A stretch of 64,000 nt of DNA from Epiperipatus broadwayi (lineage: Eukaryota > Animalia > Onychophora): the NCBI GenBank assembly GCA_028023455.1, contig JAQFVV010000010.1, positions 7,874,001-7,938,000 on the forward strand. Direction: 5' to 3'. Below the pieces are notes generated by a model, which made no database searches, was not told the DNA's origin, and saw nothing but the letters and a program-made list of their open reading frames with translations. Shown here piece after piece: positions 1-64,000 of the stretch (the stretch's first letter is position 1; each line of letters begins with the position of its first letter). Position numbers and translations under genes: made by a program.

Positions 1-108
1 CTGGCATCCATTGATTACTCTGTTTGGCACAGGGTGGCACTACTGTATGGAGAGTTTTGCCTTTGTTTACAACAATTATGTGCTAGTATAGAGATGGTGA
101 TCATGTGA
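1..108 (+). mobile_element. 3' end of an F1 hammerhead-repeat unit, cut by the window edge
   Basis: Matches the 3' part of the F1 unit seen at 2196-2266, 12296-12362 and 42100-42207 (ctggcatccattgattactctg...gagatggtgatcatgtgat). Confidence 0.9.
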
Positions 109-561
109 TATTATTTCTAATCATTGAAGCAATAAGCTTTGCAAATAGCAACTTTACTAGATCAATTATGACATCATATTTGAATTGTTAAAGCATTTGT
201 GAAATGTTTGATATTATTAATTTCAACAGCATGTAAACAGCTTTTATATTTAATTCATTATTTTACTGTAATAGATCTATCATAGGATCTTATTTGAATG
301 TTAAAGCATTAGCAAAATGTTTATTTGATATTTTTGCCATTTATTTTTCTATTCTATTACGAATCGAATTGCATTTAAAAATTGGCAACCAGAAAAGTAG
401 TCTTATTTGATAATTCATTACTTTAAACAAATAAATAATCAAACAAATTAATTGCTCAGGAATTTTTAAGTTTATCTTCAAGTGCTAGAACTGGATGCAA
501 TCCATAAACCTTAAATTTCAAAGTTTGCCATCTACAACTGTACAAAACCATACAGGATATA

Positions 562-920
562 AACAATGAGGATTGCCAATTCCTCAACAAGCTTTGTGAT
601 AAATGCTTAGCTAGAGAAAGCATTTAGATTATCTCTGTCAGGATCCCCCCTCCCCAAACCTCTGACCATGGTTTCATGCTCTGGCACTTCTCAGGTGCTA
701 GGGTAGGTTTAGACACTAGACCCTAGTACCTCTGAGGTGTGCCAGAGCATGAAACCATGGTCAGAGGTATGGGGGGAGGGTCCTGACAGATATTCTAAAT
801 GCTTTCTCTAGCTAAGCATTTATCACAAAGCTTGTTGAGGAATTGGCAAACCTTATTGTTTATAACTTACAAGCTTAAGAGAATAGGGTCATGTGATCTA
901 CGACTCTTATTTTGACTATT
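562..920. mobile_element. F2 hammerhead-repeat insertion: inverted arm plus forward arm, both HHRs decayed
   Basis: 562-720 is the reverse complement of 721-865. The HHR cores are mutated (CTGAGAA at 658-697 minus; CTGAGGT at 728-768 plus). Flanking direct repeat CATA(C/T)AGGATATA at 549-561 and 921-933. Confidence 0.85.
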
Positions 921-1560
921 CATATAGGATATACTTTGAACAACTGACATATTAAAAACTAACTTATGACTATTATTTAAAATTTGGATCATTATTTTAT
1001 TCTGGTCCGATATTTCAGCATCCTTTACCTGTTTCACCATATATTTTTTATGCTTATCAATATGCTATTAATTTTAATACATATCCTGTATATAATAATA
1101 TCTTGTTTCCAGCTTCTTTTTTTTTATGTTGTTACATGAACAAACATATATCTGTTGCTTTTTCTGGCATTTTGATAATAATATCATTTTTTTAGTCTAA
1201 GAAGAATCTTAAAGTAATTCATTGACTATCACTAATGTCTTCTATTCTTTTTGATATTTTATCATGTAAGTTCAATTAGAAGTGGTCAATCAAATGGCAA
1301 ATTGTTTTTCAAACCGTTAAGAGTTTTGTAAATATGATTCAAGAAAAAAAATAATGTTCTTTAAATATTAACTTCTTTAAATATTAAAAAAATCAATTAT
1401 ATAATATTTATTAAGTATTCTTTCATTAAATAATAAATATTTTTTGTAAGCTATACTTGGATGAAAGATTTCTTCCTTTCCTTTTTTTTTTTTGTTGTTG
1501 CAAACTTATTACAATATATTAAATTTATATTAAATTATTTTTACTCCTGCACATATATAT

Positions 1561-1695
1561 CATCGGAGTTCAGTTTAGATTAAGATAGTGGTACGGATGG
1601 CTGAAGAGTTGGAGGGAAGCCTGTCCATTAAAGTTTGAAGATTTTCTATTTTAATATAAACTGAGCGCTGATTATATAATAGTATATATGTGTGG
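1561..1695 (+). mobile_element. F3 repeat, fragment upstream of the HHR (no ribozyme)
   Basis: Reverse-complement match to 5660-5771 (ggatggctgaagagttgg...cctgtccattaaagt...aatataaactgagc). Confidence 0.8.
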
Positions 1696-1862
1696 ACAAA
1701 ATATATATATTTAAATTATTTTTTTATAATATGGACAATTATTTTACTTATAAATGCATATAAACATTTCCTTGGATCAATTTATTATATATTTCACTTA
1801 TATGTGTGTATCTAGAAGTGTACAGATATAAAAGAAAAAAAAATACTTATAATAAATGGTCT

Positions 1863-2266
1863 AAAACCACTAAACATCACATGATCACTATCTCATACTA
1901 GCACGTAATTGTTATTAAACAAGGCAAAACTCTCTGCATACAGTAGTGCCACCCTGTGACTATATAAGCTATTGAGCTTAGATTGAAAATATTATTGTGT
2001 TTTCAATTTCATTCTCATAGTTTTGTAGTTAAGTAGAGATAAAAGGTGGTTGCTGGAGGGTTGCATTAGATCCTAAGATCTAGGTGCAGTGCTCTCAGAT
2101 CCAAGGCTCCTCACTGATGATGGCCACAAGCCAGAAACTAGTCTGGGGATATTGGATGAGTAGGCATTAGATAGAGATTTTATGCACAAGCCTTCTGGCA
2201 TCCATTGATTACTCTGATTGGCACAGGGTGGCACTACTGTATGGAGAGAGTTTTGCCTTGTTTAAC
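1863..2266. mobile_element. F1 insertion: inverted 3'-end arm (1863-1958) plus 5'-truncated forward unit (1959-2266)
   Basis: The arms are reverse complements over the gcacagggtggcactactgtat...ttgccttgttta segment. TSD AAATGGTCT at 1854-1862 and 2267-2275. Confidence 0.9.
2108..2149 (+). ncRNA. Type I hammerhead ribozyme (F1), intact
   Basis: TCCTCA-CTGATGA-TGGC-CACAA-GCCA-GAAA-CTAGTC^-TGGGGA: 6-bp helix I (one G.U), canonical core, 4-bp helix II, palindromic ACTAGT helix III, GUC triplet. Confidence 0.9.
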
Positions 2267-3433
2267 AAATGGTCTCATCGTTATTTCAACACTGAACAAA
2301 AAGTTTTCTCTCAAATGATTTCACTAATCTTTGTTACACAATATTCTTGGCTAATGACTGTTCTGTATGTTTATTAAAATTCATCTTGCCATTTTCTCTA
2401 TTCTTTTTTCTATTCATTTTGTAGATAATTGGCTCTATTTTAGGATCAGTTTCATTCTAATCATTATGTTTCTTGTAAAGAATCTTTACTCCTATTTATT
2501 TCGATTAAGATCATGTTTCTGACTAAATTTTTGATTCATATACCATGTGTTTACTTCTTTTTGCACAGAGATTAGTTGTTTTTTTTTGGTTTTAAAAGTA
2601 TCACCATTCAGATATACCATACTATAAGGGATTGTGGGATTTATCTATGTATTGAAGTGCTTTATTTTTCAAATCTATAAGTAATTTTTTTATAGCATTC
2701 TTCTTAATTTAATTTTTTAAATTACAATTATTATGTAAATGGTCTCATGGAGTACAGTGACCAGTGCATTTGTTATACTAAGACTTAGAATTCAAGTTCA
2801 CCAGAGGAAGGGCAGGATTAGGATTTTTCTTTTAGGTAACCGGCCATATCTAACCTAAGAAGCCACCTGGTATTGGTCAGTGAAAGAATGTTTATTATTA
2901 TTAGGTAGATATTCATTTATCTGGGTAAATCTGGATTGGGCAGATGAGTATTAATGAAATAATTATAGAAAACAAAATATAATTATGATATGATGCAGTC
3001 TTGCTAGTAGAGAGGCATCACATTCTTAGAGTCTGTGATTTTCTTTACATTTATTGTAAATAAATACATTGGCAAAATAAGAGATTCATAAGCATGCACC
3101 AAACAATATATATATATATCCATTTATTATTACAAATATCTTTTCATTACAATCAAGTTAAATGATCATCCAATATGAATGAAATACACTTCTATTCAAA
3201 CTAATCATCTTTAAAACATATTTAAACAAGCAGATTTAATTATTATTATCCTGAAAAAGGGTATGACTATTTCCGTAAATATTTTTTCCGTTATCATTTT
3301 TGAAATGAATAAATATTACAAATTATTTTAAAATCGTTCTAAAAAACTTAATTAAAGAATGGAATTTTATTTGATATGGGAAAAAGTAGTTAACTTGCAA
3401 TATTAATTATTAATATATTGCACAGGCTAAAAA

Positions 3434-3722
3434 CTGCATTTATATATGTAATATAGGCGGGATTCGAACTCAGACTTTCACACTACCCACTAATCTCAGT
3501 GCCATCTCATATTGTTGACCCACCTGATCACACACATGTTGAAAAGATAAATAATCACCAATATAGGTATTTCATGCTAAACCAGCAATCACCAATTGGG
3601 ACAGATTACTATCCTCACACACATATATAATCAGTGCTCAGCTTTATATTAAGATAGCCAATCCTCATACTTTAATGGACAGGCTTCAAACTATTCCAAC
3701 TCACAACTCTTCAGCCTTCCAT
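3434..3722 (-). mobile_element. F3 hammerhead-repeat copy, HHR core decayed
   Basis: Colinear with 5497-5760 and 54136-54310. HHR remnant at about 3557-3600. B-box-like GAGTTCGAATCCC on the minus strand at 3459-3471. Confidence 0.8.
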
Positions 3723-4057
3723 TTATTAAATAATATTTATTATAAAAAAAAAATTCAAAAGATACAATAAATTATTCTACAAATACAAAAACATTTTGTA
3801 CAATTTATATAATGGTTATCATTTATTAAAAATATTACTAAACACATGAATATGAATGTTCTAGAAGTTAATTGTGCTTCTTTCAAGCCTTAAAGTTGGT
3901 AACAGATTGCCAAGTAACAGTGAAGCATAAGAACTCCATTCTTGTTTAATTGTACTTTAAGAATCGGACTAGAAATATTTGTTGACAAAATATTTTTACA
4001 TTGGCCTAAGTGCTCAAGATATTGTATTTGTATAAAAAAATTTTTTCCAGAACTAAA

Positions 4058-4420
4058 TCATCATCAACCGTTATCAATCCACTGCAGGATGAAGGTCTCT
4101 CCAAGTTCAATCCATTTTCTCTGATCTTTAGCTTCTCTTTTTCACATCACCCCTACACACTTTCTTATTTCATCCATTCATCTCACATGTGCTCTCTTTC
4201 TGGGTCTTTTACAATCTCTTGCAATCCAATTCAAGATTTTAATTGTCCATCTATTATCAGCTCTTCTAGCAATATGTCCAGCCCAACTCCACTTCAATCT
4301 TTTAATTTTTCAATGAGGTCAGTAACACCTGTTTTGTTCTCTTACCCATATATTGCGTTTTCGATCTCTTCTTACTACCCCCAACATGCATCTCTCCATA
4401 CTTCTTTGAGTAGTCTGAAC
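4058..4420 (-). mobile_element. RTE-clade LINE, 3' fragment
   Basis: Closely similar to 40786-41150, whose minus-strand ORF carries RTE C-terminal motifs. Ends in a (TGA)n-type tail. Confidence 0.85.
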
Positions 4421-5496
4421 TACTAATTATAAAGATATAATTCTAAGAAAACCTATGAAAACAGAGTTGGAATATTTATAACAACTGGCAAAAATTTTTT
4501 ATGGTATGGTATGTATTCAGTTGGTGATAAGAATTAATGAGGCAGCTCTAAATATCGAGATACAATGAAGGTCATCAAGCAATAGCAAACTACCACTGAT
4601 GATGATTATTGAACATGGTACCATATTTCTGATTATCTCAAAAGATTTCAAGGCAGAGCACTTAACCAATATATATATTTTACATCTTAATCATCTCAGA
4701 ATTAATCTTTGCAGAATATTTGTCAATAAATCAAATAACATTGAAACAGATTATTATATGTATACAGACACACAAAAGAAATTTGAAAATAGGAGTTCCT
4801 ATTTTTATCAAAATAATTTTTTTATATCGAGTTGGTAAAAAAAGTTTTTGTTAAGATTTAATATGAATTCATATAATTTAATATTTTATGAAAAATGCTA
4901 AAAATATAAAAACAATTTCATACTTAATGACCAGTTATAGAGATCTAAAATGCACTACCAATAGAAACAACTATTTGATAGTAGCCACTATATGTTTTGA
5001 GATAAATAATATTTGCTTAATTCAGTTTTGCAGTGCAATTTTATTGCTATCTATCATATATTAACTCAATGAGAAACATCAGATACTATTAAAGGTTGAT
5101 TTATTCATATTTGTTTGTATGCATTAATGATCTTCAAATAAATTTTATTGCTTATCGCATATATTATAATCTTAATTATTGAAGTCATTCTGCTGTATAA
5201 TGGTTTACTATACTCCATGTAAGTATGAGAACAAGCAAAATAGTTTATGATTTTTCTGCATAATATTTTTGTTTTTAATGCTGTAAGACCATTGCCCCTT
5301 AAATTTATTGTAACCTTTGTTTAAATGACAATTCACATATCCATTAACTTTATTTTTTACAGGCATATATTATGTTCTTTCATTCAATGGCATAATCTAA
5401 TTTAAAAATTAAAAACCAATCCTTTTTACCATAACGTGTCAGTGTAAATTGTCATGTTAAAAAATAGTTTCACAAAAAGATAGTGATTAAAAATAA

Positions 5497-5805
5497 ATAT
5501 AGGGGATTTGAACTCAGACTTTCAAGCCCCTTCACCATCCACACTATCTCATACGACTGATGCACATGACCACACACATGCAGAAAAGATAATCACCAAT
5601 ATATGTATTTTGTGCTAAACCAGCACTCATCAGTTGGTCTAGATTACCATCTCCCATACATATATATAATCAGTGCTCAGTTTATATTAAGATAGCAAAT
5701 CCTTACACTTTAATGGACAGGTTTCAATCTACTCCAACTCTTCAGCCATCCATACCATTGAAAGTCCGATGATAGAATTCCCAAATCCCATGCTGATGCA
5801 AATCT
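5497..5805 (-). mobile_element. F3 hammerhead-repeat insertion with TSD
   Basis: Exact 13-bp direct repeat TGATTAAAAATAA at 5484-5496 and 5806-5818. Homologous to the 1.6, 3.5 and 54.2 kb copies. Confidence 0.85.
5595..5638 (-). ncRNA. Type I hammerhead (F3) with a G12>A core mutation
   Basis: ACCAA-CTGATGA-GTGCT-GGTTT-AGCAC-AAAA-TACATATA^-TTGGT. Helix I extends GGTAATC/GATTATC beyond a TAG bulge. Confidence 0.75.
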
Positions 5806-6166
5806 TGATTAAAAATAACTAAAATGATGTTCAGATTCCATATAACATTTTTTTGCTTTATTTCTGGATAATTAATTGTCACATTTGATCTTAGGAGTTT
5901 TTCATTAATAAATGTTTGGTTAGCAATTTGAAGGATAAATAATTATTTGCTTAAATGCAATATAATGACTATTTAATCAATAAAAATAATCTCTAATAAT
6001 AAATTATATGCTCTCTTTTTGAAGTTTTTTTTTTTTAGAAATATGCATTCATCATTAGAGTTGAGAATTATGCTGACTTTCATTTTTATTTTTGGAGTCC
6101 CTGTGTTGTCTATTTATGGCATCTATGAAATTTGCTTATTTTTCTGACAATCTTAAGCTTATCATA

Positions 6167-6784
6167 AATAGTCAAAATAAGAGTCAAAGATCCAATTCAT
6201 AGATCACATGACCCTATCTCTTAAGCTTGTAAGTTATAAACAGTGAGGATTGCCACATGACCCTATCTCTTAAGCTTGTAAGTTATAAACAGTGAGAATT
6301 GCCAATTCCTCTACAAGCTTGTAGAGGAATTGGCAATCCTCACTGTTTATAACTTACAAGCTTAAGAGATAGGGTCATGTGATCCATGAATTGGATCTTT
6401 GACTCTTATTTTGACTATTTATAGTCTCTGCCAAAAGTCTTATGCAATTTTTATGTTGCTATGACTACTAATATATGGTATGGCTGAAGATCTATCAGCC
6501 CCATATAGCTATTTGAGTTGGATAGCTGGGTTTGAAGACATGTAGATGTCTGAAAATTTCAGATTTTCCACTCAATAGATAACTTTTAGATAAGTGATTG
6601 GCTTTGGGTTGGTATTTTTAGATCTAGTGTCTGAACCTACCCTGACACCTCTCTGAGGAGTGCCAAAGCACGAAACCATGGTCAGGGGTTTGGGGAGGGG
6701 TTCCTGACAGAGATATTTTAAGTGCTGGCTCTGGCTAAGCATTTATCATAAAGCTTGTAGAGGAATTGGCAATCCTCACCATTT
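6167..6784. mobile_element. F2 insertion: inverted arm (6167-6317) plus just over one forward unit (period 436 bp)
   Basis: aagcttgtagaggaattggcaatcctcac recurs at 6315 and 6751. Exact 14-bp TSD TTAAGCTTATCATA at 6153-6166 and 6785-6798. Confidence 0.92.
6647..6689 (+). ncRNA. Type I hammerhead ribozyme (F2), intact
   Basis: ACCTCT-CTGAGGA-GTGC-CAAA-GCAC-GAAA-CCATGGTC^-AGGGGT: helix I 6 bp, helix II 4 bp, palindromic ACCATGGT helix III, GUC triplet. Confidence 0.92.
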
Positions 6785-8850
6785 TTAAGCTTATCATATC
6801 TCTAAAATAAATGATTCATTGTTAGATTATGAAAATTGTGCCATATTCTTCATCATCAGTCCTAAGGATATAATTATTTTTAAATTTATATTTGCCTGCC
6901 ACTATTATGTGTTTAATATGGAATTAGTAGTAACATGTCACTTTGTCAGTATATGCATTTGTAAGAAAAAAATAATATCACAATTCACAGAATTGATTTT
7001 CACTTAATTATAGGGATCTGCTCCCTGATTTTCCATTTTTATAAGATGCTATTATATAGAAACAAAGGGCATTTTGATATACATTGTATAGTAGATTTTT
7101 GCTTCAAAATATACTTTATGAAAATATCCGCTTTTTTGTTTTTGGACAAAAATAAAAACTTTGTAATTATTCCACTATATTCATATTATAAATAAACATT
7201 CATGACCAACAGTGAACTTTTTTGAATGAAATTGTGTTTCCATCTGCCCAAGAATTTTTATTGCATTGACATTTGTATAATTGGTAAAGTATTATAATAA
7301 AAATTTAATGATCCATATGTGTAGCAGCATTAGAGGTAGATGTCGTTAGCATTGAATTGTTGATGTAGTAATTTTACAAAGCGGTAATTGTACGATTCTG
7401 CTAGAATAGCACCCAATGTCTTGTGCTGTCTAGCATAGAAATGTCAGACTAGGAGCTAAAAAAAGTGCAACCCCTTATTCCTAGGACTCTTTTCTTTGCA
7501 ATGCATCATTTTATAATAATACATTGTTTACAGAAAGTCTTCCCACTGTTTCCTTTTGACTTCTAATGAAGATATTAATGTTATTAATATTGCCATAAGT
7601 CATCTGCAACTATTTCTATATTATGGACATGTCTTCAGATTTAGTATTTATCAGGACAGCTAACATTAATTCATATCAGTTGTGGTTGGGTAAGCTTCAT
7701 TTCTTATGGTTTTGATTTTACTGACAGGTAAATGATATTTTTAAAACATTTTAAGTAAACACTGATATAAAAATTCAAGTGACAACAAAAGTCTTCCACA
7801 AAGCATGTTTTATTTTTTATATTTGTATAACAAAGTAAAATGTTTGACATATTGTAATTAGAAATCAAAACTTTTCTAGCCTAAACTCTTGCATATGGAT
7901 AGTCGAGTACACATTAAACCTTGAAATAATGTGTGCATACATATTATACACACACATTTTTAAAACTCCATTGCAGAATGAAAGTTTCTCATAAATATAG
8001 ATTAATATTTCCCCAAATAACACAAAATATGAAAAGCTGGTCAAATAACAATGGCAAATAATCCCAATAGTTGAGGTAATCTGTAATGTTTGGCAACTAC
8101 TCATTAACTTTTCCTTTAAAAAGAGAAAGAAATCAGGCAGATCTTTATAGGTAAGATATAAAATTTATGCCAATTGTTGCCTTTGACAGAATAGCTTAGT
8201 TGATTATAACATCATTTTAAATTCAATATTTAAGAATCTAAGTCACTGATTTAATTCCCATGCTAGTAATGATACTGGTGAAGCCAAAAACACTTGAAGA
8301 GAAGAGAATAATTCAAAACATTGTGCTTTATACTAATCATGATGCTATACTTACAATAGAATGTATTTGGAAAAATATAAATAAAATTTAAACTTTTCTA
8401 ATAACATTATGTAAAATGTCATCATTACAAATTATCATAAGTTTATTATATATAAGTATATATGCATAGGATACTGCATATCTGTGTGTGTATATACAGA
8501 AAGAGAAGATAAAAAAATTAAGGTTTTGTATAAAATAATTATGTAAAATATATAATATATACATATAGTCAATATATAATACAATATATTTGTTTTTTAT
8601 AATTTTCACTTAGATATTTTCATCTAAGAATGTTATATATTGAATAGAGACAAAATTGCTTCACAACATATTTTGGAAGTGATTGTTAAATGCTACTTTC
8701 AGTGTGTCCTGATAACATTATGCAGCTAAGCAACCTCTGAATAGCTAAATTTAGAACAAAAAGTCCCCCCACATGCACACAGGACAGAAAGAAGTCATTT
8801 CACCAAATTTCATAATTTCTGGTTAATGAGGGCATAAATAGTTTTAGCTA

Positions 8851-8952
8851 GTCAAGCGTTGGCGGCCTAGTGATTAGTATAGCTGCCTTCCAAGCAGCTG
8901 GCTCAGGTTTGCTTCCCGGTCAATGCATTTGACACATGAAAAAAAAAAAAAG
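8851..8952 (+). mobile_element. tRNA-Gly(TCC)-derived short SINE / tRNA retropseudogene
   Basis: 8856-8927 follows eukaryotic tRNA-Gly-TCC (GCGTTGG..GCTGC CTTCCAA GCAGC..) with a decayed T-loop (TTTGCTT). It is followed by tgacacatg and poly(A). Imperfect TSD AGTT(T/C)TAGCTA. Confidence 0.85.
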
Positions 8953-11856
8953 GAGTTCTAGCTAAGAATAGTTACTTATCCATTTACTGACCAATAATGA
9001 ATATTTAACTATTTGATTCCTAAATCTGAATAACAAATATGGAGGGAAAATAAATTTTAACTGGTTAAGATTAGAAGATAGTTTATAAACATGGCTTGTT
9101 ATTTTCTTTATAATCCATCTTAATGATGAAGTAACTATTATTTTAGGATGCAGCCTTAGGCATCAGAAATTATTATAATATAATTATAGAATACTAGAAT
9201 AAACATGTAATACTATATTGTGTATTTTCTTAAATACAGAGTTACTTAAGAAGTCATTTTATTCAAGCACAACAAAGGGATGAGTGTGAAATCAATCACA
9301 CAATGTCTACATAAATGTAAATTTATATTTGCTCTTTGTAAGATATCTAGGCAAAAGATTCTGTAATCAAGCAATAAAAATTAATCATTAATAGGATAAT
9401 TTCTGTTAGATCACACACCAATTTTTTATGTTTTATTCAAAAAAATAAAATCTTACATCACTTCATAAATCATCTTATTTTTAACAAATTCTTAGAAAAA
9501 AAAAGGAAACCAATTAAGAAGATATTTGATATATTAATTTGATATAAAACATTTGCAATTTCTTAACAAATAATTATTTTTTTAAGATTTTATTTTTTTC
9601 ATTCTTATATTAAATACTAACTTAAATACTTGTTTATAGCTTGATTATCCAAAGAATCTTTATTAATATCTGCATACTATGTACATGCTGTATTCAGTTA
9701 AAAAGTTGATCTTGCTGAAGTTTGAAAGTTCCAAATATGCAAAATAATATTAAGCCTTTATACAAAACATGTAGCTGAGTGTTAAAATAACTTGCTGGTT
9801 CAATTCCTGATAAAGTGGAAAACAACTTCAGTCTATAATAATTATTCGGATTATACTTCCCTCCTGTTCTTTTGAATGGTTTTATTCCAGTTTTTTTTCC
9901 TCTAGTTTTTAAAATTTCTTATTTTTTTTTTAAAAATAATGTGCATTAATAACAGTTTTCTTGGATTATAAGTTCAAAACAGTTAATATACATTTTGTGA
10001 TGAACAATTGCTTTGTAAGGATATTTAAGATTAATAATCTGTATTTCCACTCCTTAGCTTTGAATAGTTTATCCAAAAGGTCATAATCATATGATTCACT
10101 TAGGTTAGTAGAAGACCCAATTGTCATGAGCTTTTCATGTCATCAATCATCTCTTTGTACTAATTGTGATAATAAAATGGTGTGTTAATGCAACCACCTT
10201 TCATTGTTTAATTAGATCCACAGCAATTCTAATTCCAGTCTTTTCTTTTTTCTCTTTTTCTGAGTCAGAATGGCTCTAGTCTTACAAATGATTGCTAAAG
10301 ATAATTGATGACCTCAACTATCATTTTGATGCTCAAACTATTGACAATTTAATTTTAAAAAAAGCTTGTAAAAGGACATGATAATATTTTCATTATCTTT
10401 TTACACTAGCTTTAATTATTTTTACTTCTATTTAATGTCTTCTGCTAATTTTTCACTCAGAAGGTGATATCTGGTACATCTGCGTACACATTACTTTATA
10501 TTCCTAGTAACTATATTTTTTTGTAATGTTTTCGTATTTTTCTATAAAGACATGAAAAAACAATTGAATTTTTTACATTTTGCCTATTGATAGCGATTTA
10601 TTATCTTCAAATTTTTTTTTTTTTGCAGTTTTCTTGGTTTTTGTTTTTAATGAAGGAATAAAAAAGTTGTCTCAGAATCTTTACATTTAATGAAACTATT
10701 CCATCTTATACCAATATTGGAATTAAAATTTTTCACACTTGACATCATGATTGGACAAAGCTGATATGGAACTATTTGGTGATGTGCCTTATCGGATGTA
10801 GAGGTAGCAACAAAGTTTTTTAGTCTATAATGTAATCATTATTTAAATACAAACATATATATATAAATATATAGTAAAGTAGGTATGGATCATTCTTCAC
10901 TTTTAAAATATGTAAGTGGTGATGAAAGGCTAAATTGAGAAGAGATTAGGATGTTATCTAGTTATCATAAACATTTTCTATGCAATGCTCTAATATACTG
11001 AGTTAGTTTATGCAAAATGAGTCCCAATACAGCTAGTGGACCCACTCATCTATGTATATACATCGAAAGTTTGATGAGATTAAGTCAATTGTAGCATATC
11101 ACAATATTCTAATATATTAAACTAGAAAATAGCTTTGCCATTTTGTGATGTTGATTTTACTATAAAACTAAAGTGTTCTAGATATATTCATCTTAAGAAG
11201 GAATAAAAAGCAAAAAGTACCATATCCTTTTACAACTTTAAGATCAATATTTGTTAGCCTTTTTTTTCAAATGAGAGAAACTATTTTATTGCATCCATCC
11301 AAAATCATTTATTAACATTATTCAATTTAAATTAATAGCTTAAACTTTAAAAATTTGAATCCAAGATAACTTTCTTATTTATCAGTATTACATTGAAAAC
11401 AATTATATTTTGGTGATCTCAGTTGCAAGATATTAGCAGTCTTTTTAACGTAGGAGGGAATAGAAATCTTATAAAAATAAATTTTAATAATGCAGAATGT
11501 AACAAGATTAATTATAATATCAAATCATTTTATTTGATTATGCTAATAACAAATAGTTGTAAAAAAAAAAAAATAGTAACAAATATTTCAGCATGAAATA
11601 ATCATTATCTGTGCTATTTAATGCAAACAAAAAGTAAATACAAATTTAGTAAAAGAAATACTGGAACAATACTCTAGCATTCTAGACATAACCACTAAAC
11701 ATCACATGATCACTATCTCTTATACTAACACATAATTGTTAATAAACAAAGCAAAACTCTCCATACAATAGTGCCACCCTGTGCCAACCAGAGTAATCAA
11801 TGAAATGCCAGAAGGCTTGTGCATAAAATCCCTATCTAGTGCCTACTCATCCAATA

Positions 11857-11898
11857 TCCCCAGACTAGTTTCTGGCTTGTGGCCTTCGTCAGTGAGGA
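11857..11898 (-). ncRNA. Type I hammerhead (F1), intact core
   Basis: Reverse complement reads TCCTCA-CTGACGA-AGGC-CACAA-GCCA-GAAA-CTAGTC^-TGGGGA. Confidence 0.88.
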
Positions 11899-12207
11899 GC
11901 CTTGGATCTTAGAGCACTGCACCTAGATCTTAGAATCTAATGCAACCCTCCAGCAGCCACCTTTTAACTCTATTTAACTACAAAACTATGAGAATGAAAT
12001 TGAAAACACAATAATATTTTCAATCTAAGCTCAATAGCTTATATAGTCATATGGGTCTGAACTCAGTTCAGCACCCATACATTTTGGTGCCTTTGGCTCT
12101 TTAACAACCATAACCACCACTATCCTATTAGGCAGGATTGGTGTTAAATCACTAAACATCACATGATCACTATCTCTTATACTAGCACGAGCTCTCAGAT
12201 CCAAGGC

Positions 12208-12249
12208 TCCTCACTGACGAAGGCCATAAGCCAGAAACTAGTCAGGGGA
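12208..12249 (+). ncRNA. Type I hammerhead (F1), first helix I pair broken
   Basis: TCCTCA-CTGACGA-AGGC-CATAA-GCCA-GAAA-CTAGTC^-AGGGGA. Confidence 0.75.
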
Positions 12250-13199
12250 TATTGGATGAGCAGGTACTAGATAGGGATTTTATGCACAAGCCTTCTGGCA
12301 TCCATTGATTACTCTGGTTGGCACAGGGTGGCACTACTGTATGGAGAGTTTTGCCTTGTTTATTTACATAGTCAAGAATTCCAGCTGAAATTAAGCCCTG
12401 TCTTGTCAAAAGATAGTATATACTAAATAGGACTAGAGAATTTATTTATTAAATTATACATCTAATTAATACATAGTACATCTAAAACAGAATCTTGTTC
12501 TACATAAGTAAAACATCTTTTAAATATCTCATTGTAGGATAAAGATTTCTTCAACAGTGTATTATACATATCATAGCTTCGCTACAGTGCAGATCTTTTA
12601 ATAAAGAATGCTGCCTAGTTTCAATTCAGACTATCTTTTTTATATCTCAAATGAAATCTATTTTTCATCATTAGCAGTCTCTTATAAATAAGTATGACTA
12701 TTCTGATTTCAGAAAAGAATAAAAAAATTAAAAAGCAAGCAAAAAAAACAACAACTTTCGGTCAAAAATGTTGTGCATATAATTAAAAAAATGGAAATGT
12801 ACTTGCAAAAATACACAACTCTTTTGTCACTATCACAATGACCCAAGAAGGGATGAGTGGGCCTTGTACTAATCAAAGGCACTGAAGACAGTAATATAAA
12901 AAAAAATAGAAAGAGGAAAAAACAATGACAATTAATTGTAAAGATTAATCATTATTAACAAATTAATGTAATTAAAATACTAATTTATTGAATGAATTAT
13001 TTTTTAAAATTATCGTATACATTTCAATTTTTACATTATAGCTAGCACTACTAATATCAGTAATATTGAAAGATCGATACTTGATAACTTAGAATCAATT
13101 TCATCTGAAGTCCTTTTGGGGCTTAATTCATGTTAATCTTGATAACAAATATGAAGAATTCACAATGAATGAGTTGAATTATTCTCTGTAAAAGCTATT

Positions 13200-14300
13200 A
13201 TCTTGGCTTAAACAGTTTCTCAGTGATGAAACATATTTATGTATGTGTGTGAGAACATGTCCCTGTATTTAAGGACACATCTATCAGCAGGCCTATTCAT
13301 CTACATCAGAATCAGTCAATTGTGTGTTTTTGAGTAAATCTTTTTTTTTTTATTCTTCAATCACTTATAAAAGTCAAAGCATGCTACTTGTTGAATTTCT
13401 TCAGTTTTAAATATCTTCATATTTATTTGAGAGTGCAGGCATAAACTTGATGGAGTAACTTGTAAAATATAGATAACTAGATATAAATCTGCTGTAGTAC
13501 CGACTGCATAGCACATTAATAAACAATTACACAAAGATAGAATTTATATAATCCTATATCTAAGTATGAATATAATTTTATTTAATCCTTGGGGACTAGG
13601 TCATACTGGCTTTCATGATGATCACACCATTAATCACTTTGCATAACTGTCAAAGAAAGAATATTATTAAGAGTCAGCTTTAATTTTTAGAATCAATTAA
13701 GGTCAACCCAAAGAAATCTGTCTTCCAGTTTTCTAAAAGAGCTGTTTATACAAAACCTTATCTAACTAGAAATCTCCACCTTGTTCCATCATCATAGCCA
13801 AGAAAGATAATTAACAAAGTGTCAAATATTGGGACTGTATAAGTGATGATTGCACCTACATCCCCATATCAAAAATTATGTATAGAGATAGAACACAATA
13901 ATATGAGACTAGAATTTTAAACAACAATACTATTAACATACTTATAGTTAAATAATTTTAACACAGTTGCAAAATGATCCAAAAATAAAAATAAAATTAT
14001 TTAAAGATGATTAATAATTCAGATACTGACTTGATCTAACAAATATAAGATCCAATACTTATTGACAAGAATGAGTTACATGTGTAAGTGAAAAGTTAGC
14101 TTGACTAAAACCATAGCTACAATAAATTTAATTTTCAGCAGGTCCACACAGATTATCAAGTAATTTTATATTCACGTTATCCAAAGGTTTTACTAAAGAC
14201 AAATCAGATACCAATATATCAAATTCAGCAATAAAATTATGCATGATTTATATATACAGCAACAAAAATAAGGAAGATTCAAATTAATCAAAATGTATTC
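13200..14300 (-). mobile_element. Possible highly decayed CR1/L2-like LINE remnant
   Basis: Hand translation of the minus strand gives an APE-like LTH...VLDLIFVR near 14.0-14.1 kb and weak linker/RT-like fragments further downstream. No ORF; boundaries approximate. Confidence 0.3.
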
Positions 14301-17300
14301 TGCAAAGTCAAAAATTGAAATATAATTAAAATTACCCCCCCCCCCTTTATATAAAAACCCATTAAATTTTCAAATGTAAATGAATTCATAGAGAAATAAT
14401 TCTGGATATTCAGCCATTATACATAAATGCTGCACTTCCGTGGAAGTCCAAGATTCAATTAAAATTATAATTAACATTTTTAGGAAAACTAAATAAACTT
14501 GAACCTATCAAAATTATATCTAATACTTAGTATATTCAATAGGAGTCAATATATATTTTTTTATTAATTCATTTAGTACTTTGACTTTTAATCCTTATGT
14601 AAGTTATTTTCCATGCCTTGTTAATACGGATGTGGTATTTTCTTTGAATTCTATGTAGGCTTAGAAACTTACTCTGGATTTCTTTCTCAATGTTAATCTT
14701 AATGTGAATTCTGAGCCAGTTTCATTATATAAATGGATTTATTTCTTTGAGAACCATGATAAAAGATAAATTGAGCTTTGTTGTTTAAATTTATTTGTAC
14801 ATTTGCAATTCCCTTAATTTTTGTTTCATTGCTGTTTTTGAGCATTTAAGGTTTTAAATTTTCAGACTTTAAGGGACACGAAATCTTAAAGATCAAACAT
14901 TTGGCCTCAATAAAGTGGTAAAGTAAATAATTTTGTTTTACTGCATTTTATTTTTAATCTTAATGTTGTTCTAATAGTTTATTATTAGTAGGATCTTCAG
15001 TAAACTGCAGCTACATAGCCTATAAGTTACACTTTTCTTCATTTTATTTGCAATTACAATAATTAATTTGGTTGTTGCAGTCATCATGCTGTGAATGTTT
15101 TACACATTGATTCTGTTGCTTTTTGAACTGTTAAGTATCAGCTATCACCAAGTCTAGTGTTAATATATTCTATGGCCTGATCCAAAATTAGCTCATGGGA
15201 GATGTCTCTTTTAATGGCTTCCTTGTATTTTTTTCAATACTGCTGAGAATTGTTTTCTGAATTTAGTATCTGACATTCTCCACAGTAGATGTTCCAAAAC
15301 AGCCTATTCCACAAATTGTTCCACCAGTTTAATAAACAGACACTTTGCTATTTCTATAATTTTCAAGTCAGCAAAGCTCTTGAATTTTATTAAGAAAATA
15401 CTTTGTGACTCTTTATATTCTGTCAACTATACCAGTTGATTTATCCGAACAGAGCTAACTATTATTGCAGATCAGGCAAACACTACAAAAAAAAATCAGT
15501 TTGCTTAAAATAATAAATACTTGTACAAACAGTTACAGTATTTTTATATAACTAAGATTAATAATATTTAACAGTCCATCTATCTACTCCAGATTTTCTC
15601 CTTCTGAATCCGCAACCTACTTTTTCTTATGTGTAGTTTTCTTTTTCCTTATTAGTAGTATTAAAAAGTCGTGTGAAGCAGTAAATCGTTAATTAGATAT
15701 TCATTTTATGTTCGTAGAGATCAATGGTTATCAGTTAACTATTAATTTAAGTAACCATTTCTATAATACAGTATATGCATACATAATTTCTCTTGTATAT
15801 ATATAATTTATACGCGTATTGTCGATCTGAATAAAGAAAAACACCTAATTTTTCTTGGACTAGCGGCGCCTGTCATATGATTTATTATGAAAATATTTCT
15901 TTGCTTTGTAAATTCTATATTATTTTTATAATAATTTTTATACAAAACAGTAGTAATATATATTTGTTAAGCTTTACTTTTAGATAATAAATATTTATTA
16001 TTATAAAAAAATAGGATTATGCCGTAAGCTTAAAATACTGCAATGAATTTCAAACTTGTACACGAAGAATAGCTTCCCCCAAATTTGCTGCAATCTGCTG
16101 TCACGTGATTAAAATGATTCCATATTTTGCTAAAGATTTTGTTTAATCTCTTTTCTCGTTTATTTTAAATTTATGTTTTTATCTGATAGTAAATAATTTA
16201 ATTTAAATTATGCATTTTAATATAAAAATATATGGTTAATTGACTATTGATAAATGTAATCTTTAAAGACTGAAAAAAAAATCAATACGATAGGTATCTA
16301 AGAGAAAAAAACCATTGAAGCAAACAAGTAATGTTATTCCAATTATTTTGTAATTTGAATCATAGTGACATCTACAGAGGAAAAAAATAATAATTTTCGG
16401 ATGCTTCTAAATAAAAATATTTAATTGCATCATTTACAAAACTATAAATAATTTAAAATTTATATGTGTTAGTTAAATATTATATATAAAGTAACGAAGT
16501 TATGGGGAGAGGAGAATTCCGAGTAAACTAGTATTAAAAGAATGTAAAAAATTTCAGAATGAGAATAATAACGTGAGTACTTAGGAGATTTTAAAATACA
16601 AAGCCTATCTATAGAAAAAAAATATGCATAATTATAAATATAATCTGGTGATCAGACTGCAATCAGGGTTTTTTTTAGCTGCTGAAAATTTTGTAAGTCC
16701 AAAATCATTTATGTAGCTGGCCAAGAATCAATTTAGATTAACCATCTGTTTTTCGTCAGTTAGTGAATATTTAGTTAATTCTTAGTTTAATATTATGCGA
16801 TTGTAAATGTAATCTTATTGAGAGATTTTTGAAACAGTCTGTAAAACTGTGGGAATGTGGGATCAATAAAGATGGCCAACTGTTGATGAGTACTTTTAAA
16901 TATATTATAATTTATATGTTTATTTTTTTTATGATAAGTGTATGAAAACACGATAATCATCAGGGATAGTGTGCAATTTCTTGTCATCGTCTCAATATTG
17001 TTTATTCTAGCATTTCGATTTTTAAAGCTGAATCAGTTTGGCAATTATTTATACATTAGCAAAAATCTTTAAACTTATATTTTAAAAAACGTACAATCTA
17101 AAATGGATGCAAATTATAAATATTGTTATTGTTCGCTAATGCTTTATTGGGAGTTTTATTTATAAAACAATTTCCTCGTTAATTTAGCAGTTTACACAAT
17201 ATACACACATAGTATATATGTGAGTGTGTTGTTCGTTTTAAAAAGAGAAAAGGGATATTATTATAAAGATTGTCGCTTATTTTATTAAAGTTTATGAAGT

Positions 17301-18049
17301 TTAAATATAAAGATTTTTGAAAAAATTGTGTTATGGGAAAAGCCAGTAATGAAAAATTACTGATGACAATTATGTATTATTGAGAAACATTGGCCCTAAA
17401 AACTTGAAAGAAGAATGTAAAAAAAAAAAACTGCAACATTATTTTGTAACATTCATTTGAGTAATTATATAACAAAATTTCACATTTAATAACTGGAAAA
17501 CAAATTTCTCATATTATGTTCTGTTTATTGCTAATCGGTTAAATTCCCAGTTGATATTCAAACTGTAAAGTTTTTCTATCACTTTTTTTAATCAGTAGGA
17601 TTTTATGGAAATGACTATTGCTTCCCATGCAAATCAAATGCCTACTACTGTTGATTTGTGGACTTTTCTGCTTACTTTCAGTGGCCACAAGTGATAAAGT
17701 ACATTAAATTAGATGGGAAAGGTAATACTTATGGCAGTACAGTTTTAACTCTCTCCAACTCCACCATATATATTGTAGATATAACTAAATGGTGGTCATG
17801 TGATGTTTATTGACTTAAATGTAATATCTATTATAAAGGCAACTATTTCAAGTATATATGTCATTTATAATGTTTAAGGCTGAGACTAACTACTGATAAT
17901 TGAATAAATGTATTCTTCAGTCCATATGCATCCCTATTTCCTAACAAGATAACATTATTGCTGATGATAAATTTAAGAGAATAGAAATCCAATAAATAAA
18001 TTAGCTAGATGAATATTAGTATTAAAGATTTACAAAGACAAAAATTGAT

Positions 18050-21000
18050 TTAATGGAGGAATTTCATATATATCAAAGCCAGATAATTGGCATTTTGGAC
18101 AGATTAAAACTTTATGCAAATATTAATAAAAATGAGTTAATGCTAGCTACTGTAATAAATATATGCCCCCTAGCCACATGAAGCACCAAGTGTACACTGC
18201 ATCAAAGCAAACTTCAAAATTTTTGATTTGTTTTTGTCTAAAGCCATTGATAATAATCTGAGCAATTTCTCCAGAAAAATTTTTGTCGTAAGTTTTTATA
18301 AACTTCTTGGAGGAGATATTGAGATATAGGATCATATATGAAATGACGGTCAGTATCTTAAGGATTGGGCTTTAAACGAATGCAGAAATGCATCAGATCT
18401 GATGCAAGCAATGTTAGTAAAATGACTGCTAGACATGCCACACATTTAGCAGGCATTTAAATGAAGGAATCCATGTTACTATTAAAAATAAAATATTTAA
18501 TAAAAGAAAAAGACCCCATGGACTTAAAAGAAAAAATATGTTGTCACTGTAACACAGACCACAGTAAATGACATGCAGATTTTAAAATGCAAAATGTAGT
18601 AACTCTGAAAAAAATAAGCCATATAGAGACCACATATTAGACTAAGAATAAAAACCCAAGTCATCGGCAGGATAATGGATGAAAGAAACAAAATTTAATG
18701 ATAAGGCTACTGAATTTAATTAAATAAAACCTAGAAATTATTAACGATACAAAGTTCATATGGAATTAATAAGAGCAACAATAATAAATTAAAGCAGAGC
18801 CAACAATAAATTATAAATTTCGAATGAAATAATGTATTTTTAGTAGAAAGAATTAAAATAAATATGCACATGAAGGAAATTTTAAAAAAAATTACCTTTA
18901 CTGATATCACCTTATGACAATCTCTTCCTGTTGGGTAGAGAGTGGTTTAACAGCTTGAAACTCAAAAATATTTGTTAATCAAGTTAAACATATGTTAATG
19001 TACAAAAAATTTTTTTTGTCTTTTCTTCGAGTGTTATAATGGCTCTTCTGTCCATTTAATAATAAAAATATTTAATCGATCAATTTTTGCTGTAGGCTGA
19101 TTCTATTTGCACTGAAGTCAAATGCTCATATTGTAAAGGGTAATGGACATATTATAATTTATGGCAAGTACAAATAAGCTTTCAATAAAGAATTATCAAT
19201 AAATAATTACATCTAAAACACGACATGTCTCAAACAAGTTTTTCTCTAAAATTGATCTAAAAAACATGTAATTGCAAATATTGATGGGCAATGAACTGCC
19301 AAAAATGCAGGTCATTATTACACATAAAGGTTATACATGGTTAAAAGACTCAAATTTGGGATTGCAATGGTTCCTGAAATATTCCACAATTTGGTTAATG
19401 AATTAATAACAGATATTCCAGGGGCTTTCTCATATTTAATGATTTTATTTTGCTTGCTGTCATGAGAAAACAAACATGAAATTACAGAGAAATAAAATTA
19501 AATAAAGTAGGCATAATAATTAGTTCTGGAAAATGCAAATTTTAAAATAGAGAAATTTAATTCTTTATCCTACTAAGTCAAAAGTTGATCCAGTTCTACA
19601 TGCCAGAATACTGCAAGGATTTTGGGACCTAGGTAGTATTTCTTACATTTTGAAAAGATAAAAAAAAAAAAATTGAAAAGGTAGAATGAACAGAAAGAAG
19701 CAGTGAAAAAAAAAGTTTAGCCAGGATTACAGGTCTGGATCATTATGATTCTGAAAAGGAGTGATGTGATGCATATCCAATACAGATGGTGCTGACACAT
19801 CACAAAATGGCATATAAAGAACTTTAGCTCTCATGTCACATGCATCTATAAAACTTGAGTTATGCAATAAGAACGTTTTGAAAGTAATGATAGGCTATAA
19901 CTATATACTTAGAAAGAATCCATGTCTAAGCTTATTAATAGCCAAAAAGAGATTAATCCAACAGCTACCAGTACGAATGTCTCACTGATTGTTGGTATAT
20001 ATATATAATTTGAAAAATATAAATGGGGGAACTAATTGAAAGAGCAAATCAAAACGATTGATATCAGCAGTAGTAAAAAGCTGATCAGAATAAGAAAATG
20101 ATCAAAACCTAAAATGGTAAATGGACTGTTTTAAGGTAGATAAATAAATAAGCAACCATCGAATCTTCATAAGTCCTTTTGACCCAATGTTTGGTATTAT
20201 TCATTTTAAATACTTGTGTAATGTGGAAATTTGAGAGTAGCCTTCATTATTACTGGGATCAGCCTGTTATGGTAAAAATAAAAGTGTTAACTCAGTCTTT
20301 ATTGTGGTGGCCAATAATAGCAAAGTTAAAACCTATCATTTCTGGCAAGATAGTGGCCAAGAATAGCAAAGTTAAAGTCTATCATTCCTGGCAAGGTCAA
20401 GCAATAAAAAAGCCAAGAAACATGACTTACAATTGTAAGCGTTGAATTCCTTAACTCTAATACTACATTTGAGGCTCTAAGAAAAATTTGCCCATTCTAT
20501 GATATAATTGCCAGCATGACATACACTTCAGGATAATTTAAAGAACATTGTGAAAATAAAATTAATGGACAACGCAAGTATGCAGTTTAGAAGATTAAAG
20601 AATATTACAAATGGGGAAGGGATAATCAGTTTGCCTTGCATATTTGTGCAGTTATGTATAAAAGCTAAGAATACAGCTAATCTTGTTTACAGCAATGGGA
20701 GAGGACCGAGGAAATTTTTCAATGGGTGGACATGGATAAGGTTCTTTTCAGGATTTATCATATTAATCAAAATTCGGTGTATGTTAAAATACAAACTTGT
20801 GATTTATTTTATAGAAACATCAGAAGGCATTCGGTACAAATACCCCTAAACCTAAATGAGGCATGACTGGAATGCAATATGCAGAATCATAATAAACCTA
20901 TAGATAAGAATCGGAGAGAGAGTTGCTATGAAGTTAGTGAGTAGAATCGTCAAGGGCCTTGAGAATTAACAAGCTATATGTTAGTATAGGAATGAGCAGA

Positions 21001-21150
21001 TTGACCAAGATTTCAGAACAAAGAACCCGCACAAATATCAGGTCATTCATGACCAAGAGAAATTCAGAGCATTAAATGGATAACAAAGAACATACCATCA
21101 TCTGAATTGTCTAGTAAATAATATCATTAAGGAGAACAGGGTGTAGTGTT
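18050..21150 (+). mobile_element. Decayed Ty3/Gypsy (K02A2.6-like) LTR retrotransposon internal region
   Basis: Frameshifted remnants in Gypsy order: gag knuckle CRF.NAKCSN.EKISH (about 18.57-18.64 kb), RT THKG..KRLKFGIAMVPEIFH (19.32-19.39 kb), integrase Zn region MVKIKVLTQSLLWWP (20.27-20.31 kb), rve TTFEALRKI..YTSG*FKEHC and SNGRG. Purine tract then TGTAGTG at about 21130-21148. Boundaries approximate. Confidence 0.75.
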
Positions 21151-21171
21151 TTACCATGAATAGTATTCAAG

Positions 21172-21388
21172 TAAATGTTCTGGGTATTCATACAGAAAAT
21201 GGTAGCCTTTATAATTTAAACTTAGCTTTTATTAATGCTCAGCATGCTTTCAATATGCAATATCATAACCATAGCATTAATACTTCTTTAATGCTATATT
21301 TTATATAGCGAAAGCATGCTATGCATTAATAAAAGTTAAGTTTAAATTATAAAGGTTACCTTTTATGTATGAATGCCCAGAACATTTA
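21172..21388. repeat. Fold-back element / MITE-like inverted repeat with arms of about 85 bp
   Basis: taaatgttctgggtattcatac...agcatgctttc pairs with gaaagcatgct...gtatgaatgcccagaacattta. Confidence 0.8.
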
Positions 21389-23762
21389 TTTTAATATTAT
21401 ACAATTATTCAAAAAAGAGGAAAAAATAATTGGTTTTGATTTGCCATGAATTAGTTAAAGCTGGGATTTAAAGTTTAGTAGAAGTTTTCCCACCATTCCG
21501 TAACCAATAGCTAGAACTGACAGTTACCCGTATGGTTTATACCAGTAAATAAAATTATTACTGCCATTGATTTATAATCTTTCCCCTCTACTACAAATGG
21601 TCACAGTTTGGCAAAGGTATCCCAGAATAAGTGGGCAAGTCATATATAAGACTATATATTCCAGTAATGTTAATATCAATTATATTCTTTATTACTTTTT
21701 ACAATGCTTTTTTACAACTCACTATTGACAGTTTCGATTGCCCCAGCAATCATCTTCGGAACTTCTATTTGTAAAAAGTAATAAAGAATATAGATGATAT
21801 TAATATTGTATGGGACAATGCAATAAGAAAGATAACATTATAATATTCCAGTAATGTCAATCTATTGCAGATATTGCATACTGAAACTGACCTACAATTT
21901 GCAATATATATATTAATAGAACTTATCAAGTTGGAGGCTGTAATTATAAATAACTGAAGAAATGTATTCATTCCACTGCAGCATGCCCAGAAATTTTTTA
22001 TATATTAAATTTGTGCTTGAAAATATCAATAATATAACAATCATTCAGTATTTTGCATAATTATTATGCAAATACAACTAATTAATTCATTTTTTAAGCA
22101 ATGTTTGAGATTCTATTCAAAGACACTGCTAATTATGGCATTGTCAGAAACATCATATTCGCTGAATTTCAGTGAGTTCCACTGAGATTCATTTGCTTTA
22201 ATTAATGCATATTACTAGCGCCAATGGAGTTACTTGCTGCTGCAGGGTCAATAGTTATTTGAACATGCTATGCTTATCTATTTTGGTTTCTCTTCAGAGT
22301 GAATAAATTTTTATTGTTTTCATTGGATCAGCAATAAAATATTGTTGTTGTTTTTTTTCCTTATAATTAACATTTATAAATTTACATATAAATTTTTATT
22401 ACAGAAAAATATAATAAAAAATATTATTTAAATATTTATATATAATATTTTCCCAATTGTCATTAACCCAGATAATAATATTCGGCAAACAGCAGTTAGT
22501 AAAAATTAAATCACATTACTTTTAATAATGATTGGTATAGTAAAAATTAAATCATATAAGATCTTTTAATAACGATTGGTATCGCAAAAGAAAATGTTTG
22601 TGTGGCTGCGAAATTACAAATATTCTGTTCTGTTTTCCTTGCTTACTTCTAGATGTCAATTCTGCAATAAAGCAGCTCTGCTTAAAAATTTAATAGCCTT
22701 CACTGATTCATTCACTTCTCAAACTAAACGCTTCATTTTTTTCAAAACTGATTAACATGGAAGTATAATTTTCATGAAAAGGAAAAAATATTTTCACAAG
22801 GGACTCACGAAAATTGTGGTCCCTGGGAATTCTATACCTCTTCTTCTTTTCCTTAACAGATTTGCTGATAATCCTTGCTTAATTTCTCAATCCCTTTCAA
22901 GCAGAGAACTTAAAATATATCTGGTCATATGATATATATATATTTCATATATCCGATGAAATGTAATACTAAAATAAAAAAAGTTATTAAACCCTTGTTT
23001 CTAGAAAATAAATTTAATTAAAAAATAGGAATAAAACTCATTACTATCTCTCTTATTATGTATTTGTTTTTAAAACACAGGAATGTTAAAAAGTGATATA
23101 TATTAAAGCAATGTGAATATAGCACGTTACATTCTTTGTATATGCTTATACGTGTGCATCTGTATAATCATTAGTATGGCATTTAAATATAAATGAAAAA
23201 CATAGTTTCAAAATTTGCTAATAGAGGGCAATATTTTACAGTCTAGAAAAAATTTAAAATGTACAATAAATGTTTTATTTGCTAAAGAAGAAATGAATGA
23301 AAAGATTAAAAAGATAAAAGGTTAAGATGGAAAAGAAAAAGAATATTGAAGCGATAATAACTATATTAATTGGATTAGAATTAAATATTATTAATACGAG
23401 AGAATAATAAGGTAAATAAGAATAGTAATTAATATATAATTAGAGGAATAATTTAAGCATATACAGTTGCATCTTGAATCTTCAGCTTTTTGCTTTTAGT
23501 TATGTCATTCATATAATTATGGCAAAAATGAAATTTAGAGTGTTAGTTAAATAAAAATTAATTAGTAATTAAAAAAATTGCAAAAATATTCGACTGTAAT
23601 TATAATAATGAAAAGTTTAAAAATTAAATATAATGTTTATCTTAGTGATCTGTTGCAATAAGGAGTTTGCTATTGACTGGAAAAGACTGATTTCTTTTTA
23701 GGGCCTTAAAGGAACTGAACAAGACAAATTCCCCATGTTCATTCCATTCATTCTTATTGCAG

Positions 23763-23832
23763 CTGCAATTACTATGCGATCATTCATATAGAAGCAAACA
23801 TGGATGTTAGCAACCACACATCAGCCTACATG
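23763..23832 (+). other. Candidate 70-nt host exon
   Basis: Pyrimidine-rich acceptor ttcttattgcag and strong donor ATG|gtgagt. One open frame (CNYYAIIHIEANMDVSNHTSAYM). No recognisable homology and no partner exons found. Confidence 0.3.
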
Positions 23833-24149
23833 GTGAGTTTATTGGCCTTTTATTTATGAGTTTAAAATCAAGAAATGATAGGATCTTTCTTCTCAGTTGT
23901 CTGATAATTTCTAATTAAAATTGCAGTTGAGTCTTATTGAAGGCAGAATAAGTATGTATGAATAATATTTTTATTGGTGGATATTTACAGAAAAAACTTA
24001 ATTATGATCCTTAATTCTAGATCATTGTAAAGTTGCTAGCCAAAGGCAGACAATATTAAGAGTGCTCAGTTTATAGACCCTGGCGGCTATTTGATGATAG
24101 CTTTTTATTCAGATACTTACAACTGCAAATCACTTTCAAGTGAAGGAAG

Positions 24150-26030
24150 ATTGCATGAATTGGAAGATCTGTCTTATATTACATGGGAGGTAAAGAAATA
24201 ATTGATTTAAACAGCAGATATATACTTTATTACCAAAGGCATAAATATTGGAAGCAGAAGTGGAATAAGATTCATTATAAATAAAAAGTAAAAGAAAAAC
24301 ATTGAGAAGATTGATGGTATACAAGACAGAGTTACAAAATTAGTTATTCAATTAATGGAAGATAACAAATGCAGAGAATTCAGCTTTCTTACCCAAGATA
24401 TTGTCATTGTGATGAAGAAGTAGAGGATTTTTTATATGGTTGCACAAAATGCTTTTGGTCAGGCTAAACAATATTTTAAAATTGTCATGAGAGACTTTAA
24501 TATTAGAATTAATAAATGATTGAACGATAAAAATGTTGCAGGTAAATTTTATTATGAGGATAGAAATGAGAGAGACCACATACCTGTGGAGTCTACAGAA
24601 AAATCCTGTATTACTTTGAAGAAAATGTTAAATGAATATGGAAGCATCCAAATGAAAATATACAACAAAAGTGAATTATATTTTGACTTACAGAATATAT
24701 GTATTTCAAATTGTAATACTATTATTGAGATGTAAAATATGTGTTAATGCATATTAAGAAATATGAATTATTGGGGTATTTTTGATTCATTTTATTACTG
24801 ACTTTGGCCGATTAAAAAAACCCTCCTTTATCTTCTCTGTGCAAACTAGTAAACTCAGCAGAAAAGAAAAAAATTAAATGAACCTATTACTAAAAATATT
24901 TCAACTCAAGATATGCCATTTCAAAGACCTTTTCAAGCAGCAACAAATGTCAGGATTTCTGTTGGTGTCATTCTTATAGTTTTTGTGCAACAGAGCAATC
25001 CGATAAAAAAAATTTTGAATTGGCAAAGAAAGCTATAGTTTCAAAATTGTATTGTATTGGGAAAAAAGTTATTTCTACAATATAAAAATAGTGTAGGGGT
25101 AATTTTTCTTACAATATCAAGAATAAGAAGAAAAGATGGAATAATTATTAAAAAAGAGATGGTATGACATGTGTGGAAGGATTCTATAAAAAATTATACA
25201 ATAATAAAGAATGAGAAAACAAAGTATCTTCTACAATTATTATATTTTTTAAATATCCCAACATTTTAAATGAAAAACTGAGAAAGATAATTAAGTCTAT
25301 GAAGAAAAGCTCCAGGAAATGAAAGGACTTATTATTGATATCATAAAAACAGAGGAAGAAATAGAAAAATTATTAGCAAATTTATATATCAAATGTCTAA
25401 ATGATAAAGATGTACCAGATGATTAGGAAAATGCAGTAATAATATTGACATTTAAGAAATATGATAAAGAAGATATGTTCTACACAAAATCTTTATCAAG
25501 ATAATTACAATTCTTCTACAGCAAATTTTGGGTTTTAATCAATCTAAAGAACCAAGTTGGATTTTAAATTGGTTTCACTACAATAGACTATATTCAGACT
25601 TTGAAAGAATTTATAGAAAGGATAAATGAATGTGAATTGCCTATACACTTTGGATTTATAGATTATGTAAATATATTTGATTTCTATAAACATTTCTACA
25701 GTGATTAAAGGATTGGATCAAGAAGATATAGACACAAGTTACTGACATATTTTGAAAAATATTTATCAAAATGCAACATGGTAATGCAAAGAAAATTATT
25801 ATATCTCCAAAACTTTTTACAGCATATTTACAAGAAATATTTTGTGGATTAAAATGGGAAACTAAGAGAGTAAAAGTAAATGGACATTATTTAAATCTTC
25901 TAATTTTGTAGATGATGTTGTTTTTGCAAATGATGCCTCAGAGTTTCATGAAATGTTGCAAAAGTTATCAGATAAAAGTAAAAAAATAAAATTAAAGATA
26001 AATGGAAAAAAAAAGTTTAAGTTTGATATA
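24150..26030 (+). mobile_element. Decayed RTE-clade LINE (APE plus RT)
   Basis: APE remnants (EKIDGIQDRV, DEEVEDFY, KIVMRDFN, GKF..RNER) and an RT catalytic-motif remnant gtagatgat at about 25907. Colinear with 57.8-59.6 kb. Confidence 0.8.
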
Positions 26031-27149
26031 GAAATATAAAATCCTCATTTCCTGACCATTAATTACTCAAGCTTACAATAGATGGCTCTAGAGAAGATAA
26101 TTACTCTTGGTAATATATGAGTAAACATATGAGAAGATCATGAGATTCTGAGGATAAGTATTAATTTAATGGAGGATATTACTAAGTATGATGGAAGTTA
26201 CTAAACATCACTATCTCTTATGAAAGTTACTAAGAAGTTAAAGTTTTTTTTTTTTTTTTTAATATTCAAAAAGTTTATAATTGAGGATAAAGGAGAGACA
26301 TTGAAAGAATTAAAAAGAATATTTTTATTACATGGATACTTTGGATATTATAATGGATACATGTGATAGTTATGAATTTTTTTTTTCTTTATTATATATG
26401 AGCATTTAATTAATATTTCTGTGGATTATAAAATACAGATGTAATTCATTACATGTTTTTATGTAACACAAATTTTATAGAAGTTGGATTCAAGTGCAGA
26501 ATATGAAAATATTTTTTCAAATTGAAAATAAAAATTACAATATACCATTAGAGACGTTCATACAGCATGAAATACATTGTTTATATAAGTCCAGATGTAT
26601 ATAAGTTACAACCAGTGTGTAAATATATATATATAGTTGAGTTAAAAGGATGTTATATTTTTACCTTCTTTTTTTTTACTAATATTGTATTTGATTATTA
26701 ACACCTGCAATAATTCACTCTATATCATTCTATTGAACATCAAATAAAAGTCCAAACAGATTTCTAAACTAATATCTGGTTATTAGCCATTATCAGAAAG
26801 AATAATTGGATTACAGATATCCATTCAGCATTACCTTCAAATTTTAAGCCAAACAAATTTTCCAAATACAATAACTTAGATTTTACAATAATAATCCATA
26901 CTAGATTACTTCATTCTAGAGAGAAAGTTATCTTCAGTTCAAACCTTTTGGTGTTTAAAATTTTTAAGTCACAAGCTTGAATAATACAATTTTAAAGTGG
27001 AGTAGTATAGAGTGGTCCAATTACTATCTCAGGAAGTGAGCATAAACGATTTCTATTTTACACATTGTTTTATAGGACATTTTTTTATGTGATGTGATGT
27101 ACTGTAGCTTCTCCTTAAATGGAGTAAAGAATCTCCCAACAATTATACC

Positions 27150-28043
27150 CAGAAAAATCTGTTAGCCACTTTATTTTCCATTCCCCAGTCTAAGTTTTCC
27201 TATATTCTGCTCCATCCCATTTCCACAACATAATCTTTGTCAACTCTATGGCCTTTATATTTAAATCCCCCTTATCTTTCCCCAAACCCAGCATAAAAAC
27301 CAATAATCCACTTTCTGTGCAATCACTTTTTTCATATTTATTCTTCCATACCTTCATTATATGTGTCCTTTCTGTTTTCAAGCATTTACATTCAATTAAC
27401 AGATGCATATTTTCTATTCCTTCCTTACATAATTTACAGACTAAATCACCCATATTTTTCCACTTACATGTATATTCTCTTGTTGCTAAAGAGACTATTT
27501 AAGCCTTAAACAATAAACTACTTTCCTTACTATTATCATATATTAACTCACACCTAATATTCTGTTTATTTCTATATATATATTTAAACTCTTTTTACTC
27601 TCCATACTAGTTCTCCATCTCTCTAATCCCCTATTCTTTATTAATAAATCTATTCTTTTATCCCATTTCTTACCACTATAACACTCAACAATCCTCCTAA
27701 CACAATCATCCCATCTTTTGTACAAATATTTTGATATAAATTCTTTATCCAAATCTTTTGCATAATGCATTACCTTTCTCACCCATCTTGTTACCTGCCC
27801 TTTACTCATAACCAAATTAAATACTATTTTGGCTATTCTTTTATTATCCATAAACTGCAATTTACCAAACATTTTCATTTTACTTTTTGTATCTCTCATA
27901 TGAAAACTTGAACATCCCATTTCTCCTTGAATTGCCTCCATTGTACATCTGCATCCAATGCATGTCTTCCTACTTCCCTTTGAAGTTTTTCTATTTATTC
28001 TATTCCACTGCTGCCATCTATTGTAAGCTTGTGTAATCAACAA
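27150..28043 (-). mobile_element. Non-LTR retrotransposon C-terminal remnant (clade not assigned)
   Basis: ORFs 27543-28043 and 27190-27453: post-RT region ending RWRTSMESKKSLNIY, then a CCHC knuckle CKLCKEGIENMHLLIEC. Confidence 0.7.
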
Positions 28044-31000
28044 AATTGTTAGCTATATAATATACACAATAATTTCAACAACAATTTTCGTTTATAAGAT
28101 AATAACAATCTTCAACTATTTATTGCAAGATAACGTCTTGTTATTGATTTTTTTTTTTTAGAATTATCAGTATTCTAAAACTTTATTAGGCATATAAAAT
28201 GTTTTGTAATAAGAAACCGAATTGTAAAGAAATCGAAAAATAGTCAAAATGATTTTTTTTTCTTGTTTTAAGAGAGCTTTTGTGTATATAAAAACCTTCG
28301 TGTGCGCTTGTGCATGTACGAATAATTTTGTTGCATCCTTGTATTAATTACTCTTTTAAAACAACTGTTAAATAATACTTAATTTTATATAATGTTTAAT
28401 TTATTTTCAGCAGATTCGAACTAAAATAATAATTGCGAAACCTAGCCTTCTGCAGTTATCATCCAATTATCAATAAAAGTTAACGGGCTCGTGTTTATCT
28501 CACGATTTCACTACTCACCATATTTACGTTATTATCACATTCTATTTGCTTAATTTAAAGTTTTAGGAAGAGTGAATTGTAGCCTAAAATATACAAATTA
28601 TCACAATCTGCAATTTTTTTTTTTAATGTTATTATTGAAATGGTTTTTTTTTTAACTGCAAAAAATATTTGTCTTAGCAACTCTTCCACCTGGTGGAGTT
28701 TGTATAAAATGTATCGACTTTCAATTAGGAATTATGTAATAGTATATTACTAATAATTTCAGTCTATTTTTGATTATATTTTTTACTAATAAATTAATAT
28801 AATAATCTTCAATCTTATTTTTGATTACATTTTAAAACACACACACATTATATATATAATATCGTAAAATATAAATATCACTGGCATACATAGGATTAGT
28901 AATAAAACAGACAGTTAATAAGATTCATTGCTAGAATTAAAATACTTTAAATACATTTATATATCTATAATAGAGAATAATAGGGTTAGGTGCTATAATA
29001 AAGAAATTTATGTATATATAAATGGACTGAAAAAGATATTAAAGGAATGGAGGTCGTCACGTGGTCTGAATTATGATGCAGGAATGATTGTACTGAATCA
29101 AAAAAGGAACGCACCAGAGGTACTAGAATTTAGTGAAGAGGGGGAGGGAGCTTTAATTAAGACAATGACAGAAAGATTAAACTGAATGGATTATGTTACA
29201 GGAATTAGACTACTACAGACTGAAGAAAAAGAACTATACTGAAAATAGGCAAAATAGATGCTGTTTTCTAAAATAAATAATTTTATTTAGCTCAAATGAA
29301 ATAAATCCAAAAAATGCAATATAAAATGTAATATTAGCAATTCCTTACTTACATTCGTGATCAATTTCATAACTTTTTTTTTTTGTATATGCCAGAAATT
29401 GCTTCCATAAGTTTAAACGTATATATATAAAATTAACTGTTATTAATAATGATTGAAGATTTCCATCTCTACCATAAACTTTTGTCCTTTGGTTTTGATG
29501 AGTGTCTTAGAGAAGTACTTATAGGTTTGTTAACAGGAGAGATGAGCTATAATCAATAAGGAATTATCTTCAATCTACTCTAAAACCATTTACTGTTAAG
29601 CATAAATAATAATTGTTTACTAGATGGTAAAGTGCTATAAGATTAACATACTCAGACTCACCAGTTTCTGATTTTTGCTTTCATTAATGCACTTATGAGT
29701 AAGTGTATGAGATGCCAGGTAATATTAATGTTGTTGGTATTTATCTCCTCTAACTAGTGAATGCATTGCAGAACTTTAGTGACTACAGATATTGTACAAT
29801 TTGGAACTTCAGCCGATGATAATCATTTGTTTCTTTTCTTCTTACCTCTTTTTTGTAAGTTCTATGTTTTGGAATGAATAAAAATAATATAATCAAGTTT
29901 AAATAATATTGGGTACTTGTACATTTGCAGCACTTGACCGCTTGATGGCGCTAGTTTTTGCCAAATGCACATCAATATACTGTTTGTGTGGCCTAATTTA
30001 CAGCTAACACTACAGCATTGTTGTTGTAGCCATAACAAGCCACCTGACGGTGATGATTTCTACACGTACATAACGAAATCCTACACCCATTGTCTTGTGA
30101 CAGTATTACTCAAGTGAGCTCAATTAACAGATTGCTATTGTAATTGAGTTAAATATTGTTATAATTGAGATAAATAATGTTAAATGAGATAAGTAATGTT
30201 AAAGTCAATTGGTAGAAAATATTGGTATTTCTGTAGATAATTAAAGAACTAGAATGTTTAAAGATCTAGTTAAACATTATAATAAAAGAATTGCTTTTAT
30301 AATAGAAAATATTAAACAATAATTAATTATACTGCTTATAGATTCTAAAATTTTCTTGGTATACAAAATTAACGTATTGAAGATTATACAAAATTAATTA
30401 AAAGATTATAGTGTTGTTACTTGGGAAGGATCTGGAATAGAATAAATACCAATTTGAGAGGAAAAACAAGTTGTTACAGATGTGAAGATTGAAGTTTCAG
30501 TTGGGTAAGAAGAAGCAGTATTCAGTGAATTCCCACAACTGAATGAGATAGACCAAAGGAGTTTTGTAGGCCACATTGGCCTTATTATTATTTTGTAAGC
30601 CTATAGTTGCATGAATGTAAGTACTAGTTCTTGTACTTTTGTTTGATTTTTATTGCATTATCTTTATCAGATTATATGATGGCTGCAAAAAATTGTAATT
30701 TTGCCCAGTGGTAGTAGTTTGGTTAACTGAATATAATTGTAATACACAATCCAATAATTTAAATGTGAAACGTCACCTTAACTGCCAACAAAACTATTTT
30801 GTCCTGCTTGATTTAATATAATGATAAAAGTGAGATTAATTCCAAATAAGAAAAGGTAGTCTATGAAATGGATAGGTGATGCCCATTCTATCACATTGGT
30901 AATATGTTTATGTGAAATTTAATCAGAGTTATTGAATGTAACACCGTCCACTGATTAAAGTTGTTAAATATAATGAACAAAAAATTATTTTTATTTATAA

Positions 31001-32007
31001 AGCACGATACTTAAATCAATAGACATGTTCTCATAGCATTGCTTAAATTGGCTTATAAGTTAATTAAAAAAAAGAGATTATAAGCCATTTTACAAAAAAT
31101 AGATTATAAGCTGATTTGAGTGTCATTGCTTAGAATTCAGATGATTTAAATTTCCTACTTTCTGGCGTTATTGCCTAATGAAACATTTATCTTGGAAATG
31201 AACATTCTCATTCATTTTATTTAATAGTTTTGAGATTGGAGAGTGTTACCTTAAATATGACTATGCATTGAAATTACAATTTATTTCTCTTATTACATTT
31301 CAATTATTTAATTCTGTTATTATAATAAAAAGGAGAAATGACTAGGATAATATATATTTATTGGCATTATTAAAATGAAGCTTTATTTACATGTAATAAA
31401 GATTTAAATTTGATTCTTAAGAATACTACTTGTTAGAAATCTTACCTCTAAAAATCTGAGTTAGTAATATAAATTATCATTTTATATCAATAACACATGG
31501 AAAAAGAAGTAATTTCCATTACCTTATATGTTATTCCATTATATATATAATAAATTATAAAGCATCAAAAGCTAAAGGGCCAATTATATGAAAATTTGCA
31601 TCATTATAGCTTTTATGGATTTCTTTGCTATTTGCAATGTTGCCTTGACAACAGATTGAAATAATTTGATTAGTTTATGATAATGCAATTTATATGTCAT
31701 TAAAAACCGTATATGCATTTTAGAAAGGCCTGCCAAATTAAAAGGTTAGTTAATTTTCTAGAGTTGGGTTTTCATATCTGGACTGCTGTCACAATTTTTT
31801 AAATTCATAGTCTAAACATCCACAGTCAACAGAGTTTACCTATCCTAATATTAGATGTATCTATTTATTTTTAGCTACAATATAAAATAAGGATAAAAAG
31901 CTGTTCAAATTCTTAACAGCCAGCAATTGGAAAATTTTATGAAAAATGCTTTTTTTTTCCATTATTTTTTTTATACATATTACATACTGCCCTCCTATAA
32001 TTTAGAT

Positions 32008-32120
32008 CAGTGTTTCCCAAAGTGGATGATGATGACTTCAAGGGGGGCAATAGTGGATTCAGAAGCATTCGGAGGGCAATAGTGGGTTCAGAAGCATTCG
32101 GAGGGCATTCAGGTGGTCTA
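32008..32120 (+). mobile_element. Left end of a hAT-like non-autonomous element with an internal ~30-bp tandem duplication
   Basis: CAGTGTTTCCCAAAGTG resembles Charlie/MER5-type termini. gggcaatagtgg(a/g)ttcagaagcattcgga occurs twice. Right end not securely found. Confidence 0.45.
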
Positions 32121-34015
32121 GCCTTTTCTTTGGATGCACCAATCATCAGCCTTAACTTGCTCTCAAACCGTTAATTTTTACATTATTTTGCTGATTTTAT
32201 GGTTATTTTATAAATTGTTTATGTGCAAGAATATATAAAAAAGGGGGATAGTCAGAGTAGTTGTAAATGTTTTGCACATTTTTGATGTTTTTTTTCCCTC
32301 TATTAACAAGTATTGTATGGCTAATTTTAAATTTTACTAATAGATAGGAAGTGGTCATCCTGTGCATTATATTTTTTGTTTAAAAAATAAAATAATTTAA
32401 GGCCAATATCAGCTGAGAGAATCTAAAAATTTGTCATATCTCAGATTTGTTTTTGTTTTTAATCTTTTGTAAAGATGGAAAAAGTTATTTCCATTGTATT
32501 AAAATTAGAAACTATATGTAAAACAAGAACTCCTTGAGTAATTAAAAGACTCTGAGTGGAAAATGAAAAATAAAAGGGTGTAAAAAGCTATATCAATTGA
32601 GTTATGATCAATTATCCAAGAAATTGGAAATAACAGCTGTAATAGTGAAAGAGGGGTACTCAATTTGTATTGCTATAGATGTACTATAAAAGGATTTCAG
32701 CATGTGATGGGGGGGGGGTCTCTTTTGAGTTTACTGTTTTCCTTGCTATATTTTGTTTGCTGGGCGGTTAAGGTTTTGCTGAACTAAAAGAAATATTCTA
32801 GTTGTAAAGCATTGGGGAACTTAATGAAAGAAGGCAGAGCTGAGCCTAGCTTCAAATTATAGTCTGTCGAGAATTGCATGATTGACTCTTGGTTGGATGC
32901 TGTTGTTATTATAAAGATTTATAGAGAATGCTGAGAAATATAAAAATACCTAAATTTTATCATTAAAATGTTAATGAACTCTCAATGTTAGTGCACCAGC
33001 CAGACTCCTACACTGCTGTCATGTAGTCACAGATACTAGCTGATGATGATGAGCACCTTAATTCCTACATTTTGCTATGAAGAAAAGAAACCCTCACTGC
33101 CTTGTTGTCATGGTTTATAGCACACTTAAAAGTTACTAAGTCTGGAGATGGTTAATGGAAAAAACCCAAAAGGAAGCTGGATGGTATAATTTTTTTTAAA
33201 TTTTTATTTATTATCATTATGTCTTGCTGCTATAAATTTTATTGTATTTTTTTATTATTTGTATTTTTTTTTTGTTTCTCTATAAATTATTATTTGATTT
33301 TCCTACTTTAAAACAGTTCTACCAAATTAATTTCTGGAGTAATTGTGTGTATGCTGAGGCATATATATATATATACATATTTGTTTTTTGTTGTTGTTTG
33401 TTTTTGACACACTGTTCTATTTGAGAAAAGAGAAACTTACTTTGTGTAAAATTATTATTATTTTTGTAATCTCTGTATGTGATTTGAAAATTTATTGACA
33501 TGCTGATTAGATTTTTTTTTGTTGGCAGTGTTTTTTCCTTCTCAAAAGTGAACATAAAGGTGAGGTTTATCCTTTCAAAGATATACTGCCTAAAACTTCG
33601 TGGTAACAATTAGCAGAGTATTAGTTTTGGATAGGGAGAAATCAGGAAATATAATCGATTTTGGTTTGATTTTATTCATTTAAATTTAAATTTAATAACT
33701 TTAAATTTTTTTTCTTTCTTGTTATTGATATTGAGTATAAGTTGGTGCCTTACTCCGATGCATTGACATCATGTTCTATCTTGTATGCATCATATGAATT
33801 ACAGGGTAGGCATCATCTAGTGCAGTATCACTAGTTGCTATTTACGTCAAAAATATCAAACAGATTGAACGCGGAAAATTGTTATTCTTGGGGGGGGGGG
33901 TACAAAATTTATCTCTTGCAAAGGAGGTGGTGGCCTGAAAAAACTTGGGAATCTATGATTTAGACAAAACAATCTATTCAATATGCAGAAAAATATTTGT
34001 AATGACAATCAATTA

Positions 34016-34833
34016 CAGGCAGTTTTCTACTTTCATACAATTCTCTATTTCGTACTTTAGATTTTTATCAATATATATGACAAAATGCATGTACTTTCAT
34101 GTAATGATTTTCCCTTTGTCATGGATATTTAGTCACTAATCCCTTTCCATATCTCTGACATTAACCATGTTCATTTTCAGCGGTAAGATTCAGTCTTGAG
34201 CAGGGATATTTGAGTTAGTGTGGTGCTGATAAGTTGGGTCTTGTCAGTTTATGTTATAACATATATTATCACTTTGTCTACATTTCTATTTTCATGAAAA
34301 AAATTGTCCTTATTAATTCATAAACATGAGTGAAAAATAAAAATCAGCAGTGTTGATATGGACAAAAAGAAATCAAGATCTCATAATCTCCATACGATCG
34401 AGAGGAAGATGGTTATTAATCAATCATTCATATAATTTAAGCCCATCGACAAAATGTTCAATTATGAAAATCAAGAACAAAATTAAGGAATACTTCCAAA
34501 TTCATATACTGTCAAGTTAATCTTCATTATGCTTTTAAACTTTTTTAATATTATTTGTCTTGATCTTATACGCATATGATTGTGACATACATATCTATAT
34601 ACTGTATTTAACCTCATTTTTTTCTCATTTAAAATATAAAAAAATTAGATAAAAAATATTTTCAAAGTATAAAAATTTATTATATATTAAGAATTCTTTA
34701 AACTTTTTTTAAAAATAGAAACATAAGATTTAACACATGTATTTTGAAAATCTTTTTTGATGTTTTTTTTACATTGCTCTACTTTCATACACATTTCAAA
34801 AACCAATTAGGTACGAAAGTAGCGGACTGCCTG
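34016..34833. mobile_element. Tc1/mariner (Tigger/pogo-like) non-autonomous element
   Basis: Imperfect 23-bp TIR (CAGGCAGTTTTCTACTTTCATAC versus CAGGCAGTCCGCTACTTTCGTAC) with TA on both sides. Confidence 0.8.
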
Positions 34834-35961
34834 TATTAGTTATATCGTGAAGCATTTTTATTTTTTCATGCATTGATTAATTCTGATATAACATACTCCT
34901 TTATTTATAGGCTTTTGGTTTTTATATATAGTTTTTACATTATAAAGATTATCTCAAAATCATTATAGAGAAGTACAATGTCAATTGCTTCCATTGGGAA
35001 GATGTAGCAGAGGAGAAAATACATTGTAAAGATACAATTTGATATCATGTTGAATTATTTTAGAAAGAAAAGATTTCTGATGAAGAAATTAAAAGACAGC
35101 ATTATAAAATATTAAATAATTGGGAAAACAGACCAGCATGTTCCATATGTGGACATAGTTGTAGTTGACAGATTGGTTTGTATTGTTATTGCAAAACTCA
35201 TTTCAAAAGTAATTTTTTCTCTCTCTTCTTTCTTTTCTTTTTTTTTGAATTGGAATGACTTCACACATCTATGAGTGGCTGTTATTGTTAGTTGATATAT
35301 GTTATAAATGTTATGTACCATATGTATTTATGTGTTATAGTTCTGACAAAGATAGGTTTCATTAAGTTAAGAATAAGTTATTGCATTGTAAAAAGCTTAT
35401 AAAGAAAGAAAGATAATCGTGAAAAACTACTAACAGACATGACATAAAGTAGTAATTGATATTATTATGTCAGATTTTGCTTACAGTAATTTTTACATTC
35501 TTGTTAAAAAAAGATTATATTGAATTTATCAAACTTATATAAAAATATATCACATAATTTCATTGAATACTTTTTTTCTCATTTTTATTTGTTAAATAGT
35601 AGTGACCTTTCATAATTTGCTTATTTTTAAGTATTATTAAACTACTAAAAATTTATTTTAAATGCATTTACTAATGGTAACAAGTGAATGAAAAAATTTA
35701 GTACTTTACAATCAAAATAGTTTGTTTGTATGTATGTGACTTTAAAAGCATTACTTTTATTTGCAAATAGAGACAGGCATAACAAGAACAAAAATATACA
35801 TCCAATCACAAGAAAACGAAGAGATCATTCAATTCCATATACACCAATACCTGAACAAAGACTTTTAGTTTTTTTTTGTTCCAGAAAGCAGTCAACTAAT
35901 TCCAGTCAGAAAATATTCTAAATAAAATTAATTTTATTTCTTCATTTTTGCAATGTTATGG

Positions 35962-36882
35962 TTATGCCATGCAGTTATTTTCTGGACATGAAATATTATA
36001 TACGGCCTGAGAGGTGTTGTTGGGTGTTATAATGTCTTTGGTGTTATTAATAATTCTATTTGTATTAGGGGGTGTATGAAAGCTTAGTTGAAATTCTTTA
36101 TTAAACACTGAGTAAAACTTTCTATGGGTAGTTGCAATATATGGTAACAAAATTCTATTTTTCTGCTGCTTAATAACATTGCTGTTTAATTTACTGTAAA
36201 ATTGTCTAATCTTCCTATCAATTGTGTAATGCTTGAAGCCGAAATCTAATAAATCGTTTCTATATAAGATTAAGTTTGCCCTTTTGTCCGATTCAAATCT
36301 GCAAAGTTGCTCATTCCTATGCAAGAAAGACGTTAAACCAGCTAATTTATGAATAGAAGGCGTGTTTGAAGTAGGTTGAATATTGCCTCTTTTTTCTATT
36401 GGTTTTATAATCATTGTATAATTTAGTCTTTGATCCTCTCTTTGCACATACATATCCAAGTATTTAGTTTTCCCTTCACGATCTTCCATTTCTGTGTTTA
36501 GCTTCAGCTGTGTACTGTCTTGTATGTCCTGTTTAATTTTATCTATAATTTCTTCAGTAGCAGCGATGAAAAGGTCGTCAACGTATCTTGTGTATATAAT
36601 TAACTTAAGTGTTTGTTCGTATTTAGGAATAATACTTTTTTCAAAATAATTAAGTACGATACTTGAGATGATACCACTCATGGGTAATCCCATCGGCCAT
36701 CCATCGTTCATTTGGAAACATTGATTATTGAATGTTGCCACAATGTTGTTGTTAAGCCATTTTAAGAAATCGATTATGAAAGCTATCTTTTTTTGATCCA
36801 CGTCGTTGTTCATAAGCTCTTTTACTATATCGATGGACCTATTTCTATTAATTGATCCATATAACTCAGTGACATCAAGCAC
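35962..36882 (-). CDS. PLE reverse transcriptase core plus start of GIY-YIG (306-codon open fragment, inverted arm)
   Basis: LDVTELYGSI (motif A), GWPMGLPMSGIIS (B'), YTRYVDDLF (C), TKYLDMYV, and terminal AVYNISCPENNC. Confidence 0.85.
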   Translation of the reverse strand: MLDVTELYGSINRNRSIDIVKELMNNDVDQKKIAFIIDFLKWLNNNIVATFNNQCFQMNDGWPMGLPMSGIISSIVLNYFEKSIIPKYEQTLKLIIYTRYVDDLFIAATEEIIDKIKQDIQDSTQLKLNTEMEDREGKTKYLDMYVQREDQRLNYTMIIKPIEKRGNIQPTSNTPSIHKLAGLTSFLHRNEQLCRFESDKRANLILYRNDLLDFGFKHYTIDRKIRQFYSKLNSNVIKQQKNRILLPYIATTHRKFYSVFNKEFQLSFHTPPNTNRIINNTKDIITPNNTSQAVYNISCPENNCMA

Positions 36883-39659
36883 TGCAATTTTAGTTTCTGG
36901 GTTTAGAATTTTGTCCTTAATTCTGGCTACAAATTCAAATGAAGATTTGATAGTATATCTTCCAAATCCAATACTGTCAATCAGCCAACGATTTATTAAT
37001 TTAGCAGTGCTAAAATAATGTCACCCCAAAATCCAGCATTAAGCGTAAAGGAACATTTTTGTGCATTTTATTTGCAAAAATCCTGGTAGAATAGTGACAG
37101 AAGGATATAGTTTATATACTCCGTTTTTATACTTTACAAAATAAAATAAAACATTAAATTTATACAACTACAACAAGACCAATTTTAAAAGATGCAGCGA
37201 ATTTAAAATATTGCCGAATTTTTGTAATTTAAAAATAAACAAATCAATTTATAATCGATACAAGATTTGCAAACAAGTAAGTTTTTATCTGCTGAATTTG
37301 GTCAAAAGAGGATGTCAGAGTGCTCTGAGGAAACAGATTAAAAGGAAAAATAGAATGGTACAAGATGTATTAATACCTCAGTATATTAGGAATAAATGTG
37401 ATAAATTAAATATCATAATGCAAAAGAAATTTGAAAAAAGTTGGCGTTTTTAGCTAATAAGCAAAATATCCAAATTGTAGAAAAGAGGAACAATTTTTTG
37501 TTAATCTTACAGAAAAAACACCAAACGAGGAAATAATAGAGGTACTAAACAAAGGCCCTAGATTCGTTGGTAGCAATTGAGTTTCCTAAGTTTGAATTAA
37601 TAGCTGATATTGAAGCGGGTTTGAATAACAACCCAAATAAAGATATGTACGTAACGCAGATTGCCAAGACCATACACCAGAATACACTCAAGATTAATAC
37701 AAATAACTGGAATACAAAATTAGCGCACACTAAGAAATTTTTAGATACTGAACGAATAGTCTGCATGAAGGAAGATAAAGGCCAGAGATTTGTGCTTATG
37801 AGTAGAGAAAATTTTAACTTCAAAGTTAACCAGCAAATTGAAAAACTGCAATTCAAAAGAATAGCTAGTTTCAATAATAACTTGAACAAGGACAAATTTA
37901 TTGCCTCTATTCTCAAGACACATTGTAACAAAGCTATATCAAAAACGGAGTATTATAAACTATATCCTTCTGCCACTATTCTACCACTTTTTGCAAATGC
38001 AAAAATGCACAAACCCAATGTTCCTTTACGCTTAATGCTGGATTTTGGGGGTGACATTATTTTAGCACAGCTAAATTAATAAATCGTTGGCTGATTGACA
38101 GTATTGGATTTGGAAGATATACTATCAAATCTTCATTTGAATTTGTAGCCAGAATTAAGGACTAAATTCTAAACCCAGAAACTAAAATTGCAGTGCTTGA
38201 TGTCACTGAGTTATATGGATCAATTAATAGAAATAGGTCCATCGATATAGTAAAAGAAGAGCTTATGAACAACGACGTGGATCAAAAAAAGATAGCTTTC
38301 ATAATCGATTTCTTAAAATGGCTTAACAACAACATTGTGGCAACATTCAATAATCAATGTTTCCAAATGAACGATGGATGGCCGATGGGATTACCCATGA
38401 GCGATATCATCTCAAGTATTGTACTTAATTATTTTGAAAAAAGTATTATTCCTAAATACTAACAAACACTTAAGTTAATTGTATTCACAAGATATGTTGA
38501 CGACCTTTTCATCGCTGCTACTGAAGAAATTATAGATAAAATTAAACAGGACATACAAGACAATACGCAGCTGAAGCTAAACACAGAAATGGAAGATCGT
38601 GAAGGGAAAACTAAATACTTGGATATGTATGTGCAAAGAGAGGATCAAAGACTAAATTATACAATGATTATAAAACCAATAGAAAAAAGAGGCAATATTC
38701 AACCTACTTCAAACACGCCTTCTATTTATAAATTAGCTGGTTTAACGTCTTTCTTGCATAGGAATGAGCAACTTTGCAGATTTGAATCGGACAAAAGGGC
38801 AAACTTAATCTTATATAGAAACAATTTATTAGATTTCGGCTTCAAGCATTACACAATTGATAGGAAGATTAGACAATTTTACAGTAAATTAAACAGCAAT
38901 GTTATTAAGCAGCAGAAAAATAGAATTTTGTTACCATATATTGCAACTACCCATAGAAAGTTTTACTCAGTGTTTAATAAAGAATTTCAACTAAGCTTTC
39001 ATACACCCCCTAATACAAATAGAATTATTAATAACACCAAAGACATTATAACACCCAACAACACCTCTCAGGCCTATATAATATTTCATGTCCAGAAAAT
39101 AACTGCATGGCATCATACTATCGGGAACGAAAGCAACTCTTTCTACAAGACTATCCCAGCACAGATATTCTTACAATAAGGCCCAAGTAGACCCAAATTG
39201 CAACTCAATATTTGCAATACATCAGAAATCAGCTGGTCATGCATGTGAACCTAAAAATGCAAGAATAGTTTGCAGGGAGAGAAATGACATTAAGAGAAAA
39301 GTTAAAGAAGCATGTTTTATTGCTATTGAGGATAAGGCTATGAATAGGAAAGATCCGTGTTACAAAATCTCTAAGAAATGGATCATTTAGAGCTGACGCA
39401 TTTATTTTCAACTAATTTACATATATCAGCATATTTTAGCATATACCAACACGCTATGCTTATTCTTTGTTGCCCATGATTATGAGAGCTAAGTTCTCTT
39501 GAAAGCCCTCGGCCATTATTCTTTAGATATTATAATTATTTTAAGTTTATAATATATTGTTATTTAATCCTGATGAAGCTCGGTTGTTGTGCGCATATTT
39601 GCGCATTAAAATTATATATATATGTATAGTAAGCACCTGAGTTTAATAATTTCTTTTTA
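35967..39659. mobile_element. Penelope-like element (PLE) with a ~1.16-kb inverted duplication at its 5' side
   Basis: 35964-37128 is the reverse complement of 37951-39113. RT motifs and a GIY-YIG domain are present. 16-bp TSD CAATGTTATGGTTATG at 35951-35966 and 39660-39675. Confidence 0.93.
37150..39390 (+). pseudogene. Disrupted PLE ORF: N-terminus, RT and GIY-YIG endonuclease
   Basis: Fragments 37211-37453, 37567-38079, 38193-38462 and 38589-39179. Hand-repaired C-terminus: YNISCPENNCMASY-IG..RLSQH..SIFAIHQKSAGH..RKVKEACFI..MNRKD..KKWII*, with stop at 39388-39390. Confidence 0.88.
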
Positions 39660-40785
39660 CAATGTTATGGTTATGTTTTTTGAATTTTTTATACAAATAT
39701 TATAATATTTATTTAAAACTTAATATGCTTGACACATATAATGAAATTAAAATTCATTTAATTGAAATAATTCTTCATCACACCTTAGTGCTTTCCGAGA
39801 TTCTCTCCATAATCATAGCCTTTAACTGTAATAATTTATGCAAGTTCATTCGGATAGTCCATCTTTTCGAAATAGAATAAAAATTAATTTGGAATGACAA
39901 TTATATAAAACAAATACTTTTCTTAGAAGCAATACGAGATACCATGTGGAGCATTTATGTTAACTACCTTCAACTAAAAATCATGTCATTAAAAATTTAA
40001 TTATTAATAAATAAATTGTAATTAGTTTACTTTATTTATTTATTAATAAATTAAAATTAATATTCAGCATTTAATTTTTAAATTTATTATTATCTTATTA
40101 GATTTTACAGTATTAAAAATATAATTATAATGAAGTAAATATTAATTCTTATTAAGCGCGATGTCAGCATGTAATACTTCTATAAGGCTAAAACCTTAGT
40201 ACATGCACCTTGAATGCTTAATTTTAGCAAGAGAGACCTCTACAAATCATAATGCAATTTTAAGAATCACCTTGCACTCCATGAGCATCGACTTTAAAAG
40301 CATAAGGGTAAGCTTACACTTAGGGTTTATTTATATATAAACCAGTCTTTGCTCATCATGCTGAAATAGGGCTTGAATCTATTATGTGTCTGAATTATGT
40401 ATTATTAATTTAATTGGATAAATCTTATTTATTACTAAAAATGATAAAAATAATATTTATTCAATTAAAATTTAGATTTTTTTTTTTAAAATTAACATTT
40501 TAAATAATATAAAATTAACCATTAAGATGAAAGAAATAATAAAAGGCAGAAGTTAGTAGGTTATACAGATAATAGTTTTTTAAAAAAATAAGGGTCATTA
40601 TTAAAAACAAACGTTATGCTTTAATAAATCAAGAATAAATTAATAGGTTATAAGATTTGATATTTTAATATACTTTTGCACAATTAGTTTCTTTTTATAT
40701 TTGATATTAATATTTCAAATGAGGATTAATTTATTTACAAAGTGACAATTTATTTAATAGAATTTTACAACTAGTATTTGTAAAT

Positions 40786-41224
40786 CATCATCACCATTAT
40801 CAACCATTATCAATCCATTGCAGGATGAAGGTCTCTCCAAGTTCAATCCATCTTTTCCTATCTTTAGTTTCTCTTCTCCACACCACCCCTGCACACTTTC
40901 TTATTTCATCCATCCATTTCACATGTGGTCTCTTTCTGGGTCTTTTACAATCTATTGGAATCCAGTTTAAAATTCCAATTGTCCATCTATTATCATCTCT
41001 TCTGACAATATGTCCAGCCCAACTCCACTTCAGTCTTTTAATTTTTTCAATGAGGTCAGTAACACCTGTTTGTTCTCTTACCCATATATTGCATTTTCGA
41101 TCCCTTCTTGTTACTCCCAACATGCATCTCTCCATACTTCTTTGAGTGGTCTGAAGTCTCTGTATTGCTCTTCTATTAAGTGTCCAAGTCTCATATCCAT
41201 AAGTAAGAACTGGCAAAACACCTT
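40786..41224 (-). mobile_element. 5'-truncated RTE LINE with TSD
   Basis: ORF 40800-41216 (PVLTYGYETWTL..KWSWAGHIVRRDDNRWT..RPHVKWMD), (TGA)n tail, and 11-bp TSD TATTTGTAAAT at 40775-40785 and 41225-41235. Confidence 0.92.
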
Positions 41225-41615
41225 TATTTGTAAATAAAATGAATTATATTACTTATTTCAACCAACTAAATAGCAATTAATTGGAGTAATCACCTCATAT
41301 TAGAAATAATTTTTTTAAAAATTGACTAAATTAAACAATTATCAGATCAATAATAATATTAATAGCAACTGGTTTTGGTTTTTAGCTAATTGATTTTCAT
41401 TTGGAAGAAAATATTGTACTAATTTATTTTAATTCTTTAAATATTAGATAAACCATTAAGCATCACATGATCACATTTGCTATACTAGCACATTAATTGT
41501 TGATAAACAGAGCAAAACTCTCCATACAGTATTGCCATCTGTGCTAAACAGAGTAATCAATGGATGCCAGGAGGCTTGTGCATAAAATCCCTATCTAATG
41601 CCTACTCATCCAATA

Positions 41616-41657
41616 TCCCCAGACTAGTTTCTGGCTTGTGGCCTTCATCAGTGAGGA
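41616..41657 (-). ncRNA. Type I hammerhead (F1), intact core
   Basis: Reverse complement reads TCCTCA-CTGATGA-AGGC-CACAA-GCCA-GAAA-CTAGTC^-TGGGGA. Confidence 0.88.
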
Positions 41658-42011
41658 GCTTTGGATCTGAGAGCACTGCATCTAGATCTTAGGATCTAAT
41701 GCAACCCTCTAGCAACCACCTTTTATCTCTACTTAACTACAAAACTATGAGAATGAAATTGAAAACACCAATCCTGCCTAATAGGATAGTGGTGGCTATG
41801 GTTGTAAAAGAGCCAAAGACACCAAAATGTATGGGTGCTGAACTGAGTTCAGACCCATATGACTATATAAGCTATTGAGCTTAGATTGAAAATATTTTTT
41901 GTGTTTTCAATTTTATTCTTATAGTTTTGTAGTTAAGTAGAAATAAAAGGTGGTTGCTAGAGGGTTGCATTAGATCCTAAGATCTAGATGCAGTGCTCTC
42001 AGAACCAAAGC

Positions 42012-42053
42012 TCCTCACTGATGAAGGCCACAAGCCAGAAACTAGTCTGGGGA
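42012..42053 (+). ncRNA. Type I hammerhead (F1), intact core
   Basis: CTGATGA core; predicted cleavage after C42047. Confidence 0.9.
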
Positions 42054-42456
42054 TATTGGATGAGTAAGCATTAGATAGGGATTTTATGCACAAGCCTTCT
42101 GGCATCCATTGATTACTCTGTTTAGCACAGGTGGCAATACTATATGGAGAGTTTTTAACAATTAATGTGCTAGTATAGGAAATGTGATCATGTGATGCTT
42201 AATGGTTTAACACCAATCCTGCCTAATAGGATAGTGGTGGCTATGGTTGTAAAAGAGCCAAAGACACCAAAATGTATGGGTTCTGAACTGAGTTCAGACC
42301 CATATGACTATATAAGCTATTGAGCTTAGATTGAAAATATTTTTTGTGTTTTCAATTTCATTCTCATAGTTTTGTAGTTAAGTAGAGATAAAAGGTGGTT
42401 GCTAGAGGGTTGCATTAGATCCTAAGATCTAGATGCAGTGCTCTCAGATCCAAAGC

Positions 42457-42498
42457 TCCTCACTGACGAAGGCCACAAGCCAGAAACTAGTCTGGGGA
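42457..42498 (+). ncRNA. Type I hammerhead (F1), intact core
   Basis: CTGACGA core; predicted cleavage after C42492. Confidence 0.9.
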
Positions 42499-43665
42499 TA
42501 TTGGATGAGTAGGCATTAGATAGGGATTTTATGCACAAGCCTTCTGGCATCCACTGATTACTCTGTTTAGCACAGGTGGCAATACTGTATGGAGAGTTTT
42601 GCTCTGTTTAAATATTAGATATCTTTTAATATTCACTAAGTTGCTGATAGATAATTATCTTTCTCAATTTTACCAGATATGACCAATTTCAGTTCTGCAT
42701 ACACGAATGGGTTTTGAATATATGATATCTTCCAATCGAACCACATTTTATTCTAAGCTTTTTCTAACTGATACTTAAAATCATCCATAATAGCAAACCA
42801 TCTATAATTTACATGTTCAGCATATTAATATTTATTTTGAGATTTAAAGTTTGTATCTAACTTAATGATAATCCTACCTTAAAAAATGGTTAGTAATAAT
42901 CATTAAGGTATTTATCTGAAAGAATTGGTGACAAAATTGTGACTGCAAAAAGTTTGACATATATAAAATTAAAGTGTAATATATACACACACATACATTT
43001 ATAATGCAATTTAATTTTTGAAAGGTACAAAATAATTAACATATTTATGAATTTAAATTTATAATTTCCTAATTTTGTATTTTATTTAATATTTTTTTAA
43101 ACTGTAGGTTACTAAAACTGATAATGATAAATCCACATTCATGGAGATATTTCTGTATATTTAAAATATAACCTCATCTAGCATTAGAAACATTTAAGCA
43201 TATTTGGTAATATGAAAATAATTAGTGAACTGTATATTATTTCTTAATAAAACAATTATTCTTTTAATGGGCTCATTAAGAAATTTTAAATATCGCAAGA
43301 GTAGAATTGTGTAGAATATTGTCTAAGCTACCACTAATGATGATCAAGTATTTTGCTAAAATGTAATGTATTGCTTCCTTATAGTCTAATATTGGTCAAG
43401 AACTTAATACATCCAAAAGCTGTTGAATGGATCTAATTGCTTTATCAGTTTAGTAACTGTGATAATATTAGCCATTTTTTAAAGTAAAGATAAATGGGAA
43501 ATCTTCACTAGGCACACAAATTTTTTAAAAAAATATTAGTATCTCATATAAAACAAAACAATAACATAATTGATGAATAGTAATTTAAAGATGTCGTATT
43601 ATTTCATAGACATTATTCATTAATTATAAATATTTTTATTTTATTTTAACAACAATAACATACTA

Positions 43666-43893
<228 letters not shown>

Positions 43894-43949
43894 CTAGAAG
43901 TAAAAGATAAAAAATAAAAAAATTATATATGTATTGTAAATAAAAAAAA

Positions 43950-44250
43950 TGTCTGGAGCATGGTGGACTATGGGTGTGAAACATGGACATAAATATATGA
44001 AAGCAGTGAGAAATAAATGTGGAGTATAATGGAAAACTGGTAATGCTAAAAAGATTGCATGTAACTGAAACATTATGAAGTCTATAAATTAAAAAGGAAA
44101 TTATAGTTGAAGAAAGTTAAAAAAAATATTTTTAAGAGGAAGGATATGTGTATTTTAATTAAAGAGATAGGAAAACATAAAAAATAAGTTTTAAAGAATA
44201 TGTGAGGCTGTCAGAGGGCAGATGATTTATAAGTGATGATAAGAATGATT
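43950..44250 (+). mobile_element. Decayed RTE-like LINE 3' remnant, apparently a second subfamily
   Basis: gtctggagcatggtggactatgggtgtgaaacatggaca translates as VWSMVDYGCETWT, matching the RTE motif LLYGCETWT. Boundaries approximate. Confidence 0.55.
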
Positions 44251-45225
44251 GATGTGTAAAATAAAAATAAATCTAGTTAGATAAATTTGTATAATGTAAT
44301 GTTTTATTTGTCTGAAATTATCTTAAATGTATATATCAGACATACGATGAGATTAGAAAGAGAGAGGAAGCCATTCAATTTTTTTTGTAACTATTACAGC
44401 AATGGAAAATATCAAGTTCAGTGATCCAGTTAAGATTGTTTAATTTTTATTATTATATGTTTTTTATCATACAAAATGTGAATTAATTGTTATTATTATA
44501 TCTATATAAAGAAATGAATAGAAAATCTCTAGCGCCACCTGTAAGGAAAAATAGCAGCAGTCCCCATTACGTTATTCTATTACGAGGTTAACAATTTACA
44601 TATTACATTAGATATACATATCCTTGTTAATACTTGTCAATAAAATATAACTCATGCATTTGCTTAAAATTGAATTCAGTGAAAAAAATATATAAATACA
44701 TAATAATATATTCGAAATAAAAAGTAAAAATCAGTAAAATAAATTATCACAATAATTAAATAACATACAAAAATTTATGTTGATATCTATTACATATTTT
44801 GCATTCTGAAGAGTTTTTTTTAGATATACATTTTTAAGAATTTTCTACTTCTGAATAAAATTTTAACTTCTTCTTGAGACTTACATTTGTAAATAATTCA
44901 TACAAGACTAAATATGGACTATTACTTCTGAACTACCGTTATGCTACAATGGCATAGGGTTTGTAGACATAACTTCTTATTAGGAAATGGATTTAATTCA
45001 AGAATTGCTTTCATTAATATGTATGACAAAAAGGATTCAATGTGAGAAAATGTTATCAGAGCAGTCTTAATTAAGAAATAGGTATATTTTATATTCAATT
45101 GAACAGTTAAAATAAACGCTTAATTTTGTCCTTATTTTTATTAATATATAAATGCTTGATTTTATTATTTTTTATGAAAAAATAAAATGTGGTATATATA
45201 TTAAAATATTTATAAAGAAAAAGAT

Positions 45226-45417
45226 TAATTTAATAGATAGGGAAGGTCCACTATAACAGGAAAGATAAAATTATAACTCCTTTACAGATTTACAGCTTAG
45301 CACTGCTTTCAACCAGGCCGATCGGTCATATTCATAGCACTAAGATAGGTAAGTCTAAGAAGGAGTTAAATTTTATCATCTTTCCTGAATAGTCGACCTT
45401 ACCTATCTATTGAATTA
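45226..45417. repeat. Small fold-back MITE-like element with imperfect arms of about 60 bp
   Basis: aatagatagggaaggtccacta..caggaaagataaaattataactcct pairs with aggagttaaattttatcatctttcctgaatagtcgaccttacctatctatt. Confidence 0.75.
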
Positions 45418-45517
45418 TAGGAATAAGAAAAGAAATAAAAGATAGATTGAATTATAAAGATATTAAGAAAAAGCAGTGCTTCCATGCCACTGGTATATAT
45501 ATATAATCTCATATATA

Positions 45518-46459
45518 GAGCTTGCAAATAAGCTCTTAACAAACTTTGCAGAATATCCCCAATCCCAGACTGTTTTCTGCTACTGGCATTGTAGTGTTTT
45601 GTAAAAAATGGCAGACATGTTTGTGCACTCCAGAAAAAACTAGAATGTATTCGAGAGGTTGTTTTAGATCGCGCGCTGATAGCTGTGGAATTTAATTAAG
45701 GCATTGACGTAATGGCGATCGACTATTCCAAGAGATATTTGCTGATTGCAAATATTTCTGGATAAGAGACGATACCTTATTGGATGGTGTATTAATTGCT
45801 ACAGTTATCAGCAAGCAATAAAAGACGGTGTAACAACCACGCAAGAAAGGCAGTGTAATATAGAGAGTAGTAGAGAGCAGTCACGCAGTAGTTGAGTAGC
45901 AGTATTGGAGTAGACATCGGTTTAACACCAGCAGAGATATCTCGCGTTAGTGCTTGCGGTTAATGACCAGCGCCCAGTGGAAATGTAGTTCGTGGGTATA
46001 GCTGAAGGAGACCGCAGTGGAGATATGGAGAGCATTAGTGGCAGAGTAGAAGCATTCGTTGCAGAGCAGAGCATTAGTTGCAGAGTAGAGCATTCGTTGC
46101 AGAGCAGAGCATTAGTTGCAGAGTAGAAGCATTCGTTGCAGAGCAGAACATTAGTTGCAGAGTAGAAGCATTCGTTGCAGATCAGAGCATTAGTTGCAGA
46201 GTAGAAGCATTCGTTGCAGAGCAGAGCATTAGTTGCAGAGTAGAAGCATTCATTGCAGACTGATTCGTTGGAGAGCACTCGTTGGAAAAGAATAGCATGG
46301 GAATTGTATAATGTTATTTGCTGACCGCACAATATGACTTGCAGTTATAACATTGGCACAGTCGTAAGTGCAGATATAACAGGCATCCTCAGTGAGGTGC
46401 TAGGATATTCAAGCATTAGATTAAAAATATCAGCTTGTTAAGAGCTTATTTGCAAGCTC
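45518..46459. mobile_element. Non-autonomous DNA transposon with perfect TIRs (GAG...CTC ends) and an internal minisatellite
   Basis: Perfect 32-bp inverted match 45511-45542 / 46435-46466, including the TATA-like flanks. Interior is CpG-rich compared with the flanks. Confidence 0.85.
46031..46260. repeat. 39-bp minisatellite (20+19-bp subunits), about 6 copies
   Basis: (agcattagttgcagagtaga agcattcgttgcagagcag)n; the translated track shows the matching 13-aa period. Confidence 0.95.
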
Positions 46460-48114
46460 TATATATAACATTTATAATACAAGCTTACTAAATTAGGTCA
46501 TGTGACATCTGATTTGATTTTTTTTTTTTTTGTAATATAATGTCAATAAATGTTTGATACCAAAGTAACAAAAGATCATTTGCTAATTGTAAAAGATTTG
46601 AAAATATATCTTACTTTGTGTAAAATATGTATTTAATTTATATATATATATATTATTTGGTCAGAGATATCTAATATATAAATACATATACACAGTAAAC
46701 ATTGCTCGAATTACTTCACTAGGCAAAAAAAAGTGAAATAAAACAACAAATAAATAACATTTAATTTTACCAAAGCAATTTATTGATCAGAAAAAAAAAA
46801 AACAGAATCACGTCAAAGCAATGACCATCTCACCATAAAATATAGTGCCAAGTGAAAAAGATTTACTTGTGATAACATCCTGGGTAAAAAAAGATTACTT
46901 GAAATTAATATTGGCCAATATTTACATTGATTAGTTTTAGAGTGGTTATAAAGAAATTAATGTCATCTAATACAGATTGAATGAGAACTAACATTTTTGT
47001 AATGATAAAATATCATAGTTGTTTTTTGGTTTGAAACTTTAGAATATTAAACAGTTTCAAACTATTTGCAAGACTAATATAAAATAAAATATGCAATTGG
47101 AGCTAGAAATCAGTTACAAGAGTGTAAGAGAACAGACATCTGATGTACTGCTTACATAGATTGGATATGAGAACATTATTAAGTAATGTAGATAAAATTT
47201 GAACAAAAAAAATCATATATTTGCTTTGTTTAAATCAAAGATGCAGACTGCAAATTTACCAGTTTGAATACCTATATATTAAATAAGCATTAAGCCTCCA
47301 CCAGATGGCAATGACATCTCCCTGAACTCACAATAAAATTTGAATTCAGTTCATTAACTTTTCAAGTTAGATCATTCTGAAATTATTTCAAAATTTAAAT
47401 ATTTTAGTAATTTAAATTATCAGCCTACTGTTTCAACTTAACTCTATTAGGCCTGCAAACCTTTTTAAAATCTGTAAAAGAATGCTCTATGGCTTTCATA
47501 AATGATACTATGCTTTCATATAATAATAATAATAATCCCTTCTCTTATTCCAAGAGTGTTAAAATAGTCTACATTTGATAAATAAGTTTAAATAAAAACA
47601 AATAATTATAAAAAACATTGTCTTACTAAAATCATTTTTCATTTAAGTAGAACAGAAGTTACTAAACTTAAAGATTTGTGGTTATATATTTTTAAGAATA
47701 TGTAAAAAGCCTTAAGAAAATTTTAATTTTTAGTCTAATGCTAATTTATCACTGTATCTTTGCAGAAACTCATTTCTAATTCTAACATCATTGTTGGCAG
47801 CCATTTGCAAATGAGTATTATTGTTCCAATTCCAAAAAAAAAAAAAAGACAACACTAATATATTAGAATTGAATTTTGAAATAACTTTACAAACTTTTGA
47901 TTGAAGACATTTTTATACTCCCTAATTCTGGCACTAATCTATTTGATTGACTCACATAGTTTCTCGAATGCTATGAACATGAAATTTAGTATTCTAAAAG
48001 TACTTGGTCTTTAGGTTTATGGAAAAAATCAATTTTTTTGCTAGTGGAAAAGATAGTTTTAATATTGAAATTATATAGTTTTCTACTTGATATATCAATG
48101 ACTGTTTTAATATA

Positions 48115-49637
48115 CTACTGAACATCATATGATCATCATCTCTTATGTTAGCACATAACTGTTATTAAACAGGCAAAACTCTCCATACAATAGTGCCACC
48201 CTGTGCCAAACAGAGTAATCAATGGATGCCAGAATGTAAAATCCCCATCTAGTGCCTACTCATCTAATATCCCCAGACTAGTTTCTGGCTTGTGCCCTTC
48301 GTCACTGATGAGTCTTGGGTCTGAGAGCACTGCATCTAGATCTTAGGGTCTAATGCAACCCTACATTAGCCACCTTTTATCTCTATTTAACTACAAAACT
48401 ATGAGAATGAAATTGAAAACAATAATATTTTCAATCTAAGCTCAATAGCTTATATAGTCATATGGGTCTGAACTCAATTCAGCACCCATACATTTTGGTG
48501 TCTTTGGCTCTTTAACAACCATAGCCACCACTATCCTATTAGGCAGGATTGGTGTTAATCTACTAAACATCACATTATCACCATCTCTTATGCTAGCACA
48601 TAAGTGTTATTAAACAGGCAAAACTATCCATAGAGTAGTGCCACCCTGTGCCAACCCAAATAATCAAAGGATGGCAGAAGGTTTGTGCATAAAATCCCCA
48701 TCCAGTGCTTACTTATCCAATTTCCCCAGACTAGTTTCTGGCTAGTGGCCTTCATCAGTGAGGAGCCTTGGATCTAAGAGCACTGCACCTAGATCTTAGG
48801 ATCTAATGCAACCCTCCAACAGCCATCTTTTATCAACTATGAGAATGAAATTGAAAACACAATAATATTTTCAATCTAAGCTCAATAGCTTATAAGAACC
48901 AAAGACACCAAATATATATGGGTTCTGAACTGAGTTCATACCCATATGACTATATAAGCTATTGAGCTTAGATTGAAAATATTATTGTATTTTCAATTTC
49001 ATTCTCATGGTTTTGTAGTTAAGTAGAGATAAAAGGTTGCTGCTGGAGGATTGCATTAGATCCTAAAATCTAGGTGCAGTGCTCTCATAACCAAGGCTCC
49101 TCACTGACGAAATCCACAAGCCAGAAACTACTCTGGGGATATTAGATGAGTAGGCACTGGATGGGTATTTTATGCACAGGCCTTCTGGAATCCATTGATT
49201 ACTCTGGTTGGCACAGGGTGGCACTACTGTATGGAGAGTTTTGCCTGTTTAATAACAGTTATATGCTAGCATAAGAGATGGTGATCATGTGAGGTTTGGT
49301 AGTTTAACATCAATCTTGCCTAATTGGATAGTGGTGGCTATTGTTTTTAAAGAGCCAAAGACACCAAAATGTGTGGGTGCTGAACTGAGTTCAGACCCAT
49401 ATGACTATATAAGCTATTGAGCTTAGATTGAAAATATTTAGTGTTTTCAATTTCATTCTTATAGTTTTGTAGTTAAGTAGAGATAAAAGATGCTGCTGGA
49501 GGGTTGCATTACATCCTAAGATCTAGGTGTAGTGCTCTCAGATCCAAGGCTCCTCACTGATGAAGGCTACAAGCCAAAAATTAGTCTGGGGATATTGGAT
49601 GAGTAGACACTGGATGGGGATTTTTTGCACAAGTCTT
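48115..49637. mobile_element. F1 cluster: two tandem minus units plus two tandem plus units, head to head
   Basis: HHR positions 48270 and 48723 (minus) and 49098 and 49551 (plus), period 453 on both sides. Inversion junction at about 48894. No TSD found. Confidence 0.92.
48723..48764 (-). ncRNA. Type I hammerhead (F1), the only intact core in this cluster
   Basis: Reverse complement reads TCCTCA-CTGATGA-AGGC-CACTA-GCCA-GAAA-CTAGTC^-TGGGGA. Confidence 0.85.
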
Positions 49638-51000
49638 CAGGCATATAAAACAACTTTATAAGTAGGTGAGCTATCAATTCTATCATTTTTTTCCTTTTTA
49701 GTATCAGTCATAGTAAAGCTTTATATATAATAGAGTTAAATATTTTTGGTTAGTGCTGTTTCTTGAGGAAGATGATCTTTATCAGACAAACTATATGCTC
49801 TCATCAAAACATCTTTTTACCACAGTAAATATATAAATAGGATGATAATGAAAATTAAAATTGAGATATCTGTTTTTATTTTAATAAATGAATACTTATA
49901 AAGAGTCATAAGATTTTCTAGCAATTAAACTACCTAAAAAAGAAAATGTTCTGTTATTTTCAACTATATTAGGATGCCATTCATTAAAAAAAAAAGAATT
50001 CCAAGGCATTTACATATACCATGAAGCTATATAATAAAGGTATCATCCACATATCTGAGCCATATAGAAAGTCCCTTGATTATCAAAATTATTCATGAAG
50101 AAATCAGCAATTACAGATAATGGTTGAAAGCTCATAGAAAGTCCTTTAATTTGCTTATATTTTTGAAAATCATGAATAAAAAGTATATTTTCAAAGCAAT
50201 GTTTTCCATTGGAATAATAAAATGTGGTAAATTATTACATTAAACTATTATAGATAAAGCTTGTTCAACAAGAACACTGGTAAACATAGAGGAGATGTCA
50301 AAAGAACTAATAAATCACTTTTAGCTAGCTTTAAGTTTTTTAGTAATAGAAGTAAAATGAACTGAGTTTTGAATTCTGGATGGAATCTTATCTGCCAATG
50401 GTTGTAAGCATTGGGCTAAAAATTGAGCCCAAAAATGTGTGGGAAAACCTATAGCACTCACAATCTCAATTGTACCTCAGGTTTATGAATTTTAGATAAA
50501 CGATAAAATTTAGAGTATAATGAAAATAAAACATAACAGTTCTTCATTAAGACCTTAACAATGAGGATAAATGTTATTTCCTTGAAACATTGGAAATTAA
50601 TACAAAATAATACAAGATATAAACCAAATAAGATTTTACCCTCATCATGTAATTGTGAAAATATTGAATATAATGCTTACATATTTATACATATGCTTTT
50701 GTTTTAATAACATACCGATTTATAATAATTTTTCAAAAGTAATCATTTTTTTCTTTACATTTATAACTGAAACATTTTTCTAGAGATAGATAAGACATTA
50801 ATCATTGTTGGGACAATGAAGAAGACTTTATTCATCAGGTTCAGAAATTTCTAGGTATAAGAATTTGGATGATTTTTATCCGTTTTATATTCCAGGTAAG
50901 AATAACTAGATGCCAATTTATTGGTGAATATTAGATGGATTATTAGCTGTCTATAGAGTAACTGCTGGAAAGAAAAATCATAACCCTTATCAAAACCAGA

Positions 51001-51496
51001 TGACAGAAGGATATGATGCCACTGATCTATAAGACCTCTTCTTACATATATATTGTCACCTTACAGATGCTTCTGTAAATTGGCTATATTTAAAAACTGT
51101 AAAAATTTTATTGCTTTATTTTTTATAGTCAAGCAAATATATTCAGTGCTGCCATTGGTTGAATAGCATCTTATATAATCAAGATCAAGTTGAAAAGTAG
51201 TCAAAATAAGCATCATAGATCACATGACCCTATTCTCTTAAACTTGTAAGTTGACAGAAGGAAATGATGCTACTGATCTATAAGACCTCTTCTTACATAT
51301 ATATTGTAACCTTACAGATGCTTCTGTAAATTGGCTATATTTAAAAACTGTAAAAATTTTATTGCTTTATTTTTTATAGTCAAGCAAATATATTCATTGC
51401 TGCCATTGGTTGAATAGCATCTTATATAATCAAGTTGAAAAGTAGTCAAAATAAGCATCATAAATCACATGACCCTATTCTCTTAAACTTGTAAGT
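51001..51496. repeat. Tandem duplication, period 251 bp (flank plus the end of an F2 element)
   Basis: tgacagaagg...aacttgtaagtt starts at 51001 and again at 51252. Confidence 0.92.
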
Positions 51497-51708
51497 TATA
51501 AACAATGAGGATTGCCAATTCCTCAACAAGCTTTGTGATGAATCCTTGGCCAGAGAAAGCATTTAAAATATCTCTGTCAGGAACAGCCTCAACCCTTGAC
51601 CATGGTTTCATGCTTTGGCACTCCTCAGAGAGGTCACAGGGTAGGGTAGATCTAGTGTCTGAACCTACCCTGGCACCTCTCTGAGGAGTGCCAAAGCATG
51701 AAACTATG
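51441..51708. mobile_element. F2 insertion: minus arm (51441-51650) plus short forward arm (51651-51708)
   Basis: Matches the 562-920 and 6167-6784 copies. The forward arm stops inside the HHR, just before the cleavage site. Confidence 0.88.
51592..51634 (-). ncRNA. Type I hammerhead (F2), intact core, one helix I mismatch
   Basis: Reverse complement reads ACCTCT-CTGAGGA-GTGC-CAAA-GCAT-GAAA-CCATGGTC^-AAGGGT. Confidence 0.8.
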
Positions 51709-52306
51709 ATTTAATATAGAATAGAATTATAAATTTAATATCACAGCATTAAAATATTTTAAAGTAAAGGCATTATTTTTCAGATTACATTTTTATTTAG
51801 GTCTAGAACAAACAGTTCTTACATATTATATTTTGTGTGTGTGAAAGCTTATGTATTTAGATTTAGGAATAATTGATTTAGTTTGCCAGAATATTTATTA
51901 GTATATTATTTATTAAAAGGTTAATTTAAAATTAATTAAAATAAATATCTGGGAACTTTTAAAAAAGGTTTGTAATTTATTTTAAATAAATGTAATATTA
52001 TTTTTAAAGCCAGAAATAAAAATGACGTAATTGAGAAAGATTGAAATAATTATTATTTTCCTTATTTTTGAATGGTGTTCGTAAAGTTTTACTGCATTGA
52101 TTCAAAAACTTAGCATGTCCGCTTTCAAATTTTCCCAGAAAAGCCCAATGCATAATGAGAAATACATTGAAGCCAGACATCAGATGATCAACTGATATAA
52201 AAACTGAAGTTTGGAAAGTCCAGACTATCTTCACAATTTTTTTTTTTATATTCAGGATCTAAGCAGATTAAAACTTTTAAATAGCCATTCTGTTTATCAT
52301 CTACAT

Positions 52307-52768
52307 CAGGGGTGGGCAATTGTTTTGGCTTGGGGGCCGCATAGACTGGCAGAGGGCCGCATTGGGGCCACATTGTGGAAGTGAAGGTTAGTGGGGGGCC
52401 GCACCTTTTTTCATGACACAATAAACACACTGCTTTATTCCCTGTATTACCAAAGAAATGTTGTCCATTCTTCATTAAACACATAACATTCATCACCAAT
52501 TTTACATTTTTTTGGAGGGTTCATGGTTTCACTAAAGTTGGAAATGTATATGCTAATGCAAAGACAAAATTGAAATTAACCAAATCAACTGGAAAAGCAC
52601 TGCACATTGTATCTACACTGTGCATGTGTATTGATGTGGCCATTCTGGTGGAAAGTATGAGATGAATTTTCGGTCATGCATGGGAAGGAAATCTCAGTTC
52701 AAGGCAGATTTTTCTGATTGTCTTAACGGGCCGCATGTGGCTCTCGGGCCGCTATTTGCCCACCCCTG
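52307..52768 (-). mobile_element. hAT (Charlie/SPIN-like) internal-deletion derivative
   Basis: TIR CAGGGGTGGGCAA at both ends, exact 8-bp TSD ATCTACAT (52299-52306, 52769-52776), and a transposase N-terminal remnant (FFGNTGNKAVCLLCHE) on the minus strand. Confidence 0.93.
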
Positions 52769-54135
52769 ATCTACATGATGATCAACTTGGTTAACCAGTC
52801 TAGGCATTTTGCCATTGTTGGTTAAAGCTAACTTCTCATACTACTAAGAAAAGGATGAATAACAATAAATAAACCAGAAATCATCATCGATTAATTAAAT
52901 AATTCTTATTTCAAGAAATCTCATTTATTATAGTCAATTGTTGGTGGAAAATGGATAAAATGACTTATGGAATGCTGTCTCACTTCTTTAACAATAAATT
53001 GCTGAACTTTTTTCAATTGGAAATAATAGTAAATAGCTGATATATTTGGAAAAGTTATATTTATTAACTTCAAGTAAGTTGCTGATGTTTATTTTCAAAA
53101 GTCTTGTAAAATAATTATTTTCTCTACTTCAAGAAAGTGTGCATATGAAGTCTCAATATTGTGAATTTATCTCATCTTTAACTTATGGATGAAAAAGCGT
53201 TAAATAATTTTTCAACTCAAATGTGCCTCCATATTGAAGAAACGCTTAACTTTAATTCAAAAATTAATGAAAATCGCAGTGTTTATAAATAATAAAATAT
53301 TTGCTTGATCAGATATATGATCAGAAATATTAGTAACATGGATAAATGAATTCTAATCCTTTGGATAAAATTATAACATCTTTTCAGATGGATTAAATTG
53401 CTGTGTGTAATAAACTTCGAATGTGTCTCCAATGCTTAAAGAAATGCAATATGAATTACCATGACTTAATATTTAAATATCATTAGATGGATAATAGATT
53501 ATGAAAACTAAATATTTAAATGTCACTCCTGAATTTTGGATTATCAAAGCAAATATTAAATATGATAAACATCAAAGTTATAAGAAATCTTAAAATGGAT
53601 TAACATGTTAAATATAACTTACCTTGGATTAACAAGGATGGTAAATGACATTATTAATCTTGATATTGTGTTCAAAAAGGATTACATTACAAAATGAAAT
53701 TAATTGTGGTTCACATCATCTTTGATGCTATTATTTTAAAAGTATTTGTAAATTCCCAAGAACTTTCATTGGGATAAATTTTAAATCATCATAACCATTG
53801 GAGAATTATTTAATGTACCTTCTCATAATTGCTTCTTTCTTAGTTAATTATTATTATTATTAATTTAATAAAATGTCATCAGATACTACTATGCTTAGGT
53901 GCAGGTAATATTTTTATTTAATATTATGGTATTATTGGTGTATTGAATGGGATACAATGTGATTTATTTTAGGCTTAGGTTGTATAAATGTAAGTAACTA
54001 TTAAACTTATATAAAACTGTGCATTATTGCAATTATATGTTTTATGGGTTCTTAAGTTTCAAACTCAAAGTTAAATGGAGATCATCATCCTTATTAGAAA
54101 TATGAATGTTTTCTAAAGTACAGGCTCTTTCATAC

Positions 54136-54310
54136 CTGCACTTATATATGTAAAATATAGGGGGTTTGAACTCAGACTTTCACATGATCCTCAACCATCC
54201 ATGCTATATCATAACACTGATACACTTGATCACACACATATCGAAAAGATAAATAATTACCAATATCGTATTTCGTACTAAACCAGCACTCGTCAGTTGG
54301 TCCAGATTAT
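54136..54310 (-). mobile_element. F3 hammerhead-repeat copy (HHR and downstream part)
   Basis: Colinear with 3434-3600 and 5497-5645. Confidence 0.85.
54259..54301 (-). ncRNA. Type I hammerhead (F3), intact core
   Basis: ACCAA-CTGACGA-GTGCT-GGTTT-AGTAC-GAAA-TACGATA^-TTGGT; AUA triplet; helix III has a 1-nt deletion relative to the other copies. Confidence 0.8.
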
Positions 54311-54814
54311 TTAGATAAGTAGATCTGTAAGGAATATTTTGTGCATCACTCTTGTATGTTATTTTTAATATTTCAAATGTTATATAGTACATAACCAGAC
54401 ATCCTAATGATTTAGTTATATATTTTGTTAGTAGAGTATCACTTCTAGTATTTAAGCCTACAAATGAATCCAGTAAAGGATCTTGATGAAATAAATAAAC
54501 CCTTTGTCATAAATATCATTTAGATATGCTAAGCAATAATTGCCTCTCTTCTTTTAAAAGAGTGAAAACTTCTCCAGCATTATTAAGTGAGATTCCAGCA
54601 TTATTAAGTGAGATTGATTAATAATCGATTAGTTAGTGAAACAAACTAATTAAGGACCACATAGAGCATTTATCATTATGATGATGATTATCATCCTCCA
54701 GTATTTGAATTGAGGATAACAACCTATTCCTATTTAATGTTAATGCCCTAGCAACACTGTCTGATAATATATTTTTCATATTCGAAGTTCAAATTAGATT
54801 TAGGAAACAAATAT

Positions 54815-54825
54815 AAGATGGCGGC
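54815..54825 (+). promoter_or_regulatory. YY1-like motif in a small CpG-enriched patch, possibly a host promoter
   Basis: AAGATGGCGGC matches the YY1 consensus. The ATG opens only 20 codons. Confidence 0.35.
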
Positions 54826-55074
54826 TGAAAAGTCGCTATCTTGTGTCGTGGTTTATGAGGTCCCTCTATCGGCAAAATAATATTGCTTGACTATTAGAAA
54901 TTTTAAGGTGCATTCGTTACAGGTTAAAGCCTGTTTAAGTATTTACATATAATTACAATTAGACATTTTATATAATTTTCTTATTTTGTCATTTATTTTA
55001 TATTACGTAATAAAGCAATTAATTTTTTAATACTTCTCTTTTGTCGTTATTAAAAAAACATTGTCACTGCATAT

Positions 55075-55284
55075 ATCACATGATCACCATCTCTTATACT
55101 AGCACATAATTGTTATTAAACAAGGCAAAACTCTCCATACAGTAATCCCACCTGTGCCAACCAGAGTAATCAATGGATGCCAGAAGGCTTGTGCCAGAAA
55201 CTAGTCTGGGGATATTGGATGAGTAGGCACTGGCATCTATTGATTACTGTGGTTGGCACAGGGTGGCAAGTATGGAGAGTTTTA
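55075..55284. mobile_element. Small F1 inverted composite containing half an HHR
   Basis: Minus arm 55075-55193; plus arm from gccagaaactagtctgggga to 55284. Possible imperfect TSD TCACT(G/A)CAT(A/G)T at 55064-55074 and 55285-55295. Confidence 0.85.
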
Positions 55285-56367
55285 TCACTACATGTATACA
55301 AGATAAAGATCATATTTAAGATGTTATAATCATACATACATTTATTTGGATTAAATACATCATTATTGTATTGATGGTATCTGAGCTACAAAAGTATTGG
55401 GTAATATGATGTATATAAAATCCCTTTGATATTATCGTATCCTAGAATGCATCAACACAATTTACATCCATGCATTTATTTTCTTATTTTATATAACCCT
55501 GAGATAAATCATTAATCAACTTTTTATATTAAAATTACTAGACTTAGTTTAAAACACAGATTAAGTTACTATTAATTAATTCTTATTGTAACAAACATTT
55601 TATGTGAAAAAGATTTTTTAGTAAAATATAAGATGAATGAGATTATACATATTATTGAATAACTGAAAAATGAATTTATTATTTTATTAAATGTGAATCT
55701 ATATATATAGAATAATTTTAACTTATGCGGAAATATATAAAACTTGTATGTATTGCGAAATGCAAGTCAAATTAAGGATAGTCACACTTCTCCATATTAT
55801 CTGCAAAAGATCTCAACCGACTTCCTTTTGGTTTCAATTTATATATTAGAAATCCATCTTTTGATTTTTTTAAAAGTAAACTGATAATGACTATACAGTA
55901 AAGTCAACATGATTAGATTTTTTTTTTTTTAAAAAAAAGGAAAAATGACTTACGGCTTTTATTTTATAAATTGTCATGTGACATTTTCTAGCCTACATTA
56001 TGCAGGAGTGGTACCCATAGCCTAATTAAAACATTAGATTAGCTAAGTAGGCAATAAATTCTTAATTAATACTATACATAACATACTTCTTTACTTGTAT
56101 ATTAATAGTCGAGTAATGACATTTCTGTTCATTCTAAAATTAATCAGCAAAAAACCTAATATCGCCTATCAAAAGAACAATTAGCTAGAAATGAGATTCT
56201 AATTGCACAAAGTTCATTGGTATTAGATAATCGATTATATATTTAAATGGCATTTATATTTTGCACACTTTTTATTTTTTGATAAACTGACGATTATTAA
56301 ATCAAAGTATCACATGTTTTTTTAGTTTATCTGACAGCAGTAACTTTTATTTTTTAATTTTCCTTTC

Positions 56368-56585
56368 CATGTGTCATAGCATCGGCCGGGAAAGCGAACC
56401 CGCTAACCCGGGACAACTGCTTGTAAGGCAGCTGTGCTGACCTCTCGACCACCAACGCTTGACTAATTTTTTAATTTTTTTTTTTCTCCATGTGTCATAG
56501 CATCAGCTGGGAAGCGAACCTGCTAACTGGGGACAACTACTTGCAAAGCAGCTGTCACTGACCTCTCGACCACCAATGCTTGACT
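56368..56585 (-). mobile_element. Two tandem copies of the tRNA-Gly-derived SINE (period 121 bp)
   Basis: Reverse complement agtcaagcgttggtggtc...gctgccttacaagcagtt...gggttagcgggttcgcttt..cccggccgatgctatgacacatg at 56368-56464 and 56489-56585. Confidence 0.88.
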
Positions 56586-57279
56586 AATTTTCTAATTTTG
56601 TATCCTAAATTATGCAGCTTTCCATCAATCAGTATAACCAGATTTTCATTACCATTTTTTAAAAAGTAAAGTCTTTTTCTTATGGAGGCCATTGTCCTGC
56701 AGGAAATAATATTTAAACAAATGGAAGAGAAATTCATATTTTTTAGTTTTACAGAAATTATATGACATGTGATAAGAAAATTTTTTAAAAGAAAAACAAT
56801 ACAAGAAAAAAATATAATTATAAAAATTTGGAGAACATAATAAATAAACATGAAAAAAATGGTTTAGATTTTGTACAGGTTTATCTATAAGAAAGGGATA
56901 TTTGCAATTTATATAATTGGCTCCAACATTTTAAAATTTTACAGTACATAAAGAGACATGTATGTGGCATTTTATGAAGATTTGAAATATTAAATGTTTT
57001 AGTTTGATTTAAAAGATATCAATATTTAGTTATTTAAATAAATATATAAAAAAGTCTGCCTATATATACAGTATATATATTTTTAGAAAGTGTGTCATAT
57101 TCCTGCATTATATGAATAATATCAAATAATCTTTCCTGAAACAAATGCACATATAAATAATATTGACATTTAGCTATATATATATACTCGCACACAAAAT
57201 TGTTGTTAACAAATTCGTACTTGTTAGCTATTTAAATTTTCATCCAGATATACCATATTTCTACTTTCAATTTAACTTA

Positions 57280-57471
<192 letters not shown>

Positions 57472-57739
57472 TCACTATCATTTGATTTTTATATACAATT
57501 AATTAATCATTAATATTACTGTCAAACTTTTATTACTCTATTTCCTGCATAAATTAAAATTTACAAAAATAATGAATTAAAATAATTTACTGAGTAAAAA
57601 ATTTGGTTCACCATAAAGCAAAAATAATCAGATCATTTTTTAAAAAAATATTATTTCCTAAAAATATATAATCTCCTAATTGTGGGTCCATGCTACCATT
57701 TGATGGATGTTTTATTTAGTTATGTATATTGCAGGTCAC

Positions 57740-60243
57740 TTTTGATTGAATGAAGATTACATTAACTGGAAGAATTGTCTAATATTAAATGGGATATTGT
57801 TAGATTTTGTGAAGTTTATATAAGAAAAAGTACAAAGTGACTGATTTGAAAGTAGACATTTACAAAGGCACAGATATTAGAAGAACAAATGGTGTGGATC
57901 CATTATAAATAAAAAATGGAAGAATAACATTATGGAGATTGATAATATATCAGGCAGAGTGGCAAGATTAATTATTTAATTTAATAGAAGATGCCAAATG
58001 TTTCTGCCCCAACAATTTCCTACGGTGATGAAATAAATAATTTTTATATAGATATACCAAGTGCTTTTGATCACATCAAAAATATTTTAAAATTATCATA
58101 GAAGACTTTAATGCTAGAACTGGAAAATGATTGAGAGATGAAAGTACTGTGGATAAATTTAGCTAGAGTAATAAAAATAAGAGAATATGTAGATTTATGG
58201 AGTTTGCAGAAAAATTGTTATTAATAATTTCTTCTTTGAGAAAAATGTTTAACATAAATAAACATAAAAATATTTAAATGAAGATACAGTATAATCAGAA
58301 TATATTTTGCAAACAGAAAATTATGTATGGCCATGAGCAATGATTAGTAGATATGTGGCATATAGAAAGGGACAAAAACTGTAGAAAAAAAAAGTATTAA
58401 TTGATATTTCTAACCTTCAAAAACAATTCAAATTAAAACTTGCTAATCATTTATAAATATTAACAGATTTTGAAGATGCTCAAATTTAGCTGAAATTAAT
58501 CAATAAGAAGGTAACTCATTCTCTATTAAAAAATGTCAAAGATAACTGCTGCAAAAAAGTAGCACTTCAACAGTAAATTTTTTACTGAGATAAGACAATG
58601 TGTGAAGAAGAAAAGGAATATGAAAATATTTAAAAGTGATCCATTAAAAATAATCAAATATCTGAAGTTCTATAAAATAGTATAAAAAACTTAATAATGT
58701 GAGAAAATATCATTGTAAATTGGCAAAGTAAGTTATAGAAAAGATATAAAATTCTCAAAACTACAAAACAACATCTTGGTATTGAAAAAACAATTAATTC
58801 TGTAATAAGAAGAAAAGACAAAGTATGTGCTAAGGTTATTGTCCAGTATTTTAAATGAAGAAGTGACATGTAGTTACAACTATAAAGAAGGAGAAAGTTC
58901 CAGGAAATTATGGAATTATTTACATCTTACAGGAAGCAGGTTAAAATTGTTAGTAAAACTATATACCAAATGTCTAAATAATATATAACAGATGATTGGA
59001 ATAATACAATATTTAAGAAAGGTGATAAAAAAAATATTAGAAATTATTGATTTGTCAATCATCTAACATTCCAATATGAAATTTTTACCAAAATAATTAC
59101 AGCTTATCTATTATAAACTTTGGATTCTAACCAACCAAAAGAACAAATTGTGATTTAAAGATAGTTTTAGCACAGTAGATCACATTTAAGTGTTAAAAAA
59201 CGTTGTAGAAAAGACCAGTGATGATTAAAATTGTGGATCATCAAAATATAGAAAACTGGATATTATCATACTCTGAAGAATATTTATCAAAATACAATAG
59301 CATGATTAGATTACATTGTGATAGTAAAATGACTGACATTGATAATGGCACTTGGTAGGGTGATTCTACATTAATAAGAACATATGATAAGGTGATTCCA
59401 TGTCTCCAAATCTTTTTACAAGTTTTATAAGAAGTATTTTATAGATTAAATTGGGAGTTAAGGGAATAAATGTAAATAGAATTTATTTAAATCATCTAGA
59501 GTTTGCAGATGATGCCATTGTTTTTGCAAGTAATATTTCAGAACTACAGGAAATGTAAAAGTTATAAGATAAAAATAAAAAAGTAGGATTAAAAATAAAT
59601 ATTAAAAATACTAAAATAATATTCAATAGATTTTATCAGAAGAAAAAATGATAATGATAAATTAGAACTTAACAACTACAACACCTTAGTCAGATTATTA
59701 AAACATATAGAAACATATTGAATGAATTTAATCATGAGTTAAGCTGGGATGAAATGCTTTTGGTAGAAATAATATTAAAAAAAAAAGCCTATGTATTTGA
59801 AAAGAAAGCTTTTTATTATAAATCTCATCAGTTTTTACTTATGGATCTAAGATTTGGATACTTAACACAAGAGTAATGTGGTAACTTCAGACCATTTGAA
59901 AAAATATGGACAGATAAATGTGAGAAATAAGAAGGGATCAAAAGTGAAATAGTTAAATAAATGAACAAACAGGCATCAATGACATCATAAAAAAAAAAAA
60001 GAGAGACTGAAACAAAGCTGTATTGGACCTAGTTCTAAAAGAGATGACAATAGATGGACAGTTAAAAACTTAAACTGGATCCTAAGGGATTTAAATGACC
60101 TAAAAAGAGATTACATGTGAGAAGAATGGCTGAAATAAAGAAGCTTGTGTCATGTGGAGGAGCTATGAATTGAAAAACTGGATTAAACTTCAAGAGACTT
60201 TCATCCTGCAGTGGACCAAAAATGGTTGAAAATGATGATGATT
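57740..60243 (+). mobile_element. Near-full-length, heavily decayed RTE LINE
   Basis: APE start (LEELSNIKWDIV), RT FADD (tttgcagatgat at about 59501), 3' end ttcatcctgcagtgga...tgatgatga matching the 4.1 and 40.8 kb copies. Confidence 0.85.
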
Positions 60244-60992
60244 TAAATGATTTTGTAAAGTTATTTTATAAGAATTAGAAGAATATTGAGATTTATAAAA
60301 ATGCCATAAATATATACACAATAAATAGAAATATATATATATTGTGAATTCTAAGTATATTCAGGAAATTTGTGGATAATACAGCAGATCTATACCATAG
60401 TTTCAATGTAATGCTATTGATAATTTATCAATTTTTGTTGACCATGGTATTTAATAAACATGATTTAATTCTAATATAATAAAATAATTTCTGGAAATCT
60501 TTTAAAACATAATTATTTCTGCTTCTGCATAGATAAATTCTTACTACATTATAATGACTTTTCAGAACTTTAATTATTTTTTTGTGTGAATACTCTAGTA
60601 ATTCACTATTATATAAAAAAAATGTTGATAAATCATTGTATGTTAATTTGTTAGAAATCTTGTGTTATTTGTTTGAAAAATTCTTAAATTATTGAATTTG
60701 TTCTTGTCTGATATCATTAAAACTTGTATCAAGTAGAATTTAATACAGCAGTAGTAGATCAGAATTAAATACTAAAGTTCATTGATACATTAACAATTGA
60801 ATAAAATAAAATAAAAACAATAAAACCCTTGAATTGGGTTAATTTAAAAGAATTGTTACGCTCAACCTAACACTACACTGCTTGGATATCATATAATTTT
60901 CTAAATTATTAATCAAACAATTATATATATATATATGATAAACAAAACAAGTTATAAATTTTGTAACTGGCTTTTAGCTTGCATTTTATGAT

Positions 60993-61071
60993 CACTAGAT
61001 GGAGTTTTACCAATAGCTCCTAACAAGCTTGTGTTTACATAAACGCAGAGGGAGATAGACTCCATCTAGTG
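60993..61071. mobile_element. 79-bp CACTA-type micro-element
   Basis: Perfect 13-bp TIR CACTAGATGGAGT / ACTCCATCTAGTG flanked by AT on both sides. Confidence 0.65.
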
Positions 61072-62059
61072 ATAATATATATATTGTTGAATTGGTTTCA
61101 GGGCACTAATGCAGTGTGTGTGTATATATTATAATAGAATCTCTAGATGAGACTTAATATTATCTTTAAGAAAGTTTTTGTTGTATCTATTTTCAATTCT
61201 CAGGTAAGTTTGGTTTATTGTAAAACTTTTTCATTTTATTTAAAATAGTTTTTAATTGTTTACACTTAAGTGTAAATACATTATTGAATAAGTAATGAAA
61301 TAATGAGAAGTTTACAATCAGAAATTAAAATAATAATAATTATTTTAATTGTAATATTTATTTAACTGTAATAAGTTATAATACATTTGATATAAGAAAG
61401 TATTTAAGATATTTAAAAAATGTAAAATCATATTTATTTAAATGCCAGATAATTCTAAATTGTTGTTGGATAGTATGGTATATCTCTAGATGAATTCTAA
61501 AATTTTATAGTAATGCTGATAAAAATATAGATATTCTAAGAGGATATGTACTATCTTAAAAAAATATATTTGTTTACTTCAAATATAACTTTCATAAGAT
61601 TTGGATTTCTTGTTTGCCCAGAATTTCAAATCATCAAATGGTTGAATTTTAAAAAAGATGTTTTGCTAGAAAAATCAATAAAGTAAAGAGGGGGCATTGC
61701 TTAACATATTCCTGAAATGCTGTTGGTATACCTGCCAAAATTCTACCAACATGGCAAGAATAGAAGTCATCCAAGTAATTCTGAAAAAAAAAAAAAATTA
61801 AAATAAATTTAAATCAGCCTACCTACAAAAATAACAGAAATTTATCACTATTAGAAGAAATCTTTGGAGGATAATTATTGACATCTACAGAAATCACAAA
61901 GCATAAATATTTCCAAGAACTGTTTGATTTTCATTTAACTAGATCAAGAACAATAGACTATTCATTCAAAGTTTTAAAAGTTGTCTTAATGGAACTTAAT
62001 TGCACTTAATATTATTCTTCTGAATTTCTTATTGGCTCCAGGAGGATCAGAATAAAATA

Positions 62060-62971
62060 CACCTGGTTTCGTTTTATATGGATTATTTTAATGCGATTTT
62101 GAAGTTATGCGATTCATGTTTCTTCTTAATATCCTTCATATTTCACTATATTTATTAGATATTAATAAATTTAAATAATTAATAACTTATTTTGACTTGA
62201 AATACTTTTTTTTCAAAAATATAACGTTATATTAGCAGCTAACGTGAATATGGCCTGAAGATGTATTTAGAATCTTAGCTTCTATGTAAATAACCTACTT
62301 ATACTAATGAGTAAATAATAATAATAATAGATTTATATGTACATATAAAAATATCACAATAAATATTCAAAAATTTTAAACTTTTAAAACGTATTTTGTT
62401 AGATATTAACAGAAATAAATAATTTTTTAGATTTTTTAATAAATAAATAATAACGAAGATTTTATTGATTTTATAAACTGAAAATAATCTTTCTAATGAT
62501 AATGTATAATTTTTTTGTTTTGATTGCGATCTCATTTTTTTAATATAGAAACAGAAAACCATTAACACAGCTCAAGACTGAAAGTGGTGCTAGTTGTACA
62601 TCACGTCATGAATCTGATTTCTTATTAGTTCACAAACGAACGCATATTGTCAAACAGCGATAATGATTAAAATATGTATGAAAAAATGTAAAATTAAATA
62701 CTGTAGTTAATAAAAAAAGTAAAAAAAGTTTGTCTTGTATTAATTTTTTTCAAATATTTGAAATTTTTTATTAGTCATACTTTATTTCCTTATTTTTTTA
62801 ATGTGAATTTTTAAGTAATGTTTCCTTGTTGCTTTGCTTTTATGCGACTTCTGAAAATTACTGGAACATATATCCCCCATTTTTCAAGATAAGTTATGTT
62901 TATTTTTATGCGATTTCTTTTGTGCGCATTTTCTGAGGAACCTATCTACCGCATAAAATGAGACTCAGGTG
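62060..62971. mobile_element. Tc1/mariner (Tigger/pogo-like) non-autonomous element
   Basis: Imperfect TIRs (TA|CACCTGGTTTCGTTTTATATGG versus TA|CACCTGAGTCTCATTTTATGCGG) and subterminal ATGCGA repeats at both ends. Confidence 0.75.
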
Positions 62972-63416
62972 TAATTATTTATAAAGACTTTTAAATGCAG
63001 GACTTTTAATTATTTTTTTCTTTGAATAAAAAAATCTAAATTTATTTTTATTTGTTATTACCATGCAATGTTTTCTTTTTTTATCTTTATCACTCCCAAA
63101 GAAAATTTTATGCATACCAGGTAAATATTTAAAAAAAACAACAACATATACATATATGCACATATACACTACAATGTATTGTATCAATGAGTGAATTATA
63201 TATATATTATGTATCTCAGAAAATACAGCTTAATCATGAGTTATTTGAAATATTTAAGAAATATTTTTAACATACTTAAATAATTGTTTCCAAGATAGGA
63301 TGAATCTATTTGATGTTGTTACATCAGTAGAGTTGTACGTATCATTAATGAGGGTAGCATTGTTATAAATTTAAATTGTGTTAGCATATATATCTTTAAG
63401 GGTAAGGTCTTTCTTT

Positions 63417-63520
63417 TTTTTTCTCATGTGTCATAGCATCAGCCAGGAAGCGAACCCGCTAACCCGGGACAATTGCTTGTAAAGCAGTGGTAGCTGACCT
63501 CCCGACCACCAATGCTCGAC
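63417..63520 (-). mobile_element. tRNA-Gly-derived SINE with A-tail and TSD
   Basis: Same sequence as the 56.4-kb copies. 12-bp TSD AGGTCTTTCTTT at 63405-63416 and 63521-63532. Confidence 0.9.
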
Positions 63521-64000
63521 AGGTCTTTCTTTATTTCACTTAGTGTTAGAATACATAACTATATTTAGATATAGAAGTGATAAATTTTTCTTTGTCTAGT
63601 TTGTAAGATACATGCACACATATTTGTGATATTTGTCTTGAGTAAATAATTATAAGTTAGCTTGGATACAGCTTTGTTAGGAATCTTTAGATGCACCAAT
63701 ATATGAAATAATTAGATATGTTTGAGGTAGAGATACTAGTATATCCAAAAAAAGCATATATATATAATGATAATTTCTTTAGCTTAACATTTAATAAATT
63801 TACATTGTTAATAATGATAATATTCATTAAGGCTGTAGCCTCAAGCACATACGTATAAAATGCGATAGTAGGGACCTCTACAGGTCTTAAAACCACAAGC
63901 TTACTCATTGGAAGAAAAGAGGATAATGATAATCTTTGTCAAGTTTTCTCTTTCCAGATGAATAGAAGAAATTTATGAAAACTGATTCATCTTAGTATTT

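Follow-up and report, generated by a model that had tools for sequence, protein, structure and literature searches.

A stretch of 64,000 nucleotides from the genome of the onychophoran Epiperipatus broadwayi, referred to below as the window, contains several copies of a short repeat, F1, that carries a hammerhead ribozyme motif. An initial annotation took F1 for a non-LTR retrozyme, which raises the questions of what kind of element F1 is, how its copies come to be inserted, and whether the ribozyme plays any part in that process. A BLAST search of the window with the F1 unit recovered copies at 1-109, 1857-2268, 11690-12368, 41449-42610, 48111-49644, and 55075-55283, the same six places that had been named earlier. 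The family unit is 456-457 bp long, with 38.8% G+C. The copies do span the range of 445-457 bp originally given, with the lower figure contributed by one unit carrying a private deletion. That unit length had also been placed at the long end of the retrozyme size range; at 456 nt, F1 falls inside the published range, not beyond it (150-450 bp in PMC7229834; 51-972 bp in bioRxiv 10.64898/2026.07.22.740005). The unit was said to lack an ORF, and we agree that it is non-coding: a trimer of the unit, read in every frame, had no stop-free stretch longer than 61 codons, and no ORF was found in the 40 F1 loci examined (28 young and 12 older).

Besides the copy at 41.5 kb, which is described below, the window contains the following:

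1-109, plus strand: long end of an F1 arm, truncated at the edge of the window (BLAST)
1857-2268: older F1 insertion with two arms; hammerhead at 2114-2143 with a U-A allele at positions 10.1/11.1
11690-12368: F1 insertion with two arms and two hammerhead motifs, ~93% identical to the young subfamily
48111-49644: older two-arm F1 insertion, ~88-89% identity; three of its four hammerhead motifs are damaged
55075-55283: short F1 fragment consisting of two arm ends, without a hammerhead (BLAST)

Scanning the window for the hammerhead motif produced 11 matches, compared to 0.22 expected by chance. Ten of these are in F1, and the remaining match, at 5716-5745, belongs to another family. The core is intact in seven of the ten F1 hammerheads (2114, 11863, 12214, 41622, 42018, 42463, and 48729) and damaged in the other three (48276, 49104, and 49557), where "intact" is judged by the motif only and the Rfam type I model gives these sequences no score. 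The seven intact cores differ from one another at N7 only (C or T), as the initial annotation had claimed. The hammerhead string it reported proved exact when we re-read the sequence, and helix I does extend as a long imperfect stem.

The copy at 41.5 kb is exactly one composite F1 insertion of 1156 bp, bounded by a target-site duplication (TSD), and has the following parts:

41451-42606: complete F1 insertion, two head-to-head arms with 3' ends outward
41436-41450: left TSD copy, about 11-15 bp with an edge ambiguous by a few bases; the identical 15-nt string is found at both flanks
42607-42621: right TSD copy
41451-41771, minus strand: inverted arm with a 5' truncation, covering unit positions 307-456 followed by 1-173; the tail is at its outer end, the "long" one
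41764-42606, plus strand: direct arm, unit positions 173-456, a full unit, and 1-118 (1.9 units); its outer end is the "short" one, without the tail
41616-41657, minus strand: hammerhead motif including the 6-bp helix I; core 41622-41651; U at N7 (motif scan)
42012-42053, plus strand: hammerhead motif; core 42018-42047; predicted cleavage after C42047; U at N7 (motif scan)
42457-42498, plus strand: hammerhead motif; core 42463-42492; predicted cleavage after C42492; C at N7 (motif scan)
42041-42046, plus strand: self-complementary ACUAGU, A15.1 to U16.1 (read from the sequence; architecture as in PMC4209133 and PMC7229834)
42155-42157, plus strand: private deletion of 11 nt at this point, removing unit positions 108-118 (comparison of young units)
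42178-42196, plus strand: tail motif (...GTGATCATGTGAT), where long arms end

We conclude that 41451-42606 is one young insertion of F1. Its two arms overlap by ~8 bp at the inner junction. The middle unit is 445 bp long solely because of the private 11-nt deletion, which is carried by 1 of 47 young units and stops exactly at the short start site of reverse transcription. When compared with 47 genomic units, the units of this locus had no rare private variants in common, only singletons and the common C/T variation at N7.

The same anatomy is found elsewhere in the genome. The layout was scored in every young locus that lay complete within its edges, and F1 arms always occurred as inverted pairs, with an inverted, 5'-truncated copy and a partial tandem lying within one TSD. 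The term "tandem repeat", used for F1 originally, therefore suits the units within an arm, which run head to tail, but not the loci, which are head-to-head composite insertions. Arms range from 0.1 to 4.6 units in length, with a spacing of 456 bp and a variable inner junction. Of the other genomic loci, 26 allowed both outer ends to be scored, and all 26 had one short end and one long end, a pairing with a chance probability of ~1.5e-8 if the ends were independent and each type equally frequent. The short end maps to unit positions ~114-131 by BLAST, but its true place is ~118-119 nt past the site of hammerhead cleavage. The long end lies at unit positions 159-174, or 40-55 nt beyond the short end, and it alone has the tail. 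Each arm retains, 118 nt before its 3' end, a hammerhead site that was left uncut. The TSDs are AT-rich, with a median length of 13 bp across 27 loci.

Head-to-tail units are also what an ordinary satellite or tandem repeat expanding by unequal crossing-over would produce, a reading to which we give next to no weight. F1 copies are dispersed over many contigs and have inverted arms and defined ends, and each sits in unique AT-rich DNA with a TSD of its own, a finding that refutes the satellite reading. Internal junctions between units were precise to the base in 46 of 47 cases, with one scarred. Pairs of units from the same locus had a mean of 1.65 rare alleles in common, versus 0.036 for pairs from different loci, and this held for units in opposite arms. 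Because the units of one insertion share rare variants even across its arms, both arms come from one template lineage. The tail motif is AAGAGATAG-G-TCATGTGAT, and a ~21-nt version of it is common to F1 and the otherwise unrelated family F2, as would be expected for a common recognition site of the reverse transcriptase (RT).

This locus layout is the published insertion signature of Penelope-like elements (PLEs). PLE hallmarks, according to PMC8557442 (text and Fig. 2 legend), are a copy that is inverted and truncated at its 5' end, partial tandems, and a tail of 30-40 bp, often confined to one end. In addition, a PLE protein studied in purified form cuts both strands of AT-rich DNA and extends them, and the two internal sites at which it initiates reverse transcription bracket the tail (PMC11167929). 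Thus, F1 is very probably a PLE-mobilized, hammerhead-bearing, non-autonomous element.

Such a signature could also arise if F1 were not a separate element but belonged to an autonomous, full-length PLE, either as its terminal repeat (pLTR) or as its 3' end after heavy 5' truncation. The 5'-truncated PLE insertions described in PMC8557442 likewise lie head to head with a tail at one end, and pLTRs are the normal seat of hammerheads (PMC4209133). However, a truncated 3-kb element would continue into coding sequence, not into another 456-nt copy, and the 28 young and 12 older loci consist of 456-nt units alone, up to 4.6 of them, with precise junctions and no ORF segment. The genome has more than 110,000 candidate places for a PLE RT, with intact ORFs of 764-817 aa, and from these we sampled three families: the PLE in the window (35951-39675) with 20 copies, an 817-aa family, and a 795-aa family. 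Neither sequence similarity to F1 nor the TCATGTGAT tail motif was found in these three intact families, sampled from the >110,000 RT candidates. Two 10-nt matches within a PLE ORF were dismissed as chance. The initial annotation had itself raised the prospect that the unit might be merely the terminal repeat of a full-length PLE; given 40 loci without an ORF and a unit unlike the three sampled families, we did not find this to be the case and regard it as very unlikely.

The F1 hammerhead has the core CUGA(U/C)GA ... GAAA ... UC, with predicted cleavage after C17, and all of the invariant core positions are present (C3, U4, G5, A6, G8, A9, G12, A13, A14, A15.1-U16.1, and C17). It has three helices in a type I topology, with helix I open. 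Helix I is UCCUCA/UGGGGA, 6 bp with one G-U; helix II is GGC/GCC; and helix III is a single base pair, closed in the monomer by a palindromic CUAG loop. A palindromic loop 3 is a documented dimer design (PMC4209133, PMC7229834), and in a dimer it is possible that ACUAGU forms a 6-bp helix III. When two hammerhead segments were co-folded thermodynamically, the product was a domain-swapped dimer that did not specifically contain this helix III, and we rest no conclusion on it.

The G10.1-C11.1 pair that closes helix II is highly conserved among hammerheads, but not invariant. It is absent from the main F1 allele, which has an A.A mismatch at 10.1/11.1 and is present in 38,024 exact copies, as measured by counts of 30-mers across the genome. 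By the same measure, an allele with U-A at 10.1/11.1 has 7,100 exact copies and one with A-U at 10.2/11.2 has 6,550, while the half-changed intermediates between G-C and A-U in helix II have only 1,330 and 950. Judging from these counts, A-U at 10.2/11.2 is an inherited compensatory allele that replaced G-C, and the inherited helix II alleles are ones that keep or restore pairing. In the three common alleles counted, changes were confined to N7 or to helix II pairs.

A search with the Rfam hammerhead models had been proposed as a check on F1, and here the motif found no backing. Hammerhead_1 (RF00163) gave no F1 match at the gathering score or at E ≤ 10, either in the whole window or in short stretches of 91-101 nt, and the positive control, F2 at 6647-6689, scored 34.3 bits (E = 1.6e-7; gathering score 34). 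We attribute the blindness of the model to the A.A mismatch at 10.1/11.1 together with the 1-bp helix III. As the core is complete and the F2 control barely reaches threshold, we do not count the null result against the F1 motif.

The missing Rfam match, the mismatch at the base of helix II, and the single-bp helix III would, along with the low in vitro activity of the minimal hammerheads of PLEs (PMC4209133), suit a hammerhead-like string that is decayed or arose by chance, has no catalytic history, and is kept as part of an RNA structure recognized by the RT. We consider this improbable given the complete invariant core, the right helices and type I topology, the fit of loop 3 to the dimer design, and the three common alleles, which touch N7 or helix II only and preserve or restore pairing. 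Moreover, a retrozyme hammerhead from axolotl with a comparable mismatch, U.U, at the helix II base does cleave, and does so better as a dimer (PMC7229834). On balance, we lean toward a hammerhead that, to go by its sequence, is or was catalytically used.

The RNA of an F1 unit is predicted to fold into a stable rod (MFE -152 kcal/mol, z = -6.9), in which there is one compensatory change from A-U to G-C. In contigs from four coded organisms, depth was greatest at the hammerhead module, and N7 was the sole variable core position among those listed. Among young genomic F1 copies, we found no extra conservation of the core, a result that is expected for dead, neutrally decaying copies and is thus uninformative. 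The F1 matches in sequencing runs were Logan contigs only, for which the RNA type is a guess; they came as ~150-nt pieces, thousands in number and from both strands, and resemble DNA sequenced at low coverage.

The dispersed, TSD-flanked, multi-unit insertions, with a core in each unit and the PLE signature, support the original proposal of a non-coding, hammerhead-bearing non-LTR retrozyme. We hold it to be probable that F1 is a non-autonomous element of this type, copied in trans by a PLE RT/GIY-YIG endonuclease. Each locus reflects a single integration event with a ~13-bp AT-rich TSD, in which both nicked target strands primed cDNA synthesis, giving a head-to-head pair of arms whose 3' ends face outward. 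One arm begins at a fixed site 118-119 nt past the cleavage site and the other 40-55 nt further on (159-174), such that the two different start sites leave the tail at one end only. Each arm runs back over 0.1 to 4.6 units before stopping at a variable inner junction.

Before insertion, multi-unit transcripts may be cut to 456-nt monomers, with two hammerheads pairing as a dimer or with help from the PLE protein. The monomers would fold as rods and be circularized, probably by a host RtcB-type ligase, and the unit-length RNA could be reiterated during reverse transcription, through rolling-circle copying or repeated template switching, to generate the multi-unit arms. That the template of F1 insertion is a circular RNA seems to us quite possible, though somewhat on the doubtful side. 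The complete scheme, in which an F1 insertion results from double target-primed reverse transcription of one unit-length, probably circular RNA, with the two strands starting at different internal sites and copying round and round, we put forward as a tentative proposal that is rather unlikely to hold in full.

The same PLE machinery could also work on F1 with the hammerhead and RNA circles having no role in mobilization. Here, the templates would be unprocessed linear transcripts slightly longer than one unit, and the RT, on reaching the 5' end of one RNA, would jump to the internal start of another, as is assumed for the partial tandems of autonomous PLEs. A scar at just 1 of 47 internal junctions, with the rest base-precise, does not sit well with such jumps, whereas the 11-nt deletion at the exact short start is what imprecise re-initiation would leave behind. 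Similarly, the uncleaved hammerhead site in each arm, 118 nt from its 3' end, and a main allele that has A.A at 10.1/11.1 and no Rfam match are in keeping with an unused ribozyme, but co-variation in the helix II alleles and in the rod pair keeps or improves pairing, and across the four organisms the hammerhead module is the best-kept part. Work on other elements also points both ways. For the one PLE studied in vitro, hammerhead mutants left insertion unaffected, and the cleavage site was not the end point of any RNA-seq read (PMC11167929), which counts against use of the ribozyme; related animal retrozymes, however, have been found experimentally to give circular RNA (PMC7229834). We regard mobilization without the ribozyme as a minority possibility of some weight.

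F1 is a further, well-documented family of a kind of element already described in animals, not a new kind. Like the metazoan non-LTR retrozymes (Cervera & de la Pena 2020, PMC7229834; Li, Clavereau & Pollet 2026, bioRxiv 10.64898/2026.07.22.740005), it has short, non-coding, low-GC units with one type I hammerhead each, arranged head to tail, with TSDs longer than 4 bp and a rod-like unit RNA, and it likewise co-occurs with PLEs at very high copy number. Unlike their long arrays, F1 forms short composite insertions with two inverted arms of at most ~5 units each in our sample; it also differs in the A.A of its main hammerhead allele. The satellite-2 hammerheads of axolotl and newt (PMC7229834) come close in architecture: HHR_Amex1 has a 1-bp helix III with a palindromic tetraloop, HHR_Amex2 has a non-Watson-Crick pair at the base of helix II (U.U, versus A.A in F1), and both these hammerheads and that of F1 are expected to work as dimers. 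F1 differs from satellite-2 in its invertebrate host, its loops, its length (456 nt versus 330-350 nt), and its lack of a score with the Rfam type I model. In the AT-rich host genome, the best COX1 copy, apparently a mitochondrial gene lodged in nuclear DNA, reads in an invertebrate-type mitochondrial code, and a 109-aa piece matched relatives at no more than 87% identity.

With PLEs (Craig et al. 2021, PMC8557442; Frangieh et al. 2024, PMC11167929; Cervera & de la Pena 2014, PMC4209133), F1 shares the inverted, 5'-truncated copy beside a partial tandem, the tail at one end, a pair of internal sites past the hammerhead at which the RT starts, targets that are AT-rich, and the use of both strands as primers. 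In contrast to PLEs, F1 has no RT/EN ORF, its tail is ~40-55 nt and not 30-40, and its short/long pairing is strict in our sample, whereas in vitro the start site of a PLE showed no difference between strands. The plant LTR retrozymes (Cervera et al. 2016, PMC4918200) are, like F1, non-autonomous and hammerhead-bearing and are thought to propagate via circular RNA. Unlike F1, they have type III hammerheads in true LTRs, PBS/PPT signals, 4-bp TSDs, and high GC, and are mobilized by Ty3/gypsy elements.

The initial annotation had called F1 abundant, and the genome-wide count bears this out. In the 5.6-Gb genome there are ~54,000 F1 hammerhead 30-mers, either exact or with one change, and a 30-mer located downstream in the main older F1 subfamily has another 94,234 matches; control patterns in these 30-mer counts gave no chance matches. 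As a rough estimate from the motif counts, F1 and its sister families probably make up ~1% of the genome. Covariance-model annotation with Rfam thus misses ~50,000 plausible hammerheads in a single genome.

Animal non-LTR retrozymes have been tied to Penelope-like elements only recently, and F1 is a very large, young, and cleanly structured addition to them. Its strict anatomy and tens of thousands of copies make it a good natural substrate for studying PLE integration, and it is well suited to asking if a minimal hammerhead of the dimer type can still cut despite a mismatch at the base of helix II. If F1 is indeed copied round and round from a circle, its tens of thousands of young insertions would be a natural data set with which to settle the matter of tandem and inverted PLE copies, and would represent the first genomic evidence, in an animal, of rolling-circle reverse transcription of a ribozyme circle. 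As for the resident PLEs, the relatives of the PLE protein are at no more than 27% identity, some of them from mosquito, and the 817-aa family has a tRNA-like module ahead of its own hammerhead-like motif.

The locus at 41451-42606 carries three hammerhead-like motifs of F1, a family of ~456-nt non-coding units, and all three read directly as UCCUCA-CUGA(U/C)GA-A-GGC-CACAA-GCC-A-GAAA-CUAG-UC^UGGGGA. The 320 bp on its left mirror the right-hand part as a reverse complement, with the 3' ends of both arms pointing outward, and a direct, AT-rich target-site duplication (TSD) of 13-15 bp places the computed element edges at exactly 41451 and 42606.

Layout of the F1 locus, with unit positions in nucleotides downstream from the predicted hammerhead cleavage site
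41622-41651, minus strand, core of F1 hammerhead-like motif, read from sequence
42018-42047, plus strand, core of F1 hammerhead-like motif, read from sequence
42463-42492, plus strand, core of F1 hammerhead-like motif, read from sequence
Minus arm, minus strand, from unit position 307 past the cleavage site to 173
Plus arm, plus strand, from unit position 173, across a complete unit, to 118

We conclude that the locus is a single insertion and not a simple tandem array. The tandem repeat described in the initial annotation is correct inside the arms, where units run head to tail, but the locus as a whole is an inverted, two-arm, TSD-flanked insertion. The family unit is 456-457 bp, and the middle unit here is 445 bp only through a private 11-nt deletion. 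Other parts of that annotation held: a pattern scan gave 11 motif matches in the window, 10 of them F1, where shuffled sequence would give 0.22; a BLAST search of the window with the unit returned the same six places; the core varied only at N7 among the seven intact F1 copies in the window; and the unit lacks an ORF, the longest open stretch in a unit trimer being at most 61 codons.

We then compared F1 insertions across the 5.6 Gb assembly, fetching 30 of the best matches (95-96% identity). All 30 were made of two head-to-head arms whose inner junction varied, with 0.1-4.6 units per arm and precise 456-bp unit junctions; over 27 loci the median TSD was 13 bp. Each of the 26 independent loci scorable at both ends combined one short arm, ending at about unit position 118-119 (...GCUCUGUUUAU), with one long arm that stops at 159-174 (...GUGAUCAUGUGAU, with or without GCUUAAUGGUUUAA); 26 mixed pairs have a probability of ~1.5e-8 if each end were an independent 50:50 choice. 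An older F1 subfamily (~80-90% identity) had the identical layout in 12 loci.

Insertions of Penelope-like elements (PLEs) are 5'-truncated partial tandems, often beside an inverted 5'-truncated copy, with a 30-40 bp tail that is frequently at one end only (Craig et al., PMC8557442). A purified PLE protein was shown to cut both strands of AT-rich DNA, to extend them, and to initiate reverse transcription at two adjacent internal RNA sites, ~90 nt 3' of the hammerhead, the tail being the sequence that separates both start sites (Frangieh et al., PMC11167929). This whole signature is present in F1, although F1 has no ORF. The predicted consensus fold puts the short start in the unpaired apex of a hairpin located 3' of the hammerhead, with the long start at that hairpin's 3' foot. 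Candidate PLE reverse transcriptase (RT) places in the genome number more than 110,000, and intact PLE ORFs of 764-817 aa occur in at least three families; the PLE families sampled yielded no autonomous F1 partner.

A tail motif of ~21 nt (AAGAGAUAG-G-UCAUGUGAU) occurs both in older copies of F1 and in F2 (6167-6784), another hammerhead-like family with no other relation to F1. This sequence may serve as a shared site of RT recognition or initiation. As AAGAGATAG-G-TCATGTGAT (~21 nt), the motif was found in F1 and F2 as well as in at least one other element (17796).

Window positions of the tail motif
42178-42196
6375
6211
11709
12166
1884
17796

A very young PLE family, at 35951-39675 and in further genomic loci (L043-L062), has intact ORFs of 764-793 aa that are 98-99% identical in protein and frequently occurs as inverted pairs; its ends are unlike the F1 or F2 tails. 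Another PLE family, tandem and with intact 817-aa ORFs (L063, G000:C12487:1211100-1212100), has a tRNA-like segment containing A- and B-box-like parts that follows the ORF stop and precedes a hammerhead-like motif.

Pairs of F1 units shared on average 1.65 rare alleles within an insertion versus 0.036 between loci. Sharing extended to opposite arms, and at one locus (L020) four rare alleles were in all three units. Because a variant arises in one unit, yet is found in all units of both arms, these sequence patterns imply one putative template per insertion, through a unit-length bottleneck with subsequent reiteration or, alternatively, gene conversion afterwards. Such sharing would result from a circular monomer copied by rolling circle, or from repeated switching among identical monomers. 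No rare-allele sharing was seen at 41451-42606, where the segments differ from the most common family sequence by singletons alone, so this locus is uninformative on a single template. Its 11-nt deletion (42155-42157, middle unit) ends exactly at the short start site, the only such case among 47 internal junctions; it is the type of scar that re-initiation would leave but, as a single case, is not decisive. Across 50 units, both of the largest indels fall at functional sites: this one and a junction at ~1500 in locus L019 missing ~50 nt that span the hammerhead and the first 12 nt past the cleavage site.

Every invariant core position is present in the F1 hammerhead. Helix I is 6 bp, helix II has three Watson-Crick pairs over an A.A mismatch at 10.1/11.1, and helix III is a lone A15.1-U16.1 pair closing a palindromic CUAG loop, through which two copies could pair as a 6-bp ACUAGU duplex. 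The same dimer design is described for metazoan type I and PLE hammerheads (PMC4209133) and recurs in axolotl retrozymes, one class of which cleaves despite a U.U mismatch at the helix II base and does so better in dimeric form (PMC7229834). The F1 motif gave no Rfam match at any threshold, in the whole window or in short stretches; the nearby F2 motif scored 34.3 bits against Hammerhead_1. With its core complete and Rfam silent, F1 is, as judged from sequence, a hammerhead by core and topology that is an outlier for the curated model.

Genome-wide exact 30-mer counts
A.A at 10.1/11.1: 38,024 copies
U-A at 10.1/11.1, mismatch closed: 7,100 copies
10.2/11.2 G-C to A-U: 6,550 copies
Half-changed intermediate: 1,330 copies
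Other half-changed intermediate: 950 copies

Reversed control patterns had zero matches. Thus, among the alleles counted, the three common, inherited ones change only at N7 or helix II pairs, and pairing is kept or improved. In the long stem extending helix I, aligned young and older copies also differ at both bases of one pair (A-U to G-C), and the 446-nt unit RNA is predicted to form a rod (-152 kcal/mol, z = -6.9 versus shuffles). In Logan contigs from four organisms, whose RNA label is guessed and which are fragmented like low-coverage DNA, depth peaks over the F1 hammerhead and its immediate flanks, and N7 is the sole variable core position among those listed. Together, these patterns are evidence that RNA structure may well have mattered for propagating F1 lineages. 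Young genomic copies showed no extra conservation of the core relative to the rest of the unit; this parity is expected of dead copies and is neutral either way.

In behavior, and on the criteria that can be tested, F1 passes as a metazoan non-LTR retrozyme, as initially proposed, a kind of element currently interpreted as a non-autonomous PLE derivative (bioRxiv 10.64898/2026.07.22.740005). By analogy, we infer that F1 would be transcribed, cleave itself, and yield circular RNA. Its size lies inside the published range, and the abundance originally noted was borne out (38,024 exact 30-mer matches for the A.A allele). F1 is distinguished by this very high copy number, the strict pairing of one short and one long arm, the helix II allele series (A.A / U-A / A-U), and invisibility to Rfam. 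The element is of an already described kind, and the family itself is new.

F2 (6167-6784; also 889 and 51227-51706) is an unrelated hammerhead retroelement, head-to-head and TSD-flanked like F1. Its motif is more canonical, with G10.1-C11.1 and an 8-nt palindromic helix III (ACCAUGGU); the Hammerhead_1 match appeared only for a short stretch and did not come up when the whole window was searched with the gathering score as cut-off. A third hammerhead-like family, F3, lies at 5716-5745 and fits the F1 pattern with 3 mismatches. The sole Rfam match in the window at the gathering score was tRNA-like (56378-56458, minus strand, 35.7 bits) with a 13-nt T-arm insertion, and may represent a tRNA-derived SINE head rather than a tRNA gene. 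Elsewhere, at least 97 COX1-like pieces with in-frame TGA codons are scattered over nuclear contigs (for example, C2:8155834-8157171 in the host assembly, G000). One COX1 copy uses a mitochondrial code of the invertebrate type and is at most 87% identical to its best database relatives; the scattered pieces probably represent mitochondrial DNA copied into the nucleus.
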